Shown: in pieces, positions 1-64,000 of the stretch
Position numbering within the stretch: the first letter of the stretch is position 1
How the letters are laid out: each line of letters starts with the position of its first letter
Assembly: GCA_030609135.1 (NCBI GenBank)
Contig: JAUWCU010000003.1
Coordinates: 55-64,054 of the forward strand
DNA length: 64,000 nucleotides
Reading direction: 5' to 3'
DNA from: Candidatus Stahliibacteriota bacterium
GTDB lineage: Bacteria; Hydrothermota; Tepidihabitantia; SM23-42
Program-made: the position numbers and the translations under genes
Notes under the pieces: generated by a model
Database searches by the model: none
Seen by the model: only the letters and a program-made list of their open reading frames with translations
Told to the model about the DNA's origin: nothing

Positions 1-2372
1 GTAGCCGTATACGGGAACCCCGAATGATATGAGATTATGAAATCTGTGGAAAAATCCCTTAGTGGACTGAGATAGAAATCATCAGGGAGCATAATTCCAA
101 CGCTTGAATTTACAATGTGTCGTTCATCAAAATCCAACCAGTAATCAATCCGTGGTAAGGCGTATTCACCAGATATTGGATCCGGACCTCCAACATAAAC
201 ATCATAATAATGCTGCCAGGCATAAGAAGCAGTACCTTTGGCAAATTGCAATGTATAGGACAAATCAAAACGCCAGTAATCCAACATCTTTTTCTTGATA
301 GTAAATTCAATACCTTTTACATTACCGTAGTCAACATTCGTAACCTGATAATAAGGATAAGGCTGGGACAGTACCCTACGTGTTTGAATGAGGTCGTAGA
401 TATCTTTGTAATAAGCAACAAAACCAAAGGCAAAAGCATCAGATATTTGATTCTCATAACCCAATTCATAGGCAATTGTTTTTTCAACTGTAAGGTCAGG
501 ATTGCCAAGGACTGAGTTATATCTATGGAGAAGTAACCAGACAACGACCGGATTGGTTGAACGATAGAGGTTGTGTGCTGTGGGGGTTTGAAAGAAATGC
601 CCATAATTGAACCGTAACTTTGATCTCTCGGTAATAGGCATTGAAAATCCGAGACGGGGAGAAAAACGCCATTTAGCTGGGTATTGAACCATGGTTGTGT
701 CATCCATGTCTGAAGGGTTGTTCAAACCACTTGCCTTTGAATCGAAATAGTCGTAGCGAAGACCGATTCGACAAATAATACCTTCAAAATCTACCCTGTC
801 CTGTAAATAGACGGCTATTTTCAAAGGGTTTTTTTCATAAATGTCCCAGAAAGGGATTCTTGCCCAGGGCAGGTTATTGTCAAACCAGCCCACATTTTGA
901 GACATCAGGCTAACCCCGGATTTAACTTCGTGTATTTTAGCGATTGATTTTGTGATAGAAAAAACTCCTTGATAATCACGGTTATATAAATACCTCCAGA
1001 GCCTATTATCGCCTACAGTATAATAAAAACCGGTTGCTCCAAACGGGTTATTTCTTAAACTTGCAGCATTACGCTTACTCCATTCCTCGTAATAATTCAT
1101 CATGGAATCAACAAGATAAAGTTTTATCAAGGAATCATCTTCCATTTCCATTAACAGTTCAGGAAAGTGGTTGGCTTTAAAAATGTAGTCATCATACCAT
1201 TGCCTGTTCGCAGCTGCTTCTGCTTCGAGATCTCTTACTGCGTAAAACCGGATTGATTTTGTGTAACCCAGTTTCGATTCCAAAACAGTATTCTTTGTTA
1301 ACATATAATTAAACGTCACACTGGCGAGATAATTCTTCAGAGTTTCCGCCGTATTACGTTCAAGATTGTATATGAAGCTGAGATTACCCCAGATGTCTTT
1401 GTAGTGTGCGAACTGTTCACGGGAATAGAATCCGGAAAGAGTAACCTTGCCTTTTGCACCGGGCAGACGATAAGATACTTTTCCACCTAACTTGTAATCA
1501 AACCTTTCAGATTGAATTTTATATTTTGCTGCTTCAAACGCATCAGTTATCAGTGCTTCACCCGAGATAAAATATCTAAAACGGGATTTCTCCAATGCTC
1601 CACCCCCGAGGCTTATCTCATAAAGATTGTATCCATAATTTATTTTATCCGAAGCAAAGACCTCGTCGGTAGTATAACGGAATCTGCCACTTGGTTTCGC
1701 AGAGCCTTCACGCGTTATGATGCTAACGATTCCGGATAGAGCTTCACCGTATTCTGCGTCAAAGCCCCCCGTGGTTATTGCAATTTCTTCAACCGCTTGT
1801 TTATTTATTTTCACTGACTGATGACCATAATGCGGTGCTTTAGTGAGTATTCCATCAACATAATAGGCGATTTCTGTATCCCGACCGCCCCGGACATGAA
1901 TTCCTCTTTCACTGGTTGATACACCTGCCTGCAGGGTGATAATTTCGTTAATATCGCTTATCGGCATCATGTCAATATCGTCACCCGTTATGGTCCTCTG
2001 GGTCTGCGTCTGGGTTTTAATAACCAAGGGTCTTTCCGCGTTAACAACTATTGGTTCCATGGTAATTACTGCGGGGCTCAGCGTAAAATTAACAAAAACT
2101 GTCTGGTCGGAAAAAACAATGGTGTTGGATTTCGACACCGTGTTATAACCCAAATAAGACGCGGTTATTGTATGCATACCCACTGGGACAAAAGGTACGA
2201 TGAATTCGCCCTCCAGATCAGTGGCAGCACCCAATTCTGTTTTTTCAATTACGACGTTCACCCCAACTAAGGCTTCGCCATCTTCATCAATTACTTTTCC
2301 TTTTACTTGTCCTGTATTCGATGCTATTACAAAAGAGAAGATTACACAAACCGCGATAAAACATCTCTTCAT
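1..2372 (-). CDS. TonB-dependent outer-membrane receptor with N-terminal CarboxypepD_reg-like domain; C-terminus lies beyond the window edge
   Basis: Not in ORF track (no stop inside window). Hand translation from ATG at 2372 (GGAGGT 4 nt upstream): MKRCFIAVCVIFSFVIASNTGQVKGKVIDEDGEALVGVNVVIEKTELGAATDLEGEF.., then plug-like ..TITGDDIDMMPISDINEIITLQAGV..IHVRGGRDTE..FDAEYGEALSGIVSIITREG. The same frame was checked open at nt 3-116; the middle was not fully verified. Confidence 0.8.
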   Translation of the reverse strand, partial: MKRCFIAVCVIFSFVIASNTGQVKGKVIDEDGEALVGVNVVIEKTELGAATDLEGEFIVPFVPVGMHTITASYLGYNTVSKSNTIVFSDQTVFVNFTLSPAVITMEPIVVNAERPLVIKTQTQTQRTITGDDIDMMPISDINEIITLQAGVSTSERGIHVRGGRDTEIAYYVDGILTKAPHYGHQSVKINKQAVEEIAITTGGFDAEYGEALSGIVSIITREGSAKPSGRFRYTTDEVFASDKINYGYNLYEISLGGGALEKSRFRYFISGEALITDAFEAAKYKIQSERFDYKLGGKVSYRLPGAKGKVTLSGFYSREQFAHYKDIWGNLSFIYNLERNTAETLKNYLASVTFNYMLTKNTVLESKLGYTKSIRFYAVRDLEAEAAANRQWYDDYIFKANHFPELLMEMEDDSLIKLYLVDSMMNYYEEWSKRNAASLRNNPFGATGFYYTVGDNRLWRYLYNRDYQGVFSITKSIAKIHEVKSGVSLMSQNVGWFDNNLPWARIPFWDIYEKNPLKIAVYLQDRVDFEGIICRIGLRYDYFDSKASGLNNPSDMDDTTMVQYPAKWRFSPRLGFSMPITERSKLRFNYGHFFQTPTAHNLYRSTNPVVVWLLLHRYNSVLGNPDLTVEKTIAYELGYENQISDAFAFGFVAYYKDIYDLIQTRRVLSQPYPYYQVTNVDYGNVKGIEFTIKKKMLDYWRFDLSYTLQFAKGTASYAWQHYYDVYVGGPDPISGEYALPRIDYWLDFDERHIVNSSVGIMLPDDFYLSPLRDFSTDFIISYHSGFPYTA

Positions 2373-2392
2373 ACTTACCTCCAATTATAAAT

Positions 2393-2420
2393 ATATTAAC
2401 AAAAAATATACTTAAGTCAA
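2393..2420 (-). promoter_or_regulatory. sigma70-type promoter of the TonB receptor gene
   Basis: Minus strand reads TTGACT-N16-TAATAT, followed by a 20-nt leader with GGAGGT. Confidence 0.55.
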
Positions 2421-2451
2421 GACCCAATAATCAAACGACCGAGAATTAAAA

Positions 2452-2514
2452 GTAGGGCATTTAAGCCCAGTATATCTCGAAGTTTTGAAGATGTGAGGCT
2501 CAGAACCTCTGAAC
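2452..2514 (+). repeat. 63-nt repeat unit (GTAGGGC hairpin + TTTGAAGATGTGAGGCTCAGAACCTCTGAAC); second copy at 24992..25054
   Basis: Near-identical 3' half in both copies, read by eye. The 5' part is a GTAG-headed hairpin: gtagggcatttaagccc vs gtaggggctttagcccc. Confidence 0.8.
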
Positions 2515-2529
2515 AGATTGTTTAATAGC

Positions 2530-2652
2530 TGTAGTTGTCCAATTCATTGGACTGCCCGATAAATCCCGCAATCCTATTTATAGAATCTTGATACGAAACG
2601 GGATAAATCCCGCAATTCTATTTATAAAATCTTAATACGAAGCGGGATAAAT
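2530..2652 (+). repeat. Composite repeat: GTAG-headed hairpin (tgtagttgtccaattcattggac) followed by two overlapping tandem copies of a 51-nt nested-hairpin unit (2558..2608, 2602..2652)
   Basis: Unit is GATAAATCCCGC-aattctatttatagaatt-ataatacga-aGCGGGATAAAT: outer stem atcccgc/gcgggat, inner stem aattcta/tagaatt. Six copies in the window: 2558, 2602, 8377, 29639, 32243 and 36744 (reverse). Confidence 0.85.
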
Positions 2653-2737
2653 CATCTGTCTGCCTCAGGCTGAGGCGACTACAATTGATTGAATCATAAG
2701 TGATTGGAAGTCACGCTGGCGCTGTGATTGTTAAAAA

Positions 2738-2797
2738 GGGAGAGGGAAAAAGCCTGCTCTGAACCTTGTGCTGAATATCATTTCAGTATTGTTTCAG
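2738..2797 (+). repeat. ~58-nt repeat GGGAGrGrAAAAAGCyTGCyCTGAACCTTGTGCTGAATATCATTTCAGTATTGTTTCAG; inverted copy at 25566..25622
   Basis: The reverse complement of 25566..25622 matches this stretch with a few substitutions. Confidence 0.8.
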
Positions 2798-2838
2798 AGG
2801 TGAGGGATAAAGATGTGTTCAAGTTTCTGTTATTAGTA

Positions 2839-2866
2839 TTGACATAAGAGAAGCGCTAATTATAAT
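2839..2866 (+). promoter_or_regulatory. sigma70-type promoter of the 856-aa hydrolase gene
   Basis: TTGACA (2839)-N16-TATAAT (2861), 14 nt before ATG 2881. A conserved box GGGATAAAGATGTGTTCAAGTTTCT (2804..2828) lies 10 nt upstream of the -35. Confidence 0.65.
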
Positions 2867-2880
2867 CATTATACGGTCAT

Positions 2881-5451
2881 ATGAATTATCATATTATTTT
2901 AGTGCTTTTCATAAATAATCTTTCATTTATCCCTGGTATTAACGATACAATTACAATACACCAGTGGCAATATCTGGGTCCTTTTTCAATGGGGATGCGT
3001 GAGGGGATCATCGGCGTCGAGGAAAATATTAGACTTCTTGAGGATTTTGAGCCAGATAAAAGGTCGATATATCCAAGTCTTCTCGTGCAGGGCGGCAAAG
3101 TCATGTGGCGAACAATAGAATCTGCTAATGGAATAGTTAAGATCGAATATGAAAATGTCTTATGGGATAGTATTCAGGATTATTATGGTGCTGCCGGAGT
3201 TCTCTGCGGCGCTTATGCCTACGGTGATTTTAGTAGCGGCAGCACAAGGAGAGCATTGGTTATTGCACAAGATGTTTCTTCCTTCATCTTGAACGGCGTG
3301 AAATTCCCGGGTGATCCCTATAGCAATGGATTTTTGCAGGTCCCGGTTGTTCTAAACGAGGGAAAGAACAGAGTAATAGTCAAACTCAGCGGGTTTGGGG
3401 ACCATGAATTCACATTTAAACTCATCCCCGTACCAGGTCCTTTAATGTTGATAACCAAAGATATTACTACACCGGATTTTTTAAGGGGTGAACCGGTATG
3501 TGCCTGGGCAGGGATACCGATTGTCAATGCGACAAATCAGAGACTCTTTGATATTCAACTTAAAATAGAAGGCGTGAACATTAAAACAGACATTCAAACG
3601 GTTGCTAATATAATGCCTTTTTCAGCGGTTAAGATACCATTGAACATCGAATCAGAAGATAAAATAGAGACAGAAGAGGATAGCATTCTGATAACTATAA
3701 CGGCTTCCTTTGACACTTTTTCTACACAAGAAGATTTCTGGATCAAAGTGAAGCATAGAGATGAAGCATATGTTAAGACCTTTGTCTCTAATATAGATAA
3801 TTCATGCCAATACTATGCGATTCTGCCACCAGAAAACTATAATGAAGATTCATCTTATGCCCTCATAATGACTTGTCATGGAGCCAGTGTTAAGGCAAGA
3901 GGTCAGGTGAAAGCCTATACACAGAAGGATTGGGCTTTTGTCGTTGCGCCGACTAATCGCCGCAGGTTTGGTTTTGACTGGCAGGATTGGGGTAGACTCG
4001 ATTTTCTTGAGGTTCTGGAAGATGTTAAGAAGAATTTCAAGATTGATACAAATAGAATCTATCTTACTGGACATTCTATGGGTGGCCATGGTGCCTGGCA
4101 TATCGGCATAACCCATCCAGATATCTTCGCGGCAATGGCACCTTCTGCTGGATGGACCAGCTTTCAACTCTATGTCCCGTGGTTTCTTCAAAAAAGTGAG
4201 CTCTTTGCGCATCCTGATCTGATAAAGTATCGCGATATGGTATTGCGACAAGACAATCCGCTTTTATTCCTGGAAAACGCATATAATCTGCCGATCTATA
4301 TCTTGCAAGGCGGAACTGATGACAATGTGCCTCCAATCCAGGCAAGAATGTTCTGCAAATATCTGACCAATCTTGGCTATGATTATATATACAACGAGCT
4401 TGAGGGCAAAGGTCACTGGTGGAATATAGATTCCACGCCAGGTACTGACTGTGTGGATTTAAAAGAAATGATGGATTTTCTGAAAACCAAGGTGCGCAAC
4501 CCCTACCCTGAACGTATAATCTTCAAAACCTCAGATGTTGACTGTTCAAATAAGGCATACTGGGTGAGGATCGATGAACTTGAAAATCTATACCAGGATG
4601 GGATAATAGATATTTGGAAAACTGGAATGATAGGAGATCACACCGTGTTTTCAGTGGGACCACGCATTGGGTTCTTGGTGAAAACGAGCAACATAAACGG
4701 ATTCACCGTAGTATTAAATGATAAGGTTATTCCTAAAAGCATGCTAGGTGGAAAAATATGGTTTGAAATTAATGGTCAAAAAATTGCCTTCGACTATAAA
4801 GAAATAAGCGAAATTTCCTTCCACAAAAACAATGTGGGATTTGAAATCGTCAAACCGAAAGACCAAGGCTTGAAAAAACAGAAAAGGTTTTATGGACCTA
4901 TAAAAAAGGCATATTTTGAGCCTTTTGTTCTTGTCTATGGCACAACTGGAGATTCGGTTTCGACCGAGAACAACCTTCACCAAGCACGATTACAGTCTTA
5001 TACCTGGTGGTATCGGGCAAATGGATTTGTTGAGATACTGCCTGACACTGAAGTTACCGAAAAAATTATCAAAAACTATAACCTTGTTCTCTTTGGGAAT
5101 CCTGTAACTAACTCCATTCTCAAGTGGATTAGCTACAGATTACCTCTTCATATTGAAGAAGGTAGAGTGATTGTTGATAGAGATACAATAAGGGGGGATC
5201 TCTGTCTTGTAGAAATATATCCCAACCCTCTAAACCCTGAAAAATTCGTATTATTATATTCAGCAACTACAAAACCCGCAGAGAAATTAATCGGTCTATT
5301 TTCCACACTTTATGCAGGTGCCGGTTTACCTGATTTTCTTGTTTATGATAAATCAGCGCTTAAATACGGATGGGGTGGTGTAAACGCAGCCGGTTTTTTT
5401 GACAAAGACTGGAAATTTGATAGTAAATTGAGTTACTACTCAGAACCTTAA
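2881..5451 (+). CDS. Large alpha/beta-hydrolase-fold protein (prolyl-oligopeptidase/esterase-like serine hydrolase core) with long unassigned N- and C-terminal regions
   Basis: 856-aa ORF. Nucleophile elbow LTGHSMGGHGAW; later ..YILQGGTDDNVPP.. and ..GKGHWW.. fit Asp/His triad positions. No motif recognised in the first ~330 or last ~300 aa. Confidence 0.6.
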   Translation: MNYHIILVLFINNLSFIPGINDTITIHQWQYLGPFSMGMREGIIGVEENIRLLEDFEPDKRSIYPSLLVQGGKVMWRTIESANGIVKIEYENVLWDSIQDYYGAAGVLCGAYAYGDFSSGSTRRALVIAQDVSSFILNGVKFPGDPYSNGFLQVPVVLNEGKNRVIVKLSGFGDHEFTFKLIPVPGPLMLITKDITTPDFLRGEPVCAWAGIPIVNATNQRLFDIQLKIEGVNIKTDIQTVANIMPFSAVKIPLNIESEDKIETEEDSILITITASFDTFSTQEDFWIKVKHRDEAYVKTFVSNIDNSCQYYAILPPENYNEDSSYALIMTCHGASVKARGQVKAYTQKDWAFVVAPTNRRRFGFDWQDWGRLDFLEVLEDVKKNFKIDTNRIYLTGHSMGGHGAWHIGITHPDIFAAMAPSAGWTSFQLYVPWFLQKSELFAHPDLIKYRDMVLRQDNPLLFLENAYNLPIYILQGGTDDNVPPIQARMFCKYLTNLGYDYIYNELEGKGHWWNIDSTPGTDCVDLKEMMDFLKTKVRNPYPERIIFKTSDVDCSNKAYWVRIDELENLYQDGIIDIWKTGMIGDHTVFSVGPRIGFLVKTSNINGFTVVLNDKVIPKSMLGGKIWFEINGQKIAFDYKEISEISFHKNNVGFEIVKPKDQGLKKQKRFYGPIKKAYFEPFVLVYGTTGDSVSTENNLHQARLQSYTWWYRANGFVEILPDTEVTEKIIKNYNLVLFGNPVTNSILKWISYRLPLHIEEGRVIVDRDTIRGDLCLVEIYPNPLNPEKFVLLYSATTKPAEKLIGLFSTLYAGAGLPDFLVYDKSALKYGWGGVNAAGFFDKDWKFDSKLSYYSEP

Positions 5452-5498
5452 ATAGTTTAATTTGATAGTTCTCCATAGCTTGCTACAGAGTTTCTTCT

Positions 5499-5578
5499 GT
5501 CATTCCCTGGCTTGACCAGGGAATCCAGGAAAATAAGGAAATACAAAAGACTGGATTCCGCCTCAGGTGCGGAATGAC
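5499..5578. repeat. 80-nt double-hairpin palindromic element between convergent genes (possible bidirectional terminator)
   Basis: GTCATTCC-ctggcttgaccag-GGAATCCAG ... CTGGATTCC-gcctcaggtgc-GGAATGAC. A related unit lies at 32418..32447. Confidence 0.7.
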
Positions 5579-5645
5579 GACATACATTGAGCAGTATTTG
5601 ATTAAACTATTTAATGTTCTCCGTAATATATTGAGGATTGAGCAT

Positions 5646-6902
5646 TTACACCAATTCTATCCCCTTCTGTTCCTTTCTGAAAAATGCAAATATTATTACT
5701 GTCGAAATCAAATAAAGTACGCTTGTCGATAAAAAGGGTATTGTGTAAGAAAAGCGCTCAATGAGAAACCCACCCACACTGGCACTAGCTCCCCACCCTG
5801 CGGTCCAGGCTATGACAAGTAAAGCATTGGTAAAAGCTTGTTCATCGTGTTTGACTTTTTCCATTGCAAAGTTGGTGAATAAAGGCTGGGCCATATTCAT
5901 TAGCGCCGCCCTAACAAGGAATGCTATAATAGCTAAGATAAAATTAGTTGTTAGCCCCAGAACTACTAAAAAGGGTATTGATACTAATTGTGAAACGACA
6001 ACGGTTCTTATCTTTCCAATTCTTTCTGCAATGACCGGCGCAATCAGCAAGCCTGTTATCATTAGTAATTGTTGGCCGCTATAGAGTATGCCGATGTAGC
6101 TGGTTCCGGTCTGGAATACGTTCTTAAAATAAAGATTTAGAAAAGGGATACTTAAACCTGCTCCAATGCCGACGACCAAGCCAGGCAAAAATAATTTTAG
6201 AATAAGTCGCCACGAATGAATTTTCATTTTCTCTACTTTGCCAACAGGTTTTTCTTTAATCATTGAATAGGGTAATAGTGCGATCAACACCAAACAGGCA
6301 AAAATATACAATGTGTATCTGTATGCAAGATAGGGTACAGTACCGGTTTGTTCAATAATACCTGGAAGAAAACCAGCTAAGAGACTACCGATGATACCGG
6401 CAACGAGCATGAGCGCGAACTGCATGCTGAACAGATAAGGTCTTTCTTTTTGGGTGCTATTGCGCATGAAAAATGGTGCGGAGGCAACCCTTGAGAAAAC
6501 CGCAGCTAAACCAGCCATAAACCCACCGGCGATAATCAAATGATATGTTGATACACTTACCTGGATTAGGTAGGAGAATGTTGCAATCGGTGTGGCAATT
6601 AAGAGGATACGTTTTATTGGAACCCTTCTAATCAATACTGAAGCAGGTAATGCCATTATAAGCGTACCCAGCGTTGTTGCAGTTATTATGTTGCCGATTC
6701 GACTTTCCAGAAAGCCCATTTCTTTAAGGTAGAGGTTGAAAAGCAACATAAAACCAGAAAACCCCATACCCATAAAGAATGTCCCGATAAGGAATAATCG
6801 GGCATTTATTGAAAACAAACCTAGGTTATTTAGGTAATTGGAAATACCCCTTACTTTTGCGGAGCTGGTTTTGTTCTTTGGTCGGAACTCTTGGCTCGTC
6901 AA
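5646..6902 (-). CDS. MFS transporter
   Basis: 418-aa ORF with ~12 hydrophobic segments in a typical MFS layout. It overlaps the thi4 stop by 4 nt (operon). Confidence 0.75.
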
Positions 6903-7669
6903 AGTTTTTTAATCACTATTTCAGCGACTTTTTTACCCGACAATAGCATGCCGCCAAAAATAGGACCCATCCTTGGTCCACCAAATACGGCATTTGCTGC
7001 CATGCCAGTGACATATAAATTTGGAAAAACCTCCTTGGTATTTTGCATAGTTAATTGTTCAGCAACCTCTGCCCACATGGACTTTTCACCCTCGATTTTT
7101 CCTGAAGGTGTGAGCAGTTTACCGCCACTTTTCCTTTCGACAATATGAGCTATCTCGCACGGGTGACCAGTTGCATCGATCACTATCTTGGACTTGAAAG
7201 ATAATGGGTCAATATGCAGTTTTGCTAATTCAACGCTTGACCAGTTGATTACGACTCCGTTCACGCTATTCTCACGCACGATTACATCTTCTATGGATAG
7301 TAAATTGTAGATTCTCAAACCTGCCTTTATTGCTTTGTCAGTGAGACATGCGGTTGTCTCTAATGAGTTGGCAACGTAGTAGCCGGGCTGGTATTCATGA
7401 TAACCAATGCCGAATTCATCGAGCAAATGTTTTGCTTCATCTTGTACAACGATTCGATTGAACATGATACCGCCGCCTGGTAAACCACCACCAAGCTTGA
7501 GTCCCCGCTCAAAAAGTAGGGTTTTGTACCCTTTTTGCGCTAGATAATACCCGGCACAGAGTCCAGACGGTCCAGCACCACCGATTATGACATCGCTTTC
7601 AACTGAGCTGAGCAATTCCTTGAGATAGGTTTCGATTATCGCTTTTGTAATGACCGTTTCTTCGATCAT
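6899..7669 (-). CDS. thi4: Thi4-family thiazole biosynthesis enzyme
   Basis: 256 aa. GGAGPSGL dinucleotide-binding motif and ..IDATGH.. block. Size and layout match the Thi4/ribulose-1,5-bisphosphate-synthetase-like family. Confidence 0.8.
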
Positions 7670-8151
7670 TTCAAGACCCCGAACCTTGCTCCTATAGAAA
7701 GTCGGAATGTTACATCAGTGTCGCCGTTATCAGTAATAATCACACCGGGTTCGACAAAAAGATTAGTTGCCCGGCTCCATGGATAGGTTAAACCTAAGCC
7801 GCCGCGGATTGAGAAAAGTGTGACTGAACCACCATTACCTATCATATTAAACCCAAAACCAGCATGTACGTAGGGTTGCGGACCCCGCATCGGGAAATAA
7901 ATAAGTGCATCAAGAGAGTTGCCAAAATTCAAGTAGAATTGTGTGTAATTACCAAAACTGAGTTCTGTAAGACCAAAACGAAAACTTACTGTTTTCAAGG
8001 GGTTGAATATAACATCACAGCCGAGTCCAAAACGCACACTGCCAATATAAAGACTAACCTTTGGTTCAACCTCAACCAATGATCTGTAGCGTTTGGCATC
8101 CGCTGCCACAACAAAGAGCAGTATTGCACCAATGATAAGAATCTTCTTCAT
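7666..8151 (-). CDS. Small outer-membrane beta-barrel-like protein (signal peptide)
   Basis: Start moved to ATG 8151 (AGGAGG 5 nt upstream). Signal peptide [19 protein letters not shown]; Gly/aromatic-rich alternating pattern. Function is inferred only. Confidence 0.45.
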
Positions 8152-8175
8152 ACATCCTCCTTTTTTCATTATGTA

Positions 8176-8203
8176 ATTCTATATACATTTAGTTAAATTT
8201 CAA
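8176..8203 (-). promoter_or_regulatory. promoter of the OMP-thi4-MFS operon
   Basis: Minus strand reads TTGAAA-N16-TAGAAT. The predicted TSS is near 8169, giving a short SD-containing leader. Confidence 0.5.
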
Positions 8204-8222
8204 GGGTTATTTATCCGCACTT

Positions 8223-8271
8223 TGTAGTTGCTCGATTCATCGAGCATTGCCTGATAAATCAGGGGACTACA
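8223..8271 (+). repeat. REPIN-like doublet: TGTAGTTGC-tcgattcatcga-GCATTGCC-tgataaatca-GGGGACTACA
   Basis: GTAG head and inverted CTAC tail enclose two hairpins. Confidence 0.75.
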
Positions 8272-8333
8272 TTATGCCTGATTCAGCGTGGGCTTGAGCG
8301 TGGAAAGTGTAGTTGCTCGATTTGCCCATACTT

Positions 8334-8427
8334 TGTAGTTGCCCAATTTATTGGGCTTATGGCCATGTTCATGTCCGATAAATCCCGCAATTCTATTTAT
8401 AGAATTATAATACGAAGCGGGATAAAT
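8334..8427 (+). repeat. GTAG-headed hairpin (tgtagttgcccaatttattgggc) plus a 51-nt nested-hairpin unit (8377..8427)
   Basis: Same composite as at 2530..2608 and 32212..32293. The unit ends 8 nt from the alaS stop codon. Confidence 0.85.
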
Positions 8428-8434
8428 CGGAGAA

Positions 8435-10987
8435 CTACTCAATTTTGGTTTTCAGGAAATCAATTGCTTCTGCGACCTTTTTTGGATCGCCACCGCCGCC
8501 TTCTGCCATATGGGGTCGACCACCACCCCCGCCGCCAAGGATTTTGCTGACATCTTTGATGAGCTTGTTAGCAGGGTATTTTTTTACTAATTCATCGCCG
8601 ACAAATATTAAGAAGTTAATTTTACCCTTTGTCTTCTCATAGAAAAAACCCGCTGCTTTTTTAGATTTTTCTCTTATTAAATCAGCTACCAGACGCATTC
8701 CCTGACCCCCATAATTTTTGAGTTCTTTTGCGACAAAATTGCTTTTTTCCTCCCACATTTTAGCAAGTAGAACCATTGCTTCACTGTGTGTGAGTTGAGC
8801 AAGGGCTTCCTGGAAAGATTTCTCTGTTTCCTTGAATTTCTGTAGCGAATCAGAAATCCAGCTAACCAAATCGACATTCTTCCCGCCGACCAAATTTGTG
8901 ATTTCCTTGAGAATAGTTTCGTTCTTACGCAATTCCTCAAATAGCCTCAAGCCGACAATTGCTTCTACCCTACGTATACCAGCAGCTGCAGCTTCCTGCG
9001 AGATAATTTTGAAGAGACCAATTTGACCGGTATTATCAAGGTGGATCCCTCCACAGAGTTCAATTGAGAAATCATTGATCTTAACCACCCTGACTTTATC
9101 ACCATATTTCTCGCCGAATATCGCCATTGCACCGAGTCGCTTTGCTTCATCCAATGTTGTATTGAATTTTTCAACGGGTATATTGTCCAGGACCTTTTCG
9201 TTTACTGTATTTTCAATGACATTGATTTCATCGTTGCTCAACGGCTTAAAGTGCGAAAAGTCAAAACGGAACCTTCCTGGTTCAACAAATGAACCTTCCT
9301 GGCGGGCATGTTCGCCAAGGGTTTTCCTGAGCGCAGCATGGAGTAGATGGGTTGCCGTATGCGCACGCGCGCTTTCTTTGCGTTTCCTTAAATCTACCTC
9401 AGCAACAACTTTGCCAGGTGTAAACTTACCTTGAGCAAGTTTGCAATGGCATACAATCATGCCCTGGTACCAGTAAGTATCCTGGACTATCAATTTATAG
9501 GTTTTTCCGACAATTTCACCTTGGTCGCCTACTTGACCTCCAGCCTCAGCGTAAAAAGGTGATTCTTTTAATACTATCTCAATGATCTTTTCATGCGCAT
9601 TGAATTTTATTATTTTGGTTTCAACGCTGACTTTATCGTAACCAACGAATGTGCCATTTTCATCGTTTAAGATAGTCCACTCACCCTTGGGAATGAATTT
9701 TGTTTCTGCTTTTGAGATCTCGCGGGCTTGTTCAAGCTTAGCCATGAAGCCTTTTTCATCAACACTAATACCTTTTTCCTTGGCTATTTCCTGAATTAAT
9801 TCAATGGGGAATCCGTATGTGTCATAGAGCTTGAAAGCTTCTTCTCCAGAAATGGAGTTGTGGGTTTTGCTTATTACTTCAAATTGCTGTAATCCTTTTT
9901 CCAACGTGGTTAGAAATCGTTCTTCTTCTGATTTTATAATAAGAGTAATTTCTTCTCTTCTTTCAACTAAATCAGCATATGCAGGTTTATACATATCTAT
10001 AACCCTCGGTACAAACCTGTAGAGAAAAGGGTTGTTTATAGCCAGATTTCGACACAATCGGACAGCCCTACGTAAAATCCTTCGTAGCACATACCCGCGT
10101 TCTTCATTTGAAGGGATAATACCATCACCTATTGCAAAGACTAATGCCCTGACGTGGTCTGCCATCACATTGATAGCTACATCAATTCTTCTATCTTCAC
10201 CATATTTCAAATTCTTGTGTTTAATAATATCCTCAATAATAGGATAAAACAGGTCGGTCTGAAAAACCGAGTCCTTATTTTGCAGGATCGCTGCAAGTCT
10301 TTCAAAACCCATGCCCGTATCCACCCCGCGGTTCTTTAGAGGTAATCTTTCGCCGGCTACGGTCTGGTTAAACTGGGGGAATACCAGATTCCAGATTTCC
10401 GGATACCGGTCGCAGTCGCAGCCCGGTACACAAGTTTTCTTACCGCAGGAATATTTCTCGCCAAGGTCAAAAAATATTTCTGAGCATGGTCCACATGGTC
10501 CAGAATTCCCCGCCGGTCCCCAGAAGTTATCCTCATCACCAAACCTGAAGATTCTTTCTTTTTTCAAACCAATCTTCTTATGCCAGATATCATATGCCTC
10601 ATCATCATCCTTATATACTGAGACAGACAATCTGGTCGGGTCGATTCCCAGTACCTCAAGCAGGTATTCCCATGCCCATAAAATAGCCTCTTCCTTAAAA
10701 TAGTCGCCAAATGAAAAATTGCCCAGCATTTCAAAGAACGTATGGTGGCGTCTGGTCTTTCCCACATTATCTAAATCCGATGTCCTGAAACATTTTTGCA
10801 CACTTGTTGCGCGTTTATACGGCAGGAGCACAGAGCCTGTCCACAAAGGTTTAAACTGCACACAGCCGGCACTTGTGAACAATAGACTCGGGTCATCTTT
10901 CGGAATCAATGACATTGAAGGAACAATAGTATGGTCCTTGTTTTTAAAGAATTCTAAGAAACTCGTGCGCAGTTCGTTACTATTCAT
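8435..10987 (-). CDS. alaS: alanine--tRNA ligase
   Basis: 850 aa. Motifs HHTFFEMLGNFSFGDYFK, editing-domain HTATHLLHAALR and C-terminal GGGGGRPHMAEGGG. Confidence 0.97.
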   Translation of the reverse strand: MNSNELRTSFLEFFKNKDHTIVPSMSLIPKDDPSLLFTSAGCVQFKPLWTGSVLLPYKRATSVQKCFRTSDLDNVGKTRRHHTFFEMLGNFSFGDYFKEEAILWAWEYLLEVLGIDPTRLSVSVYKDDDEAYDIWHKKIGLKKERIFRFGDEDNFWGPAGNSGPCGPCSEIFFDLGEKYSCGKKTCVPGCDCDRYPEIWNLVFPQFNQTVAGERLPLKNRGVDTGMGFERLAAILQNKDSVFQTDLFYPIIEDIIKHKNLKYGEDRRIDVAINVMADHVRALVFAIGDGIIPSNEERGYVLRRILRRAVRLCRNLAINNPFLYRFVPRVIDMYKPAYADLVERREEITLIIKSEEERFLTTLEKGLQQFEVISKTHNSISGEEAFKLYDTYGFPIELIQEIAKEKGISVDEKGFMAKLEQAREISKAETKFIPKGEWTILNDENGTFVGYDKVSVETKIIKFNAHEKIIEIVLKESPFYAEAGGQVGDQGEIVGKTYKLIVQDTYWYQGMIVCHCKLAQGKFTPGKVVAEVDLRKRKESARAHTATHLLHAALRKTLGEHARQEGSFVEPGRFRFDFSHFKPLSNDEINVIENTVNEKVLDNIPVEKFNTTLDEAKRLGAMAIFGEKYGDKVRVVKINDFSIELCGGIHLDNTGQIGLFKIISQEAAAAGIRRVEAIVGLRLFEELRKNETILKEITNLVGGKNVDLVSWISDSLQKFKETEKSFQEALAQLTHSEAMVLLAKMWEEKSNFVAKELKNYGGQGMRLVADLIREKSKKAAGFFYEKTKGKINFLIFVGDELVKKYPANKLIKDVSKILGGGGGGRPHMAEGGGGDPKKVAEAIDFLKTKIE

Positions 10988-11009
10988 ATATCTATCCCCC
11001 TCTCTTTAT

Positions 11010-11145
11010 CTCTCCCCCTTTGAAGGGGGAGAGAAAGGTGGGGGTTCGTTCGGAATTTACCGGACATTATTGTGATTCCTATGATTGAAAAATTGTCAAG
11101 CCCAGAAGGGCTTTCCCACAATATGTGGGAGCGGGCTGCCCGCGA
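11010..11145. repeat. Hairpin-repeat cluster between recX and alaS
   Basis: ctctccccctttgaagggggagag (11010..11033) is the same module type as in the pdp insert. 11097..11145 (caagcccagaagggctttcccaca..tgggagcgggctgcccgcg) is an inverted relative of 25663..25745. Confidence 0.7.
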
Positions 11146-11148
11146 TTA

Positions 11149-11748
11149 TCATTCTTTAATAATTTCATATACAATGCTCGGGGTGAATCCTCGAGTCAGC
11201 AAGCGACGGACAAGTTTCTGGCGTTCTTTAGGATTTTTTATATCTAAATTGCCCGCTTTTTTTTCGATGTAATTTCTTATCAGTTCTCCCTCATCCCTTG
11301 TGTCAAGCAAATTCGTAATGATTTCTCTATCAACACCCCTTCTAGTCAGTTCGCTTAAGATGAAACGATTCCCCTTTGGCTTCAAGTTTGTATAGTCATT
11401 TACAAAAGCCCTGGCAAACCGTTTATCGTCAAGTGTTTTATCAGCGATCAATTCGTCAATCACTTCATCTGCGAGTGAATTGTCAAAACCAATACGCATC
11501 AGTCTATCCCTGAGTTCCTCAACTGATCTTTCACGATAGTGGAGTATTTTGAATGCTCGCTCCATGATTTTGGCTTTATCTGCATGGTGCACAATTTCAT
11601 CAATTTCCCGGTCGGTAATTTCAACACCTTCATACAAACCATACTGGAGAACTATTTCCTTTGGTAATCCAAATCTGAATTCACCGTCGATAAATATGGA
11701 ACAACGTTTCCTATTTTTTTTCTGAGGTTCGATCTTGCTTATCTTCAT
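11149..11748 (-). CDS. recX: RecX-family recombination regulator
   Basis: 199 aa, helical-repeat composition. It lies immediately downstream of recA and overlaps it. Confidence 0.7.
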
Positions 11749-12754
11749 GCTTGGATCTCTGTGCAGGGTTCATCTCTTCGCGTATTTTCTGTTCGATTTT
11801 CTGGGCGATGTCGCTGTCTGTTTTTAATAACTCGATAACTGCATCACGTCCTTGGCCGATTCGTTCATCGCCGTAAGAATACCAGGAACCTGCTTTCTGG
11901 ATAATTTTCAGATCCACGCCGATATCGACTAATTCTCCATATTTGGATATTCCTTCTCCGTAAATAATATCGAACTCCACTTTCTTAAAAGGTGGTGCGA
12001 GTTTGTTCTTTACCACTCGAACCCTTGTTCTTGAACCGATCATTGTATCGCCTTTCTTTATCGTGGCGATCCGTCTAATATCACATCGGACTGACGAATG
12101 AAACTTTAAAGCCATGCCTCCAGGTGTTGTTTCGGGTGAACCATATATAACCCCGATTTTGTAGCGTATTTGGTTAATGAAAACTGCGCAGGTATTTGAT
12201 TTGCTGATGACGCCAGTCAGTTTTCTCAGTGCTTGAGACATGAGACGGGCAATCAAGCCGACTTGTAGTTCACCCATTTCTCCGGCAATCTCCGCCTTCG
12301 GTACTAAGGCGGCAACTGAATCAAGCACGACAATATCAACACCGCCAGAACGGGTTAGGATTTCGGTAATTTCTAAAGCCTGTTCAGCAGTATCTGGTTG
12401 GGAAATGAGCAGGTCAGTTAGATTGATCCCAAGATTTTGAGCATAAGTTGGGTCAAAAGCGTGTTCGACATCAATGAAGATCGCGGTGCCACCAGCTTTT
12501 TGAGCTTGAGCAATAGCCTCTAAGGCAAGCGTGGTCTTACCACCTGCTTCTGGGCCAAATATCTCTACAACCCGACCACGTGGGAATCCACCAACACCCA
12601 GGGCAAAATCAAGACCGATTGAGCCAGTTGGAATCACTTCGACATCTACTCTTGCTCCTTTGTCGCCAAGGCGCATAATGGATCCTTTACCGAATTGTTT
12701 TTCAATTTGACTGATTGCTACATTCAAGACTTTTTGTTTATCGTCTTTTGCCAT
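11711..12754 (-). CDS. recA: recombinase RecA
   Basis: Walker [13 protein letters not shown]; ..[13 protein letters not shown]..; full-length 347 aa. Confidence 0.97.
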
Positions 12755-12770
12755 ATTCCTCCTTGCCTAT

Positions 12771-12798
12771 ATCATAATTAAAATCGTCACCAAGTCAA
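12771..12798 (-). promoter_or_regulatory. recA promoter
   Basis: Minus strand reads TTCCCCTTGACTTG..: TTGACT-N16-TATGAT, then AAGGAGG before the ATG. It overlaps the phoU stop. Confidence 0.55.
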
Positions 12799-13454
12799 GG
12801 GGAAGTAGGGTTATGATGTTTTATTACTTTTCCCTCCACTGCAAATATTACCTCTTCACAAATATTTGTGGATAAATCAGCAATACGTTCTAAATTTTTT
12901 GTAATATTAAGTAAATGGAAAGAACGTTCAATAGTGGTTGCGTCTGAAATCATATAAGTGATTAGTTCTCTTAAAATCTGATCTCGCAAGGCATCTACAA
13001 CACTATCTCTTTCACAAATACCCTTAGCCAATCCGGGGTTTTCATTTATAAAAGAATTTATACTGTCATTTAACATTTTAATTACTTCCTCTGCCATCCT
13101 TGGTATATCTATTAAGGGTTTAACCAAAGGTGTTTCTATTAAATACAATGCGCTCTGCGAAATATTTACTGCATGATCTGCAATTCTCTCCAGGTCATTA
13201 TTCATTTTTAATATCATTAATATTGTCCTTAGATCTATTGCTCTGGGTTGAAACTTAACAATGAGTGTTATACATATTTCATCTAATTCTATTTCAAAAT
13301 CGTTTGCATTAGGTTCATCTTTTTCTATTATGCCAGTGAGTAATTCCACGTTTTTTTCTACTAATCCTTTAATACTTTTCTCGACCATACTCACAACAAG
13401 ACAAGTGTAATCGACAAGCCTCTTTTTAAGCTCGTTTATTTTTTCCTCTAACAA
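12795..13454 (-). CDS. phoU: phosphate signalling regulator PhoU
   Basis: 219 aa with two ERIADxxxNI repeats; follows pstB. Confidence 0.9.
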   Translation of the reverse strand: MLEEKINELKKRLVDYTCLVVSMVEKSIKGLVEKNVELLTGIIEKDEPNANDFEIELDEICITLIVKFQPRAIDLRTILMILKMNNDLERIADHAVNISQSALYLIETPLVKPLIDIPRMAEEVIKMLNDSINSFINENPGLAKGICERDSVVDALRDQILRELITYMISDATTIERSFHLLNITKNLERIADLSTNICEEVIFAVEGKVIKHHNPTSP

Positions 13455-13465
13455 TCAATACCTCC

Positions 13466-14296
13466 TTATCCAAAACGTCCGGTTATATAATTTTCTGTTA
13501 GCTTTTCTTTTGGGGCAGTAAAAAGCTTTGTTGTTTCGCCAAACTCGACCAACTTACCCAGGTAGAGAAACCCCGTGTAATCTGAAATTCTTGCTGCCTG
13601 CTGCAAGTTATGAGTGACAATAATAATTGTATATCTTTGTTTAAGGTTAATCATTAAATCTTCTATTTTTGCTGTGGAGATAGGATCCAGGGCAGAACAC
13701 GGTTCATCAAACAGGATGACTTCAGGCTCAATTGCTAAAGCGCGGGCAATACAGAGTCTTTGTTGCTGTCCACCGGAAAGAGAAAATGCTGAATCATGTA
13801 AACGGTTTTTCACCTCATCCCATAAAGCAGCTGATTTTATAGCAGAAACAACTCTTTTTTCAATTTCTCTTTTATTTTTTATACCGTGTAGTCTTAACCC
13901 AAATGCGAGATTTTCAATGATTGATTTGGGAAATGGATTCGGTTTTTGAAAAACCATCCCAACTTTCTTTCTAAGTTCATACGGTTCATAATTGGGATCA
14001 TAAATATTAATATCATCCAAAATAATTTTACCTGTTATTCGTGCTGAAGGTATAATGTCATTCATCCTGTTTAAGCAGCGAATAAAGGTAGATTTACCAC
14101 AACCAGAGGGTCCGATGATTGCGGTAATACTATTACATTTTATATTAAATGTAACATCTTTTAAAACATGATTTTTACCGAAAGAGACATTTAATTTTTC
14201 AATTTTAAGACGCGTGTTATTTTTATCGCATTTAGACGTAGTGTCTAATAACGCAGGTATTATTTTTGGAGGATTGATATTTGCTACTTTTACCAT
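13466..14296 (-). CDS. pstB: phosphate ABC transporter ATPase
   Basis: [30 protein letters not shown]. Confidence 0.95.
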
Positions 14297-15207
14297 AATT
14301 TTTTCTTCCTTGCTCTTGTTCTTATTATGATTGCAATAAGATCCAGTCCTAAGACTAAAAGGAGAAGGACTAAAGCACTACCATAGGCAATTGGAATCTG
14401 TTCCTTAGGATGTGTACCTTCTGTCACTAATGCATAAATATGGTATGGAAGTGCTTGAACTTCAGAAAGAATCGATTTGGGCAGTTTCCTGGAAAAGAAG
14501 GTTACTGCAGTAAAAAGTATTGGTGCGGTCTCTCCTGCTGCCCTGCCTATCCCTAATATTGTTCCTGTGAGAATGCCCGGAAGTGCCGCTGGTAAGATAA
14601 TACCTCTAACCATTTGCCATTTTGTAGCACCAACACCATAACCTGCTTCACGAAATGAATCGGGTATAGATTTTAACGCTTCTACTGTTGTGCTAATAAT
14701 GACCGGCAGAATCATAATTGCCAGGGTCAGTGAACCGGATAAAAGGGATACTCCAAATCCGAAAAACTTAACAAATATTGCCAAACCAAAAAGACCGAAT
14801 ACAATAGAAGGTACACCCGCAAGATTGTTTATACCCATTTTTATTATTCTCACCAATGTGTTGGCACCGGTATATTCATTTAAATATATCGCCGTAAGAA
14901 TACCAAGCGGCAGGGCGAAAATAACAGCTCCTAATGATAAGTAGAATGTGCCGAGGATTGCCGGTAATATGCCTCCTTTTGTCATTGCCTGTCTAGGCAT
15001 GGCTGTTAAAAATTCGATATTTAAAACGCCTGCGCCGCGTACGGCTATAAAAATCACAATTATGAAAAGGAAAAATATAGTTACGATGAGTGAAAGAAAT
15101 AGTATAGAAATACCAATTTTTTGAACTAATCTCCGGTGATTTGCATACGATTTTATATTTAAGGGTGTATTCAACGCCGGTGAAATTTCCATTGCCCGAT
15201 TCTCCAT
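14290..15207 (-). CDS. pstA: phosphate ABC transporter permease PstA
   Basis: 305-aa polytopic permease with an EAA-type loop ([14 protein letters not shown]); operon position. Confidence 0.9.
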
Positions 15208-15209
15208 GG

Positions 15210-16097
15210 CTATCTGGTTGCTGTAAATTTTTTATGGAATTGATAAGAGATTCGGTCGGCAATGAAATTGAAACATAAGGTCATTATGAATAATACAATA
15301 GCAATACCAAAGAGGGCATAATAATGCTCACTGCCCATTACAGTCTCTGCCATTTCAGAAGCAATTGTTGAAGTCATTGCCCGCACTGGTTTTAAAAACG
15401 AGAAGACTATTCTTGCAGAACCACCGGCAACCATCAAAATAGCCATTGTCTCTCCAATTGCCCGGCCAATCCCTAAGATTAAAGCCGTAGAAATACCTGA
15501 AGCTGCGGCCGGCAACGTAATCTTAGTCATTGTCTCCCATTTGGTAGCTCCAACAGCAAAAGCCGCTTCTTTATATTCCTTTGGGATTGAAGAAAGGGCA
15601 TCTTCAACAATACTGGTCACTGTAGGTAAAACCATTATCCCCAGAATAATCGCTGCAGAAAATGCAGTAAGCCCAATAGGTAAATTGAATAGCTTCTGAA
15701 CAATTGGGGCTATTAACAACACACCGAAAAGTCCATAGATAACTGAAGGGATACACGCAAGGAGTTCAACAATCGGCTTCATTATTTCCTTGAGCCAAAA
15801 AGGAGCAACTTCAGCTATATATAAGGCACTGAGGATACCAAGAGGTGCAGCAAAAATTAATGCGCCGAGCGTGATGATAAGTGAACCGTAGATCATGGGA
15901 AGGATTCCAAATTCAGCATATTCGTGTGTTGGATACCAATGTGTGCCAAATAAAAATTCTCCAATACCTACATACTTTAATATGGGTAGCCCCTGAGTAA
16001 ATAGAACGATAACAATACCGCCAAGAAAGAGAAGCGAACTCAAGGCGCAGAATAGTAGTATTGATTTGATTATTAATTCTTTTAGTTTTCTACTCAT
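15210..16097 (-). CDS. pstC: phosphate ABC transporter permease PstC
   Basis: 295-aa permease with ..YKEAAFAVGATKWE..; operon position. Confidence 0.9.
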   Translation of the reverse strand: MSRKLKELIIKSILLFCALSSLLFLGGIVIVLFTQGLPILKYVGIGEFLFGTHWYPTHEYAEFGILPMIYGSLIITLGALIFAAPLGILSALYIAEVAPFWLKEIMKPIVELLACIPSVIYGLFGVLLIAPIVQKLFNLPIGLTAFSAAIILGIMVLPTVTSIVEDALSSIPKEYKEAAFAVGATKWETMTKITLPAAASGISTALILGIGRAIGETMAILMVAGGSARIVFSFLKPVRAMTSTIASEMAETVMGSEHYYALFGIAIVLFIMTLCFNFIADRISYQFHKKFTATR

Positions 16098-16188
16098 GTT
16101 CAGTCAATCTTCTTCCTTTTAATTAAGTAACAGTTTAGTTTTTCAAAACCTGTCCTGGTCCTGAATTAAGTTCAGGACAGGTCAAGAT

Positions 16189-16256
16189 TGTAGTGGTCGG
16201 ATTCATCCGACATTAATAAAAATGTGCAATAAATTGCACCGCTACAATTATTAATT
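16189..16256 (+). repeat. REPIN-like doublet in the pstS-pstC spacer
   Basis: TGTAGTGG-tcggattcatccga-...-gtgcaataaattgcac-CGCTACA. More hairpins lie on both sides (gtcctgaattaagttcaggac; accccgtaggaca..tgtccaacggggt). Confidence 0.7.
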
Positions 16257-16445
16257 GTACAACCATCTGAATATTGACATCTGTACTTTTTAATTTGTTC
16301 AAAGATAAACCCCGTAGGACATTTGCTGTCCAACGGGGTAAAGCCTTCTCCACGGTTCAAATTAGATACAAAAGCTTTTTGCTTTAGCAATAGCTGTTCT
16401 ATTTTATACATATCACCGCGGAGAAGACTTTACCATTATCTCTAT

Positions 16446-17240
16446 TTATTTAACTGGCACAAAACCAGCTTCTTGAACGATTTTCTGTCCTTGTTCTGAC
16501 ATGATAAAATCGATAAAATCCTTGGCTAAACCATCTGGTGAACCATTCGTATACATGAAAAGTGGACGGGCAAGTGGATAAGTTTCATTCCTTACAGTCT
16601 CTTCTGAAGGTGTTATACCATCAACCTTTAATGCCTTGACCTCGTCACTCAAATAACCAAGTCCAACATAACCAATTGCACCAGGTGTTTGGGCAACAAT
16701 TCTGGCAACCTCAAGATTTGATATAAGCATAAGTGCACCATCAGTCACTTTTGCTTTATTTAATGCCAGTTTGTTAAAGGTCTCAAATGTTCCTGATGCT
16801 GCATCTCGCGAAATCACGACAATTGTCCCAGAACCTCTGCCAATTTTATCCCAACGGGTAACTTCACCAGTGTAGATTTTTTTCAGATCCTCTTTTGATA
16901 TCTCATTTAAGGGATTATCAGGATGAACAATAACCGCAATGCCATCACGGGCAATGATATTGGCAACAGGATTCACGCCTTTTTCTCTTGCTTTTTTGAT
17001 TTCTTTTGTCTTCATGGGTCTTGAGGCATCTGCAATATCTGTTGCTCCATCAATAAGTGCTGCAATTCCTGTTCCTGAACCTCCCCCACGGATTGTAATG
17101 TCCGCTTCAGGGTTATTATCCATATAAACCTCTGCAGCATACTGTGCTATTGGAAGCACAGTTGTTGAACCCTGGATTGTCAGTTTCTGGGCAAAAAGCC
17201 CAACTGATAATACCAAAGCAAGAAAAGATAGTTTTTTCAT
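16446..17240 (-). CDS. pstS: phosphate-binding protein PstS
   Basis: Start moved to ATG 17240 (GGAGAAATA upstream). Signal peptide MKKLSFLALVLSVGLFA; GSTTVLPIAQ and GGGSGTG motifs. Confidence 0.9.
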   Translation of the reverse strand: MKKLSFLALVLSVGLFAQKLTIQGSTTVLPIAQYAAEVYMDNNPEADITIRGGGSGTGIAALIDGATDIADASRPMKTKEIKKAREKGVNPVANIIARDGIAVIVHPDNPLNEISKEDLKKIYTGEVTRWDKIGRGSGTIVVISRDAASGTFETFNKLALNKAKVTDGALMLISNLEVARIVAQTPGAIGYVGLGYLSDEVKALKVDGITPSEETVRNETYPLARPLFMYTNGSPDGLAKDFIDFIMSEQGQKIVQEAGFVPVK

Positions 17241-17364
17241 TATTTCTCCTTTTGAATCTTTATTAAAATAAAGATTCAATGATTGCAATGTTTTTTTTAG
17301 ATTACAATGACAATTTTTCATTTTTATATTAATCGTTGTAATCGTTTAATGATCGCTGTAATCA

Positions 17365-17389
17365 AAAATATGTTTTGAAAACATATTTT
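17365..17389 (-). terminator. AT-rich perfect hairpin at the porin stop codon (attenuator/terminator candidate)
   Basis: aaaatatgtttt-g-aaaacatatttt, 12-nt arms. The stem is weak and A/U-only, with no separate U tract. Confidence 0.25.
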
Positions 17390-18363
17390 CAATATGAATA
17401 CTTAAACTGGATCATTGCCTTATCCGAAGAATCGCTGTCGTCCTCATACGTCTTTATCTGATAATTAACCTGGGTTAAAAGAGTATTAGAGATTTTATAA
17501 TTAAAACCTCCAATAATCCTATTATGTGCATCATCATCAGTATCAACATCTTTGTCAAAGTAATCATACCTGCCAAGAATACTGAAATTTTTATTAATGG
17601 CAATTTCTCCAAGCCCTGTATAACCCATTCCTTTTATTTCGTCGTCTTCTGTTCCAAGATATTCTGCGATCAGTGTTACTGGTCCGTATTTCAATTGCAA
17701 GAGTCCTGCATATCTGTTTTGATCGACCTGTGTTACTATTGTATCACCCGCTGGCTGATCTGCATACCAGTAAGAACCTTTGAACATAACTCCTGGTATA
17801 GGGATCATTGCCAAATTTGCGCATAGAGCTTTATTCGTATTATTTTCTGTATAAGAATAACCATTTCCATTAAAGACCTGAACAGCAAATTCACCATATC
17901 CACCTGGCAATAGTCCATAAAAACCAACACCTAAATCCGCACTGTTTGTCTTCTTTTCAACCTCTTCTAAATTCTTCTCGATTACTGGATATTTCCAGAT
18001 ATCCATCATTCCAAAATAGACCTTTTGCAAACCAATAATTAGTTTTGCATCAGGTATGTATTCACCTATATAGGGAAGTTTCCAGTCTGCCTGGGCATAC
18101 TTTAATCTGACACGCCAGTCTGATTTATTTGTCGCACTACTTTTCTGAGCAATGTCTATGGTTCCTTTAAAAGAAACCGGTTTGGTCTTTGTTTTCCAGC
18201 GGATATAGCCTCTTTTGATTGCGAATTCGTGTTCATTCTCATCAACCTCGGGTGTGGTAGGATTTTCATAAGTATACCGACACCAGAAATAGCCGTATAT
18301 TGGTGCATCTGCATAACTAAAAACAGCGCACCCTAATAATAGAACCAACAAAAGCTGTTTCAT
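17389..18363 (-). CDS. Outer-membrane porin, probably phosphate-selective (first gene of the pst operon)
   Basis: Signal peptide MKQLLLVLLLGCAVFSYA; beta-barrel-like composition; C-terminal ..FKYSY. The phosphate role is inferred from position and the Pho-box. Confidence 0.55.
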   Translation of the reverse strand: MKQLLLVLLLGCAVFSYADAPIYGYFWCRYTYENPTTPEVDENEHEFAIKRGYIRWKTKTKPVSFKGTIDIAQKSSATNKSDWRVRLKYAQADWKLPYIGEYIPDAKLIIGLQKVYFGMMDIWKYPVIEKNLEEVEKKTNSADLGVGFYGLLPGGYGEFAVQVFNGNGYSYTENNTNKALCANLAMIPIPGVMFKGSYWYADQPAGDTIVTQVDQNRYAGLLQLKYGPVTLIAEYLGTEDDEIKGMGYTGLGEIAINKNFSILGRYDYFDKDVDTDDDAHNRIIGGFNYKISNTLLTQVNYQIKTYEDDSDSSDKAMIQFKYSY

Positions 18364-18398
18364 TAAGCCTCCTTTCTTATAATATAATAATACTATAT

Positions 18399-18437
18399 GG
18401 TTAATGTATGATTAAGAAATTGTTAAAATATGGTTAA
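18399..18437 (-). promoter_or_regulatory. Pho-box-like array: four direct hexamers with 11-bp phasing
   Basis: Minus strand reads TTAACC-atatt-TTAACA-atttc-TTAATC-ataca-TTAACC, then an AT-rich -10 region and AAAGGAGG before ATG 18363. Confidence 0.6.
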
Positions 18438-18531
18438 CCCCGTTAGAAATTCAAACGGCAAATTTATGATCTATCTATAAATATTTGTGTTTTTTAAATC
18501 ATTCAGGTTGTTTAAAAAGTCATTTTTCACT

Positions 18532-18669
18532 GGAGTAGAGCATTTATGCTCGCCCCGTTAAATAAAGGTATAGCAAAATGTTTTTGGTATAGTGAAATTA
18601 GTATTTAAACGGGGCTCGTGAAAAACGATGAAATTTCATTGCTTTTAACGGGGCTAAAGCCCCTACTCC
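18532..18669. repeat. Large composite palindromic element (GGAGTAG ... CTACTCC) enclosing five small hairpins
   Basis: Inner hairpins: agcatttatgct; ccccgttaaata..tatttaaacgggg; tcgtgaaaaacga; tgaaatttca; ggggctaaagcccc. Confidence 0.65.
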
Positions 18670-18719
18670 ACTAAATCAACAGCCTGATTAAATCATTTTT
18701 CTCGCAGTTATTGGGATTT

Positions 18720-20441
18720 CTAACGGGGTAAGATAATCGTAACTTTTGAGCCTTTATTGACTTTGCTCTCAATCTTTATCTCACCTTTATGTACCTGGAC
18801 AATATGTTTTACAATAGCAAGGCCAAGTCCTGTCCCTCCCATTTTTCTTGAACGCGATTTATCCACTACATAGAATCTTTCAAAAATCCTGGATAAATGT
18901 TCTCCTGAAATACCTATACCAGTATCCTCGATTCCTATTTTTACAGATGAATTTATTTGATCTACTGTTATTGTAATACCACCTTTTTCAGTATATTTGA
19001 GGGCATTGTCAATTAGATTAATAAACATTTGTTCAAGCTTAAATGAATCTGCCCTGATTACAGGAAAATTATCTGCTATGTTGAGTTTGAAATATAGATT
19101 TTTTTCTGTTAATCTTTGATTGAACATTTTGAATATATTATTAACAAGCTTCTGTAAATTTACGTTTTCTAACTCCAGGTTTTCCTTCTCCTCAAGTTCT
19201 GAGAGCAATTGTAAATCCTGCACGATATTTATGAGTCGATCTGTATGTCTTTTGATGATATCAAGATAATGTTTCGTTTTTACATTTTTTTCTTGTTCCA
19301 GTGTTTCTACAAATCCTTTTATTGCAGTAAGTGGTGTTCTTAATTCATGTGATACATTCGCGACAAAATCTTTTTTCATCTTTGTTACCTGTAAAATTTC
19401 TGTAATATCATGTAAGGTTAGTACGATCTGCTCTGCAGAACTCAAAAAAGCAGCACTACATATATAATTTCTCTCATTTATTTCTATTTCTTCATTTGCT
19501 ACAGTATTTTCCCTGCCAATATTTCCTATCAATTTGCCAAGTTTAAGTGACCTTATTAATTCCCAGTAGAATTTACCTTTGACTGCTGTATTGTTCACGA
19601 TTTTTCCAAAGCTGTTATTACTCAATAAAATTTTACCCTTTTTATCCAGGACCACAATACCCTCCTGAATCGAAGCGATGATTATATTTAAAGCCTCTTT
19701 TTCCAGTGATAACTCAGTAACGAGTTTTTTAATCTGGGTAACCATATAATTAAAACTCTCAGCAAGTTCTCCCAACTCATCTTTGCGTTTTGAAAGTATC
19801 ATTACATCAAAATCTCCAGCAGCAACGCGATGCGATGCATTAACTAATTCGCCAATAGGTTTTGATAAACTTTTAGAAAAAATTGCCGCTACAAAAAGGG
19901 ATACAGCTATTATTATAATTGCAATTTGAAGAATTTTTGTCTTTAAATTGTTGAGTAAACCATTTATCTCGCTCAAGAATAAACTTACCCTCAAAACACC
20001 TAATACCGCATCTTCTTCATTGATTGGTATGGCGACATACAACATTTCTTCTTTTATAGTTCGGCTAAACCGTATCGACTTCCCTGTTTTCCCTTCTAAT
20101 GCCTGGATTATTTCTAATCTCGTACTATGATTCTCCATAGCTTTGGGGTCTTTTTCAGAATCTGCTAAGACCATTCCGTCCGGGGCGATTATTGTAATTC
20201 TTGTACCTATTTCTGCGCCCAGTTCTTTTACAAGAGTATCTAATTTGTCGAATTGATTTTCTCTTACCAGAGGTGTTACTTTTAATTTTAAGGTAGTGGC
20301 AAGATTTTTTAAATCATTAGTCAGGGTTTGAATGTAGTGATCTTTTATTGTTGCAAAGGTAAAAACCAAAATCAAAACAGAGAGTAAAAGAGTTATTAAA
20401 AGATAGCCACTAAATATTTTGAAAAAGACAGACCTTTTCAT
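18720..20441 (-). CDS. phoR: Sensor histidine kinase, PhoR-like (TM-HAMP-PAS-HisKA-HATPase)
   Basis: H-box SHELRTPLT; G-box GGTGLGLAIVKHIV; two N-terminal TM segments. The PhoR assignment rests on adjacency to the pst operon. Confidence 0.7.
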   Translation of the reverse strand: MKRSVFFKIFSGYLLITLLLSVLILVFTFATIKDHYIQTLTNDLKNLATTLKLKVTPLVRENQFDKLDTLVKELGAEIGTRITIIAPDGMVLADSEKDPKAMENHSTRLEIIQALEGKTGKSIRFSRTIKEEMLYVAIPINEEDAVLGVLRVSLFLSEINGLLNNLKTKILQIAIIIIAVSLFVAAIFSKSLSKPIGELVNASHRVAAGDFDVMILSKRKDELGELAESFNYMVTQIKKLVTELSLEKEALNIIIASIQEGIVVLDKKGKILLSNNSFGKIVNNTAVKGKFYWELIRSLKLGKLIGNIGRENTVANEEIEINERNYICSAAFLSSAEQIVLTLHDITEILQVTKMKKDFVANVSHELRTPLTAIKGFVETLEQEKNVKTKHYLDIIKRHTDRLINIVQDLQLLSELEEKENLELENVNLQKLVNNIFKMFNQRLTEKNLYFKLNIADNFPVIRADSFKLEQMFINLIDNALKYTEKGGITITVDQINSSVKIGIEDTGIGISGEHLSRIFERFYVVDKSRSRKMGGTGLGLAIVKHIVQVHKGEIKIESKVNKGSKVTIILPR

Positions 20442-21124
20442 TCTTCTACTTTATATCCTATCCCTCTCACATTTTTAATGAATTTGCCAGCCTTACCCAA
20501 TTTTTCCCGTAAATGTTTAATATGAACATCTATTGTTCTATCAATGACAATTTTATTTTCACCCCAGAGAGAATTCAATATTTGTCCTCTTGAAAACACC
20601 CACCCTTTTCTTTCGGATAACGTTTTTAGGATTTTAAATTCGGTTGATGTTAAATCTATTCTTTCTCCATTAACCTTGACTTCGAATTTTTGTAAATCTA
20701 TTACAAGAATTTCACCTATTTCAATCTTCTTTACCTCTTGTTTTTGCTCTTTTCTTCGTAAAACTGCCTTTACCCGTGCAACAAGTTCCCTTGTAGAAAA
20801 TGGTTTGGTAACATAATCATCTGCACCCAGTTCCAGTCCTAAAACCTTGTCTGTTTCATGACCTTTTGCCGTAAGCATAATAATCGGGAGAGATGAAAAT
20901 TTATCTTTCATTTTTAAATATTTACAAATATCAAAACCATCTGCATCGGGCAGCATTAAATCAAGAATCAAAAGGTCTGGGATGTGGTAATTTAGAAATT
21001 TTAAAAAACTACCGGCATCTGAAAACCCCTTAACTACAAAATTCGCTTTTTTAAGGTGAATAGATACCAGTTCTAAAATATCCGGTTCATCATCAACAAT
21101 TGCTATTAGTTTTCCCATAAACAT
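20438..21124 (-). CDS. phoB: OmpR/PhoB-family response regulator
   Basis: Receiver motifs DDEPDIL, DLMLPDADG, LTAKG; winged-helix end ..RGIGYKVEE. ATGA overlap with the kinase gene. Alternative start at 21118. Confidence 0.75.
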   Translation of the reverse strand: MFMGKLIAIVDDEPDILELVSIHLKKANFVVKGFSDAGSFLKFLNYHIPDLLILDLMLPDADGFDICKYLKMKDKFSSLPIIMLTAKGHETDKVLGLELGADDYVTKPFSTRELVARVKAVLRRKEQKQEVKKIEIGEILVIDLQKFEVKVNGERIDLTSTEFKILKTLSERKGWVFSRGQILNSLWGENKIVIDRTIDVHIKHLREKLGKAGKFIKNVRGIGYKVEE

Positions 21125-21140
21125 TCTCTTAGATTAGCTT

Positions 21141-21168
21141 ATATTATGAATAAATACGTGCAAGTCAA
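21141..21168 (-). promoter_or_regulatory. promoter of the phoB/phoR-like operon
   Basis: Minus strand reads TTCCCCTTGACTTG (the same 14-mer as at recA): TTGACT-N16-TAATAT. Confidence 0.45.
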
Positions 21169-21190
21169 GGGGAAGCGGATAATTAGTCTC

Positions 21191-21317
21191 GTAATTGTTC
21201 AATTTTCAGTGGAGAAGCGTAGTTGCGACATTTATGGCGTCTATTTATGTGGCATATCGAGACTTTCTGCACGATGAATCGTGCGACTACAATGTTCCAC
21301 CAAGTTTTGAACAATTA
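21191..21317 (+). mobile_element. 127-nt MITE-like element with terminal inverted repeats (copy 1)
   Basis: GTAATTGTTCAAtttt...gttttGAACAATTAC termini. The inside has GTAG-headed gtagttgcgacatttatggcg and inverted tgcacgatgaatcgtgcgactac. A second copy lies at 62661..62818. Confidence 0.75.
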
Positions 21318-21326
21318 CTTAGCCTC

Positions 21327-21354
21327 TTGACACCTTATTAACACTTGTTATAAT
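21327..21354 (+). promoter_or_regulatory. promoter of the lipoprotein gene; leaderless-type spacing
   Basis: TTGACA-N16-TATAAT, then 6 nt before ATG 21361. It starts 10 nt after the MITE-like element. Confidence 0.65.
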
Positions 21355-21360
21355 ACTTAT

Positions 21361-22773
21361 ATGAAGAACATAGTATATATAGTTCTATCAGTAATTTTGG
21401 TCGTGAATTGTAGTGAAATGGAGACCAAGTGGGAAGTAAAATTCGAACCAGCAGGTCCAGGTAATTATCGAATCAATGGGATTTCTTCTTCAAAGACATA
21501 TACTACTCCAGACAACTACGACCACCGAGTCAAAGGAGTTCCTTGTTCAAGGACACATTCTTATGTTGTTACTGGGGCATTTTGGGAAGATAAGCAGGAA
21601 TCAGTCTGCATTACTGCAAACTATGATGCTAATGGTGAACTCATCTGGCACACAGTCTATGAATCGCATGGCTTGAAATCTTCGAAAGGAAATGCTATCC
21701 GTACCATCACAGGTGAAATTGAAGAGGTTAAACATGACATTTATGTACTAGCACAAACCACTGACTTAAAAGGTATCAACGCCGTAGTCCTGATACAATA
21801 TGACAGCCTTGGTAATATGCAATGGGACAAGGTTATTGAAAAATCCCGAGGAGAGATAACGAGTGTATTGCTGAACGACCACTTGAATAACCTCTATATA
21901 GCGGGCTGGACAAGTAATTCCGCAAATTCTACAGATATCTTCATTGCCAAATATCGACCTTCAGGAGAACTGGCTTGGTTGAACAAATATCATAACCCTC
22001 CTCTTGTTTTTAATACCTTAGTGTTTTGCTCTAGCAAGAATGACCAGTTTCTGGTTGCCGGTCATCTGAGACATAACAAGGATTTCTTTTTCATGAAATA
22101 TGATAGCCTTGGGAAACTTGTGCATCTGACAAAGTGCGAAACTTCTATGCAGGAGATTTCATTGGCAGATGCACAACTTGATGAACATGGTAATGTTTAT
22201 CTTCTGGGCACAACCCACAACAATAAAACTGGCAAGGATTACGTAACTGTAGTCTATGATAAAAACGACAGTCTCCTATTTGAGAAATGCTTTGATGGAC
22301 CAACGCATCATGACGATGTCGCCAATGCCTTGATTGTGGAGGATTCGTACGCGGGGTCATTGTATGTCTATGCTATCGGCAGCAGTGAGAACGAAAATGG
22401 CGTGAGTGAAGTGCTTACCGTGAAATATGATCTAACCGGCAACGAAATATGGACAAAAGCATTCAAGGGGAGAAAAAACGAATCAGCAAAACCCTATCTG
22501 CACGGTCCCAGAATAATCTATTCTCCAACACAGCACGGCGTCAATAATTTCTACATAACCGGATATGTGGGCGATGATGCATTGGTTTTGAAACACAATA
22601 CTAAAGGATTTATTTCCTGGTTTACAAGATACGCAAAGGTTGGCACAGTATGCAAGCCAACCGCATTCAGAAGTTTCTGCGTTGGTATAGAAAGCGTGTC
22701 AGATAAGGGGTCTGATGCATACTTAATAAAATTCGGAAAAACTGAACAGCTCGGCATTATCCGCTGGGATTAA
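21361..22773 (+). CDS. Lipoprotein with beta-propeller-type repeats
   Basis: Lipobox-like MKNIVYIVLSVILVVNC. Recurrent ..KYDxxGxxxW.. strands (IQYDSLGNMQW, AKYRPSGELAW, VKYDLTGNEIW). Confidence 0.5.
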   Translation: MKNIVYIVLSVILVVNCSEMETKWEVKFEPAGPGNYRINGISSSKTYTTPDNYDHRVKGVPCSRTHSYVVTGAFWEDKQESVCITANYDANGELIWHTVYESHGLKSSKGNAIRTITGEIEEVKHDIYVLAQTTDLKGINAVVLIQYDSLGNMQWDKVIEKSRGEITSVLLNDHLNNLYIAGWTSNSANSTDIFIAKYRPSGELAWLNKYHNPPLVFNTLVFCSSKNDQFLVAGHLRHNKDFFFMKYDSLGKLVHLTKCETSMQEISLADAQLDEHGNVYLLGTTHNNKTGKDYVTVVYDKNDSLLFEKCFDGPTHHDDVANALIVEDSYAGSLYVYAIGSSENENGVSEVLTVKYDLTGNEIWTKAFKGRKNESAKPYLHGPRIIYSPTQHGVNNFYITGYVGDDALVLKHNTKGFISWFTRYAKVGTVCKPTAFRSFCVGIESVSDKGSDAYLIKFGKTEQLGIIRWD

Positions 22774-22826
22774 CTTCTCACTACGCCATTATGCCAATTG
22801 GCGAATTACCGTAGTGCGAGAATGTG

Positions 22827-24278
22827 CTAATGAATTGTTTCTCGTATCAATTTTGTACTACGGCAGGATTTTCTTTTGATCGTAAATACTGCATGCATTT
22901 GTTTGGCTACAGCCCTTGCTTTTGATCGGTTGTCACAAATGATTTCTATTAAACATTCGCCTTTTTTTACATAATCACCGATTTTTTGGTTGACTTTAAA
23001 TCCACATGATGGGTCGATTTTGTCTTCCTTTTTAAGTCTACCCCCACCCAATTGTACGAGCAACATGCCGATATCAAAAGTATCAATATGATGTATATAC
23101 CCTGTTTGTTGTGCTTTGATTTTAATTCTATTTTTTGCTACTGGTAAACGTGAATAATCATCAATGATACGAACATCACCACCCTGATAATGAATAATCT
23201 CTTTAAATTTATTTAAGGCTTCACGGTTTGCTATCTTTTTCTCAAGGAGGTTTTTCCCGCCTTTAATTTTAGCGAGCTTAAGCATTGCCTTGCCAAGCTC
23301 GAACGTGACTTCCATCAAATCCTTTGGACCACTGCCCTTTAGCGCCTCGATCGTTTCAATAATCTCTAAAGAATTGCCTATATAGTTACCTAATGGATTA
23401 TTCATATCAGTTAGGATGGCGATGACTTTAACTTGGAATCCCCCGTTGCTTGCGGCGTGGGATGAGATATAATACTCCCTCTCCCTTGAGGGAGAGGGTA
23501 GGGGTGAGGGTGAAATTGAAAGTAAGATACCCTGCCCCAAGGGGCAGGGAGCTTCATTCTTTTTGCAACGAGAGTCTCGTTGCACTCCAAAGCGTTTGCC
23601 GATTTGAATCATGGTCCGCGCAAGCTTTTTTGCTTTTTTATAATCAGTCATGAATGCGCCACTGCCAAATTTCACATCGAGCACCAGACCATCGAGATTT
23701 TCAGCAAGTTTCTTAGACATTATGCTTGCGGCAATGAGAGGGATTGAATCAACCGTTGCTGTTACATCGCGCAAGGCATATATTTTTTTGTCAGCGGGCG
23801 CAATTTCTCCGGTTTGTCCAATCATGGCAACGCCAAGTCTTTTTAACTGGCGCTTGAATGCTTTGAGCGTTAGATTAGTACGAAACCCGGGGATTGATTC
23901 TAATTTGTCTAAAGTACCACCTGTATGACCCAGACCGCGACCCGAAATCATGGGCATACAGATACCACATGATGCCATCAAAGGTGCCAGAATAAGTGAT
24001 ACCTTATCACCGACCCCGCCCGTAGAATGCTTGTCGATCTTTGGCTTTTTAATTTCTGAAAGGTTGAGCATCTTTCCAGTGTGCATCATGGCTTGCATCA
24101 AATCAGTGGTTTCGTTAATATCCATACCCTGAAAATATACCGCCATTAAAAAGGCAGCCAGTTGATAGTCAGGGATATTGTGTTTTGTGTATTCAGAAAT
24201 CAGATACTTTATTTCGTGTTCATTTAATTTTTTACCATCACGTTTTTTACGAATAATATCAAGGACGCTAAATTCCAT
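22827..24278 (-). CDS. pdp: pyrimidine-nucleoside (thymidine) phosphorylase carrying a 50-codon in-frame insert
   Basis: KHSTGGVGDKVSL, SGRGLGHTGGTLDKLE, ALRDVTATVDSIPLIAASIMSKK. Start moved to ATG 24278 (MEFSVLDIIRKKRDGKKL..). Confidence 0.9.
   Translation of the reverse strand: MEFSVLDIIRKKRDGKKLNEHEIKYLISEYTKHNIPDYQLAAFLMAVYFQGMDINETTDLMQAMMHTGKMLNLSEIKKPKIDKHSTGGVGDKVSLILAPLMASCGICMPMISGRGLGHTGGTLDKLESIPGFRTNLTLKAFKRQLKRLGVAMIGQTGEIAPADKKIYALRDVTATVDSIPLIAASIMSKKLAENLDGLVLDVKFGSGAFMTDYKKAKKLARTMIQIGKRFGVQRDSRCKKNEAPCPLGQGILLSISPSPLPSPSREREYYISSHAASNGGFQVKVIAILTDMNNPLGNYIGNSLEIIETIEALKGSGPKDLMEVTFELGKAMLKLAKIKGGKNLLEKKIANREALNKFKEIIHYQGGDVRIIDDYSRLPVAKNRIKIKAQQTGYIHHIDTFDIGMLLVQLGGGRLKKEDKIDPSCGFKVNQKIGDYVKKGECLIEIICDNRSKARAVAKQMHAVFTIKRKSCRSTKLIRETIH
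23433..23582. repeat. 150-nt hairpin-repeat insertion inside the pdp reading frame
   Basis: Three hairpins: ccctctcccttgagggagaggg (23477..23498), ccctgccccaaggggcaggg (23530..23549) and tgcaacgagagtctcgttgca (23564..23584). Same module types as the intergenic repeats at 11010 and 25617. Confidence 0.8.
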
Positions 24279-24912
24279 TACACCCCATAGCTTCGCGCAA
24301 TCGCTTGCACGATGCGCATTTACCGCACATTTCTTTTTTGCCAAGATAGCACGAGTAAACATATTGGACAGGCGCCTTGTATTTTAGTCCGAGTTTGTAG
24401 ATTTGTTTCTTTGTATATTCAAGAACAAAGCTCCTCACCTTAACCTTGGTAAGTGTGCTGAACATTAGGGCGTGGTTTATTGCTGCCATGAATTGTGGTC
24501 TGTTGTCCGGGAATTCTTCGGCTTCTTCGCGGTTAAACCCTGTAATAATGAACTCGGCGCCTAAATATTCTGCATAACACGCCGCAATATTTATGAAAAG
24601 ACCATTTCTGTTTGGAATCCAAACGTTCTTTAAGTTGCTAAATTTCCTAATCCTGACATTTTTGGACTGAAGCATAAGGAGTTTCTTGAATTCTTTGAAA
24701 AAAGGTATTTTGATAACCTTGTGTTTGATTTGTAATGCCTTACATATCTTTCTGGATGCGGAAATTTCCATTTTTGCAGCCCGTTGGCCATAATCAAATG
24801 TTAGCGCAAATAGCGGTCTTGTTTTCTTCTTGGCTATTGTCGCGCTGACTAAGGAGTCAAGACCGCCGGATAGGAGGATGATGCTCTTCAATTGGCGAGA
24901 TTGCTTCGTCAT
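24268..24912 (-). CDS. queC: 7-cyano-7-deazaguanine synthase
   Basis: PP-loop LLSGGLDS; C-terminal Zn motif CGKCASC. Start moved to ATG 24912 (MTKQSRQLKSIILLSGGLDS). The upstream 63 codons of the track ORF are repeat DNA. Confidence 0.9.
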   Translation of the reverse strand: MTKQSRQLKSIILLSGGLDSLVSATIAKKKTRPLFALTFDYGQRAAKMEISASRKICKALQIKHKVIKIPFFKEFKKLLMLQSKNVRIRKFSNLKNVWIPNRNGLFINIAACYAEYLGAEFIITGFNREEAEEFPDNRPQFMAAINHALMFSTLTKVKVRSFVLEYTKKQIYKLGLKYKAPVQYVYSCYLGKKEMCGKCASCKRLREAMGCNGI

Positions 24913-25173
24913 TTCATTCCTCGCAATGACAAGGAGAGAGGGGTTCCTCGCAATGACAAGGAGAGATGAGTATTTTCGAATGACGCAAGGAGTAGGGGCT
25001 TTAGCCCCGTCGTATATCGAAGCTTTGAAGATGTGAGGCTCAGAACCTCTGAACTTCTCAACTTCGAGATTGCTTTGGGGCTGCGTGTCTTGCAATGACA
25101 AGAATGGTGGGTATTCTTTGCCCGACCGATGAGTGTGTCATTGCGAGCCTGAACGAAGTTAAGGCGTGGCAAT
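24913..25173. repeat. Repeat cluster between queD and queC
   Basis: Two tandem CCTCGCAATGAC-aaggagaga units, the 63-nt unit at 24992..25054, and GAGATTGC../..GTCATTGCGAGC..GGCAATCT units of the 'gtcattgcga...gaagcaatctc' family. Confidence 0.8.
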
Positions 25174-25533
25174 CTAATCTTCATAATATGTGACGGTATT
25201 GTTACGTCCTTCCCACACCGTGACCGCTTTCATCATATTAATTTTTTTCTTCATTTCATTAAAAACATACATCGCGACATATTCTGCGGTGGCATTACGT
25301 TCTTTGAAATATTTAAGCTCATTCAAGTTTTTGTGGTCGAGTTCAGAAAGTATTTCATCAAGCGCGGTTTTCACACGTCTGAAGTCAATAGCCATCCCTA
25401 TATTATCCAGCTTATCCACTTTTAATATTACTCTTACCTGATAAGTATGGCCGTGTATACCAGCACAATCACCAGGATATCCTTTTACCTGGTGTGCTGC
25501 TGAAAATATTCCTTCAACTGAAAGATCAAACAT
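25174..25533 (-). CDS. queD: 6-carboxy-5,6,7,8-tetrahydropterin synthase
   Basis: 119 aa; HGHTYQVRV zinc-ligand motif; size typical of QueD. Confidence 0.9.
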   Translation of the reverse strand: MFDLSVEGIFSAAHQVKGYPGDCAGIHGHTYQVRVILKVDKLDNIGMAIDFRRVKTALDEILSELDHKNLNELKYFKERNATAEYVAMYVFNEMKKKINMMKAVTVWEGRNNTVTYYED

Positions 25534-25804
25534 TATCTCCCCCTAATATAAAACACCTCCACCCACTGAAACAATACTGAAATGATATTCAGCACAAGGT
25601 TCAGGGCAAGCTTTTTCCTCCCCCTTCCAGGGGGAGGAAGACAGTTTGCAGTCTTTTCCTTGTGGGAAAGCCCTTCTGGGCTTGATATTCGCGGGCAGCC
25701 CGCGCCGCTTCGCAAGGCGAGGCCGGGCAAGCCCGCTCCCACTATGCAAATGCCTAAAACACCTAAACCCCGTTAGATGTGTACTATCTAAATGGGGTAA
25801 ACAC
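25534..25804. repeat. Repeat cluster between the DUF4416-like gene and queD
   Basis: Contains the inverted copy of the 2738 unit (25566..25622), the hairpin cctcccccttccagggggagg (25617..25637) and a relative of the 11097 unit (25663..25745). Overlapping track ORFs here look repeat-encoded. Confidence 0.8.
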
Positions 25805-26347
25805 CTAAACACTAAATTGATTACCCAAACGATTTTTCAGTATCTCCCGGGCTTTTTCAAAGAAATCAAGAACGATTTTTTCCTGGTGATCCGGGTATGT
25901 CCACGCTAAGGGTCTGAATCCCTTATTCTTGTAAATGAGCGTGACTTCTGCGTAAATACCTTTACCTATATAAATACGATGGGAAAAATCCTTAGTTGAA
26001 GCAAGGACTAAATTGCTCAAGGTTATGAGTCCGGGATCAATATTAACCTTCCTTCTTTTGTTTTCATTGACAAAGGAGCTTTCAATTCTATTGGTTCGGT
26101 GTTTCAAATCCGCGAGGACATCAGGATTTACCAAATCATCAAAGACACACCACTGTCGCAAGAGCTTATCGCCCATTTCCTTATTGTAGTATGTTGTGTG
26201 CGTAAACGGGATGATTTCAGATTTCATGGATATATTCCCGAAGTCTTTAGTTAATGCATCTAACACGTTCCTCACTCGAAAATCGTTAACAAAAATCAAT
26301 CCAGTCATAACCAGGACTTTCTGGGTCGGTTTAATCTCTGCCATCAC
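25805..26347 (-). CDS. DUF4416-like protein of unknown function
   Basis: 180 aa. ..VNIDPGLITLSNLVLASTKDFSHRIYIGKGIYAEVTLIY..WTYPD.. matches my memory of the DUF4416 family pattern; not verified by search. Confidence 0.5.
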   Translation of the reverse strand: MMAEIKPTQKVLVMTGLIFVNDFRVRNVLDALTKDFGNISMKSEIIPFTHTTYYNKEMGDKLLRQWCVFDDLVNPDVLADLKHRTNRIESSFVNENKRRKVNIDPGLITLSNLVLASTKDFSHRIYIGKGIYAEVTLIYKNKGFRPLAWTYPDHQEKIVLDFFEKAREILKNRLGNQFSV

Positions 26348-26978
26348 AGACCTTTACGCACACGCCACATATATACTGACCAATACCTCTGATCTTGGAG
26401 AATTCCTTTAATTGTTCCAGGCAGCGAGTTAGGTCAACACCGTCTTTAGAAATAGCCTGACCTGGACATGCCTCAATACATTTGATACATTCACCACAAC
26501 TTTGTTCCACTTTTTGGTCAGGCTCAAATGATAAGTCGGTCAGGAGTGAGCAATACCGAACCCTGGCTCCATATTTTGGATGGATGAGTAAGCCACTTCT
26601 GCCGATAAAGCCAAGACCAGCTGCTTTTGCCAATGATTTATGAGAAATATGGCCTTTTTGCATCTGCCAATCAACTGTCTGAGATGCTGGAATGGCAATT
26701 GCCTTTGCGCCTTTTTCTTCGATAAAACGCACAAGGTGATAGGCAGTTTGGTCTAATATCCAGTTCACCGTCTTGTAATGATGTTTATAAATGAGTGTTG
26801 GCCGGTCTTTTATCGTCTGTAAAACCGATTCTGATAATGGGTAGCCAAAAACAATTGCCCTTGGCAACTCAGCTTTGATTTCTAATAATTCAACATCTTC
26901 TGGCACTTTGCCAAAACCAATGATTTTGACATTATAGTTCAGAAGGAATGAGCAGACTTCTTTTTTGATTGATGTCAT
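26331..26978 (-). CDS. Short QueG-like 4Fe-4S protein (epoxyqueuosine-reductase-related)
   Basis: ..LAKAAGLGFIGRSGLLIHPKYGARV.. resembles the QueG GLGWIGKN block. Followed by CGECIKCIEACP and a second Cys cluster. Only 215 aa, whereas QueG is ~380 aa. Confidence 0.55.
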   Translation of the reverse strand: MTSIKKEVCSFLLNYNVKIIGFGKVPEDVELLEIKAELPRAIVFGYPLSESVLQTIKDRPTLIYKHHYKTVNWILDQTAYHLVRFIEEKGAKAIAIPASQTVDWQMQKGHISHKSLAKAAGLGFIGRSGLLIHPKYGARVRYCSLLTDLSFEPDQKVEQSCGECIKCIEACPGQAISKDGVDLTRCLEQLKEFSKIRGIGQYICGVCVKVCDGRD

Positions 26979-27640
26979 ATAAGGAACGATTCATCAGGTT
27001 TGTCTTTTACTGTCTCGTCATTTGTTTCTTCATCCTCAGTAGTTTCTTGCTCTGCTCCCTCAGTGCTCGGTTCAGGTTCTTGTTCATTGCCAGAAGGTTT
27101 AGTACCAGTGTGTTCCATGGTTGCAATTGCTTCACCAAAATCTTCTTCCCGGGGTAGATCACCCAGTTCTTTTATGCCAAAATATCTTAAGAATTCTTTG
27201 GTCGTGCCATACCTAATTGGTCTACCAGGAACCGGCAGTCTGCCGCATGTTTTAACCAGATTTTTCTGCAGGAGAACGTCTAATATCCAGGTTGAATCAA
27301 CACCCCTTACTTTTTCGATTTCTGGTCTGGTAATAGGTTGGTGGTATGCTATTATTGCAAGGGTTTCCAGTCCAGCTTTTGAAAGCCTGCTCTTGCGGTC
27401 GTGGAGTGCACCGACCCATAGAGCAAATTCTGGTAGGGTGTATATCTGATAGCCTCCAGCGATTTCCTTTATTTCAAAAGCTCGTTGTGACTCGTGATAT
27501 TCTTGATTCAGTTCTTTAACACAGCTGACAATCTCATCTTTTTGTAAATTGGCTATTTCAATGATCTTTTGCAATGTCAAAGGAGCATCAGTTGCTATTA
27601 ATAGTGCTTCTATAGTGCGTTTCATATTAGATCTGTCCAT
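26975..27640 (-). CDS. scpB: segregation and condensation protein B
   Basis: ..EALLIATDAPL..GGYQIYT..LETLAIIAYHQPITRPEIEKVRGVDS..PGRPIRYGTT; acidic C-terminal tail. Confidence 0.85.
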   Translation of the reverse strand: MDRSNMKRTIEALLIATDAPLTLQKIIEIANLQKDEIVSCVKELNQEYHESQRAFEIKEIAGGYQIYTLPEFALWVGALHDRKSRLSKAGLETLAIIAYHQPITRPEIEKVRGVDSTWILDVLLQKNLVKTCGRLPVPGRPIRYGTTKEFLRYFGIKELGDLPREEDFGEAIATMEHTGTKPSGNEQEPEPSTEGAEQETTEDEETNDETVKDKPDESFLI

Positions 27641-28813
27641 TTATTTCTCCTTGGTGGCATATAGCGAAATCAATTTATTTACAATCTTATCCCAATTGAA
27701 CCTATCGTCAATGCTTTTCTTAGCCCTCTTCCCCATTTCTTCACGTAGTTTTTTATCAATTGCCAGTCTTCGTATTGCCCTGGCAAGTGCCGGGACGTCG
27801 CCGGGCGGGACAAGAATGCCGTTCACACCATCTTCAACAACATCGGTAATGCCCCCAGCCTTCGAGGCAATAACTGGTTTATAGCAACTCATCGCCTCGA
27901 TCAAGACTACACCAAGACCTTCAATATCGCCTTGTTTATCATATACTGCCGGCAGCACAAAAAAGCCGCATTTTTCATAGTGCCGCAACTTTTCATCAAC
28001 TGAAATCCAGCCGGTAAAATAAACCCGGGAGCGTAGATCAAGACGGTCAACAAGGTTTTCCAGTTCAGGTCGCTCTGCTCCATCGCCGATGATCACTAAT
28101 TTATGGGGTATTTCATTTCTTAGCTCAGCCATGGCCTGTATCAAATACTTGATCCCTTTGCGCTCCACCAGCCGGCCAACAAAAAGAATTTCATTTTCAT
28201 CGCTGATGCTCGATACTCTTTCCGGAACTGCAGCGCTGAACGGTATGACTTCAATTTCACTTTTTATATAACTTCCTAATTCAGTTCTTGTATGGGTAGA
28301 TATCGCAGTAATCGTATCAGACTTATTCAGCAAAATCGAAAGACACTTTGTCAGCCACTTGAATTTTTTCGTGAACCAGCGTATTTCGCGTCCATAAAAA
28401 GTAGAGAATAAGCGGGTTTTACCGGCAATGCGGGCGAATACTCCAAAAATGATATGAGGAAATGGCCAGTGAACGTGAACGATATCATATTTTTCTCTTT
28501 TGACTAATTGGACAATTGCCCAGGTACCAGCTATCATATAGAAAAATATCAGCAGTAGGTTTAAGGGGTTGCGGCTTACCCGGTCGACAACGGTTTCGTC
28601 ATGCGTGAGTTTTTCCAGATTTTTGAAGAAATAACGGAAACGATGAACTTTAACCCGGTCAAGGATCTGATCACGCAAACCTTTGTATGATGAAGTAAAT
28701 ACTTCGACATCGATTTTTTTGTCACGAAGCCGGAGTATTAGCTCGGTAAGCCAGGGGGTTATTACATCCCCTTCATAACGTTTGTAAGCAGTAGTAACAA
28801 ATAATACCTTCAT
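27641..28813 (-). CDS. glycosyltransferase family 4 (GT-B)
   Basis: 390 aa; ..EGLGVVLIEAMSCYKPVIASKAGG.. (E-x7-E region). Confidence 0.8.
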   Translation of the reverse strand: MKVLFVTTAYKRYEGDVITPWLTELILRLRDKKIDVEVFTSSYKGLRDQILDRVKVHRFRYFFKNLEKLTHDETVVDRVSRNPLNLLLIFFYMIAGTWAIVQLVKREKYDIVHVHWPFPHIIFGVFARIAGKTRLFSTFYGREIRWFTKKFKWLTKCLSILLNKSDTITAISTHTRTELGSYIKSEIEVIPFSAAVPERVSSISDENEILFVGRLVERKGIKYLIQAMAELRNEIPHKLVIIGDGAERPELENLVDRLDLRSRVYFTGWISVDEKLRHYEKCGFFVLPAVYDKQGDIEGLGVVLIEAMSCYKPVIASKAGGITDVVEDGVNGILVPPGDVPALARAIRRLAIDKKLREEMGKRAKKSIDDRFNWDKIVNKLISLYATKEK

Positions 28814-29472
28814 TTCTTAAATTTCCACTTGATCAAGCTCCAGATTGCCTGAATGCCGTCTTTCACACCTATTTTCTTACCTTTTTTGCGTCCGGTGTAG
28901 CTAATCGGTATTTCGACAATTTTCTCTCTTCTTTTCAGGATTTTGCAGGTTATTTCGGGTTCGATCTCAAAATGCGATGAGATTAGGTGTAGATCCCTTA
29001 GGAGATCAGTTTTTATGACCTTATAACATGTCTCCATGTCTGATATATGGCTGCCAAATAAAACATTAGTCAAAAAGGTTAAGAACCGATTCGCAAAATA
29101 ACTTGATTTTAAGAAGCTACCTTTTCCTAAAATTCTTGAACCATACACAACATTTGTTCTTTTTTCTTTAATAGGTTTAATCAGCTGTGGATACTGTTTA
29201 GGTGAATACTCTAAATCAGCATCCTGAATAATAACTATATCTCCAGAGGCAATTTGCAAACCACTTCGGATGGCGGCTCCTTTTCCTCTGTTTTTCTCGT
29301 GAAATATTGTTTTTATTCCTTTTCGCCTTTTCAAAAAATCTCTGGTGCCGTCCACTGAAAAATCATCAACTACGACAATTTCGCGTGCTAAACCTACTTT
29401 TTCGACATCGGTTATTATCGTCTCTATATCGTTCTTCTCATTATATACAGGGATTATCACCGTAACCTCCAT
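28810..29472 (-). CDS. glycosyltransferase family 2 (polyprenol-phosphate sugar transferase-like)
   Basis: VIIPVYNE, VVDDFSVDGT, IQDADLEY. Confidence 0.8.
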   Translation of the reverse strand: MEVTVIIPVYNEKNDIETIITDVEKVGLAREIVVVDDFSVDGTRDFLKRRKGIKTIFHEKNRGKGAAIRSGLQIASGDIVIIQDADLEYSPKQYPQLIKPIKEKRTNVVYGSRILGKGSFLKSSYFANRFLTFLTNVLFGSHISDMETCYKVIKTDLLRDLHLISSHFEIEPEITCKILKRREKIVEIPISYTGRKKGKKIGVKDGIQAIWSLIKWKFKK

Positions 29473-29478
29473 GCCCAG

Positions 29479-29506
29479 ATTATATGGAAAAATCCCTCAA
29501 TGTAAA
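29479..29506 (-). promoter_or_regulatory. promoter of the GT2-GT4-scpB-queG-like-DUF4416 operon; leaderless-type spacing
   Basis: Minus strand reads TTTACA-N16-TATAAT, then 6 nt (ctgggc) before ATG 29472. Confidence 0.55.
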
Positions 29507-29528
29507 GTATATTCATAAATCTGACATG

Positions 29529-29572
29529 TTGTAGTCCTGACAGGCATTTGCAGAGTAAACTCTGCCACTACA
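29529..29572 (+). repeat. REPIN-like doublet TGTAGTCC-tgacaggcatttgca-gagtaaactc-TGCCACTACA
   Basis: Shares the 3' half (gagyaaRctctgccactaca) with the 74-nt family at 34251, 36395 and 36989. Confidence 0.7.
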
Positions 29573-29638
29573 GAATGTGCGAAATATCACTGTCCCGCTA
29601 TGCGGGATCTTCGATTTTCCTATAGTGTATGCTAATAT

Positions 29639-29689
29639 GATAAATCCCGCAATTCAATTTATAGAATTACAATACGAAGCGGGATAAAT
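29639..29689 (+). repeat. 51-nt nested-hairpin unit (copy 4)
   Basis: gataaatcccgcaattcaatttatagaattacaatacgaagcgggataaat. Confidence 0.85.
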
Positions 29690-29811
29690 AGGGCGGAGAG
29701 AGTAGATGGAGTGCAACGGCTTGCCGTTGCATGCAGTAGCAAGCTACTGCACTCCGTAGCAAAATCAAGGGATAAGGGATAAAGATGTGTCCAAGGTTTC
29801 TTAATTAAAAG

Positions 29812-29839
29812 TTGACATTTCGTGCTATATATCTATAAT
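29812..29839 (+). promoter_or_regulatory. tRNA-Glu promoter
   Basis: TTGACA-N16-TATAAT, 7 nt before tRNA position 1. The conserved box GGGATAAAGATGTGTCCAAGGTTTCT (29776..29801) lies 10 nt upstream of the -35. Confidence 0.65.
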
Positions 29840-29846
29840 ATCCCAC

Positions 29847-29922
29847 GGCGCCATCGTCTAGCTTGGTTTAGGACGTCGCCCTCTCAAGGCGAAGATCACG
29901 GGTTCAAATCCCGTTGGCGCTA
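29847..29922 (+). tRNA. tRNA-Glu (anticodon CUC)
   Basis: Hand-folded cloverleaf. Acceptor GGCGCCA/TGGCGCT (G1-U72); D arm GTCT/GGAC; anticodon stem TCGCC/GGCGA with loop CTCTCAA; T arm ACGGG-TTCAAAT-CCCGT. No encoded CCA; a T-run follows. Confidence 0.9.
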
Positions 29923-29939
29923 TTTTTTGAAATCGTTTA

Positions 29940-29967
29940 TTGACAAAATGAAGATTTTGCATATAAT
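29940..29967 (+). promoter_or_regulatory. promoter of the bactofilin-MBL-purQ operon
   Basis: TTGACA-N16-TATAAT; ~36-nt leader ending in AAAGGAGG. Confidence 0.6.
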
Positions 29968-30003
29968 TTATGTTAATAAATTACTGATTCAAAGGAGGAT
30001 TGG

Positions 30004-30351
30004 ATGGCGAAAGAAGGTCAGATAGACAGTGTTGTGGGAAAAGGGACTGTTATAAATGGCGATATCAAAGTTGATGGTTCAACTAAAATTGACGGGAAGG
30101 TCAAAGGAAACCTTACAGTAAAAGATAGTCTCTTTGTTGGTAAAAGTTCCGTGATAAAAGGTGATATTTACTGCAAATCAGCAATCATTGGAGGTAAGAT
30201 TCAAGGCAATATCCATATCCAAAACATTGTTGAATTCCAGAGTGGCGCGCAGATGTTTGGTGACATTATTTGCAAAGGCATAATCATCCATGCGGGCGTC
30301 TTTTTTGAAGGTACTTGCCAGATGTCTGAAAAAACAAAGGAAAAGCCGTAG
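30004..30351 (+). CDS. bactofilin-family cytoskeletal protein
   Basis: 115 aa. Beta-helix repeats ..INGDIKVDGSTKIDGKVKGNLTV..IKGDIYCKSAIIGGKIQGNI.. Confidence 0.8.
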   Translation: MAKEGQIDSVVGKGTVINGDIKVDGSTKIDGKVKGNLTVKDSLFVGKSSVIKGDIYCKSAIIGGKIQGNIHIQNIVEFQSGAQMFGDIICKGIIIHAGVFFEGTCQMSEKTKEKP

Positions 30352-31173
30352 ATGATAATCAAGTTGTACGGAACAAGAGGTTCCATAGCAGTTGCTAATA
30401 AAGAAACTAAAAAATACGGCGGCAATACGACTTGTCTATATGTTGAATCGAATTCGGGTGATGTAATAGTAGTTGACGCGGGGACTGGTATCCGGCTATT
30501 AGGTGTTCATCTAATACAGGAGAAGAAGGGCAAGATAAATATGCTATTCACCCATTATCACTGGGATCATATTCAGGGCTTTCCCTTTTTTACACCGATA
30601 TTTTTGCCTAGTTCAGTTATAGATATTTACGGTTCATCAAAAATGACAGATCCAAAAAAGGCTTTGTCGTATCAAATGACTCGACCGTACTTTCCCGCAG
30701 TATTGTCTGAATTACCTTCTAAAATCACATTCAAAACCTTAAAGAATAAATTAACTATCGGAGATATAGAAATTCAGACCATTATAAATAACCATCCAGA
30801 TCAAGCCTTAGGCATCAGATTTACTGAAGGCAAGAACTCGTTTGCCTTTTTAACGGACAACGAGCTTTTTGACGAGAATGGCAATACTCCATACAAAAAA
30901 TTCGTTGATTTCATAAAAGGTGTAAATTTCTTCATACATGACGCACAATACAAAGACGATATCTATAAAAAAAGATTGGGCTGGGGTCATTCAACGTACA
31001 GTCAAGTCATGAAGCTTGCTGAGGATGCTGGTGTAAGAAATGTTATGTTTACCCACCACGATCACGGCAGTATTGATAAATGCATAGATGGCATTGTGAA
31101 AGGGTACCGGGGTAAATATCCCAAATACAACATTCAAGCCGCCGCCGACGGTAAGACAATCATTTTAAAATAG
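30352..31173 (+). CDS. MBL-fold metallo-hydrolase
   Basis: HYHWDHIQG (HxHxDH); ..VDAGTGIR..; the start abuts the bactofilin stop. Confidence 0.75.
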   Translation: MIIKLYGTRGSIAVANKETKKYGGNTTCLYVESNSGDVIVVDAGTGIRLLGVHLIQEKKGKINMLFTHYHWDHIQGFPFFTPIFLPSSVIDIYGSSKMTDPKKALSYQMTRPYFPAVLSELPSKITFKTLKNKLTIGDIEIQTIINNHPDQALGIRFTEGKNSFAFLTDNELFDENGNTPYKKFVDFIKGVNFFIHDAQYKDDIYKKRLGWGHSTYSQVMKLAEDAGVRNVMFTHHDHGSIDKCIDGIVKGYRGKYPKYNIQAAADGKTIILK

Positions 31174-31182
31174 AAACGTATA

Positions 31183-31950
31183 GTGAAACCCAAGGTTTTA
31201 GTTCTTCGAGCCGCTGGGACAAATTGTGATGTCGAAACAGCTTATGCCTTTAAGATCGCCGGTGCGGAAATTGAAAGCGTATATATAGATGAACTTGAAC
31301 ACCGACAACTAACCGATTACCAAATTATCGCTCTGTCTGGTGGGTTTACTTATGGTGATGATATTGCAGCCGGGAAAATCCTTGCCAATGAGATCAAATA
31401 TAAATTCCGGGATAAGTTTCTTGAGTTTATTGAGCTGGATAATTTGATAATTGGAATCTGTAATGGCTTTCAAGTATTGGTGAAATGCGGGATTTTACCT
31501 GCTTTTGATGAAAGCTTTGAAGCACAATCAGTGAGCCTGATAAGTAATGATTCTGAACGCTTTGAGGATCGTTGGGTCCATCTGAAGGTCTACAGTAATA
31601 GGTCGATTTTCACTAAGGGAATGAAATCAATAATAACCCTTCCAGTAGCCCATGCTGAGGGCAAATTTGTTGTTAAGGATGACGACATTCTAAAACAAAT
31701 CCAAGAACATATTGTTTTCCAGTATGTTGACAAAAAAGGTAATGAAGCCGGTTATCCATTCAACCCAAATGGTTCAATACTTGGTGTCGCTGGCATAACT
31801 GATCAAACCGGTAGAATTCTTGGGTTGATGCCGCATCCAGAACGGCATATTTCGTTTTTGCAACACCCCAATCATACCCGGGAAAAACTCGATGAAACCG
31901 GTGATGGGCTGCGGATTTTTGAAAATGCAGTTAAGTACTTTGAGGTATAA
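31183..31950 (+). CDS. purQ: phosphoribosylformylglycinamidine synthase glutaminase subunit (PurQ-type GATase)
   Basis: GTNCDVETAYAF, GGFTYGDD, nucleophile GICNGFQ, MPHPER. GTG start. No purS or purL in the window. Confidence 0.8.
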   Translation: MKPKVLVLRAAGTNCDVETAYAFKIAGAEIESVYIDELEHRQLTDYQIIALSGGFTYGDDIAAGKILANEIKYKFRDKFLEFIELDNLIIGICNGFQVLVKCGILPAFDESFEAQSVSLISNDSERFEDRWVHLKVYSNRSIFTKGMKSIITLPVAHAEGKFVVKDDDILKQIQEHIVFQYVDKKGNEAGYPFNPNGSILGVAGITDQTGRILGLMPHPERHISFLQHPNHTREKLDETGDGLRIFENAVKYFEV

Positions 31951-32137
31951 ACAAGTGTTTTTTAACAGAATTATTAATAGCTATCATTATGGTGAGTTCT
32001 CGACAAGCCCCGTTAAATAATAGAGATCGATTTATGATAGAAGCAAAAAAGCGGGTTTAATGAGATGATAGATTTACTCGGAGGTGTAATATCTTGTATT
32101 TAACAGGGCAAGCTATCTCGATTTTACTCGATACAGG

Positions 32138-32404
32138 TCGAACAATAATGATTTTATACTTCGAGCGACCATGAGTTTTACGAATGAGAGTCGAGAATCG
32201 AGCGTTAATAATTGTAGTTGTCCAATTTATTGGACAAAACCTGATAAATCCCGCAATCCTATTCATAACATCATAACACGAAGCGGGATAAATCACCTGT
32301 CTGCGTGCGATGCACAGGCAGGCCTGTCTACCTCAGGCAGAGGCGACTCGAACAATAATGATTTTATACTTCGAGCGACCATGAGCTTTACGAATGAGAG
32401 TCGA
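32138..32404 (+). repeat. Composite repeat: two 57-nt direct repeats (32138..32194, 32348..32404; 1 mismatch) flanking 153 nt of hairpin modules
   Basis: The DR is tcgaacaataatgattttatacttcgagcgaccatgagYtttacgaatgagagtcga. The inside holds the GTAG hairpin tgtagttgtccaatttattggac, the 51-nt unit (32243..32293) and a ~57-nt unit (32291..32347) whose inverted copy is at 39100..39167. Confidence 0.85.
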
Positions 32405-32578
32405 TAAGTACCATTCTGTCATTGCCTGGCTTGACCAGGCAATCCAGAATACCTATTCCGGGATCATTCGGCTAAACCGTATGATGACGACTAAAAATTT
32501 TTTGGATTTGATCATTGGAATTTGTTTAAGATTTAGAATTTTGATTTTGGGATTTACCGAACGAAGTGAGGTGTCATT

Positions 32579-32890
32579 ATGGATGGTTACTTAAAAGAAC
32601 ATCCGATTTTAGAATTCAAACGCGGCAAAAAAATTAAGTTCTTTTTCGAAGACCGGGAAATCGAGGGCTATGAAGGACTTCCTATAGCCGCCGCGTTACA
32701 TGCAGCCGGTATTAAGGTGCTCAGTTTCTCAGAAAGGTATAATCGACCCCGAGGGTTCTTTTGTGCAGTTGGCAAATGCTCTTCTTGTTTAATGGAGGTT
32801 GATGGTCATTCCAATGTAATGGTTTGCATGGAATTACTAAAACCAGGTATGAAAGTGCGTCGGCAAAAAGGAAAAAGTCAGAAACAATGA
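32579..32890 (+). CDS. (2Fe-2S)-binding protein, HcnA / sarcosine-oxidase-alpha N-terminal-like
   Basis: 103 aa; ..RPRGFFCAVGKCSSCLMEVDGHSNVMVC.. Confidence 0.75.
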   Translation: MDGYLKEHPILEFKRGKKIKFFFEDREIEGYEGLPIAAALHAAGIKVLSFSERYNRPRGFFCAVGKCSSCLMEVDGHSNVMVCMELLKPGMKVRRQKGKSQKQ

Positions 32891-34026
32891 ATTCAAGCGC
32901 CAAGAACCAAGACCCAAGACCCAAAAATAACATTCAAAACTTCTCATCTTCAGAATTTCCTAACTTCGATATTTGTATTATCGGCGGCGGTCCTGCAGGT
33001 CTTGAAGCCGGGATCATTGCACGTAGGCTCGGAGCCAAGGTTATGATAATCGATGATAACCCAGTGCTCGGTGGACAATTAATCAAGCAGACGCACAAGT
33101 TTTTCGGCTCTAAAGCGCATTATTGCGGTGTAAGAGGCGTTGATATAGCAGGTATTCTCAGCAAAGAGATTAAGGATTTAGGTTTTGACGTTCTCCACAA
33201 TGCAACTGTAGTTGGGTATTATGATGATGATATCATCGGTGTGCTGCAACATGATAAATTGTTGTCAGTAAAGGCAAGGGCGTACATTTTTGCAACCGGG
33301 GCTAGTGAAAACATGCTCGCCTTTGACAACGCAGATTTACCTGGTGTTTATGGCGCTGGTGCTGTACAGACCATGATGAATGTCTATGGTGTTGTGCCCG
33401 GGAAAAGAGCGGTGGTAATCGGGTCTGGTAATATCGGCTTGATTGTTCCTTATCAGTTGCTGCAGGCTGGTGTTGAGGTGGCGGCAATTATAGAAATCAT
33501 GGATAAAGTCGGTGGTTATTATGTTCACGCGGCAAAGCTAAAAAGAGCCGGTGTACCGATTATCCTCAAACACACAATTATCCAAGCCCAGGGTAGAGAT
33601 TGTGTTGAAGCTGCACTTATCAGCAAGGTCGACGGAAAATATAAGTGCCTGCCCGGTACAGAAAAAACAATTGAGTGCGACATGATTCTGATTGCGATCG
33701 GTCTTTCGCCACTCTGCGAATTGCTCTACCAGGCAGGATGTCGTATAGATTATATCCCTGAGCTTGGCGGTCATGTACCCCTTCACAATGAAGACATGAT
33801 GACTACCCAGAAAAACATCTTTGTGTGCGGTGATCTGGCGTGTATTGAGGAAGCGTCTACGGCTATGCTCGAAGGCAAGATTGCCGGAGCCAAGGCGCAT
33901 GAAGTTATATACGGCGAGACCAAGCAGGGTAAAGAGATTGCCCAACAGGCAAAAAGAGAACTCGCGGTTATTCGGTCTTCTCCATTTGAACAAAGGATTA
34001 CTTACGGTCTGAATAAGTTGAAGTAG
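32887..34026 (+). CDS. NAD(P)/FAD-dependent pyridine-nucleotide-disulfide-type oxidoreductase (HcnB / opine-oxidase subunit A-like)
   Basis: Start moved to ATG 32887 (ATGA overlap with the upstream stop). IIGGGPAGLEAG and VIGSGNIGL dinucleotide folds; C-terminal ..VCGDLACIEEA.. Confidence 0.75.
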   Translation: MNSSAKNQDPRPKNNIQNFSSSEFPNFDICIIGGGPAGLEAGIIARRLGAKVMIIDDNPVLGGQLIKQTHKFFGSKAHYCGVRGVDIAGILSKEIKDLGFDVLHNATVVGYYDDDIIGVLQHDKLLSVKARAYIFATGASENMLAFDNADLPGVYGAGAVQTMMNVYGVVPGKRAVVIGSGNIGLIVPYQLLQAGVEVAAIIEIMDKVGGYYVHAAKLKRAGVPIILKHTIIQAQGRDCVEAALISKVDGKYKCLPGTEKTIECDMILIAIGLSPLCELLYQAGCRIDYIPELGGHVPLHNEDMMTTQKNIFVCGDLACIEEASTAMLEGKIAGAKAHEVIYGETKQGKEIAQQAKRELAVIRSSPFEQRITYGLNKLK

Positions 34027-34473
34027 CTGCAAATACGTCTTCAACAATTCAACAGGACTATTGTCATTACGAGTGTAGTCGAGAACCCTCAACATGATTA
34101 TTGTTCCTCTCACCTTGTTCGAGACAGGCGAGCGAAGTTGAGAACTTCCGCAATATGGGTGATGGCCCTAGATAAAAATGTCATTGCGAAGGCGTAGCCT
34201 GAAGCAATCTCACCTCCTTTTGTCAATCAAGCGCGTGAGGGCATAGTATTTGTAGTGGTCGAGTTTACTCGACAAACATCCCTGCACGCTACGGTATTTG
34301 TGCAGAGCAAGCTCTGCCACTACATATGTTGGGGTAGGTCTTTACACGAGCGGGACTCTGTTTCATGTCATTGCGAATCCGCCGCGTCATATAGCGGACA
34401 AAGTCCCGCAATGCAAGGATCCTCGATTTTCATTTATTAGAAATATATAGTACGGAAAATCGGGATAGTCTCA
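34027..34473. repeat. Repeat cluster, including 74-nt REPIN-like copy 1 (34251..34324)
   Basis: TGTAGTGGtcgagtttactcgaCAAACATCCCtgcacgctacggtatttgtgcaGAGCAAGCTCTGCCACTACA. Also a 38-nt unit tctcaccttgttcgagacaggcgagcgaagtYgagaac (34108..34145 = 36681..36718) and gtcattgcgaa..gaagcaatctc units. 34213..34324 is repeated at 36953..37062. Confidence 0.85.
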
Positions 34474-34501
34474 TTGACAGCCCAATTTTTCTCTATATAA
34501 T
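34474..34501 (+). promoter_or_regulatory. promoter of the RnfB-like/agmatinase operon
   Basis: TTGACA-N16-TATAAT, 8 nt before ATG 34510. Confidence 0.6.
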
Positions 34502-34509
34502 ACCATGTT

Positions 34510-35526
34510 ATGAATGCAATAGAAGTCATAAAATCAGTTGCTGGTCTTGGCGGTCTCAGTTTGATTTTTGGTATTGTTCTGGCTGTTGCATTTAAGAAAC
34601 TCGCGGTCAAAGTTAGTGAACAAGAGCAGAAACTGAGAGATGCTTTGCCAGGTACAAATTGCGGTGCCTGTGGTTTCCCGGGTTGTGATGCCTATGCCCA
34701 TGCCTTAGCTGAAAATACTGGTGAGGTAGCGTCAAACCTCTGCACCGTCGGTGGTGCTGAAACAATTAGGAAAATCGGCGAAATCCTGGGCATTGAGGTT
34801 GAGGCAGCAGAACCAATGATGTGTGTATTACGATGCCGGGGCGGTAGGGAAAACGCAGTTGAAAAGTTTGAGTATATAGGGCCAGGTGATTGCCGAAGCA
34901 ATTACATCCTCTTGGGCGGTAATAAAGCATGTGAGTGGGGGTGTTTGGGCGGTGGTCACTGTGAGACTGTTTGTCCATTTGACGCCATTACAATGGGGCC
35001 GAATCGTCTACCTATTATTGATCCACACAAATGCACGGCATGTGGTATTTGCGTAAAAGAGTGTCCGCGTCAGGTACTTGAGTTACTACCCCGCGTTCAA
35101 TTGATATACTTGGCCTGTAAAACTCTGGATAAAGGTAAAGTGGTCAAAAATGTCTGCAAGGTTGGTTGTATTGGTTGTACCCTCTGTGTTAAGTCCTGTC
35201 CTTATGAAGGAGCAATACAAATGGATGGTAATCTTCCCAAGATGGACTATACCAAGTGTATATCATGTGGTATTTGTTATAATAAATGCCCTACCAAATC
35301 ATTTGTTGACCGTGCTCCAGCGCGACCTTATGCGATTATTTCTTCAAAGTGCGATGGCTGTGGAGAATGCGTAAAAGTATGTTTGTTCAAGGCAATTGAG
35401 GGAAAACCAGGAAAACGCCACACCGTGATAAAAGATAAGTGCATAGGCTGTGGCAGGTGTTTTGAAGTTTGTCCGATAAAAGTTATTACCATGGCTGGCG
35501 CCTTGGGATATGTAGAAACAGCATAG
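34510..35526 (+). CDS. RnfB-like membrane-anchored polyferredoxin
   Basis: N-terminal TM helix; RnfB-type cluster LPGTNCGACGFPGCDAYA; at least four CxxCxxCxxxCP ferredoxin motifs. No other rnf genes are nearby. Confidence 0.7.
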   Translation: MNAIEVIKSVAGLGGLSLIFGIVLAVAFKKLAVKVSEQEQKLRDALPGTNCGACGFPGCDAYAHALAENTGEVASNLCTVGGAETIRKIGEILGIEVEAAEPMMCVLRCRGGRENAVEKFEYIGPGDCRSNYILLGGNKACEWGCLGGGHCETVCPFDAITMGPNRLPIIDPHKCTACGICVKECPRQVLELLPRVQLIYLACKTLDKGKVVKNVCKVGCIGCTLCVKSCPYEGAIQMDGNLPKMDYTKCISCGICYNKCPTKSFVDRAPARPYAIISSKCDGCGECVKVCLFKAIEGKPGKRHTVIKDKCIGCGRCFEVCPIKVITMAGALGYVETA

Positions 35527-35557
35527 TGTTAGAACATCAGGCTATCAGAGGATCAGG

Positions 35558-42758: not shown

Positions 42759-45069
42759 ATGAAAAGAGTGGTCATTGGGATATGTGCAATAGTGATAGGG
42801 TTTATGCCCTTGTCCATCTATGGTTCTGAAATTGCAACTGTAACTTTGGAAACCTGGATGAATGCTTCCCAGGGTTTTGAACCAAACCTTGGTCAGATTG
42901 GCGATTTTGAAGGGAATGTGGTTAATAATATCTTGTGCGCTTTCAAGGGTAATGGACTTGGTATATTCATTAATGAAAAAGGGGTAAGTTATGTTATTTA
43001 TCAAGCGGAAAAAATCTTAAGAGATGAGTCCCAGAGAATTGATTTAAGAGAACCTGAAAAAAATCTTATCCACTATGCAAGGATTGATGTGGAGCTTGTG
43101 AATTCCAATTTTGAAAAGTCAAAAATCGTTTATGAAGATGAGCTACCCGGATATGCGCATTATTATTTGCCACAATGTCCTGATGGTATTCTTTATGTGA
43201 AAAGTTTCAGAAAGGTGCGGATTAAAGAGATATATCCGGGCGTTGACTGGATATGGAAATATGAAGATGGACGGTTGCATCATGAATTTGAGGTCAAACC
43301 TGCGTCTGATGTTTCAAAGATAAAGATGAAGGTTAAATGGGCTGATGTTGAGATAAGCGAAAATGGTAGAAAACTTATATATTCTACGCCACTTGGTAAG
43401 ATAAAAGATGGAAATATACTTGGTTATGAAAATCCGAAATCCAAAATCCGAAATCCGAGACCGATTGATATTTCTTATATAAAAAATGAAGATGGGATAA
43501 TTTCCTTTGAAATAAAGAATTATTCCGGTAAAAATCCTCTAATTATTGACCCACCCCTTGCACTATTATGGGGGACATATTACGGAGGCAATGATCCTGA
43601 TCGTGGCTATTCAATTACAACCGATAATTCAGGTAATATTTTTGTAACTGGGACCACTTATTCAACAGAATTTTCCCACACAAGACCCCGGTGGTGGTGC
43701 TTATTATCAAGGTACAAAAGCAGGATATTTTGATGTATTTGTTTTAAAGTTTACAAATACAGGGGTTCGGCTTTGGGCGACATATTACGGAGGAAATGAC
43801 AGAGATGGGGGCGCTTCAATTATAACTGACAATTCAGGTAATGTTTTTGTAGGTGGAACCACCTATTCAACAGATTTTGCCACACAGGACCCTGGCGGTG
43901 GTGCTTATTATCAAGGAACATTTGCAGGTGTTGGTGATGCATTTATTTTGAAGTTTACAAATGTTGGTATTCGCCTCTGGGCAACATATTACGGCGGAAA
44001 TGATAGTGATATGGTGTGTTCGATTACCACTGATAATTCAGGTAATGTTTTTATAACTGGGTGGACTCTTTCAACAGATTTTCCCATACAGGACCCTGGC
44101 GGTGGTGCCTATTATCAGGGAGCAAATGCAGGTTATAGAGATGCATTTATTTTGAAGTTTACAAATACGGGTGTTCGTCAATGGGCAACGTATTACGGAG
44201 GAAATGCTGGTGATTGGTGCAATTCAATTACAGCGGATAGTTCAGGTAATGTTTTTATAGCCGGATACACCTATTCAACAAATTTCCCCACATATGACCC
44301 CGGGGGAGGTGCTTATTATCAGGAAACACTTGGAGGTGTTCATGATGCATTTATTTTGAAGTTTACAAATACCGGTGTTCGGCAAAGGGCGACATATTAC
44401 GGCGGAAATAATGAGGATATGTGTAATTCAGTTACAACTGATGCTTCAGGTAATATTTTTGTGACTGGATACACTTTTTCACCAGATTTTCCCACATATG
44501 ACCCCGGGGGAGGTGCTTATTATCAGGGAGCACTTGCAGGCGGATATGATGCATTTGTCTTGAAGTTTACAAATAGCGGTATTCGCCAATGGGCAACGTA
44601 TTACGGAGGAAATGATGTGGATTGTGGCTTTTCAATTAAAACCGATAATTCAGGTAATGTTTTTGTAACTGGACTAACTGTTTCAACAAATTTCCCAACA
44701 CAGGACCCTGGCGGTGGTGCTTATTATCAGGGGACACATGCAGGTGTTGGTGATGTATTTCTTTTGAAGTTTGAAACTTCACTGGGAATTGTAGAGGAAA
44801 ATACTAAAAAGAATGAGCCTTCGGTTCTAATTATTTCTTCTATCTTTATCAACAGAATACGAATAGACCTTTCATTATCTTCTAAAAAACCCATGGCTCT
44901 TATCCTTTATAATTTATTGGGGCAGAAAATCTTTTCAAGGTCTTATCCTGAAACTAAGTCTCTTATTATAAGAGGCAGAGAGATTGAAGAATTGAGTAAA
45001 GGAATATATTTCTTATCTGTCTATTCAGGAAAAAAAGAGATTGGCAGGGTTAAGCTGATAAAGAGATAA
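42759..45069 (+). pseudogene. SBBP beta-propeller-repeat surface protein with T9SS-type C-terminal sorting domain, interrupted by a 1-nt frameshift near 43668-43670
   Basis: Track ORFs 42717..43733 and 43948..45069 are one gene. Frame +1 from 43669 reads [42 protein letters not shown].., continuing the repeat. Start at ATG 42759 (AAGGAGG; signal MKRVVIGICAIVIGFMPLSIYG). The tail is ..[22 protein letters not shown]. Confidence 0.75.
43569..44780 (+). repeat. Six tandem 204-nt (68-codon) coding repeats (SBBP modules)
   Basis: W/R of (W)ATYYGGN falls at 43569, 43774, 43978, 44182, 44386 and 44590. The extra nucleotide in the first interval is the frameshift. Long stretches look near-identical at DNA level between modules. 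Confidence 0.85.
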
Positions 45070-45126
45070 AGGCTCCATGTTTGCGCGTTGGTTTAATAAT
45101 AACTTTGTAATAATTGGAGGTGTGCG

Positions 45127-47931
45127 ATGGGGCGATTTAAGGTAATTCTTATCGTGATTGTAATCTATTTAATGGCTCAGATTGTTTTTGCTGAGCCCAC
45201 CGCAAAGACTTATATCTTTGCCGCATCCCAATATATGTTTTACCATCCCTGGTATGGTGGAAACCCTCTGGATTCGCTTTGCAAACACTTTGATGTGATT
45301 ATCTTTCATGACTGGAATAGGGATACAATCCCTACGATTCGGGATAGCACAAAAGTAGAATGGCGTAGAAATAATGCGCCAATACTTTTATTGTATAAAG
45401 ATGCAATGACTATATGTGGTCCAGGTCGTCCCTGGCATCCTGAACCAGACCCGACAATTGGTGGTCGTGAAACTGTTGGTGGGTATAATCATTTTGATTC
45501 GTTATTAAAGCAAAATTACCCGTCAGATACTTTCTTTATGTTAGCGACGACCGTAGGTTCTCAGCAAACTTCCCATTATGATACCATCGTTATCGGTAAT
45601 GATACTCTGCATCGTGTCAAGGCTGGTAGTGATCCCTCCTGGCAGTGGCGCTGGGCAATGGCATACGGTGAGTCATACTGGCGGAATTTTTATGCCTGCA
45701 CCACCAAGGTGCAATGCCTGCGGAATTATGCAGACACAACTTATGATGATACCTATTTTGACGGTGTACTCATTGATAATTTGTTACCCTTAAGAAGTCT
45801 GCATGGCTTATATCCACAACAATATCCCGACAATAACAGTTTTAGAGAGGCGGTTTATTCTTTCACCCAGACCGCCTGCTCTGAATATCATAATCTTACA
45901 TCACCTCCGGGTAATCCCCGTTCAATTCTTGGTACTGGCAATTTGAACTATATTTACTTAACACCTCTAAGTGATACAGTATGGAAAAAGCTTCTCCATA
46001 TTTTAGATGGCGGTATGGAGGAAGGCTCAGATGGCTTACACAGATTGTCTTTTAATGACTGGCATAGAATTATGCAGGAAATTGCAATGGCTGAATCTTT
46101 AGGTAAGATATCTTTTATACGTGAGGCAGTTGACTCATGCGAATACGATACAATTATCAATCCCTTTGGATTACTTTCGTTTAGTTCTACAAATCTGATG
46201 TTTGGTTTTACAAGTTATCTTATGGTCTTTGATTCTATGGCGCACTTCTATTTTTGTCCACGGGAAGGTCCGCATTACGCGTTTATCTGCTGGGCGCCAG
46301 TCTTAGATATTGATATTGGTAAGCCAATGGGGCGGTACATCCTGACCGCAGACACCCTCGCATATCGTTATTATGAAGGTGCAGCAGTATTTGCCAATCC
46401 GTGCAGTCTTTCATCAGTAACTGCAGGTTTCCCCGGTGATACTTTGTTGTTCATAAAGACAGCATCCTGCACAGTGGATGTTACAATTGACCAGTTAATA
46501 CTTCCTTCTCATACAGGGGTAATTGGACTTTATCCATTAAACTATTTCCAGGCAAGCGGTTTTGAGCCTGATGACCGTTTGTGCTGGGAGAACTACTGTC
46601 TTGAGGTTGAGGGGGTTACAAATTGCTATGCAAAAAGAGTGCAGGGTATTCCGCCAAACGGTGTGACACCACATTCCGGTCAATGGATGTATAAGGTTTA
46701 TGGTCAGGATGAGAGCACTGATACAAGTTTTGTCAGCTTCAAGGTCTTTCCGTACGATGTGCTGATTGAAGATCCCACTTATCTGTCTTTCTGGATATAT
46801 GTTGAAGATGCACCCGGCGATTCAGCACCGATTGGTATAGACTGTCTACTAAAGAGCGGCAAGCGGTTGAGTGAGTGGACAAAATTTGGCACGATTTTAG
46901 ACCAGTATGGTAAAGAAATAAATCCCGCTGACCGCCGTGTGCCCGAAGGTGCGTGGTATCAATATGTGTTTACATTTAACCCGGCAGTCAACGAAACGAT
47001 TGACCACATTGAGTTGGTTTATGATGGCTCGCAGATTTCAGAGACCGGCGATTTTTGTGCGTATATTGATGATATAGAGATACTAACTCAATTCCCGATA
47101 CTCGATACCTGGTATGCGGAGAAGTTTCCGGTTGGCAGTCCCATCAATAATCCTAACAATTATGACCCGAACTTCTATATGAACTTCATTGCTCAAGGCG
47201 ATTCTGTTAGATTGATTATCAATCCACAGGGTGATGGTGGTGAGGGTGCGCACTGGGTTAACCCGGCGCCAGGGATTAGAAACAACATTACTGATATTTC
47301 TGTTGATTCATTCACAACAGTCATCTGGAGTCAGTATGATAAGGCACACAGTCTGATTCTTTCGCTATTTGTCCATGATAACCAGGAGAATAACCGATGG
47401 CTTATGTATGCAAAGAATGCGAGCAATTGGTGGCCACAAACCGGCTGGGTTGATATGGGAGATACGGCGAGGCATTATAATATGTGGGAAGGGTTTTTTA
47501 GGAACATTAGAGATGATTATACTGCGGAATACGGCGGTGAAGTTGAACCCGAATCTATCATAGAGTTGAGACTGGAGCACTTTGCCCGGTCAGAATGGGT
47601 TGGTGATTCCGGTGGGACAATCAGGAATCTTTTCATCGTGCCCTTCACCCAGGAATTTACCATAAATCAAAATCAGACCTATACCAATATGCCATATGTA
47701 GCACTGAGGACCAAAGTGACTTCTGAGATTGTGGACTCAATGAATATCCATCAGGATTATAGCGATTCGCTTACGGATTCTACTGGCTGGATTGCCTATG
47801 ATACTTCCTATTGCTGGTATCTGCGAGAGGGAGAAGGAAACAACACAGTTTATATTCAATACAAGGTTGGTGGTTTCAGCGAGAGTCCGGTCTATTGCGA
47901 TACCATCATCTTTGATAAAACTTTGACTTGA
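45127..47931 (+). CDS. 934-aa secreted protein; N-terminal half possibly a GH114/GHL-type TIM-barrel glycoside-hydrolase-like domain, C-terminal half unknown
   Basis: Signal peptide MGRFKVILIVIVIYLMAQIVFA (GGAGG upstream). The YFDGVLIDN motif and polysaccharide-locus context are the only basis for the hydrolase guess. Confidence 0.35.
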   Translation: MGRFKVILIVIVIYLMAQIVFAEPTAKTYIFAASQYMFYHPWYGGNPLDSLCKHFDVIIFHDWNRDTIPTIRDSTKVEWRRNNAPILLLYKDAMTICGPGRPWHPEPDPTIGGRETVGGYNHFDSLLKQNYPSDTFFMLATTVGSQQTSHYDTIVIGNDTLHRVKAGSDPSWQWRWAMAYGESYWRNFYACTTKVQCLRNYADTTYDDTYFDGVLIDNLLPLRSLHGLYPQQYPDNNSFREAVYSFTQTACSEYHNLTSPPGNPRSILGTGNLNYIYLTPLSDTVWKKLLHILDGGMEEGSDGLHRLSFNDWHRIMQEIAMAESLGKISFIREAVDSCEYDTIINPFGLLSFSSTNLMFGFTSYLMVFDSMAHFYFCPREGPHYAFICWAPVLDIDIGKPMGRYILTADTLAYRYYEGAAVFANPCSLSSVTAGFPGDTLLFIKTASCTVDVTIDQLILPSHTGVIGLYPLNYFQASGFEPDDRLCWENYCLEVEGVTNCYAKRVQGIPPNGVTPHSGQWMYKVYGQDESTDTSFVSFKVFPYDVLIEDPTYLSFWIYVEDAPGDSAPIGIDCLLKSGKRLSEWTKFGTILDQYGKEINPADRRVPEGAWYQYVFTFNPAVNETIDHIELVYDGSQISETGDFCAYIDDIEILTQFPILDTWYAEKFPVGSPINNPNNYDPNFYMNFIAQGDSVRLIINPQGDGGEGAHWVNPAPGIRNNITDISVDSFTTVIWSQYDKAHSLILSLFVHDNQENNRWLMYAKNASNWWPQTGWVDMGDTARHYNMWEGFFRNIRDDYTAEYGGEVEPESIIELRLEHFARSEWVGDSGGTIRNLFIVPFTQEFTINQNQTYTNMPYVALRTKVTSEIVDSMNIHQDYSDSLTDSTGWIAYDTSYCWYLREGEGNNTVYIQYKVGGFSESPVYCDTIIFDKTLT

Positions 47932-47975
47932 AAATTGTTTTTAAAATAAGAAATTCTGTAACAATTAGAACTCTT

Positions 47976-48027
47976 GTTATTGCGAGCCCACACACCAATG
48001 CATTGGTGTGCGGGCGTGGCAATCTCT
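47976..48027. terminator. Palindromic repeat between convergent genes (bidirectional terminator candidate)
   Basis: ttattgcgagc-CCACACACCAATGCATTGGTGTGCGG-gcgtggcaatctct; a 'cattgcgag...ggcaatct' family unit with a 10-bp perfect palindrome core. Confidence 0.35.
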
Positions 48028-48053
48028 ATTTAGGATATCTGCAATTAAAAAAT

Positions 48054-49031
48054 CTATTTATTAACTTCATTAGCTAAGTACCAATCTATCATTCTTCGGA
48101 ACCCTTCTGTTATCTCTATCTTTTGTATAAACCCCTGTTCTCGTATTTTCTCTGCTTTATGGTGTGTAGCGGTAGCGAACTTCTTCATTCTTGCGGCGGT
48201 AATGGGAAGGTTGCGTCCTGTTATCTTGGCAAGGAGATCAAATATGCTGCCGAGAGATACTGCAAGAAATAAAGGTAGTTTGATTTTCGGTGCACCATAA
48301 GGCAGGCATGTGCCAATCACGTCTACTATCTGAGCTATAGTCATTTGTGGTTCATCAGAATAAGAGAAAATCTGAATACCAGGTTTTAGTTTGTCAATCA
48401 AGAATATGTTTGCATCCACTAAATTTTCTACATAAGCAACCGATTTTATATTATCACCTTTACCAACAAAAACAAATTTCTTCTTGTATATTTTGTCAAT
48501 TAAATTATAAACATTCGCGAAATTATTTGGCCCAAATATTACAGATGGTCTAATAATTATTACATTTCTGCTTTTGTCATCATCAACCCACTTCTGTATA
48601 ACTTTTTCTGCAGCCAGTTTCGATTCACCATAATTATTATCTGGTTGCGGAATAGTATTTTCAGTGCTGGGTTCGTCGTTTGTTCCGTATACTGCCACAG
48701 AGCTATAGAAAATCAGCTTCTTGATCTGCAATTTGGCTGCGCAGTCGAGCAGCATTTGGGTACCGGTTTCATTTACGTGAAAGAATTCTTCCCTTGTGAC
48801 GCCAAAATCATGGTGTTTTGCTGCGAGCGTAATGATTAAATCCACGCCCCGCGCTGCTTTAAGGATATCTTCAGGACATAGCATATTACCAACAAGGCAA
48901 GTGCAGAGCTTATTCAGTTCTTTTGGACCAGGGTTGATATCCAAGCCAATGACTTCATGTTTTTTCTCGACAAGCTTCTTAACCAGAAATTGACCGATAA
49001 AACCTGTGGAACCTATCACCAGTATTTTCAT
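48054..49031 (-). CDS. NAD-dependent epimerase/dehydratase
   Basis: VIGSTGFIGQ; YGESK (YxxxK); 325 aa. Confidence 0.8.
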   Translation of the reverse strand: MKILVIGSTGFIGQFLVKKLVEKKHEVIGLDINPGPKELNKLCTCLVGNMLCPEDILKAARGVDLIITLAAKHHDFGVTREEFFHVNETGTQMLLDCAAKLQIKKLIFYSSVAVYGTNDEPSTENTIPQPDNNYGESKLAAEKVIQKWVDDDKSRNVIIIRPSVIFGPNNFANVYNLIDKIYKKKFVFVGKGDNIKSVAYVENLVDANIFLIDKLKPGIQIFSYSDEPQMTIAQIVDVIGTCLPYGAPKIKLPLFLAVSLGSIFDLLAKITGRNLPITAARMKKFATATHHKAEKIREQGFIQKIEITEGFRRMIDWYLANEVNK

Positions 49032-49044
49032 GTGGATATTATAG

Positions 49045-50238
49045 CTAAAATGGATAATATTTCAATATTTCTCTTACTACTTGTTTTGAATCGAATTTTT
49101 GAAGAGCTATATCTCTACTTGCTTGGCCCATACTGGAAATCAACCCTGGGTTAGCAATATACTTTTCCATGGCTGAGGCAAGTTTTGCTGAATCCTTAAT
49201 TGGCACCAGAAAACCATTTATACCATCCTCAACAACCTCCCTACAGCCAGTTGAATCGGTAGTAATTATGGGCATTCCCATTGCGGCACCTTCTAATAGT
49301 GATAAAGGAAGCCCCTCTCGATAATAGGATGGCAAAACTATCACATCTGCCTTTTCATAATAGGTTTTTATATTATCAGTCATGCCAAAGTATTTCACTG
49401 TGCCTTCTTTATTCCATTTCTCCAATTGCTCTGAAGATATGCCTTTTGGGTTTTGTAGATCTACAGGACCCAATAACCAGAAATCAACGTTATTATATTT
49501 CTTGCGGAGCGTATATGCAGCATCGACAAACTCTTTAATCCCTTTGTCCCATAACATGCGGGCGGCAAGAATGAAGGTGACTACTTTTTTTCGCTCGTGC
49601 TTACGTGGCGAAAATTTGGCGGTATCAACACCTGTTCCTGGAATCACGCTTGTTTTCTGTTTATCTACCATTTTATGTTCAAGAAAGTAATTTCTATCAT
49701 CCTGATTTTGGAAAAATACATGTTGGGAGAATAGCATAGTTCTTCGGTAGAGAAATCTTACAATCTTTTGAACCCAGAACTTCTTGAAACTAGTACCAGT
49801 AAAGACATAACCCAATCCTGGAACCATATTGTAGATATGTCTAACACGCGATACGCGGGCTGCTATTGTGCCATAGATCACAGGTTTAACAGTGAAGTGT
49901 TGGACTATATCTGGCTTGTGGCGTTTATAAATGCTAAGGAATTTGAGAAATAGTACAATATCCTCAAATGGATTAATGCCACTGCGTGTAATCTGTATAT
50001 CTAGGTGCTTAATACCGTATTCTTGAAAATGTTTTGCATAGGAGTCAAACGGAGCAAGTGCAAATACCTGGTATCCACGCTTTACCAGTTCTTTAAGAAG
50101 CGGTAAACGAAAATTGAAAAGATACCAGGATGTGTTACTTGAAACTACAGTTTTTTTTGGTTTATCGTGAGACACTCGGGTTATTATATACGTTGGCATA
50201 ATAAAGTCAAGGATTCTCAAATGATTATTTCTTGACAT
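49045..50238 (-). CDS. glycosyltransferase family 4 (GT-B)
   Basis: ..YYREGLPLSLLEGAAMGMPIITTDSTGCRE..; alternative start at M14 (50199). Confidence 0.75.
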   Translation of the reverse strand: MSRNNHLRILDFIMPTYIITRVSHDKPKKTVVSSNTSWYLFNFRLPLLKELVKRGYQVFALAPFDSYAKHFQEYGIKHLDIQITRSGINPFEDIVLFLKFLSIYKRHKPDIVQHFTVKPVIYGTIAARVSRVRHIYNMVPGLGYVFTGTSFKKFWVQKIVRFLYRRTMLFSQHVFFQNQDDRNYFLEHKMVDKQKTSVIPGTGVDTAKFSPRKHERKKVVTFILAARMLWDKGIKEFVDAAYTLRKKYNNVDFWLLGPVDLQNPKGISSEQLEKWNKEGTVKYFGMTDNIKTYYEKADVIVLPSYYREGLPLSLLEGAAMGMPIITTDSTGCREVVEDGINGFLVPIKDSAKLASAMEKYIANPGLISSMGQASRDIALQKFDSKQVVREILKYYPF

Positions 50239-50348
50239 ATGCGTATAATTTGTGTATTGTTATGAGCGAATTCAAGTGGTGCGGATTTATTATTACAATC
50301 TGAAAAAGGTGTTTCCAAATAGGGTGATAAAGAAAGGAAGGTAGAGAT

Positions 50349-50777
50349 ATGCCTCTTAATCAAATGAATGACCAACTGAACGACGCATTTGAAACATATT
50401 TTCCAAAATTTGGGGTTTTGATAAGATTTGTTTATAGATTATTTAGTTTACTCGTACTAATTGGGTTGAAACTACGAATTATGCTATTACCAGAAGCAGA
50501 TAGACGAGCTGTTGCTCAGGTATCAAAGTGGCTAAGACGAGGAGGTCAGCTTCTTGTCACCGTTCCATTTGGGAAACCTGAGGTGACCAAGAAGCACCGA
50601 ATTTATGATATTGGTAGATTGAAATATCTTTTTTCTGACTTCAAGTGGGTACAACAGCGGTTTTTTGAGCGAGTTGAGGGAGCATGGGTTCAGAGCAGTG
50701 CTGAGAAATTAAAAAATGTAGCTTCTTCTACCCTACCTCCTAATGACGTAGCGATTCTTGACCTTGAAAGGAAATGA
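50349..50777 (+). CDS. Methyltransferase-like C-terminal fragment (no SAM motif I)
   Basis: ..VSKWLRRGGQLLVTVPFGKPEV..HRIYD.. resembles the post-motif-III part of class I methyltransferases. The N-terminal 50 aa are hydrophobic and unrelated. Confidence 0.35.
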   Translation: MPLNQMNDQLNDAFETYFPKFGVLIRFVYRLFSLLVLIGLKLRIMLLPEADRRAVAQVSKWLRRGGQLLVTVPFGKPEVTKKHRIYDIGRLKYLFSDFKWVQQRFFERVEGAWVQSSAEKLKNVASSTLPPNDVAILDLERK

Positions 50778-50826
50778 TTAGAAAAGGTCACATATCAGTG
50801 TTAATGATTGCTGTGCACACCTCATC

Positions 50827-51939
50827 ATGTCCTTAAAGAAAATATTAATAGATGCTACAGGAATCGTTGATATACCCACTGGTTTAGGGAAATATAGCTA
50901 CTATCTTTTAAAAGCATTACTTAAAAGTTCAGATTATACATTTGTAGTACTTCACCAGGTAAGTTTAATGAAAACCCATCCACTTTTTCAACTAAGTAAG
51001 ACAAATCTGAGATTCATGCCCGTGGATGCTCCTACAATTGGTCCAAAGCGAGAGCTGACAATGTTCAGTTTGCGAAAGGAAATAAACGAGTATGATATTT
51101 TTCATTGCCTCAGCTCATATTTACCAGCTTTTGGTTTGCGCATTCCATCAATAGTAACGATACATGACCTGAAATATCTTCTGTTTCCTGATTTTTTTGG
51201 TAACCGATTTAAAACGCTATATTATGATTGGATAATTCGGAAAGGAATTCGAAACGCATCTCGTGTTATTGCTGTATCTGAGGCTACAAAAAGAGACATT
51301 GAAGATATTGGTGTGCGGTCAAATAAGATCCAGGTAATATATGAAGCTTCAACAATTCCATTTTCTGGTTCCAGCGATGATTTACCAGACGAATTGCGTG
51401 GTAAATCATACTTGCTATTCGTGGGTGAAAATCGACCCCACAAGAATATATTCAGACTCATAAAGGCATACAACAAAGTACTTTGTAGACTTGGTGAACT
51501 ATGTCCTTTTCTTGTGTTTGTCGGATCAGGATTTAATAGTCTAAAAGAGAGGTGTAAGTGTGAAAAAATACTTATTTGTGGACTAGTCTCGGAAGCAAAA
51601 GTAGTAAGTTTATATAGACATGCAATAGTGCTCATTTATCCATCTTTGTATGAAGGCTTTGGATTGCCAATATTAGAGGCAATGTCTACAGAAACGCCAG
51701 TCATTACTTCAAATTGTTCATCTATGCCTGAGGTTGCTGGAGAAGCAGCAATTCTTGTCGATCCATACAATGTAGATCAATTGGCAGATGCAATATTAAA
51801 GGTCATACAGAACAATTCCGAAAAGAGGAGATTAGGACATTTGGGCACACGACGTGCAAAATGTTTTTCCTGGGGAAGAGCAGCAAAATCGATTGAAGCT
51901 CTATATGCAAGAATTTTATCATATAGAGAAAACCGATAG
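50827..51939 (+). CDS. glycosyltransferase family 4 (GT-B)
   Basis: ..PSLYEGFGLPILEAMSTETPVITSNCSSMPEV.. Confidence 0.8.
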   Translation: MSLKKILIDATGIVDIPTGLGKYSYYLLKALLKSSDYTFVVLHQVSLMKTHPLFQLSKTNLRFMPVDAPTIGPKRELTMFSLRKEINEYDIFHCLSSYLPAFGLRIPSIVTIHDLKYLLFPDFFGNRFKTLYYDWIIRKGIRNASRVIAVSEATKRDIEDIGVRSNKIQVIYEASTIPFSGSSDDLPDELRGKSYLLFVGENRPHKNIFRLIKAYNKVLCRLGELCPFLVFVGSGFNSLKERCKCEKILICGLVSEAKVVSLYRHAIVLIYPSLYEGFGLPILEAMSTETPVITSNCSSMPEVAGEAAILVDPYNVDQLADAILKVIQNNSEKRRLGHLGTRRAKCFSWGRAAKSIEALYARILSYRENR

Positions 51940-51981
51940 TTATTAACCCACATCCTCAATCAAAAAAACCGGGCTGGATCA

Positions 51982-53082
51982 TTATAATTGTTCGCTATTC
52001 AAGAATTTTTTTTGCGGTCTGTCCAAAAACGGCAGAATTGCTTTATAATTTTCCCTGCCAACATCATCCCAGGTTCTTAATTTTTTGCTTAACCGGACAT
52101 TGTTTTTCATTATGGCATATCTTAAATTAGTATCACATGCTAATTTGCGAATTGCCAGAGCAAGCGATTCAGAATCTTCAGTGTCATAGAGAATACCATT
52201 GGTATTGTTGTCAATGATACCAACAGTTGTCGGTATACTAGATGCAATTACCGGAAGCCCAAATGAAATTGCTTCTACTAGAACCATACCAAATGTTTCG
52301 TGACGCGATGGAAAAACGAATAAGTCAGCCTTCTTATAGAGGTTTGAGAGTTCATTTGGTGACAAGCAACCATGAAATGATACATGGTCAGTCAATTGAC
52401 TTTCGTTGATTGTTTTTTGAATATTTCTGAAATAACTCGAATTTCTGTTATATAAACCAGCAACGTCCAAATGCAAGTCGAGATCTTTCAATCTACCCAT
52501 GGCCTTAATTAAAATATCCAAGCCCTTTCGCCATTCAACATGTCCGGTGAATAGTATTTTACTAACCTGCCTGTGAAATAATACTTCGTTCTGTCCTACA
52601 ACATTGGGCGCAGGATTGACTACAACTATTTTTTTTCTTTCGATATGAAAAACTTTGAATTGTTGGATGGCGGCTTTACTTGGTATAATAAGCAATGAGG
52701 CGCCTTGAAGAATTAGATATTCGCACAGAAATTCAAGCCATCTCATAAAGAAATTTTTCCTGAGATTGTATTGGGTTAAATGACAACCACATCCGTATTT
52801 GTTTCCCATTAGGCGGCTGAAAAAAAGCGGAATTAAAAGATAAAAATAGAGATTATGGTTGGTAAAAGAAAAAATACCTTTTCTGTTTCTCAAAAAGTGT
52901 TTAAGGATATAAACAACGAAAAGAAAACGATTATTTCTGGCTTTTATTGGAACTGTATCGCAATTAAACACATCCATATTTAATTTTTCACGCTTCAGAT
53001 ATTGTATAGTATTTGCTAAATAGTAATGTCCACCTGTACTAAGATTCTTGAAATTTCTATGAATTACTATGAGCTTATTCAT
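51982..53082 (-). CDS. glycosyltransferase family 4 (GT-B)
   Basis: ..PSRHETFGMVLVEAISFGLPVIASSIP.. Confidence 0.8.
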   Translation of the reverse strand: MNKLIVIHRNFKNLSTGGHYYLANTIQYLKREKLNMDVFNCDTVPIKARNNRFLFVVYILKHFLRNRKGIFSFTNHNLYFYLLIPLFFSRLMGNKYGCGCHLTQYNLRKNFFMRWLEFLCEYLILQGASLLIIPSKAAIQQFKVFHIERKKIVVVNPAPNVVGQNEVLFHRQVSKILFTGHVEWRKGLDILIKAMGRLKDLDLHLDVAGLYNRNSSYFRNIQKTINESQLTDHVSFHGCLSPNELSNLYKKADLFVFPSRHETFGMVLVEAISFGLPVIASSIPTTVGIIDNNTNGILYDTEDSESLALAIRKLACDTNLRYAIMKNNVRLSKKLRTWDDVGRENYKAILPFLDRPQKKFLNSEQL

Positions 53083-53115
53083 AATAATATAGTAGCATAA
53101 TATTATTTCCAGCCT

Positions 53116-53143
53116 ATTATACTGATATCAGTGTGTATGTCAA
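53116..53143 (-). promoter_or_regulatory. promoter of the GT gene 51982..53082
   Basis: Minus strand reads TTGACA-N16-TATAAT; 33-nt leader. Confidence 0.6.
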
Positions 53144-53374
53144 CGACGTAAAACTCTCAGTAATTTGGAATATAATATTTTTGATACGGAAATAAACCAA
53201 GTAGACCTACCAAATACGTTTTGATGTTTCTGACGTTGAAGCATATGTATTTGTGCTAATTGAGATGTGTAAGTTGCTCTGAAGCGATAGCTCTTGACAC
53301 ACAAAGGGTTGGGAGTATAATGGTGCGATTAGATTCGCTCCGTTCTTGCAGCACGATATGCATATTCTGTTTTC

Positions 53375-53554
53375 ATGAGGCATTATCAACTAGCTAATGT
53401 GGAACGTCATTTTACTTGCTTGGAATTAGGTCCAGGAGACTCTTTTTTCTCTGATTTAATACGGCAATCTGATTTCTTTGCTAAATCAGGGTTTTGCACG
53501 AATAGAATTAGGTTTGCAGAAATGCAAAACTTGTTTAAAAAAGCGGGATTTTAA
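53375..53554 (+). pseudogene. 59-codon remnant of a SAM-dependent methyltransferase
   Basis: Hand translation MRHYQLANVERHFTCLELGPGDSFFSDLIRQSDFFAKSGFCTNRIRFAEMQNLFKKAGF*. The motif-I-like LELGPGDS is joined almost directly to a C-terminal-type ..EMQNLFKKAGF end. Confidence 0.35.
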
Positions 53555-53597
53555 GTTGAAATAATTAAAAAAAAGCGAATTGACACTAAAGAGATAC

Positions 53598-53625
53598 TTG
53601 ACCTTAAGTAGCATTTACATATAAT
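53598..53625 (+). promoter_or_regulatory. promoter upstream of the wzy-wzx-GT genes
   Basis: TTGACC-N16-TATAAT, ~210 nt before ATG 53840. Confidence 0.5.
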
Positions 53626-53839
53626 GTGTGGTAGTGGTGTGGTTTCAATCCTTGTTGGTTTTGTGATAAGGATTTCCTGGATGGGAATCGTTAATTATTA
53701 TTCTATAAAACGTGAGTTATGCCAAGATTGCAAAATATTTGTGTTTAGATACACTCGTGCGGGTGTGTGTTATATCATTAGGTAAAATCACAGTTGCTGA
53801 TGCTAAGAATATCAAACAAGCCGTGATTCATAAAACGAG

Positions 53840-55270
53840 ATGACCTATAATACTGATGCAATACATTCATCATTGATTCAAAAACTTTCAACTATATTTA
53901 ATCGTAGCAATCAGGGTGGGATTTTAGTTACTATGCTACTTATTTTGATATTGAGTCTAGAAGTCCTAACGGTGGTATTCTTTGCTTATTATGGATTTTA
54001 CGTTATTATTTCGTTACTACTTATTTTTCTGTTTCTTTTTACCGCATTTGCAATGGAGAAATCATACTATTTATTTACTGCATATTTCCTTATTCTTCCA
54101 GAGAAATTTTACAGTATTTTTTTTCCAGGTGTACCTATTACCTTTCACTGGGTAATTGGCTATCTTTTATTTCTTTTATTATTATTTTATTGGATTATCT
54201 ACGTATTGAAAAACTCTGTACAATTTTCATTTAAAGCTACAGATAAAATGTTGATAGTTTTTTTTATAGCAATTGCTGTTGCATTAGTGTCTGGGGTTCT
54301 AAGAAAGCACCAATTCTCGTTTATTCGATTAGAAATTATCGCTCTATCACTATATTTAGCCTATTTTATGGTCCTATATTCACCCTTGAAAAATAATCCA
54401 AAGCGGTTCTTTGATTTTGTAACATTGTGTTCAGTTATAATAGCATTTCAATTTTTGGATTCACTTTTTAAATTCGGAGGGAGTATTTTCTTGGTGCGTG
54501 TAGTTTCTATGCATATTCACGTGGCATTGCTTGCGATTTCTTATATTTGCATTACGTTAGTCTACTCAATGAATAGGATTAGAAGAATAATTATGGGATT
54601 GCTACTACCTCTTATATTCGCGAGTGTTATAATATCACAGCAACGAGCATTGTGGGGTGCTTCCTTGGTTATATGTGTGTTGGTTTTGTTAATATACATT
54701 TATCACAAACGTCATAAAATGAGAATTATTTTAATAACAATTGGTGGATCTATTGCTTTTGTGGTTTTGTCTTTTCTTATTATCAATTATTTAACAGCAG
54801 GTAGTTTCTATAATACTATAATTTCAAGGGGTCGTGTTCTATTGAATATTGAAGCAACCTTATCCGACGCATCATATATAATTCGAACAAATGAAATAGC
54901 TGAAGCGATCCAGACTGTAAAAGGTGATTTTCTTTTAGGCAAAGGAATTGGAGCTTCAACAATTTCAAGATGGCGTTTGATGAACCATGCCACCGTGGAT
55001 AATAGCTATGCTTACATCTATTGGAAAATGGGAATCTTAGGCTTGATAGGGTTTGTTGGTTTCTATATTGTTTTCTTTGTGAGGGGATTAAAATTACTTA
55101 GGTTACCAATAACCACCGATGAACGGATATTCACGATTGCCACGCTTTTAAATTTTGTCGGTCTGTTCATTGTTGGACTGACAAATGTGTGCATTGTGCA
55201 TTATAGATTTATACTCATTTGGGCTGCCAGTATTGGGTTTATAGAGTTTATTATAAGAAAATATGATTGA
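53840..55270 (+). CDS. wzy: O-antigen polymerase/ligase-family membrane protein (Wzy-like)
   Basis: 476 aa with ~11 TM segments and a large periplasmic loop near residue 330-380. The ..ISQQRALWGA.. segment is typical of the Wzy_C region. Confidence 0.65.
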   Translation: MTYNTDAIHSSLIQKLSTIFNRSNQGGILVTMLLILILSLEVLTVVFFAYYGFYVIISLLLIFLFLFTAFAMEKSYYLFTAYFLILPEKFYSIFFPGVPITFHWVIGYLLFLLLLFYWIIYVLKNSVQFSFKATDKMLIVFFIAIAVALVSGVLRKHQFSFIRLEIIALSLYLAYFMVLYSPLKNNPKRFFDFVTLCSVIIAFQFLDSLFKFGGSIFLVRVVSMHIHVALLAISYICITLVYSMNRIRRIIMGLLLPLIFASVIISQQRALWGASLVICVLVLLIYIYHKRHKMRIILITIGGSIAFVVLSFLIINYLTAGSFYNTIISRGRVLLNIEATLSDASYIIRTNEIAEAIQTVKGDFLLGKGIGASTISRWRLMNHATVDNSYAYIYWKMGILGLIGFVGFYIVFFVRGLKLLRLPITTDERIFTIATLLNFVGLFIVGLTNVCIVHYRFILIWAASIGFIEFIIRKYD

Positions 55271-56567
55271 ATACTTCAAAAAATCTTTTGTAACTTACGT
55301 TAATCTACTTCTGCGATTAGTGTTACTTGCTGGCAGTAACGTAATTATTGCAAATTATTTAGGTCCGTCTGGTAAAGGTATTCTATCATTAATTATGAGC
55401 TTTCTGGCAATCATTTTGATGATTGGAATGTCTGGTGTTGATGAAGCTAACGTGTATTTTATGAGTAGTGGAAAAGCACCGCATAGAAAAATAATCACGA
55501 ATGCCTTATTTCATACATTTTTTATTTCATGTATTTGCATTTTTATTTGTATAGTCTTTATGAAATGGTTCATTACGAATCCACTGAAAGGGATAGATAT
55601 CAAATATTTTTATATAATAATCATGCTAATTCCTTTTTATTTCATTAACCAACATTTTAGAAGTATTTTATTGGGCCATCGTGCAATATATAAATACAAT
55701 ATTCTTATAATAGCACAATTTATCGTTCTCTTTCTTATTCAGTTAATTTTTATACCGAAAACAGGTTTATTTGGAGGTATTTTGGCGATTATCGTTAGTA
55801 CTTTTACACTTACACTTTTAGGGTCAATATTATTGTTGAAATATGAATTACCTGGAATTTCTATCGACTTTTCGTTGATGAAAAAATCATACTTTTTTGG
55901 CATGAAATCTCAGTTAGGCATTATTTTTAGTTTTCTAAATCAACGACTGGACTTTTTTGTTGTTAATTTTTTTCTCAACCCTTCTCAGGTTGGTATATAT
56001 GCAATAGCTGTTGTAGTTGCTGAACTACCGTGGCACCTGCCTGCGGCTGCGGCAACTGTGCTGTTCCCATGGATAGCTGATAAGAATAAAGATGAGGCTG
56101 CAAAATTTACAGCATATATCTTGCGTAATATTCTATTTTTTACAACCATTATGATAATTGTGTTAGCATTATTTGGTAAATATATCATTATTACATTATT
56201 TGGTGCAGCTTTTCAGGGATCTATTGTCTTAATGTATGTACTTTTACCTGGTATTTTAGCACTCAGTATAACCAGAATACTCGGTAGTCATTTTCAGGGT
56301 TCAGGGAGACCAGAATTAGGAACCATAATGGTTGCATTTTCATTTATTGAAACTATCGTTCTTGATATAATACTTATTCCACGTTTCGGAACCTTAGGAG
56401 CTGCAATAGCTTCATCAATAGCTTATATGACTTCCGCTATCGTGGGACTATTTATATTTATAAGAATATGGCATATTAATATATTTGAAATCGTAATTCC
56501 AAGGTGGCAAGAGATAATTAAAATCCGTAAATTTATACAAATTTTAAAAAGGAGTAAGAACAAATGA
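55263..56567 (+). CDS. wzx: polysaccharide flippase (MOP/Wzx family)
   Basis: 434 aa, ~12 TM segments, overlaps neighbours by 8 and 4 nt. Confidence 0.7.
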   Translation: MIEYFKKSFVTYVNLLLRLVLLAGSNVIIANYLGPSGKGILSLIMSFLAIILMIGMSGVDEANVYFMSSGKAPHRKIITNALFHTFFISCICIFICIVFMKWFITNPLKGIDIKYFYIIIMLIPFYFINQHFRSILLGHRAIYKYNILIIAQFIVLFLIQLIFIPKTGLFGGILAIIVSTFTLTLLGSILLLKYELPGISIDFSLMKKSYFFGMKSQLGIIFSFLNQRLDFFVVNFFLNPSQVGIYAIAVVVAELPWHLPAAAATVLFPWIADKNKDEAAKFTAYILRNILFFTTIMIIVLALFGKYIIITLFGAAFQGSIVLMYVLLPGILALSITRILGSHFQGSGRPELGTIMVAFSFIETIVLDIILIPRFGTLGAAIASSIAYMTSAIVGLFIFIRIWHINIFEIVIPRWQEIIKIRKFIQILKRSKNK

Positions 56568-57610
56568 AAAAAAGATTGCTTCTCTCTACACCATTTGGCG
56601 CACCTGGTCCAATGACTGCGTTCAGAAATCATAAGGCTATATTAGAACCATATATCGCATGTGATCTTGTTCCCTTGGAAGAGTTGGTATCTCCATCGTT
56701 TTTGAAACCGATAGACTATAAACGAATAATTTATCGTATAGGCAAAAGAACAAAAAGGATTTTTTCTGTTAAAAACATAATGAAATATGGTGATAATGTT
56801 ATTTTTGGTACTTTTGGTTCTGTTCATGAAGGAATAATCAAAAAATTGAATAAACATGGAATAAAACCCTCTTTCATGTGGTGCAGTACATTAGGCCAGA
56901 TGGAATTGACGCCATATGAAATGAGAAATTTCATGCGATTAGTTGAACTTCGGAAAAAAGGCTACGTTAATTTTCTTTTTCTTCAGCATCGATTATATAA
57001 TTCCGTTGGGCATTTTGTGAAAGAAGCCACACTTCTCCCTTACAGCATTGATTTATCACCTTACAAAGTTTCAGAACAAATCGAGCTTCCCGGTATAAAC
57101 ATAGATCTTTTTTGTCGACCACGTCAGGGTAAAAATATTCTTAATCAGATCGCCTCGTTTACTATGGCTGGCATCAATGGTAAACTTCATATTAACTTTA
57201 AAACGGATTTTCTCTCAGGTATACCGAATTTACTATCTAAAAAAATTGTTTACCATAAGTGGATCCCTGATTCTATGTATTATAATTTTATCGCAGGGAT
57301 GAACCTTTCATTGCAGGTTACAATTGGCGAAAGTTTTAATTATGTTGCATGCGAGCGGATGTGTCTTGGGGTACCTGTTCTAACAACGAAGGATATATAT
57401 CTTGTTGCGGGTGATGATTTTTTGGCTAAATATCTTTGTGTTGAAGCACCAGATACACCTACCACTATAGCAGCTAGGATTAAATTTTTAATTGATGAGA
57501 ATAATTTAAGAAAGGAACTTGCTATAAAATGTAGATCAAGAATAAAAGATATTGCCAGATGTAATAATAGCATGGTTGTTGATATAATACAAAAACATTT
57601 CAATACGTAG
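56564..57610 (+). CDS. Hypothetical protein, distant GT-B glycosyltransferase-like
   Basis: ..GESFNYVACERMCLGVPVLTT.. resembles the E-x7-E region; otherwise unassigned. Confidence 0.35.
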   Translation: MKKRLLLSTPFGAPGPMTAFRNHKAILEPYIACDLVPLEELVSPSFLKPIDYKRIIYRIGKRTKRIFSVKNIMKYGDNVIFGTFGSVHEGIIKKLNKHGIKPSFMWCSTLGQMELTPYEMRNFMRLVELRKKGYVNFLFLQHRLYNSVGHFVKEATLLPYSIDLSPYKVSEQIELPGINIDLFCRPRQGKNILNQIASFTMAGINGKLHINFKTDFLSGIPNLLSKKIVYHKWIPDSMYYNFIAGMNLSLQVTIGESFNYVACERMCLGVPVLTTKDIYLVAGDDFLAKYLCVEAPDTPTTIAARIKFLIDENNLRKELAIKCRSRIKDIARCNNSMVVDIIQKHFNT

Positions 57611-57652
57611 ATCTACAATGTGAATCATTTATTCGACAATAATATATAAATG

Positions 57653-57680
57653 TTGACGCATTAACATATTAATATATAAT
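57653..57680 (+). promoter_or_regulatory. promoter of the 727-aa secreted protein gene
   Basis: TTGACG-N16-TATAAT; 50-nt leader. Confidence 0.55.
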
Positions 57681-57730
57681 TAAACAGAAAAAAGTTAGGG
57701 CATTTGAGATTATAATATACGAAAGCAAAT

Positions 57731-59914
57731 ATGGGAATAAAAAGGTCAATCGGGTGTCGAAAATTGATGCTTCTTTGCATTTTACCTTTGTTATTATGCG
57801 CCAAAACCGTACGCTATGAAGCAGAGCATTTATTCGCGCGGTCGCCTTGCGACAGTGTTATCAAAGATGTCACAGCAAGTAACGACAGTTGTAGGGTAGC
57901 ATATACAAAACATAATTCCAGAGGGTATTTAATATATGGTCCAAACATTTCTTTCTCTTCTGGATTCTATGTGGCAACATTCAGATTAAAAACAGGAAAT
58001 GTTGGTGTTAGCGTTAATCCTGTTGGTATAATAGACATAACTAGCCGTCGTGAATATCCGCTTAAATATCATGCACGACAACCAATTTATGCATCCAGCT
58101 TCGATTCAATCTTCAGGTGGCAGAACATAAGGGTCGGCTTTTATCTTGAACGTACCATCGAGTGCTTTCAATTGAGAATTGAGTGGTTTGATAGTGTGGA
58201 TCTCTATGTCGACTATGTTGATGTTCAGCCGTATCCGCGCAGAGAGAATATCACATTTGCCATTAATCTCCAGGATCTCAATCTTGATATGATACCAGAC
58301 CTTTTTGATGAAATTATGACAGATCGTCGCATATTGCTTGCATCAATCCAGGCCGGTGTCAACAGAGATAAGGCAAATCTTGTATTACTGCACGATTACC
58401 GCGATTACGAAGGGCAGGGTATTTATCGATGGCTTTGTGCTTTCGACATGCCGTACGTTTTACTAACATATGATGAGTGTATCGAGAAATCAGCAATACC
58501 TAACACGTTTAATGGCTGTGTTTTTTTCGATCCTGGAGAACTCTCTATAGACGCAATAAATAATCCGCCAGAATATCAAAAGTCGCTTTTTCAAGTAAAA
58601 GCAATTGCGACAAATCTAGCAGCTCTCGACTCTCTATTAATTGTTACACCTCGAACAATTAATGATATTGACTTGACAAAATTCCCAATTAAATACGACC
58701 TCACAAATAGAGATATATATCCCTTTTTGAAAGACCTGTCTGGGGATGAAGCGATGGCTTTCAACATACAGTTGTTTGAAACGTATAGATTTAACAAAGA
58801 TGTCCTGTTTAAGTTGTTTCCCTATATGAGTAGTAGTCCATTAAGAAATGCGAGTGAAAAACTGACCGATTATGTCATTCAAAATAGATGCTGGTCTTTC
58901 TATAAAGATCTGCGTAATGATACTGATAATTCTTTTTTTGAAAATGAGGTATTCAACCAGAGCCATTTTCTTATGGGGTGGCCTGATGAGGGTTGGACCA
59001 ATGAGAGTACACACTATTGCAAAGAATACGAGCATATTAAGTTGGCAAGTGAAGCAGGTAAACTGTGGATAGGTGATATGAATAGGATACACAACCTTTC
59101 ATTTTTCGCGAGATTGCCAAATGACATACATTATATCTATCGCCAATCTGCCCCTCAAATTCCAAAACTGGAACACAAGACATATATTTCTTTTATAACA
59201 ATGGATGGTGATAACCCTCTACTTTGGCTCAAACATTATCGTAGAGATTGGGATTCACCTCTGCGGGGAACAATTCCTGTTTCCTGGGGGATTCCACCCA
59301 AGCTTTTGGATCTTGCGCCGGCTGTTCTTCAGTACTTGTATAGGACGAAAACGCAGAATGACTACTTTATTGCAGATATCAGTGGTCTTGCATGGCATCT
59401 GACAGACCATTTTGATTTCAATGATTTTCCGGAAATGTTAATTGTAACTGCTGATTATCTTGAGAGACTCGATATTAGAGTTGTCAAATTGATGGCTGAT
59501 CGTAATGATGATATTGTAGATATTGCGTACCTTCGGAAATGCGTAGAAGGATATCCAGATGTGAGTGGTTTTGTTGAAGGATACTGGCCTCCCGCGGAAC
59601 AGGGATATGTAATGGTGAAAGAAAAATATCCGTCCATTAGACTTGCAGTACACGAGCCTCGCGGCAATGGTGGAGTGTACAGGGTCGTAGATTCCATTGA
59701 ATCAGTTATTGAAGCAACGTCAAATCGACCACTATTTTTGCCAGTTATATATAATATTTACAGTGATAGCTATCGAAAAAGAAACCAAACATTATTTGAT
59801 AAACTTGATAGTATAAGAACAATTTTGGATGATAAACATCAAACTATCGTATATGTACGTCTGGATGTTATGATGGAGTTAATAAAGGAATATAATGAAA
59901 CGAGCAGTAAATGA
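57731..59914 (+). CDS. 727-aa secreted protein of unknown function
   Basis: Signal peptide ..RKLMLLCILPLLLCA. No catalytic motif recognised; ..SGFVEGYWPP.. faintly recalls the GxGYxYP family. Confidence 0.3.
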   Translation: MGIKRSIGCRKLMLLCILPLLLCAKTVRYEAEHLFARSPCDSVIKDVTASNDSCRVAYTKHNSRGYLIYGPNISFSSGFYVATFRLKTGNVGVSVNPVGIIDITSRREYPLKYHARQPIYASSFDSIFRWQNIRVGFYLERTIECFQLRIEWFDSVDLYVDYVDVQPYPRRENITFAINLQDLNLDMIPDLFDEIMTDRRILLASIQAGVNRDKANLVLLHDYRDYEGQGIYRWLCAFDMPYVLLTYDECIEKSAIPNTFNGCVFFDPGELSIDAINNPPEYQKSLFQVKAIATNLAALDSLLIVTPRTINDIDLTKFPIKYDLTNRDIYPFLKDLSGDEAMAFNIQLFETYRFNKDVLFKLFPYMSSSPLRNASEKLTDYVIQNRCWSFYKDLRNDTDNSFFENEVFNQSHFLMGWPDEGWTNESTHYCKEYEHIKLASEAGKLWIGDMNRIHNLSFFARLPNDIHYIYRQSAPQIPKLEHKTYISFITMDGDNPLLWLKHYRRDWDSPLRGTIPVSWGIPPKLLDLAPAVLQYLYRTKTQNDYFIADISGLAWHLTDHFDFNDFPEMLIVTADYLERLDIRVVKLMADRNDDIVDIAYLRKCVEGYPDVSGFVEGYWPPAEQGYVMVKEKYPSIRLAVHEPRGNGGVYRVVDSIESVIEATSNRPLFLPVIYNIYSDSYRKRNQTLFDKLDSIRTILDDKHQTIVYVRLDVMMELIKEYNETSSK

Positions 59915-60110
59915 AAATCGAGGTTCTATGACTGTAAATTTGGAACAAAACATAAGAAATTACTTTGATAAAAAATATCAACTGAATAAATTTACGTAAG
60001 ACATATTGAAACTTTAATGTTGGTAAATTGGTAATACCATTAAATATCGTTATTATGGGGTATTATTGTAAAACAACAGGACCTGACTTTATCCAATTGC
60101 TAAGCACAGG

Positions 60111-61346
60111 TTATTTTTTTGAAAAAAACCTTCTGATTACTTTCAAATCATCGGATATATTATCTATAAACCTACTAACAGTTTTGTGAGAACTGGGATT
60201 CGCTTTATAGTCATGTATGTATTCAAAAAGGAATGCAAGGAACACATTACCAAAGATTGACAAGAAGAAAGCGAATAGAACAATTTTCATTCGTTTGGGG
60301 AAACTTCTTTTTTCAGGCGGTGAAGCGCGATCTAAAAACTGGACTGTCGGTGTATCCTTTAATTCCATTAGCTTAGCCTGTTCGTATTGTTGTGTTAATA
60401 ATTCATAAATTACTGATTGAACTTCAACGTCACGTAATAACCGAGCATATTCAAGGGAAACCTCTGGAAGCTTTGAAAAAGGTACAGCAAAACCAGCTCC
60501 AAATGCCTTTTTAATCGTATCCTGGTCTCCAAATTCGATTTTTAATAGTTGATTTTTAAATTCTTTTAATTCTTTATTTATATCGTACAAATAGGGATTA
60601 TTGAATCGCGAAGAGGAAGATAGCACTCCTTTTTTAACTTCTAGGAGAATTATCTGACTTTTTAATTCGGCGATGGTTTGAATTGCAGTTATGATTTCTT
60701 CTTCAAGAGCGATAGTGTGATGTTCTTCTTGGAAACTTCTTAGAGCTTCCTCTGTCTGTTTTAGGGTATCGATATTGCCTTTTAATCTTTGCTCAATAAA
60801 TATGCGATATTTCTTTCCAGTCGTCATCGCTGTTTCAGTATTGAATTTGTCAAGCTCTTCAATAAAGGAGTTAGCTATATCAGCGGCCAGGTATTTATTC
60901 TTGTAAGTTATACTCACCGAAATAATTCCTTCAGGACTAACAGCGATCGTGGTAATTTCATCCAATGCTTTCATTGCATCGGTCATTGTTTTGGTTTTGA
61001 ATTCCTTCATCAAATTATTCTTATGAATTACCTGACTTTTAATACGACCGCTATTTAAGATAGCGGCATATAAGTCCGACGGACTTGTTAGACCAGGTAT
61101 GCCACTTGTTAATCTTGATAGATTTGCTATACTTGATGGCATATTAGATGTAAACATTCCCAACATCATTGATTGGTCAGAAGTCGGAGGTAAGGTTGTT
61201 GCGGTGGCAGAATATTGATGTACTAATAGGAGGCTTATTATTGCAGCAGTAATTACAACTGCTATTGAATTACGATAGAAATACTTACGGTATTTCAGGA
61301 TGATTAACCAATATTCTGACGGCTTTGATTTTTTAGTAACGGTCAT
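60111..61346 (-). CDS. wzz: polysaccharide chain-length determinant (Wzz/PCP family)
   Basis: Start moved to ATG 61346 (MTVTKKSKPSEYWLIILKYRKYF..). N-terminal and C-terminal TM helices flank a long coiled-coil periplasmic region. Confidence 0.7.
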   Translation of the reverse strand: MTVTKKSKPSEYWLIILKYRKYFYRNSIAVVITAAIISLLLVHQYSATATTLPPTSDQSMMLGMFTSNMPSSIANLSRLTSGIPGLTSPSDLYAAILNSGRIKSQVIHKNNLMKEFKTKTMTDAMKALDEITTIAVSPEGIISVSITYKNKYLAADIANSFIEELDKFNTETAMTTGKKYRIFIEQRLKGNIDTLKQTEEALRSFQEEHHTIALEEEIITAIQTIAELKSQIILLEVKKGVLSSSSRFNNPYLYDINKELKEFKNQLLKIEFGDQDTIKKAFGAGFAVPFSKLPEVSLEYARLLRDVEVQSVIYELLTQQYEQAKLMELKDTPTVQFLDRASPPEKRSFPKRMKIVLFAFFLSIFGNVFLAFLFEYIHDYKANPSSHKTVSRFIDNISDDLKVIRRFFSKK

Positions 61347-61354
61347 ATCTAGAT

Positions 61355-61382
61355 AGTATAATAAAATTAGTACCGAAGTCAA
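61355..61382 (-). promoter_or_regulatory. wzz promoter
   Basis: Minus strand reads TTGACT-N16-TATACT, 8 nt before ATG 61346. Confidence 0.55.
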
Positions 61383-61411
61383 TACGTCAACATCACTAAT
61401 CTGGTCTTGAC

Positions 61412-61497
61412 TTTTTTTGAATAATATCTGTAGTGTTAGAATACGATATGGGATTAATATCTTTGAGGAGGATTTTTGGGCGATCAAGGATACGTTA
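61412..61497. repeat. ~86-nt direct repeat, left copy (partner at 62512..62598)
   Basis: tttttttgaataatatctgtagtgttagaatacgatatgggattaatatctttgaggaggatttttgggcgatcaaggatacgtta. About nine-tenths identical to the right copy by eye. Confidence 0.85.
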
Positions 61498-61618
61498 AAC
61501 CGTCTCTTGCAAGATACCAATGCATAAACAACTTTTCGTTGATCAAAAAAACCGTTTTCGGTATTGTAAATATGTATGTACTTGCGGATTTCATGGGATG
61601 AATAAAGGCGGAATATTA

Positions 61619-62038
61619 TTAGGTAGATTCTAAGTAATTTACAATTGCTTGGGCAAAGCTATTGAAATCAGCTAATTGATTCTGTAGGATATCATAAACC
61701 TGATTGGGATCAGTATAAAGATAATTATGCACTAAAATGTTTCTAAAACTAACCATACCTTTAATTTTCTTAATCAATTCTTCTGGCAACACGCCATTTT
61801 TGCCTAAAACAACAAAGATATTTTCCTGTTCATCTGGCACTAATAGATTTTGTCCAGCAATAATGTAATTAGCAATGTCAATACAGGTTTGCATAGCTAC
61901 CTGAAAATTTCTTTCAGCAATATCCTGGTAATCTTGATTATTGGTATATTCATCCTTTGATATTCGTTGAATTCTTTTCAGCCTTGATACGGCATGATCG
62001 AGTTTTTTTAATCGCACCTCAATAACCTTTTTATCCAA
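61619..62038 (-). CDS. hepT: HepT-type (DUF86) ribonuclease toxin
   Basis: 139 aa; Rx4HxY motif FRNILVHNY near the C-terminus; overlaps the upstream MNT gene by 8 nt. Confidence 0.85.
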   Translation of the reverse strand: MDKKVIEVRLKKLDHAVSRLKRIQRISKDEYTNNQDYQDIAERNFQVAMQTCIDIANYIIAGQNLLVPDEQENIFVVLGKNGVLPEELIKKIKGMVSFRNILVHNYLYTDPNQVYDILQNQLADFNSFAQAIVNYLEST

Positions 62039-62453
62039 TGCCTACCTCTTTGATTTTTTTCTTTAAATACCTTGAATGAAACTCAAAATATTTCTTATAA
62101 TCGTAATACAATCCCATTGAATATGCTTGGAATAGCGCCCTTTTGTTTTCATCTTTCTCATAAATTAATTGTCCCTTTTCAAAAACCTGGGCCCTTAAAA
62201 GTAGATTTGCAAAGTTCAAAATTACAAGGTCAACTTTTCCTTTTAATAGCTCCATTAAATCTGTACTAAGATTCATTCGATAGAACAGTGGATTCTCTAT
62301 TTTCTTTTCATTAATCAATAGCGCGATATCAATGTCACTATCTTTTCTTTGTTTCTTTTCAACTACTGAACCAAATAAATAAGCCGAATAAATTTCAGGT
62401 TTTGTAGTAAAATATTTCCGGAGTTTTTCAGTTATTTCCAGTTGGAATTTCAT
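62031..62453 (-). CDS. mntA: MNT-type nucleotidyltransferase antitoxin
   Basis: LFGSVVEKKQRKDSDIDIALL (GS-x10-DxD). Confidence 0.85.
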   Translation of the reverse strand: MKFQLEITEKLRKYFTTKPEIYSAYLFGSVVEKKQRKDSDIDIALLINEKKIENPLFYRMNLSTDLMELLKGKVDLVILNFANLLLRAQVFEKGQLIYEKDENKRALFQAYSMGLYYDYKKYFEFHSRYLKKKIKEVGIG

Positions 62454-62459
62454 AAAGAA

Positions 62460-62487
62460 ATTGTATTCAATTTAATAGTGAAGTCAA
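62460..62487 (-). promoter_or_regulatory. mntA-hepT promoter; leaderless-type spacing
   Basis: Minus strand reads TTGACT-N16-TACAAT, 6 nt before ATG 62453. Confidence 0.55.
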
Positions 62488-62511
62488 GGTAGAACCCACA
62501 TTCTATTTAGA

Positions 62512-62598
62512 TTTTTTTTGATAATATCTGTAATATTTGAATAAAAGATGGGATTAATATCTTTCAAGGAGGATTTTTGGGCGATCAATGATACGTTA
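62512..62598. repeat. ~86-nt direct repeat, right copy
   Basis: ttttttttgataatatctgtaatatttgaataaaagatgggattaatatctttcaaggaggatttttgggcgatcaatgatacgtta. Confidence 0.85.
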
Positions 62599-62660
62599 TG
62601 ATTCAATTGGTTCTTTGATAGAGCGGCAATGATCATAATGGTTGGGATGATATGTTACAT

Positions 62661-62818
62661 GTAACTGTTCAATTTTCGGTGGAAACTTGTAGTTGCGACA
62701 TTTATGGCGCATATTTGTTTTAAATTTCAAGACATTTTGCACGATGAATCGTGCGACTACACCCCGCCATTTTGTAAAAGAGCGGGGTACATTAGTCCAC
62801 CAAGTTTTGAACAGTTAC
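62661..62818 (+). mobile_element. MITE-like element copy 2 (158 nt) carrying a nested hairpin insertion
   Basis: GTAACTGTTCAAtttt...gttttGAACAGTTAC termini. Same internal gtagttgcgacatttatggcg / tgcacgatgaatcgtgcgactac as copy 1. Extra accccgccattttgtaaaagagcggggt at 62761..62788. Confidence 0.75.
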
Positions 62819-62827
62819 TGTTGTCTC

Positions 62828-62855
62828 TTGACATAGATTCCATATTCTGTATAAT
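62828..62855 (+). promoter_or_regulatory. abiEi-abiEii promoter
   Basis: TTGACA-N16-TATAAT, starting 10 nt after the MITE-like element. Confidence 0.6.
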
Positions 62856-62876
62856 TTTATACAGAAGAAGGGAACT

Positions 62877-64000: not shown

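Follow-up and report, generated by a model that had tools for sequence, protein, structure and literature searches.

In QueG of Bacillus subtilis, three features have been defined, namely a HEAT-like domain for binding of the anticodon stem-loop of the tRNA, a Cbl-insert, and an Fd-insert (PMC5175355), and a D-Y-H motif is strictly conserved in QueG (PMC4646009). In the literature searched, no study was found that discussed a short QueG or combined WOR-3 with queuosine; DUF4416 was not mentioned there either, with PF14385 appearing only once, in an unrelated context. QueH (DUF208) is a non-orthologous epoxyqueuosine reductase with an unrelated fold that is not cobalamin-dependent, and this small single-domain enzyme, which has no HEAT domain, reduces tRNA-borne epoxyqueuosine (oQ). 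B. subtilis also carries a four-gene queCDEF operon.

The window analyzed here is a stretch of 64,000 nucleotides from a Candidatus Stahliibacteriota bacterium (contig JAUWCU010000003.1), in which a co-directional cluster, the WOR-3 operon, has the gene order GT2–GT4–scpB–short QueG-like–DUF4416–queD–queC–pdp (Table 1). The 215-aa short QueG-like protein is referred to below as sQueG.

Table 1. Positions of the features of the cluster, numbered along the window
Feature	Position	Strand	Details
Best sigma-70-like site of the cluster	29506..29479		11/12 matches in a promoter scan; weak evidence
GT4 and GT2 glycosyltransferase genes	27641..29472	-	Pfam; head of the co-directional cluster
scpB	26975..27640	-	PF04079, E 2.2e-53; directly upstream of sQueG, same operon
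sQueG	26331..26978	-	ORF with ATG start, 215 aa
sQueG/DUF4416 overlap	26331..26344	-	14 nt, ATGGCAGAGATTAA; 3' end of sQueG and 5' end of DUF4416
DUF4416 protein	25805..26344	-	ATG at 26344, 179 aa, PF14385
DUF4416, alternative start	25805..26347	-	GTG at 26347, 180 aa
Spacer DUF4416–queD	25534..25804		271 nt, GC-rich, direct repeats D3-D5
queD (6-carboxytetrahydropterin synthase)	25174..25533	-	PF01242, E 1.4e-34
Spacer queD–queC	24913..25173		261 nt, 27-nt tandem repeats, families D1 and D2
queC (7-cyano-7-deazaguanine synthase)	24268..24912	-	TIGR00364, 188 bits (cut-off 150); start probable
pdp (pyrimidine-nucleoside phosphorylase)	22827..24278	-	TIGR02644, 552 bits, two stretches
Insert in pdp	23433..23585		153 nt, in frame

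Gene organization of the locus

Both sQueG and DUF4416 are genuine genes that overlap on the minus strand, as an earlier note on this DNA had claimed, and the overlap of 17 nt given there holds from the GTG start of DUF4416, whereas it is 14 nt from the annotated ATG, which is the start of the public gene call (the 179-aa form, found by exact-sequence look-up). An overlap of -14 or -17 recurs in most orthologous loci. This arrangement suggests translational coupling of the two genes, and because their reading frames overlap, the two proteins would probably be made in matching amounts.

The downstream genes queD, queC, and pdp lie on the same strand, as the note had also stated, with assignments that rest on Pfam and NCBIfam models, and the two spacers between DUF4416 and queC hold short direct repeats. 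The score of queD against TIGR03367 (85.8 bits) is slightly below the cut-off of 89.25. The start of queC is probably the ATG at its listed boundary; an ORF extended to 25101 would run across repeat DNA, with the QueC domain beginning at residue 72 of that ORF. The insert in pdp is missing in eight orthologues. Median gaps in orthologous loci are 23.5 nt for DUF4416–queD and -11 nt for queD–queC, and the DUF4416–queD spacer is thus expanded here relative to the orthologues. No Rfam match and no minus-strand terminator-like site was detected in that spacer, and no riboswitch or other RNA was found between the genes. In the rest of the window, tgt, queA, queE, queF, queH, and folE were not found. 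A check for links to anti-phage defence and to the Dpd system gave nothing beyond a generic QueC match. The operon is compact, and overlapping genes are frequent in it: the sQueG ATG shares bases with the scpB stop codon (ATGA), and the pdp/queC stop overlap is 11 nt; an overlap alone proves nothing.

Sequence and predicted structure of sQueG

In sequence and profile searches, the best solved-structure homologues of sQueG are the QueG structures 5D6S (E 1e-17) and 5D08 (E 5e-16), with the best sequence match over sQueG residues 105–211. The matched QueG chains have 399 and 437 residues, so the description of sQueG as half-size is correct. The short protein (~215 aa, against ~380 aa given for QueG in the earlier note) belongs to the QueG/reductive dehalogenase (RDH) family, in line with the note, which called it QueG-like, and it keeps the GLGFIGRSGLLI block (residues 121–132) and both Cys clusters. 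The Cys pattern is that of QueG and RDH (C161-x2-C164-x2-C167-x3-C171, C186, C204-x2-C207-x3-C211), i.e., the two-[4Fe-4S] pattern CxxCxxCxxxC followed by C and CxxCxxxC, and all eight cluster Cys are invariant in 88 family members. Listed family members are about 164–274 aa long, mostly 212–240 aa. The C-terminus of sQueG stands four residues past the last cluster Cys and the HEAT-like domain is absent; losing this domain together with the Cbl- and Fd-inserts would roughly account for the difference in length from QueG.

Curated models do not place sQueG within either known family. Its score against the QueG equivalog model TIGR00276 is 74.4 bits (cut-off 200), with residues 102–190 alone matching model positions 122–211 of 337, and against the RDH model TIGR02486 it is 53 bits (cut-off 160). 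PF08331 (DUF1730) has no match in sQueG at E<=0.01. JGI and some GenBank records label these 215–230-aa proteins "epoxyqueuosine reductase", a label that is unverified and that the curated model does not back.

The N-terminal 108 residues of sQueG have no similarity to QueG that HMMER or hhalign could detect, and since both programs align sQueG only from about residue 105, the D-Y-H motif cannot be mapped with confidence. The D-Y-H tripeptide occurs in 0 of 88 sQueG family members, and an invariant H67-Y68-[K/R]69 is present, which may hold the class-conserved Tyr, the alignment here being ambiguous. At the site of the catalytic Asp (D134 in B. subtilis, D130 in S. thermophilus), HMMER places residue 107, which is Q, H, R, M, or N and never D. 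An alignment by MAFFT with a canonical-type QueG (P0506) instead sets V102-D103 opposite the "VDT" of QueG, across a four-residue gap; D103 is nearly invariant, being present in 78 of the 88 sequences.

The AlphaFold2 (AF2) model of sQueG (pLDDT 94.9) superposes on QueG, PceA, and NpRdhA along its full length, with Foldseek TM values, normalised by query, of 0.61–0.66 for QueG and 0.72–0.78 for PceA and NpRdhA; MMACHC is also matched, more weakly. By structure, sQueG is at least as near to the dehalogenases as to QueG. As a high-confidence model superposes over its whole length, the cofactor-binding core would be kept. The earlier suggestion that part of the cobalamin/HEAT architecture is missing thus stands for the HEAT-like domain, whereas the fold of the cobalamin-binding domain appears to be retained in the model, and with it, by inference, cobalamin binding. 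The sQueG N-terminus (MTSIKKEVCSF...) has no RR motif of a twin-arginine signal, and no RdhB-like anchor gene was found among the sQueG neighbours, of which the immediate ones are scpB and DUF4416. Isoelectric points (median near 8.6 for sQueG; range 4.8–10.1 for DUF4416) are uninformative on RNA binding. On sequence and model together, sQueG is best described as a core-only member of the QueG/reductive dehalogenase class of cobalamin and [4Fe-4S] reductases.

The DUF4416 protein

The DUF4416 protein matches PF14385 over nearly the whole model (residues 11–168 to model positions 3–160 of 162; 194.5 bits, cut-off 27, E 1.5e-57) and has no other Pfam match. Clustered at 50% identity, the family forms about 1,900 groups, and it carries many invariant acidic, basic, and aromatic residues, R99, N102, and D104 among the invariant positions. 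In the AF2 model (pLDDT 85.2), the top fold matches are to HPPK and are weak (TM 0.33–0.43), with ACT, PII, and ribosomal protein S6 folds scoring nearly as high. Sequence kinship to HPPK/FolK was rejected, a PDB profile search being empty at E<=10 and hhalign giving a probability of 0.3% with an E. coli FolK sequence; compared with HPPK/FolK, DUF4416 has additional beta-hairpins and a long C-terminal helix. Fusions of DUF4416 among the listed matches are to an M48 peptidase, AnmK, and Ub-Mut7C, and no sQueG–DUF4416 fusion occurs among about 390 listed proteins.

Conservation of the gene pair

Among 80 metagenome loci with sQueG, 48 have DUF4416 immediately downstream, as do four of seven more distant sQueG loci with unrelated flanks; within 10 kb, it is absent from the other 32 and three, respectively (~40%). 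Hundreds of homologues exist for each of the two genes, and the earlier observation of the two genes is therefore far beyond chance. Viewed from DUF4416, for which the genome scan used a 14-sequence alignment, sQueG is present at 11 of 72 loci having upstream room (~15%), and DUF4416 immediately follows sQueG in all 11 of these paired loci, which belong to Zixibacteria, Hydrothermae-like, Edwardsbacteria-like, and other lineages. The gene scpB served as a control for adjacency due to synteny only: of the sampled loci, 39 have ScpB at -1 (DUF4416 being present in 37 and absent from two), whereas 0 of the 11 non-WOR-3 paired loci do. Because scpB, the glycosyltransferase genes, queD, queC, and pdp are absent from all 11, adjacency to DUF4416 outlasts plain synteny. 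The orientation of the pair is constant: sQueG directly precedes DUF4416 and in most cases overlaps it. Five or more deep lineages conserve the pair, although their other neighbours differ. A crude NJ tree divides the paired DUF4416 sequences among at least five groups and does not resolve their monophyly. Conservation of so tight a pairing favours a functional link between the two genes.

DUF4416 itself is widespread and is not generally linked to queuosine genes. Across 80 DUF4416 loci in many phyla, queC was found at none, a distant queD at one, and tgt at three. In 31 of 75 loci (41%) DUF4416 is directly followed by yicC, and loci without sQueG contain yicC-remA and then gmk and rpoZ (identified by eye), as well as a SpoU-family methylase gene. 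Since most DUF4416 genes occur without sQueG, the protein must have a broader role of its own. The proposal in the earlier note that DUF4416 is a partner or complement in queuosine metabolism is consequently upheld in part: the pairing recurs across deep lineages, but many sQueG loci are unpaired and the wider DUF4416 family does not follow the queuosine genes, which goes part of the way to the refutation that the note itself had set out.

Queuosine and tRNA modification genes near sQueG

In WOR-3-type loci, queD stands at position +2 in 34 of 48 and queC at +3 in 32 of 48, with sQueG, DUF4416, queD, and queC packed or overlapping, and neither queE nor queF was found within 10 kb. Among the paired loci surveyed outside WOR-3, the pair never adjoins queD or queC. 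Other genes acting on tRNA do recur near sQueG. At one paired locus (L075), a divergent tgt (PF01702, E 4e-146) is separated from the pair by 43 nt on its upstream side, and at another (L040), a 75%-identical Tgt homologue (BLAST) is encoded 7 kb upstream. At a further sQueG locus (L163), the gene immediately downstream is mnmG, and miaA and hfq are close by; L161 has a MiaB-like radical SAM gene near sQueG, and L128 and L131 each have a neighbouring gene that looks TsaB-like, an assignment made by eye only. Neighbours of sQueG at loci without DUF4416, assigned by eye with no Pfam run, are ATP-synthase, UbiA-like, GalT-like, and efflux genes, and one sQueG (P0504) is in a metabolic cluster. 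The context is suggestive of a queuosine role for sQueG.

Possible functions of the pair

The preferred explanation, held at a probability of roughly 0.4, is that sQueG is a minimal epoxyqueuosine reductase and DUF4416 its accessory subunit, the two proteins forming a conserved module. sQueG would be a class-III cobalamin-dependent reductase of the QueG type reduced to its catalytic core, with a predicted base-off cobalamin domain followed by a ferredoxin domain whose two [4Fe-4S] clusters would feed low-potential electrons to the cobalt, and it would convert oQ34 to Q34 on tRNA-Asp, -Asn, -His, and -Tyr. It would have lost the parts with which canonical QueG holds the anticodon stem-loop and closes its active site (HEAT-like domain, Cbl-insert, and Fd-insert), and DUF4416 may contact sQueG as an accessory subunit for substrate binding or active-site capping. 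Counting against this explanation are the score of 74 bits against the cut-off of 200, the missing PF08331 and D-Y-H, the variable residue 107 at the catalytic Asp in the HMMER alignment (D103 in that of MAFFT), the structural closeness to dehalogenases, the sQueG loci without DUF4416 (32/80 and 3/7), the low share of DUF4416 loci with sQueG (11/72), the frequent yicC neighbour (31/75), and the lack of a fusion among the listed proteins.

An alternative explanation is that sQueG is a stand-alone epoxyqueuosine reductase and DUF4416 an unrelated housekeeping neighbour, kept by synteny without partnership. QueH provides a precedent for such an enzyme, ~40% of sQueG loci have no adjacent DUF4416, ~85% of DUF4416 loci have no sQueG and lie in housekeeping clusters instead, and stop/start overlaps also join functionally unrelated genes in this operon (scpB/sQueG, queC/pdp). 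This explanation is nevertheless considered somewhat unlikely, given that at least five deep lineages keep the adjacency despite a turnover of all other neighbours, with sQueG always immediately upstream in the same orientation and the genes usually overlapping. The substrate of sQueG might alternatively have nothing to do with queuosine, the protein being a class-III cobalamin/Fe-S reductase of a cytoplasmic dehalogenase-like or cobalamin-processing kind and the que genes of WOR-3 coincidental members of a mixed housekeeping operon, to which scpB, pdp, and two glycosyltransferase genes belong as well. The TM values to PceA and NpRdhA equal or exceed those to QueG, MMACHC is matched, the score is below the QueG threshold, and the unpaired subgroup and P0504 have the neighbours listed above. 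The RDH model scores lower still (53 bits against 160), however, no twin-arginine signal or RdhB-like anchor gene was seen, and repeated independent adjacency to tRNA modification genes is hard to credit to chance, which makes a non-queuosine substrate improbable.

The pair could also act on free pterin or 7-deazaguanine intermediates, for example, replacing QueE (CPH4 to CDG) or QueF (preQ0 to preQ1), with DUF4416 as an HPPK-like small-molecule or nucleotide-binding enzyme. The packing of sQueG, DUF4416, queD, and queC in WOR-3, with no queE or queF within 10 kb, makes a four-gene set that echoes the queCDEF operon; the invariant acidic, basic, and aromatic residues of DUF4416 are of the kind expected in an enzyme active site; and the D-Y-H active-site motif of QueG is not kept. 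This possibility is thought quite improbable, as the pair adjoins queD or queC at none of the paired loci surveyed outside WOR-3, sQueG also has neighbours with a role on tRNA (tgt, mnmG, miaA, and the MiaB-like gene), and the resemblance to HPPK is weak and finds no support in sequence. To our knowledge, no class-III cobalamin enzyme performs the QueE or QueF reaction. Equally doubtful is a broader version, in which sQueG and DUF4416 are a new two-protein cobalamin/Fe-S system with a chemistry other than epoxyqueuosine reduction, possibly a QueE or QueF replacement, and DUF4416 is a hitherto unrecognised HPPK-like nucleotide-dependent enzyme that, in other phyla, also serves further partners related to RNA or nucleotides (YicC and a radical SAM enzyme that is uncharacterised).

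If sQueG makes queuosine, it marks how small the catalytic core of a cobalamin-dependent RNA-modifying enzyme can be; tRNA recognition would then be transferable to a separate subunit or dispensable, and the epoxyqueuosine reductase step would be filled in several phyla without cultured members (WOR-3, TA06, Zixibacteria, and Hydrothermae-like and Edwardsbacteria-like lineages). The pair is a testable lead for a two-part epoxyqueuosine reductase, not a proven one, and the pairing offers the first testable functional hook for DUF4416.

Comparison with known systems

QueG (B. subtilis 5D08/5D0B; S. thermophilus 5D6S; TIGR00276/COG1600) resembles sQueG in being its best sequence match, in the predicted fold of the cobalamin domain, and in the queuosine and tRNA modification gene neighbours. 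Unlike QueG, sQueG has neither a HEAT-like domain nor a Cbl-insert, its Fd-insert is much shorter, H67-Y68-[K/R]69 is found in place of D-Y-H, and it is usually paired with DUF4416. The function proposed for sQueG is that of QueH, which is likewise a small enzyme without a HEAT domain. Reductive dehalogenases (PceA 4UQU; NpRdhA 4RAS; TIGR02486) share the architecture of class-III cobalamin and two [4Fe-4S] clusters with the sQueG model and give the best TM values, but sQueG is less than half their size, has no TAT signal and no anchor gene, and its context is tRNA modification rather than organohalide respiration.

Gene organization of the cluster

ORF, Pfam and NCBIfam analyses place the gene for the short QueG-like protein (sQueG) among eight co-directional genes on the minus strand, from 29472 down to 22827, and the arrangement reported in the earlier note, with overlapping sQueG and DUF4416 (PF14385) genes followed by queD, queC and pdp on the same strand, was confirmed. 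The public DUF4416 gene call is the 179-aa ATG form, and the overlap with sQueG is therefore 14 nt. Judged by homologues, the DNA belongs to a bacterium of candidate division WOR-3. No other queuosine genes were found in the window, and Rfam detected neither a riboswitch nor any other RNA family between the cluster genes. Both spacers flanking queD contain short direct repeats; the orthologous junctions are tight (median gap 23.5 nt for DUF4416-queD and -11 nt for queD-queC), so the two spacers are local repeat expansions. Some orthologous loci carry IS200/RAYT-like transposase genes, identified by eye. The in-frame pdp insert, which is missing in eight orthologues and contains two GC-rich hairpins, has the appearance of a REP- or MITE-like element inserted without frame disruption. 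Elsewhere in the window, the gene adjoining pdp keeps its position in at least seven orthologous WOR-3 loci (cluster 13), and an overlapping HepT-like RNase and MNT-type nucleotidyltransferase pair looks like a toxin-antitoxin module.

Features of the gene cluster and of the remainder of the window
Feature	Coordinates	Strand	Remarks
GT2 glycosyltransferase gene	28810..29472	-	
GT4 glycosyltransferase gene	27641..28813	-	
scpB	26975..27640	-	stop codon overlapped by sQueG ATG
sQueG gene	26331..26978	-	215 aa
DUF4416 gene	25805..26347 (GTG); 25805..26344 (ATG)	-	
Spacer, DUF4416-queD	25534..25804		271 nt
queD	25174..25533	-	
Spacer, queD-queC	24913..25173		261 nt
Tandem pair in queD-queC spacer	24917-24970		27-nt repeat
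queC	start ATG 24912	-	domain-consistent start; long ORF (to 25101) runs through spacer repeat DNA
pdp	start ATG 24278	-	overlaps queC stop
pdp insert	23433..23585	-	153 nt, 51 aa
Hairpins in pdp insert	23549-23530; 23498-23477		
Gene adjoining pdp	21361..22773	+	470 aa, without Pfam match
HepT-like RNase and MNT-type genes	61619..62453	-	

Sequence and family of sQueG

By Pfam, sQueG matches only Fer4_16, below threshold, and by NCBIfam it fails both the QueG model TIGR00276 (74 bits, cut-off 200) and the reductive dehalogenase (RDH) model (53 bits, cut-off 160). Its best solved homologues are two QueG structures (E 1e-17 and 5e-16), with PceA-type and NpRdhA dehalogenases next; all of these sequence matches cover only residues from ~105 on, and an hhalign comparison with an E. 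coli QueG sequence aligns residues 109-213 only. Catalytic and cofactor residues named in B. subtilis QueG are Asp134, His106 and Arg141 (PMC5175355), and the S. thermophilus enzyme has a strictly conserved D100-Y101-H102 motif together with D130 (PMC4646009). Among 88 aligned sQueG members the eight cluster cysteines, Y64, Y68, N72, D76, S99, H113 and R141 are invariant, and the D-Y-H tripeptide occurs in none. The position that HMMER puts opposite the QueG catalytic Asp is variable (Q/H/R/M/N) in these 88 members, and MAFFT alignment with a canonical-type QueG (P0506, with PF08331 and PF13484) instead places the near-invariant V102-D103 of sQueG opposite the QueG "VDT" across a four-residue gap. 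Within the QueG/RDH class sQueG forms a distinct, core-only subfamily, and it fails several defining QueG tests; some public annotations label these proteins "epoxyqueuosine reductase", solely on the basis of partial homology.

The DUF4416 protein

Membership of the window protein in DUF4416, a family of 1,867 clusters at 50% identity, is unambiguous (E 1.5e-57), and a literature search returned no paper naming the family. The invariant residues Y54, K82, E89, R99, N102, D104, K119 and R124 form a pattern that resembles an active or ligand-binding site more closely than a passive scaffold. Sequence searches found no homologous solved structure; in the predicted model (pLDDT 85), additional hairpins and a long C-terminal helix are attached to a ferredoxin-like alpha/beta sandwich. 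Kinship with HPPK (FolK) was considered and has no support in sequence. Three proteins are called as DUF4416 fusions (P0253, P0345 and P0352), with an M48 peptidase bearing CAAX-protease N-terminal helices (540 aa), the anhydro-MurNAc kinase AnmK (580 aa) and a Mut7-C ubiquitin-like domain (310 aa), and may be real fusions or gene-calling artefacts.

Association of sQueG with DUF4416

In 48 of 80 metagenome loci containing sQueG, DUF4416 is the next gene, with an overlap typically of 14 or 17 nt, and the WOR-3 operon is kept around these pairs (ScpB at -1 in 37/48, queD at +2 in 34/48, queC at +3 in 32/48, pdp in 24/48). The remaining 32 loci have no nearby DUF4416, and their neighbours, read by eye from translations, are ATP-synthase, UbiA-like, GalT-like and efflux genes. 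Precomputed Pfam labels for seven more distant sQueG genes show PF14385 directly downstream in four, in four different neighbourhoods; of the three without it, one is flanked by mnmG to one side and by miaA, hfq and scpB to the other, one adjoins a MiaB-like radical SAM gene and one lies within a metabolic cluster.

A DUF4416 scan with one genome per species gave at least 597 confirmed loci, of which 80 were kept (Desulfobacterota, KSB1, Latescibacterota, Calditrichota, Omnitrophota, Planctomycetota, Elusimicrobiota, Spirochaetota, Zixibacteria and others). Among the 72 loci with enough sequence upstream, 11 have sQueG, in all 11 directly upstream on the same strand, and within 10 kb of these 11 pairs no scpB, glycosyltransferase, queC, queD or pdp gene was found; tgt lies upstream of the pair in two related Hydrothermae-like loci. 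A crude tree splits the paired DUF4416 sequences into at least five separate groups. The endoribonuclease gene yicC (TIGR00255) directly follows DUF4416 in 31/75 loci, mostly Desulfobacterota (L005-L080; e.g., L018:10515-11384), with remA, a SpoU-family methylase gene and, by eye, gmk and rpoZ beyond it; this is a second strong DUF4416 context, and the sQueG and yicC contexts are mutually exclusive at the sampled loci. The earlier suggestion that DUF4416 could be a partner of sQueG stands in part: adjacency is kept amid changed neighbours, but most DUF4416 loci are without sQueG. DUF4416 has a broader function for which sQueG is not required, and sQueG in turn can occur without adjacent DUF4416.

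Other genes recur near the two. A third gene, with no Pfam match, overlaps the DUF4416 3' end at some of the paired loci, encoding 281-295 aa in one lineage (L166:6260-7147, L167:6246-7091) and 154-166 aa in another (L024:9914-10378, L046:3031-3531), and may be a lineage-specific third component. An uncharacterised radical SAM protein of 311-318 aa, matching Pfam Radical_SAM only and no NCBIfam family at threshold, is also recurrent (L009:1409-2365, L074:7059-7788, L075:7243-8178, L040:192-1124, L128:5394-6347, L131:5388-6344, L039:6112-7278); its gene lies directly downstream of DUF4416 in one Omnitrophota and one Planctomycetia locus, adjoins tgt beside the pair in Hydrothermae-like loci and, in three metagenome loci, adjoins a TsaB-like gene ~3.5 kb upstream of sQueG. 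Roadblock/LC7 (MglB-like) and small Ras/Arf-like GTPase genes follow DUF4416 in Hydrothermae-like loci (L040:10577-12004, L075:10570-11663), and might account for the old 'GTP-binding protein' label on some UniRef DUF4416 entries.

Functional interpretation

A tRNA-acting, QueG-like function of sQueG is pointed to by the repeated and independent adjacency of queuosine or tRNA-modification genes, by the predicted QueG-type cofactor scaffold and by QueG being the closest characterised sequence relative; a substrate unrelated to queuosine is quite unlikely. Epoxyqueuosine reduction is the most economical assignment of the reaction. The absence of the HEAT domain and inserts would then need compensation, for which DUF4416, probably co-translated with sQueG, would be the obvious candidate. 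We tentatively favor, with a probability of about 0.4, sQueG as an epoxyqueuosine reductase with DUF4416 making up for the lost parts.

That sQueG acts alone, DUF4416 being merely syntenic, is less probable, though not far-fetched; the adjacency outlasts change of all other neighbours and is thus held by more than drift. The pair could instead act on free pterin or deazapurine intermediates in place of QueE or QueF, as suggested by the packing of sQueG, DUF4416, queD and queC into one block, a predicted HPPK-like fold and the altered active site, and this we consider the least likely of the alternatives.

Comparison with known cobalamin enzymes

The AlphaFold model of sQueG (pLDDT 94.9) matches class-III cobalamin enzymes along its full length in Foldseek. 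PceA and NpRdhA reach TM-scores, normalised by query, of 0.72-0.78 and QueG reaches 0.61-0.66, with a weaker match to MMACHC. B. subtilis QueG consists of a Cbl-binding domain (1-189) holding the Cbl-insert (77-104), an Fd domain (190-256) holding the Fd-insert (215-239) and a HEAT-like tRNA-binding domain (257-385) (PMC5175355). Without its HEAT domain and two inserts, QueG would shrink from ~385 residues to ~200, which agrees with the 215 aa of sQueG. The shortness had been taken to suggest loss of part of the cobalamin/HEAT architecture; the HEAT part is indeed absent, but the cobalamin-type fold is matched throughout the predicted model. Overall, the system is best described as a minimal QueG-like reductase accompanied by a conserved DUF4416 protein.

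What the first reader, a model, noticed from the sequence alone, without database searches (positions are those of the whole stretch)
43660..43680. Single-nucleotide frameshift splits a ~770-aa SBBP-repeat surface protein
The upstream frame reads ..[28 protein letters not shown]. Shifting +1 at 43669 restores the repeat consensus [42 protein letters not shown], and that frame then stays open to 45069. Other modules have tca aca gat/aat ttt/ttc ccc, whereas this one has tcaacagaattttccc, which carries one extra base next to a T4 run. The cause could be a true pseudogene, a sequencing or assembly error in a highly repetitive gene, or a slippage-type expression switch.
Basis: seen in the sequence. 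Interest (0 to 1): 0.5.

Follow-up and report, generated by a model that had tools for sequence, protein, structure and literature searches.

The report
Real one-base frameshift in surface-protein gene
One extra base splits a gene for a secreted beta-propeller surface protein in an uncultivated WOR-3-like bacterium; the same extra base is in separate assemblies, so it is most likely a recent gene-killing mutation, which is ordinary.

Summary
A roughly 769-aa gene (ATG 42759 to stop 45069) has a signal peptide, a DUF7948 domain, six 68-aa SBBP modules and a T9SS sorting tail. One extra base at 43669/43670 (GAATTTT, where sister modules have GATTTT) breaks it. Module 1 is 205 bp and the other full modules are 204 bp. 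Frame 0 stops at 43733; frame +1 stays open to 45069.

Assembly error is unlikely. Two Logan contigs are 100% identical across the site. A JGI contig carries the same extra base but differs elsewhere by one SNP and a poly-G length. All k-mers of 15 nt or more across the site are unique in the window.

The frameshift is not conserved. The closest ortholog (73% identity, syntenic) is intact, and 159 of 161 related loci read on in one frame. The tract (A2/T4) is too short for slippage switching. No feature that promotes +1 recoding is present, although a perfect UUU-to-UUU +1 slip is geometrically possible.

Best reading: a recent, real pseudogenising insertion in a fast-evolving paralogous family of surface proteins. 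It is ordinary.

Side observations: a 7-nt tandem repeat inside the coding region is conserved in three orthologous lineages, and a poly-G tract upstream differs in length (G9 versus G11) between assemblies.

The parts
42659..42687 (+). Promoter-like site TTGACA-17-TATAAT (12 of 12 consensus positions), about 72 bp upstream of the start codon
   Evidence: This is a consensus match only; function was not tested.
42748..42761 (+). Shine-Dalgarno-like AAGGAGG (42748-42754) and the ATG start codon (42759-42761)
   Evidence: Sequence. The ortholog L003 has GGAGGAAATATG at the same place. Independent gene calls on the Logan contigs use this start.
42759..43733 (+). Upstream fragment of 324 aa. It holds a Sec-type signal peptide (MKRVVIGICAIVIGFMPLSIYGS), DUF7948 at residues 40-265, the first half of SBBP module 1, and an out-of-frame tail ending at the premature stop 43731-43733.
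   Evidence: PF25778 E=6.5e-38; PF06739 E=9.9e-8. The signal peptide was judged by eye.
43669..43670 (+). AA dinucleotide that carries the extra base. The +1 insertion can be placed anywhere in 43668-43674, GAATTTT.
   Evidence: Module 1 is 205 bp and modules 2-5 are 204 bp. Modules 2, 3 and 5 have GATTTT here.
43674..43733 (+). Out-of-frame tail [19 protein letters not shown] plus the stop codon
43671..45069 (+). Downstream part of the gene in frame +1 (open from 43648). It holds the rest of module 1, modules 2-6 and the C-terminal domain. There is no ATG, GTG or TTG before 43948, and no signal peptide.
   Evidence: SBBP in 5 stretches, E=6.1e-37.
43578..44789 (+). Array of six SBBP modules of 204 bp (68 aa), about 80% identical to each other at the DNA level
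   Evidence: TRF period 204, 5.9 copies, score 1297.
44872..45069 (+). T9SS type A C-terminal sorting domain (residues 705-769 of the repaired protein) plus the stop codon
   Evidence: TIGR04183 24.5 bits, cutoff 23. (PF18962 20.3 bits, below its cutoff of 27).

Best explanation
This is a genuine one-base insertion: an extra A at 43669/43670 in the first SBBP module. It has recently inactivated a gene for a T9SS-exported surface protein in an uncultivated bacterium related to candidate division WOR-3.

The intact protein would have a signal peptide, DUF7948, a six-module SBBP beta-propeller and a T9SS C-terminal sorting domain. Translation from the intact promoter, RBS and ATG at 42759 now ends at 43733. 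The product is a 324-aa fragment that keeps the signal peptide and DUF7948 but lacks the propeller and the T9SS sorting tail. By inference it cannot be exported or anchored by the T9SS.

The downstream 1.4 kb is still an open frame only because the lesion is young.

**Shown:** the insertion, its presence in separate assemblies, and its absence from orthologs.

**Inferred:** loss of function, and recency.
For: **The anatomy is as described.** Searches show the split and the single extra base.

**The extra base is reproducible.**
- Logan contigs from SRR14876856 and SRR14923480 (the latter reported in 3 samples) are 100% identical to window 41762/41834..43911 and encode the same 324-aa truncated product.
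- JGI 3300040951 contig Ga0451374_47983 is 99.9% identical over 2872 bp. It has the same extra base but differs by a SNP at 42070 and by G11 versus G9 at 42579. It is therefore a separate assembly of a slightly different population.

**Repeat-driven misassembly is unlikely.** All k-mers of 15 nt or more across the site are unique in the window. The longest exact repeat of any piece of 43640-43700 elsewhere is 12 bp.

**Orthologs are intact.**
- P0001 (838 aa, 73% identity, about 80% DNA identity, with the same downstream neighbour gene) reads STVFPTHDPGGG straight through.
- 159 of 161 related loci stay open for at least 150 aa past the homologous point, or to the contig end.

**No intact near-identical allele is in the protein database**.

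**The lesion looks recent, with a hint of early decay.**
- dN/dS against the ortholog is 0.28 before the shift and 0.37 after it.
- One Trp that is W in 902 of 914 homologous modules is Arg in module 5, downstream of the shift.

**The locus shows other gene decay.** The ORF just upstream (41679..42578) is a truncated paralog of the gene just downstream.
Against: - No reads were inspected, so a minor intact allele in the population cannot be excluded.
- All carriers are one near-clonal population (99.9-100% identity). They may come from a single project, so they are independent as libraries and assemblies but not as lineages.
- The gene keeps a perfect promoter, RBS and signal peptide, and a 466-codon open downstream frame with dN/dS well below 1. 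That also fits a gene that is still expressed in some way.
- The six-module array itself is supported only by the window's assembly; no other contig spans it.
Confidence: 0.72

Rival explanations
1. The extra base is real, but full-length protein is still made by +1 ribosomal frameshifting. With GAA-UUU in the E and P sites, tRNA-Phe slips from UUU (43671-73) to UUU (43672-74). CCC is then read next, giving ...[15 protein letters not shown]... This could be a low-level leak or a set expression level.
For: The geometry is exact. The U4 run allows perfect re-pairing, and the resulting peptide [12 protein letters not shown] fits the module consensus. The zero-frame A-site codon UCC is one of the less used Ser codons (10% of Ser, 6 per 1000). 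The promoter, RBS and downstream frame are intact.
Against: The shift is not conserved in any relative, which is the main hallmark of programmed recoding. There is no stop or truly rare codon in the A site. There is no Shine-Dalgarno-like stimulator just upstream; the nearest purine-rich match, GGGA, lies about 20 nt away. From general knowledge, spontaneous +1 slippage on such sites is of the order of 1% or less.
Confidence: 0.07
2. The extra base is a sequencing or assembly artefact, and the true gene is intact.
For: The gene is repetitive. Split SBBP genes with out-of-frame tails are common in other MAGs, for example P0137 and P0185 on one contig, P0172, P0167 and P0198, so this family is often fragmented in assemblies. 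The carriers may share a sampling project and a sequencing platform.
Against: The same base appears in contigs made by different assemblers from different runs and samples. The site is unique at k of 15 or more and the modules are only about 80% identical. A 1-bp insertion at consensus level in an A2/T4 context is not a typical short-read error (general knowledge). The rest of the window has long uninterrupted ORFs.
Confidence: 0.1
3. The frameshift is the OFF state of a reversible phase-variation (contingency) locus, or the truncated 324-aa DUF7948 fragment is itself the selected product.
For: It is a surface-protein gene. A heptanucleotide tandem repeat sits inside the coding region and recurs at the same position in three orthologous lineages. 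A poly-G tract upstream is G9 in the window and G11 in the JGI contig.
Against: The frameshift itself is in an A2/T4 context, far below the tract lengths that slip at high rates (general knowledge). The four assemblies show no length variation at the site or in the 7-nt repeat. Removing one 7-nt unit cannot rescue the frame, because frame +1 has several stops between 43459 and 43669. A poly-G length difference between assemblies is a known weak spot of short-read data.
Confidence: 0.08

Closest known systems
DUF7948 + SBBP-repeat + T9SS C-terminal-domain proteins of candidate division WOR-3, Hydrothermia, Kryptonia, Ignavibacteria and Bacteroidota ('SBBP repeat-containing protein')
   Same: Same architecture and high similarity. 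There are 6772 hits; the top hits are 57-73% identical and mostly about 770-870 aa. The signal peptide and C-terminal tail are nearly identical to P0001.
   Different: This copy carries a 1-bp insertion in module 1 and has six modules, where the closest ortholog has seven.
Leptospira LipL53-family SBBP beta-propeller lipoprotein (NCBIfam NF047494)
   Same: Shares the SBBP repeat region (106.8 bits over residues 289-504).
   Different: The score is far below the family cutoff of 400. The window protein has no lipobox, has a different N-terminal domain and has a T9SS tail, so it is not a member.
prfB-type programmed +1 ribosomal frameshift
   Same: A +1 shift on a codon whose tRNA can re-pair one base downstream (here UUU_U; CUU_U in prfB).
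   Different: There is no A-site stop codon and no upstream SD-like stimulator. The shift is not conserved in orthologs.
Simple-sequence contingency loci (slipped-strand phase variation of surface proteins, as in Neisseria, Haemophilus and Campylobacter)
   Same: It is a surface-protein gene with a frame-disrupting indel. The same gene holds a 7-nt coding repeat, and a poly-G tract lies upstream.
   Different: The indel is not in a long repeat tract, and no length polymorphism was seen at the site among assemblies.

Membership tests
SBBP beta-propeller repeat proteins (Pfam PF06739) | Repeated matches to the SBBP profile above the gathering score | tested here: met
   125.7 bits (cutoff 20.5) in 5 stretches downstream of the shift, and 32.3 bits upstream of it.
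DUF7948-containing proteins (Pfam PF25778) | Full-length match to the DUF7948 profile | tested here: met
   131.4 bits, profile positions 1-213 of 214, residues 40-265.
T9SS type A cargo | C-terminal sorting domain (TIGR04183 / PF18962) at the extreme C-terminus | tested here: met
   TIGR04183 24.5 bits against a cutoff of 23, at residues 705-769 of 769. PF18962 scores only 20.3 against 27. The tail is about 85% identical to that of ortholog P0001.
T9SS type A cargo | N-terminal Sec signal peptide, and a T9SS machinery in the same genome | not tested
   The signal peptide was judged by eye only (MKRVVIGICAIVIGFMPLSIYGS). The T9SS core genes were not searched for, and only 64 kb of the genome is available.
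Programmed +1 ribosomal frameshift (prfB-like recoding) | The frameshift is conserved at the same site in orthologs | tested here: not met
   the closest ortholog is intact, and 159 of 161 related loci continue in one frame.
Programmed +1 ribosomal frameshift (prfB-like recoding) | Slippery P-site codon together with a slow A-site codon (stop or rare) and an upstream SD-like stimulator | tested here: not met
   The slippery UUU_U is present. The A-site codon UCC is 6 per 1000 codons, which is not rare. There is no SD-like motif within about 10 nt upstream.
Slipped-strand phase-variable (contingency) gene | The indel lies in a homopolymer or short tandem repeat long enough to slip (roughly 7 units or more) | tested here: not met
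   The site is A2 next to T4.
Slipped-strand phase-variable (contingency) gene | Tract-length polymorphism within or between populations | tested here: inconclusive
   No variation was seen at 43669-43674 or at the 7-nt repeat in four assemblies. The upstream poly-G is G9 in the window and G11 in the JGI contig. Read-level data are not available.
Pseudogene by frameshift | A frame disruption relative to intact orthologs that is real in the DNA | tested here: met
   Searches show the disruption. Searches show it in separate assemblies.
Pseudogene by frameshift | Loss of expression or function of the full-length product | not testable with these tools
   This needs transcriptomics or proteomics.

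The most novel reading that the evidence does not exclude
The gene belongs to a small clade of WOR-3-like SBBP surface proteins that behave as contingency loci. An actively turning-over heptanucleotide repeat lies inside the coding region, with different units in each lineage: AAATCCG x4 in the window, AAATCGT x5 in L003 and ATTCCGC x4 in L085, all at the same codon position. A poly-G tract upstream of the promoter varies in length. On this reading the 43669 frameshift is one more OFF state, possibly leaky through a UUU_U +1 slip. It would be stochastic surface-protein switching in an uncultivated phylum where none has been described.
Probability: 0.06. Interest if true: 0.5.

Novelty: new member of a known kind. 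Interest (0 to 1): 0.15.

Why it matters
It matters little beyond annotation. The two ORFs (324 aa, and the 352/373-aa fragment) should be annotated as one frameshifted pseudogene of an SBBP/DUF7948 T9SS cargo protein, not as two hypothetical proteins.

The case also shows that checking other public assemblies can separate a real frameshift from an assembly error when reads are not to hand. The side observation of a conserved 7-nt coding repeat may be worth a look by anyone studying surface variation in WOR-3 and related lineages.

Tried and rejected
- **Metagenome pattern scan.** An exact-pattern scan of metagenome contigs for the site with one or two bases between ACAG and TTTT found nothing. 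No intact or variant allele could be recovered that way.
- **Exact look-ups.** The downstream fragment (373 aa and 352 aa versions) and the 934-aa neighbour were not on record. No extra contigs spanning the array were obtained.
- **Literature search.** A search for the run and metagenome accessions gave 0 papers, so the sample origin is unknown. A search on SBBP, T9SS and WOR-3 gave nothing relevant.
- **First conservation test.** It asked whether a tblastn HSP spans the site. It was invalid, because HSPs ran through the short out-of-frame tail even in the frameshifted contigs. It was replaced by an open-frame extension test.
- **Frame rescue by the 7-nt repeat.** Losing one 7-nt unit cannot restore the frame, because frame +1 has several stops between 43459 and 43669.
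- **Other suspected frameshifts in the window.** The epimerase ORF at 39416 and the overlapping pair at 24268/22827 turned out to be single intact frames.
- **Genome and metagenome searches for relatives.** Nothing came closer than 68-74% identity. The species is not represented there apart from the contigs already found by exact protein look-up.

Full report
**1. The observation**

- The frame of the ATG at 42759 reads ...[32 protein letters not shown] and stops at 43731-43733.
- The +1 frame reads ...[42 protein letters not shown]... It is open from 43648 to the stop at 45067-45069.

The repeat modules start at 43578, 43783, 43987, 44191, 44395 and 44599. Module 1 is 205 bp and modules 2-5 are 204 bp (TRF period 204).

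A MAFFT alignment of the six modules needs one single-column gap. It falls opposite an A of module 1 at window position 43669: GAATTTTCCC, against GATTTTCCC or GATTTTGCC in modules 2, 3 and 5. Deleting that base gives a 769-aa ORF without internal stops. The indel can be placed anywhere in 43668-43674 with an equally sensible protein (STDFP, STNFP or STEFP).

**2. What the gene is**

- The upstream part has a hydrophobic N-terminus typical of a Sec signal peptide (judged by eye) and a full-length DUF7948 domain (PF25778, E=6.5e-38).
- Both parts carry SBBP beta-propeller repeats (PF06739).
- The last 65 residues match the T9SS type A sorting domain. TIGR04183 scores 24.5 bits against a cutoff of 23. 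PF18962 is below its cutoff.
- The gene has a 12/12 sigma-70-like promoter match at 42659-42687 and AAGGAGG five bases before the ATG.

The best are proteins with the same architecture, mostly about 770-870 aa long. Where a source names them, most come from candidate division WOR-3 or Hydrothermia MAGs.

The closest is P0001 (838 aa, 73% identity, with near-identical signal peptide and C-terminal tail). It lies on an 84-kb JGI contig that is about 80% identical at the DNA level and has the same large downstream neighbour gene. I treat it as an ortholog from a related species. It is intact and has seven modules.

The window's neighbours are polysaccharide and surface-related genes: epimerases, a methyltransferase and a GT4 glycosyltransferase.

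**3. Is the extra base real?**

The exact 324-aa truncated product is on record from other assemblies.
- Two Logan contigs, assembled from SRR14876856 and SRR14923480, are 100% identical to window 41762/41834..43911. The tool reports the SRR14923480 contig in 3 samples.
- A 338-aa version (the same ORF called from the upstream TTG) is on JGI metagenome 3300040951 contig Ga0451374_47983.
- That JGI contig aligns over 2872 bp at 99.9%. It has the same AA at the site, but a SNP at 42070 and G11 instead of G9 at 42579-42587. It is therefore not a copy of the same assembly.

All k-mers of 15-31 nt across the site are unique in the window. No piece of 43640-43700 longer than 12 bp recurs elsewhere. 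The modules are about 80% identical, so a repeat-induced misjoin is not a plausible source.

A consensus-level 1-bp insertion in an A2/T4 context, repeated in several libraries, is not a typical short-read artefact (general knowledge). I could not inspect reads. The carriers are one near-clonal population, so this shows that the base is real in that population. It does not show that the base is fixed in the species.

**4. Is it programmed or a switch?**

The closest ortholog reads straight through.

For 161 related loci from genome and metagenome collections, I extended the frame of the DUF7948/first-module match past the homologous point. In 159 loci it stays open for at least 150 aa or to the contig end. 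The two exceptions end 126-133 aa later, elsewhere in the gene. A first version of this test was invalid and was discarded.

A second database search with a query centred on the junction found no near-identical intact allele.

For recoding, a +1 slip of tRNA-Phe on U4 (UUU 43671-73 to UUU 43672-74) would give [12 protein letters not shown], so the geometry is perfect. The usual promoting features are missing:
- the A-site codon UCC is only moderately infrequent (10% of Ser, 6 per 1000);
- there is no stop codon there;
- there is no SD-like element just upstream.

For slipped-strand switching, the tract is far too short. I therefore rate both readings as low.

**5. Age and consequences**

dN/dS against the ortholog is 0.28 before the shift and 0.37 after it. 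The downstream part has been under purifying selection for most of the divergence time, which means the lesion is recent.

One possible sign of early decay: the Trp of the W[AG]TYYGG motif is W in 902 of 914 modules of about 197 homologs, but it is Arg in module 5, downstream of the shift.

The consequences are inferred.
- The 324-aa product keeps the signal peptide and DUF7948 but lacks the propeller and the T9SS tail.
- The downstream frame has no start codon before 43948 and no signal peptide.

The locus shows other decay. ORF 41679..42578 is a truncated paralog of the downstream 934-aa gene. It covers residues 138-395 and contains a 41-aa identical patch.

**6. Context in the family**

Short SBBP proteins with out-of-frame tails occur on long contigs of other MAGs. 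Examples are P0137 and P0185 on one 160-kb contig, P0172, P0167 and P0198. The breaks fall at different positions within the module. Fragmentation of this family is therefore common in assemblies, through real mutation or through error. It is not tied to one conserved site.

**7. Verdict**

The alternatives are an artefact (about 0.1), leaky or programmed +1 recoding (about 0.07), and a phase-variation OFF state or functional truncation (about 0.08).

This is an ordinary event in a known protein family, so interest is low. The conserved heptanucleotide coding repeat and the variable poly-G tract are recorded as side observations. They keep a small probability alive for a contingency-locus reading.

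Noticed in passing
window 43430-43458; L003 867-901; L085 4676-4703: A heptanucleotide tandem repeat lies inside the DUF7948 coding region: (AAATCCG)x4.1 in the window. The same codon position holds (AAATCGT)x5 in ortholog L003 and (ATTCCGC)x4 in L085. More distant relatives lack this 7-aa insert. The unit length is not a multiple of 3, so a one-unit change would shift the frame. No copy-number variation was seen among the window, L001, L002 and L164.
   Followed up: partly
window 42579-42587: This is the only run of 8 or more G in the window (G9). It follows directly after the stop of the upstream remnant ORF and lies 72 bp upstream of the -35 of the SBBP gene's promoter-like site. The otherwise 99.9%-identical JGI contig L164 has G11 here. 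It could be a real length polymorphism or short-read noise at poly-G.
   Followed up: partly
window 41679-42578 versus 45127-47931: The 299-aa ORF just upstream of the SBBP gene is a truncated paralog of the 934-aa gene just downstream. It aligns to residues 138-395 at 48% identity and lacks the N-terminal 137 aa and the C-terminal roughly 540 aa. It contains a 41-aa identical patch (139 bp at 94% DNA identity), which suggests gene conversion. Neither protein matches Pfam or NCBIfam in the scans run here, although the L003 counterpart carries a weak GHL15 hit.
   Followed up: partly
window 39416-40618 (especially 39630-39667); also 24919-24957, 25137-25148 and 34180-34191: A short dispersed element containing GTCATTGCGAGG occurs 6 times with at most 1 mismatch, against 0.15 expected. 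Two copies lie inside an NAD-dependent epimerase ORF. Judged by eye against a typical epimerase, that ORF seems to carry about three in-frame insertions, one of which reads ...SSSVIARNPEFVEGDEAISPN... A 27-bp tandem pair sits at 24917-24971, upstream of a QueC-like gene identified by eye.
   Followed up: partly
window 704-2880: This 2.2-kb stretch has no ORF of 100 aa or more and no Rfam match. It contains a 44-bp tandem repeat (2.2 copies) at 2558-2653. Its nature is unknown.
   Followed up: no
proteins P0137 and P0185 (same 160,571-bp contig), P0172, P0167 and P0198: Other MAGs carry SBBP-repeat genes broken into pieces with out-of-frame tails. The breaks fall at various positions of the 68-aa module. 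Split genes are therefore frequent in this family in public assemblies.
   Followed up: partly
window 43578-44789 versus L003: The window's gene has six 68-aa modules, whereas the closest ortholog has seven. This could be a real in-frame loss of one blade or a collapsed repeat in the assembly. No other contig spans the whole array.
   Followed up: no

Follow-up and report, generated by a model that had tools for sequence, protein, structure and literature searches.

The GH168 endo-alpha-1,3-L-fucanases (GHL15, PF14885) are represented by MeGH168 (9NHF), Fun168A/WfGH168 (8YA7, 9JOM) and PbFucA (8RG3-5), and the PDB entries 9nhf, 9jom and 8rg5/8rg3 are all endo-fucanases of this family (PMC12210190, PMC12534559, PMC11685898). 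The GH114, GH135, GH166 and GH191 families are endo-galactosaminidases that act on the exopolysaccharides (EPS) GAG and Pel (PMC12054363). These endo-alpha-1,4-galactosaminidases (Ega3, TmGH191, the PelA hydrolase domain and Sph3) are likewise TIM-barrel enzymes with an Asp nucleophile, a Glu acid/base and an association with exopolysaccharides. Several members of the four families are encoded in EPS loci. Here we describe a 934-aa protein encoded within the window, a 64,000-nt stretch of DNA from a Candidatus Stahliibacteriota bacterium. We consider it likely that this protein is a Sec-exported GH168-like glycosidase with two CBM-like modules and an Ig-like module, and that it represents a truncated copy within a family of T9SS cargo proteins.

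The gene and its predicted catalytic head

The target gene (45127..47931, + strand; P0001) is a complete ORF with an ATG start, encoding 934 aa followed by a stop codon, and no other ORF of at least 80 aa overlaps it on either strand. A Shine-Dalgarno-like GGAGGTG (45117..45123, + strand) is read from the sequence 3 nt before the ATG. The earlier note had called the product secreted, which holds: a Sec (SPI-type) signal peptide is predicted by inspection at residues 1-22 (45127..45192, + strand), with cleavage between VFA and EP. In the N-terminus, MGRFKVILIVIVIYLMAQIVFA followed by EPTAKTY, a basic n-region leads into a hydrophobic core of 17 residues, and the site is A-x-A-like. The AEPTA(R/K)TY junction is kept in nearly all N-terminally complete homologues, P0012-P0014 being variants, and by inspection and junction conservation the target has the N-terminal Sec signal of T9SS cargo.

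The target sequence found no match in Pfam-A, NCBIfam or the PDB sequences. Homologues form 16 protein clusters besides its own, so that the gene is real, far beyond chance. Across 185,579 species genomes scanned by motif, relatives turned up in three MAGs only, all WOR-3/Stahlbacteria, and a third word-index homologue search with a 17-sequence N-domain profile added no new members. The family is very small and is seen only in MAGs of WOR-3/Ca. Stahlbacteria, a candidate phylum that to our knowledge has no cultured members.

Residues ~23-467 (45193..46527, + strand, for 23-467) are identified as a divergent GHL15/GH168-like glycosidase domain on the basis of orthologue Pfam matches, a family profile, hhalign and Foldseek. 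Its predicted fold is a (beta/alpha)8 barrel, at ~25-400, with a small beta-sandwich subdomain attached at the C-terminal end (~405-467). The target itself gives no match to Pfam GHL15 even at E<=10 and does not reach the gathering threshold of 27 bits. Four orthologues (P0002/4/5/6) with 47-66% identity pass that threshold with 27.6-54.7 bits over nearly the whole model, covering profile positions 12-271 of 271, and homology of the sub-threshold target to GHL15 therefore follows by transitivity. When the family profile was searched against the PDB, only GH168 structures were returned (9nhf, E 1.5e-6, and 9jom, 8.2e-6, with ~135 residues aligned; 8rg5/8rg3, ~0.01), where the single target sequence had given nothing. 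A sub-profile built from the short paralogues was less sensitive than the whole-family profile in the same search.

With hhalign, the family was aligned to the MeGH168 sequence at a probability of 94.6-94.8%, pairing D217, N272, E299 and W389 of the target with Asp167, Asn213, Glu237 and Trp330. D217 (codon 45775..45777, + strand), the last residue of FDGVLID, is the predicted nucleophile and is invariant in 17/17 family members. E299 (codon 46021..46023, + strand), within LDGGMEE, is the predicted general acid/base and is kept in all 16 sequences that span the column (16/16). A conserved acidic pair, which the earlier note had proposed to look for across homologues, is thus present. N272 is also invariant in the family, and its counterpart Asn213 (N218 in WfGH168_II) lies near subsite -1. 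The W389 column, aligned to Trp330 of MeGH168 (W332 in WfGH168_II), holds W in 8 members, R in 5, L in 1 and Y in 1. By alignment, the target has both the catalytic Asp/Glu and the Asn/Trp of GH168, with an alignment confidence that is high for E299 and lower for D217. The confident GH168 alignment comprises only the C-terminal ~135 barrel residues, from about residue 290, and for the nucleophile motif an alignment came only from hhalign with relaxed settings and from an HMMER segment below threshold. In GH168, 2-O-sulfate at subsite -1 is recognised by the 'polar knuckle' Lys and by Tyr99/Asn101 of beta3. In the relaxed run Y120/D124 stand opposite Tyr96/Asn98 of MeGH168 with confidence values of just 1-2, and no Lys could be assigned to the knuckle position.

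The YFDGVLIDN motif (residues 210-218), noticed earlier as reminiscent of GH114/GHL-type barrels, can now be read as the putative beta4 nucleophile motif of GHL15, which is now CAZy GH168. Assignment to GH114 proper was rejected: PDB entries automatically named 'GH114 TIM-barrel domain-containing' are GH168 enzymes, and no sequence-level match to true GH114 or GH191 members was obtained.

Profile searches and structure prediction of both halves, also proposed earlier, gave a clear fold for the C-terminal half, whereas for the N-terminal half the family profile points to GH168 and the AF2 model is poor. That N-domain model (17 sequences, pLDDT 49.7) has alternating beta/alpha elements followed by 7 strands at 412-468; too poor for residue-level geometry, it served as a fold query only. 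In Foldseek this low-confidence model had 9nhf as its top and sole match at E<=1e-3 (E 2.6e-5), with GH191 among the weaker matches. Most likely the head would cleave an alpha-linked polysaccharide by a retaining double-displacement mechanism, in which D217 (beta4) would act as nucleophile and E299 (beta6) as acid/base.

C-terminal modules and truncation of the window copy

Nothing nameable had been seen in the C-terminal half, a view that is now superseded, because it consists of two CBM-like jelly rolls and an Ig-like module, all of them mobile modules that also occur in hundreds of other proteins, subtilases among them. Module A (residues 468-662; 46528..47112, + strand) is a beta-jelly-roll predicted with pLDDT >95, and module B (residues 663-848; 47113..47670, + strand), 93% identical to P0008, is a second one. 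Both are CBM-like without a Pfam model, and both have the beta-jelly-roll/beta-sandwich fold of carbohydrate-binding modules. Module C (residues 849-934; 47671..47928, + strand) is an Ig-like beta-sandwich repeat. Searches of 69 module sequences against Pfam gave no significant match, and marginal ones only to DUF3047 and Cleaved_Adhesin. Independent occurrences of the modules were found in 440 representative proteins: module A stands alone, in tandem or with B, and module C is repeated up to ~20 times in other giant surface proteins. Proteins sharing the modules also carry subtilase domains, CBM_4_9 and T9SS tails. Modules A and B would be putative accessory domains that hold the enzyme on its glycan, with the Ig-like module perhaps acting as a spacer.

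Full-length members of the family are ~1660 aa long; after module C they go on to another Ig-like module, which is followed by an NHL beta-propeller and the C-terminal sorting domain (CTD) of the T9SS. In the long orthologues P0007/8/9 the added domains are NHL/SGL/Vgb_lyase and Por_Secre_tail; a PF18962 match is present in P0009, with whose C-terminal motif P0007/8 align. Two other architectures exist, N-only (~450 aa) and N-A-B-CTD (922 aa), and in P0005 the CTD (Por_Secre_tail/TIGR04183 sorting domain) scores 29.7 bits. Because the CTD is present in all other complete members carrying C-terminal modules A and B, the family itself is T9SS cargo and not merely paired with such cargo. The target stops right after the first Ig-like module, ending in FDKTLT and a stop codon where orthologues run on as FDKTLPTGSF... 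Pfam and NCBIfam detect no Por_Secre_tail or TIGR04183 sorting domain in it, and no NHL or CTD remnants were found elsewhere in the window. The target is a 3'-truncated copy without propeller and sorting tail. The lack of a sorting tail had thus been seen correctly, but it reflects truncation and is not a trait of the family.

Over modules B and C, the target and P0008 are 93-100% identical as proteins but only ~82% identical as DNA, a sign that purifying selection has acted as far as the stop codon. Recent transfer as the source of the high C-terminal identity was rejected, DNA identity being only ~82%. The canonical ~1660-aa form would be a T9SS cargo displayed at the cell surface. The window copy would reach the periplasm but, since the propeller and sorting tail are lost, probably not the surface.

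The surrounding cassette and related loci

Directly upstream of the target lies a single DUF7948-SBBP(propeller)-T9SS CTD gene (42717..45069, + strand), in which a frameshift of 1 nt near 43672 breaks the reading frame. The gene includes a 204-nt repeat in 5.9 copies and is orthologous to an 838-aa protein at locus L002. Its SBBP+T9SS ORF ends at 45069, leaving the 57-nt gap reported before, although the 'SBBP gene' of that report is really the 3' part of this frameshifted gene. No promoter or terminator motif was found within the 57-nt gap. A perfect match to the sigma-70 consensus (TTGACA-17-TATAAT; 42659..42687, + strand; consensus match only) precedes the partner and is a candidate promoter of a two-gene operon, and co-transcription of partner and target is plausible. 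Between the target and a convergent epimerase gene, a palindrome with 15-bp arms (47986..48015, unstranded) is a possible bidirectional terminator.

The truncated paralogue noted upstream is also real. It corresponds to the catalytic domain (41631..42578, + strand), has lost its 5' and 3' parts and contains an ORF at 41679-42578 (P0016, 299 aa) that is 48% identical to target residues 138-395 (E 2e-75). The homology spans residues 123-395 only; P0016 is without a signal peptide, and its last ~36 residues (from ~264) have no family counterpart. A tract in the target (45645..45791, + strand), which takes in the nucleophile motif and the stretch immediately before it, is 93% identical, with 101 nt at 100%, to 41762-41908 of the paralogue and is a probable gene-conversion tract. 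In the 6.3-kb cassette both outer genes are truncated and the middle gene is frameshifted. Flanking repeats or a GC break marking the cassette as an insertion were looked for, and none were found.

With a CTD missing, a partner frameshifted and a paralogue truncated, the locus may be decaying or mis-assembled. The target could then be a non-functional remnant or assembly artefact, a decaying or chimeric fragment of a 1660-aa gene with no function of its own. Consistent with this, every other complete member with modules A and B has the CTD that is missing here, the partner is frameshifted, the upstream paralogue has lost both its ends, and a 101-nt tract is identical to that paralogue. The contig is metagenome-assembled, and genes are also split at the homologous loci L002, L006 and L008. 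However, the 2.8-kb frame is intact, and the signal peptide, the ribosome-binding site and every invariant residue are in place; the purifying selection described above is indicated through modules B and C to the stop; and the N-only and N-A-B-CTD forms show that architecture varies naturally in the family. We regard a remnant as rather unlikely, though it is the likeliest of the alternatives.

The earlier note further suggested an EPS-processing enzyme paired with a T9SS-exported propeller protein. The pairing stands: a propeller-plus-T9SS-tail gene is found next to a family member at L001, L002, L003, L006, L007, L008, L010 and L011, and the canonical family gene lies directly downstream of the propeller-plus-CTD gene. 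The EPS part fares less well. A dedicated EPS-processing hydrolase would trim or release the polymer of the surrounding Wzx/Wzy locus, as do PelA, Sph3/Ega3, PgaB and PslG. The cassette does sit inside a polysaccharide locus in the window, with epimerases, a methyltransferase, three GT4s, a Wzy_C protein, a Wzx-type flippase, a GNVR protein and a GxGYxYP putative hydrolase, and the related TIM-barrel families GH114, GH135, GH166 and GH191 act on GAG and Pel (PMC12054363). Yet a polysaccharide-synthesis context is not seen at 6/7 loci with enough flank to judge, which argues against this role; the exception is the short paralogue P0012, which adjoins a GT4. Orthologues at L001, L002, L003, L006, L007 and L008 lie outside EPS loci, among genes for a phosphate ABC transporter and two-component system, peptidase C11/asparaginase, RecJ, Cu-oxidase_4 and V-type ATPase. 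The window cassette, bounded by truncated genes, looks inserted or rearranged and not native to its locus, and a T9SS CTD, an NHL propeller and CBM-like modules are what degradative enzymes displayed at the surface typically carry. A role in EPS processing is therefore improbable.

Least probable of all is a true GH168 endo-alpha-1,3-L-fucanase that depolymerises sulfated fucan for nutrition: the GH168 endo-fucanases are the sole detectable solved or characterised relatives, the catalytic Asp/Glu and subsite -1 Asn/Trp align, and the domain organisation of the family suits a T9SS cargo that acts outside the cell and is equipped with binding modules, as in marine polysaccharide degraders, but the similarity is remote (19-20% identity, with the target failing the Pfam HMM), the 'polar knuckle' Lys and beta3 Tyr/Asn have no confident alignment, the MAGs, isolates of WOR-3/Stahlbacteria such as Kmv43 and CSMAG_2384, have names that do not in themselves point to algal habitats, and the fucoidan utilisation locus typical of GH168 was not found, no sulfatase, fucosidase or SusC/D-like gene lying within ~10 kb in the window (32.8-61.5 kb scanned) or at L001-L003 and L006-L009.

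Significance and comparison with known systems

A GH168-like, truncated T9SS-cargo copy remains our preferred reading, and it turns a 934-aa "hypothetical protein" into an enzyme candidate with named predicted catalytic residues (D217, E299) and domain boundaries. GHL15/GH168, so far known only as marine endo-fucanases, is now linked to WOR-3/Stahlbacteria. Two widespread accessory-domain families without a Pfam model are also flagged, on glycosidases and proteases of T9SS organisms. The advance is at the level of annotation and is not a new kind of system.

A broader proposal, which we consider unlikely as a whole, is that the WOR-3 clade is a new GH (sub)family with a non-fucan substrate, working as a conserved two-gene surface module (the propeller-CTD protein plus the GH168-like/CBM-like/NHL-propeller/CTD enzyme) whose head diversifies fast among paralogues on a near-invariant accessory scaffold, with A and B as two new CBM-like families common to glycosidases and subtilases. 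The catalytic heads of paralogues are 40-60% identical, with probable gene-conversion tracts, and the accessory scaffold is 93-100% identical at ~82% DNA identity. A fast-changing head on a constant scaffold, if true, would suit surface glycan remodelling or recognition more than bulk polymer degradation, and a non-fucan substrate, if true, would widen the specificity range of the GHL15/GH168 TIM-barrel family.

Also near are the T9SS-secreted enzymes of the FCB group, both glycosidases and proteases, that are built of several domains, and the domain described as 'CBM-like' in the GH92 enzyme of Neobacillus novalis (7NSN). Modules A, B and C have no Pfam model or CBM family, and the window copy is without a CTD. 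With GH168 the family would share an Asp nucleophile in DGxxxD on beta4 and a Glu acid/base on beta6, both predicted in the family, as well as a conserved Asn (beta5), a Trp (beta8) that is variable in the WOR-3 clade, and secretion. Unlike GH168, to which identity is ~20%, it has a large conserved insertion (residues ~95-190), and target residues ~25-125 lie N-terminal of the matched Pfam model start (profile position 12). The family also adds two CBM-like modules, Ig-like modules, an NHL propeller and a T9SS CTD, appendages not described for GH168, and its host is WOR-3, whereas the hosts of GH168 are Bacteroidota, Planctomycetota and Verrucomicrobiota.

The 934-codon gene and its conserved partner

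The target is a real gene: its ATG-initiated frame of 934 codons occupies 45127-47931 on the forward strand, and no rival ORF of at least 80 aa overlaps it on either strand. A ribosome-binding site (GGAGGTG) lies just 5' of the start, which is separated by 57 nt from the stop (45069) of the preceding SBBP/T9SS-tail ORF. Both the frame and the gap are as the earlier note described. Its signal peptide was also recovered, with predicted Sec anatomy (MGRFK, a 17-residue hydrophobic core, then VFA|EP) and an AEPTA(R/K)TY junction kept in nearly all N-terminally complete homologues, P0012-P0014 being variants. A 30-nt palindrome (47986-48015; 15-bp arms, one mismatch, no loop) sits in the 122 nt that separate the target from a convergent epimerase gene.

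The two "SBBP" ORFs in the window (42717-43733 and 43948-45069) are one gene (42717-45069) encoding DUF7948, SBBP and a T9SS C-terminal sorting domain (CTD); a 1-nt frameshift near 43672, falling in an array of 5.9 copies of a 204-nt tandem repeat (43568-44772), splits its reading frame. The gene is orthologous to an 838-aa protein at L002, a relative's locus, with one repeat unit fewer aligning than in L002. The gene also contains a 7-nt tandem repeat (AAATCCG x4, 43429-43458), and a perfect sigma-70 consensus (TTGACA-17 nt-TATAAT) is found upstream at 42659-42687; the promoter-motif count across that region is not above shuffled expectation.

In the window and in the colinear WOR-3 MAG Kmv43 (L010), the DUF7948-SBBP-CTD gene is the direct neighbour of the family gene. 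The immediate upstream neighbour at L001, L002, L003, L006 (twice), L007, L008 and L011 is a conserved propeller protein of ~550-600 aa, itself preceded at L002 by a DUF7948-SBBP-CTD gene. Among themselves these propeller proteins share 55-88% identity; for L001, L002 and one of the two L006 copies a T9SS-tail match is on record, the remainder having the same C-terminal sequence. The pairing with a T9SS-exported beta-propeller protein, proposed from the window alone, is therefore conserved. In another metagenome (L006 7706-17473, and L007) two tandem copies of the cassette are present, in the order propeller-CTD gene, fragmented GHL15 copy (103 + 435 aa), second propeller gene and a copy of >1354 aa. 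The P0010 fragment and the truncated paralogue in the window share their start, a conserved Met.

Accessory modules and truncation of the window copy

Run in full with HMMER over 1.84 billion representatives, the C-half profile matched 440 of them. Local domain mapping divided the C-terminal half into modules A (residues 468-662), B (663-848) and C (849-934). The modules are independent, each occurring alone, in tandem or as A+B pairs in other large proteins, the pairs placed after Peptidase_S8 or CBM_4_9 domains and usually ahead of T9SS tails. None of the 69 module sequences had a significant Pfam match; AF2 on their alignment (pLDDT 90.6, pTM 0.81) returned a pair of beta-jelly rolls and an Ig-like sandwich. 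This half thus consists of accessory modules with a probable glycan-binding role rather than of a second enzyme.

Beyond module C, orthologues P0007, P0008 and P0009 (~1660 aa) carry another Ig-like module, followed by a beta-sandwich, a propeller of the NHL/SGL/Vgb_lyase type and finally a Por_Secre_tail. P0005 is laid out as N-A-B-CTD, N being the catalytic head, and P0012-P0014 as N only. The window protein ends "...IIFDKTLT*" at the exact point where P0008 reads "...IIFDKTLPTGSF...", and the window holds no trace of the 740 residues that it lacks. Together these observations show that the lack of a sorting tail, correctly noted earlier, is due to truncation, the family itself being predicted T9SS cargo. 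In other assemblies two adjacent ORFs stand in place of the long gene, at L002 7991-9913 (1022+640 aa) and L008 4522-7032 (682+836 aa), reflecting either frequent frameshifts in these MAGs or genuine gene fragmentation.

Protein identity between the target and P0008 (L003) climbs from 50% in the head through 76% (A) and 93% (B) to 100% (C), with DNA identity of only ~82% across the C-half, indicating that purifying selection acts much more strongly on the accessory scaffold than on the head.

The truncated paralogue exists as claimed, ORF 41679-42578 (299 aa) being 48% identical to target residues 138-395 (E 2e-75). The 6.3-kb cassette has the 5'-truncated paralogue at one end and the 3'-truncated target at the other; neither flanking repeats nor a GC break was found around it. 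Positions 41762-41908 of the paralogue and 45645-45791 of the target are 93% identical, including 101 nt at 100% adjoining the nucleophile motif, in genes otherwise ~48% identical at the protein level. Either gene conversion or an assembly chimera would explain this tract. Local decay or mis-assembly of the target locus is a minority possibility, compatible with the other readings.

Polysaccharide context

The cassette does lie in a polysaccharide locus in the window, as the earlier note stated, here one of the Wzx/Wzy kind. By contrast, of seven loci whose flanks are long enough for a judgement, six show no such context; only P0012 is different, adjoining a GT4. An EPS-processing enzyme is conceivable from the window and improbable in light of those six loci. 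Another putative glycoside hydrolase in the window's polysaccharide locus (57731-59914) belongs to the GxGYxYP family (PF14323/PF20958) and is adjoined by an unannotated 348-aa ORF (56564-57610). Just upstream of the polysaccharide genes, an M1-family peptidase (37166-39016) with a weak sorting-tail match (E 0.039) may be another T9SS cargo.

The catalytic head and its relation to GH168

Searched alone, the target had no matches in Pfam-A, NCBIfam or PDB sequences, permissive thresholds included, in keeping with how little the earlier note could recognise in it. No more than 17 protein clusters among 5.8 billion came up in homologue searches. Motif-based scanning of 185,579 species genomes turned up relatives in three MAGs only, of which two are "candidate division WOR-3" and one is "Candidatus Stahlbacteria"; one of the three has four paralogues.

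Among the closer homologues, four (47-63% identical) exceed the PF14885 (GHL15) gathering threshold and cover nearly the whole model. Against the full set of PDB sequences, a profile built from the 17 N-domains matched only 9nhf (E 1.5e-6), 9jom (8.2e-6), 8rg5/8rg3 (~0.01) and 9jos (0.8). [quoted passage not shown] AF2 of the N-domain on a shallow alignment was poor (pLDDT 49.7); 9nhf was the sole significant Foldseek match to this model, with GH191 and other GH barrels weaker. The closest relative of the head is GHL15/GH168, at ~20% identity. The "GH114/GHL-type" suggestion was therefore right as to the kind of enzyme and imprecise as to the relative.

The target family aligned by hhalign to MeGH168 (sequence as printed in PMC12210190) with 94.6-94.8% probability. 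With numbering offsets checked, D217 (FDGVLID) falls on the nucleophile Asp167, E299 (LDGGMEE) on the acid/base Glu237, N272 on Asn213 and W389 on Trp330; the first three are invariant within the family, while W389 varies. The GH168 sulfate-recognition residues have no reliable alignment with the head, so the comparison does not support fucanase specificity, and a true fucanase is distinctly unlikely. We consider it likely that the target belongs, as a copy shortened at its C-terminus, to a WOR-3-specific family whose members are GH168-like retaining glycosidases, displayed through T9SS and carrying CBM-like and Ig-like appendages.

Follow-up and report, generated by a model that had tools for sequence, protein, structure and literature searches.

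The two direct repeats that bracket the mntA-hepT pair in the window (the whole stretch of 64,000 nt analyzed here) are identified by homology as pseudogene fragments of one and the same gene start, comprising a sigma-70-type promoter and the first codons of mglB, a gene of the Roadblock/LC7 family. Very probably, they are dead mglB starts that were displaced as accessory cassettes entered by recombination at the 5' edge of this gene. The two copies are oriented on the plus strand, whereas wzz, hepT and mntA are read from the minus strand. The features around the left (L) and right (R) copy are listed below; L021 is a related contig.

60111..61346, minus strand: wzz-like gene, GNVR/Wzz chain-length determinant, 411 aa (PF13807, E 1.4e-8; PF02706, E 3e-4)
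61355..61382, minus strand: wzz promoter-like site, TTGACT (61382-61377), 16 nt, TATACT (consensus scan, 10/12)
61401..61553, plus strand: L copy, pseudo-mglB fragment with promoter and ~37 codons; contains the repeat 61412-61497
61554..61618: spacer from the end of the L fragment to the hepT stop, 3' flank of the toxin-antitoxin (TA) cassette (92% identical to L021)
61619..62038, minus strand: hepT, predicted HEPN RNase toxin, 139 aa (PF01934, E 7.2e-31)
62031..62453, minus strand: mntA, predicted MNT nucleotidyltransferase antitoxin, 140 aa (PF18765, E 1.8e-24)
62460..62487, minus strand: mntA promoter-like site, TTGACT (62487-62482), 16 nt, TACAAT (consensus scan, 10/12)
~62489..62598, plus strand: R copy, remnant of a divergent mntA-mglB intergenic region and mglB codons 1-18; contains the repeat 62512-62598
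62599..62656: left end of the AbiE cassette (98% identical to L021 9951-9889)
62657..62818: MITE-like hairpin insertion with 23-nt terminal inverted repeats (fold -65.6 kcal/mol, z = -8.4)
62877..64000, plus strand: abiEi (62877-63458) and abiEii (from 63458, truncated at the end of the window) (PF08843, E 4e-24; weak PF13338)

Identity and decay of the repeats

The stretches 61412-61497 and 62512-62598 align over 87 columns with 88.5% identity and one 1-nt indel (E = 2.4e-17; local alignment and blastn against the 64-kb window), which bears out the sequence-only reading, made before this analysis, of direct repeats that are about nine-tenths identical. A separate repeat search of the window reported the same pair, split in two pieces, and no third copy of the 87-nt repeat was found in the window by blastn. 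To find further relatives of the 86-mer, a 20-mer from the best-conserved block of the repeat was used to scan a genome collection and metagenomes. The genome collection yielded three matches, two of which were GC-rich chance hits and one of which was true, in a WOR-3 MAG (L006); the single metagenome match was a chance hit at 67% GC. With two copies in 64 kb and one true genome match that is itself a gene start, the 86-mer is not a common dispersed repeat, nor does it fit a MITE, which would be expected in many copies with terminal inverted repeats and a target-site duplication.

In L006 the homologous sequence corresponds to the beginning of a Roadblock/LC7 gene of 164 aa, after which come a gene for an MglA-like small GTPase, a small ORF and dnaE. 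In tblastn searches, the L006 MglB matched the L copy with 75% identity over 28 aa (MglB residues 1-28) and the R copy with 61% over 18 aa, and no mglA or further mglB sequence was found in the 64-kb window. An MglB query retrieved 944 homologues; among the matches listed, PF03259 was present in 120 of 120, most of the named ones were WOR-3, and the N-terminus was highly conserved as MREGINIFEEDFWAI(N/T)D.LNRLLQGTNAR. The plus-strand translation of the L copy reads IRYGINIFEEDFWAIKDTLNRLLQDTNA and that of the R copy MGLISFKEDFWAINDTL, each followed by a stop. An nhmmer profile built from positions -60 to +495 of mglB of nine relatives detected the L copy at 61401-61553 (profile positions 19-171, E 6e-24), so that its homology to mglB reaches beyond the repeat shared with R, and the R copy at 62512-62597 (profile positions 30-116, E 3e-10). 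The mglB promoter of the relatives (CTTGACT, 16-17 nt, TATAAT, ~8 nt, ATG) aligns with both copies.

Both gene starts are decayed. The L copy retains a -35 box TTGACT (61407-61412), but its -10 box is mutated to TGTAGT (61429-61434); it has ATA (61441-61443) at the start position, where the relatives have ATG, and a TAA stop at 61525-61527 (codon 29) is followed by a 2-nt insertion that shifts the frame. In the R copy the -35 box has decayed to TTTAGA (62506-62511), the -10 box reads TGTAAT (62529-62534), the start position likewise holds ATA (62541-62543), a +1 insertion lies near 62565, and the homology to mglB ends abruptly at 62598. Neither copy opens an intact frame of ~164 aa followed by mglA within the window. 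The ATA starts, the stop and frame shift in L and the end of R at codon 18 identify the copies as fragments and not as genes.

Several other identities for the repeat were considered and rejected. No Rfam match was better than E 4.8, and folding of both strands of both copies was no better than that of shuffled sequences (z -0.32 to +1.05), so that a structured or cis-regulatory RNA is not indicated. An integron attC site was rejected on the same absence of a hairpin and of a GTTRRRY/RYYYAAC pair at the two ends. A conserved small ORF was discarded as the minus-strand frames break at the indel, and a 41-aa ORF on the plus strand (61476-61601) is an out-of-frame read of the mglB fragment.

The bracketed cassette and the question of shared control

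The gene calls and Pfam matches agree with the earlier claim that mntA-hepT lies between the repeats with wzz beside them. As judged from its sequence, the pair is a HepT/MntA module of the usual type and has both catalytic motifs: the GSX10DXD motif of the predicted MNT antitoxin is present as GSVVEKKQRKDSDID, the RX4HXY motif of the predicted HEPN toxin as RNILVHNY, and the two genes form an antitoxin-toxin operon with an overlap of 8 nt, as expected of a type VII TA system. MntA is 93% identical to its homologue in L021, 86% in L025 and 88% in L036. MntA of such systems is described as AMPylating HepT and neutralizing its RNase activity, and the pair found here shares the family domains, both catalytic motifs and the antitoxin-first overlapping operon with the systems treated there (PMC7641770). 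Compared with those systems the proteins are unremarkable; what is particular is their setting between two copies of an mglB start.

The TTGACT promoters proposed earlier for mntA and wzz were both recovered as promoter-like sites of the minus strand that match the consensus at 10 of 12 positions. The -10 box of mntA lies 6 nt before the ATG, and both hexamers are conserved in L021, L024, L025 and L028; that of wzz lies 8 nt before the ATG, in a stretch that is 48% identical to L021 and so is not shared. Since both repeat copies are situated 24-29 nt upstream of a minus-strand TTGACT box and the two minus-strand promoters have TTGACTTC in common, the 86-mer might be taken for a cis-regulatory module (operator, UP element or leader) that co-controls wzz and mntA, as had been suggested as an alternative. 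We regard this explanation as extremely unlikely. The sequence is accounted for by homology to the start of a coding gene on the other strand; no Rfam match or fold signal was obtained; and the copies, which carry an indel, are least alike at the expected place of a conserved operator. In L021, moreover, the mntA promoter is 97% identical to that of the window but has no R copy, and the gene and flank to the left of the L copy are different. The absence of the R copy from L021 and of a distal copy from L028 indicates that the 86-mer is dispensable as a regulatory module. As a GT2 glycosyltransferase gene takes the position of wzz in L021, the proposed tie of a type VII TA system to capsule or chain-length control falls away as well, and nothing supports a regulatory link between the TA pair and wzz or chain length.

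To the right of the R copy, abiEi is preceded by a promoter-like site (TTGACA/TATAAT, 62828-62855). L021 and L024 lack the MITE-like hairpin at the orthologous site, and a second copy of it lies at 21191-21318; the hairpin is a later insertion, separate from the history of the repeats. As a side observation, the pseudo-promoters point antisense into hepT-mntA and in the sense direction into abiEi.

The mglB border in related contigs

For comparison we used ~20 related WOR-3-type contigs. Downstream, the order mglB-mglA-(~96 aa)-dnaE-...-OsmC was found in every locus fetched, and the content upstream of mglB varies:

L009-L012: polysaccharide locus homologous to window 52-61 kb upstream of mglB, in another gene order; no partial mglB
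L014 and L019: S9 esterase upstream of mglB, with its orthologue at window 2881-5451; no partial mglB
L025/L026 (MntA 86%) and L036 (MntA 88%, HepT 90%): intact mglB ~92 nt from the divergent mntA-hepT, then a UPF0175 gene and a polysaccharide locus; partial mglB at the polysaccharide edge, profile positions 15-183 (L025/L026) and 23-183 (L036)
L027 (MntA 86%): intact mglB divergent from mntA-hepT; contig ends just past hepT
L021/L022 (MntA 93%): intact mglB, abiEii-abiEi, mntA-hepT, GT2 gene; partial mglB (profile positions 30-165) just past hepT
L023 and L024 (short contigs of the L021 strain type): L023 spans mglB to mntA and L024 mntA to GT2; partial mglB present in L024, L023 ends short of that point
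L028: TA pair beside mglB; no distal partial mglB
L029: no TA pair, GT2 upstream; partial mglB 13 nt before the intact promoter

Bracketing of mntA-hepT by an mglB start and, at its other end, a partial mglB is found again in L021/L022/L024, L025/L026 and L036. Most loci that lack the TA pair contain just one mglB start (L009-L014, L019). In the nearest relatives (L021-L023), abiEi-abiEii lie between mntA and the intact mglB, similar to the order in the window. The abiEi-abiEii genes are 97-99% identical to those of L021, where the intact mglB starts 340 nt past abiEii. This arrangement of L021 points to the R copy as an mglB start that was cut off by the AbiE insertion.

The link between the repeats and the boundaries of the TA cassette thus stands, and insertion with duplication is still the best reading of the locus. 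The duplicated unit, on the other hand, is not the control region of wzz, as first supposed, but the promoter and 5' coding sequence of a divergent mglB on the other strand, with the insertion into or at mglB rather than between wzz and a control region of its own.

On the basis of these relatives we predict an intact mglB just to the right of position 64000, outside the window. It is expected as a gene for 164 aa ahead of mglA, a 96-aa gene and dnaE, ~0.3-0.8 kb past the abiEii stop, after a MITE-like copy, in the form ...GAAGACTTAAGCGTCTAAC-TCTTGACT..TATAAT..ATGAGAGATGGGATAAAT... The contig L007 extends the window by 324 nt, to ~64324, and ends in another MITE-like repeat.

As the S9 esterase abuts mglB in L014 and L019, the stretch from 5.5 to 61 kb of the window was considered as one inserted island. 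This was rejected: the stretch holds alaS, thi4 and a two-component system, which indicates ordinary loss of synteny and not one island. The window-identical contig L001 and L022 both derive from JGI sample 3300040951, which therefore holds two strain variants.

Proposed serial displacement at the mglB 5' edge

The junctions carry information on how the fragments arose. The window matches L021 at 90% over 61420-62488, which indicates that the L copy, including the point where it meets the hepT 3' flank, is common to both and old. This homology stops at 61420, inside the L copy; further left, where the window has wzz and L021 GT2, the sequences are unrelated. On this side the polysaccharide locus ends with the wzz-like gene. 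No donor of that side was found, the nearest Wzz homologue elsewhere being 67% identical. The spacer at 61554..61618 is partly common to L028. On its left, the R copy is flanked by a stretch (62489-62511) whose orthologue in L025 and L028 is the region between mntA and mglB, from which we infer that R is an mglB start that once stood beside mntA. At 62598 the R copy is fused to the end of the AbiE cassette (GATACGTTA joined to TGATTC); L021 has the same cassette end without ~91 nt of R, retaining CGTAA there. At the R junction 3-5 nt overlap (CGT(T/A)A), too few to be significant on their own. Identity to L021 changes in steps, with 91-94% in hepT/mntA, 97-99% in AbiE and 73% in the L copy, and the L copy is 84% identical to the intact mglB of L021 over the shared 87-nt range.

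These data are best explained by a history in which the mglB-mglA-(96 aa)-dnaE block borders a variable polysaccharide region and cassettes have recombined in at the 5' edge of the block at least twice. At each event the resident mglB start would have been cut off, while a new promoter and 5' end arrived with the cassette, so that mglB stayed intact. In the first event, the arrival of mntA-hepT would have left the older start, the L fragment with its promoter and ~37 codons, next to the polysaccharide locus; in the second, abiEi-abiEii would have entered at codon 18 of the mglB copy that then stood beside mntA, leaving the R fragment. The displaced starts would subsequently have decayed through loss of the ATG, weakening of the -10 and -35 boxes, a stop codon and frameshifts, and L and R appear to have been partly homogenized with each other, probably by gene conversion. 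The latter is suggested by the copies clustering by genome and not by position (87% between L and R of the window, 93% between the distal and intact copies of L025), together with the inactivating changes common to L and R. The copy tree is based on 87-150 nt of sequence with evident gene conversion, which blurs the order of events, and the clustering by genome makes histories of single and repeated origin inseparable.

Mechanistically, an incoming cassette with its promoter-mglB would pair with the resident mglB-mglA-dnaE at one end, as a homologous anchor that in this genome would lie outside the window, and the non-homologous end would join illegitimately inside the resident mglB start, giving resident start, cassette, and incoming start fused to the rest of mglB as the product. 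We favor homology-facilitated illegitimate recombination (HFIR) or an equivalent integration by single crossover. HFIR, defined in PMC3240628, is an established reaction, and for sequential displacement arrays at type VI secretion system (T6SS) and Rhs loci it has been put forward as the mechanism (PMC5361080). Gene calling placed no recombinase beside the cassettes, either in the window or in L021, L025 and L036, which carry TA or AbiE genes (~10 kb); one rve-type transposase was found in L036, inside the polysaccharide locus next to wzz and ~4 kb from the partial copy. The fragments end at scattered points (codon 18, ~37, ~43; in L021 upstream of the promoter) with no common core motif. The lack of a linked recombinase, the scattered junctions, the short overlap at R, the identity step and the two variants in one sample favor a displacement of the HFIR type.

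The arrangement of L029, where a partial copy precedes the intact promoter by 13 nt with nothing between, counts against displacement. It could instead represent the empty stage of a different order of events, in which unequal or illegitimate recombination first duplicated part of the mglB start in tandem, and the TA and AbiE cassettes later landed in the harmless gap between the dead and the live start. Here, the pseudo-mglB (profile positions 19-159) lies beside GT2 without a cassette, and its 3' junction (codon ~35-36) is close to those of the L copies in the window and L021 (codon ~37). The layout of L029 nevertheless fits equally well with a later deletion of the cassettes, and L023 has another deletion that ends at the same AAGACTTAAGCG flank. 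A duplication that came first would also require a second, separate one for R, which is cut at codon 18 and fused to the AbiE end, and L028 has the TA pair beside mglB without a distal copy. We consider this order of events possible, but of low probability compared with serial displacement.

Islands that accrete at the ends of tRNA or protein genes insert repeatedly at one site and restore the target gene each time. The locus resembles this, since the insertions recur at one gene start with the target gene restored at each occasion, and the fragments might accordingly be attL/attR-type duplications produced by an integrase with an attB site in the mglB 5' end, the cassettes being remnants of, or mobilized by, integrative elements that carry a replacement start. 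As in integrase-borne islands, partial repeats of the target gene bracket the insert and a replacement end keeps the target intact. Unlike in such islands, there is no integrase or other recombinase called within ~10 kb of the cassettes (window, L021, L025, L036), the fragments vary in length and end at different points without a shared crossover core, and the cassettes measure 1-2 kb. Neither a linked recombinase nor an identical core at both junctions was found, and the repeat forms no hairpin or attC-like structure (z -0.3 to +1.1). An integrase origin is for these reasons improbable, and it fares worse than serial displacement, as does the shared regulatory module. Quite improbable, too, is that the mglB 5' edge is a dedicated capture site, at which an unseen recombination function or the retained pseudo-promoters would permit a regulated, integron-like stacking of TA and Abi cassettes.

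The closest likeness of serial displacement at mglB is to the sequential displacement arrays of the Vibrio cholerae T6SS effector-immunity modules and the Rhs/CDI orphans, in which a conserved gene next to a variable region likewise acts as the homologous anchor (PMC5361080). There, too, each incoming module displaces the resident end and orphaned pieces come to stand in a row with no integrase. In contrast to these arrays, what is displaced at this locus is neither a 3' toxin tip nor an immunity gene but the promoter and 5' end of a housekeeping polarity gene; TA and Abi cassettes form the modules, in an uncultured WOR-3-type host, and the mechanism is read from the scars only. The locus also shares with the swapping of polysaccharide (O-antigen or capsule) loci that the upstream content and order vary among relatives and the mglB side is conserved; here, however, the flank in use appears to be an mglB pseudogene fragment and not a live gene.

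As recombination scars, the repeats belong to a general kind that is already known, in which displaced gene ends lie beside inserted DNA. Particular to this locus are the displacement of a 5' start with its promoter, at least twice at the same gene, the TA and Abi cargo, the polysaccharide neighbor and the uncultured lineage. Their identification does away with an attractive but mistaken link between a type VII TA system and capsule or chain-length control, and for brackets of this kind it teaches that the other strand should be checked for the start of a neighboring gene. It also documents a recombination hotspot in an uncultured phylum, where the boundary between mglB-mglA-dnaE and the polysaccharide region gathers TA and abortive-infection cassettes and a displaced gene start is the record of each cassette event. 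The coexistence of hotspot variants in one metagenome (L001 and L022) provides material on integrase-free gene gain in natural populations.

Strain mosaic and variants on the AbiE side

Identity to L021, the nearest relative, is mosaic: it reaches 97–99% over the AbiE cassette (62594–64000), as against 91–94% over hepT and mntA (61420–62488). This suggests that the AbiE-mglB side may have been exchanged recently between strains coexisting in the same samples. JGI sample 3300040951 is the source of both L001, a contig identical to the window, and L022, from a co-occurring strain. In the latter, 93 nt of the abiEi region have been deleted (L022 3870/3871, corresponding to window 63202–63294), and its called AbiEi and AbiEii proteins are shorter, at 162 and 220 aa. 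L001 ends at 63201, exactly at the boundary of this deletion.

The spacer that follows the cassette is also variable between strains, with deletions of approximately 190 nt and 90 nt:

L021 8160–8500: abiEii-mglB spacer, 340 nt; variants in L023 and in L007 1424–1534

L023 and L029 carry independent variants that share an end point, the AAGACTTAAGCGTCTAAC flank, which immediately precedes the -35 box of mglB.

MITE-like elements

Two types of repeat with inverted ends were identified in the window:

62657–62818, second copy 21191–21318: hairpin element, approximately 160 nt, with a strong fold and terminal inverted repeats
5445–5625: second MITE candidate, just past the stop codon of the S9 esterase gene, bounded by inverted repeats TTAAATAGTTTAAT / ATTAAACTATTTAA

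The hairpin element (folding energy -65.6 kcal/mol, z = -8.4 over approximately 160 nt) ends in 23-nt terminal inverted repeats, GTAACTGTTCAA..GGTGGA. Because L021 and L024, of the same strain type, lack it at the orthologous site, where the empty sequence reads ...TGTTGC|CTCTTGACA, the element looks like a MITE. In both window copies a CTCTTGACA -35 box lies directly downstream, serving abiEi and a 470-aa gene at 21361, respectively. Breakpoints of the Logan contigs L002, L003 and L007 fall inside the element.

A 34-nt piece of the second candidate recurs at 32414–32447. L007, which extends the window, terminates at approximately window position 64300 in the start of another copy of this type, located between abiEii and the predicted mglB.

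The surroundings of mglB

In L029, a relative from which the TA cassette is absent, a decayed mglB start stands in tandem with the intact gene, 13 nt ahead of the intact mglB promoter:

L029 5285–5436: pseudo-mglB start, promoter and approximately 33 codons, start codon lost

This arrangement could be either an emptied bracket or a precursor state.

The left end of the window (1–5451) holds a TonB-dependent-receptor-like gene and an 856-aa S9 esterase gene. As their orthologues directly precede mglB in the more distant relatives L014 and L019, synteny upstream of mglB is broken, interrupted by approximately 56 kb that include alaS, thi4 and a two-component system. Within the polysaccharide locus of contig L036, an rve-family transposase gene (8489–9844, equal to L034 4489–5844) is found directly upstream of the closest homologue of the window's wzz (67% identical).

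Promoter-to-start spacing

A sigma-70-like -10 box is positioned merely 6–9 nt ahead of the ATG of mntA, wzz and the mglB genes of relatives, with no Shine-Dalgarno sequence before any of them:

62460–62453: mntA
61355–61346: wzz
L013 373–414 and L006 6500–6468: mglB of relatives

This pattern suggests that leaderless transcripts may be common in this lineage.
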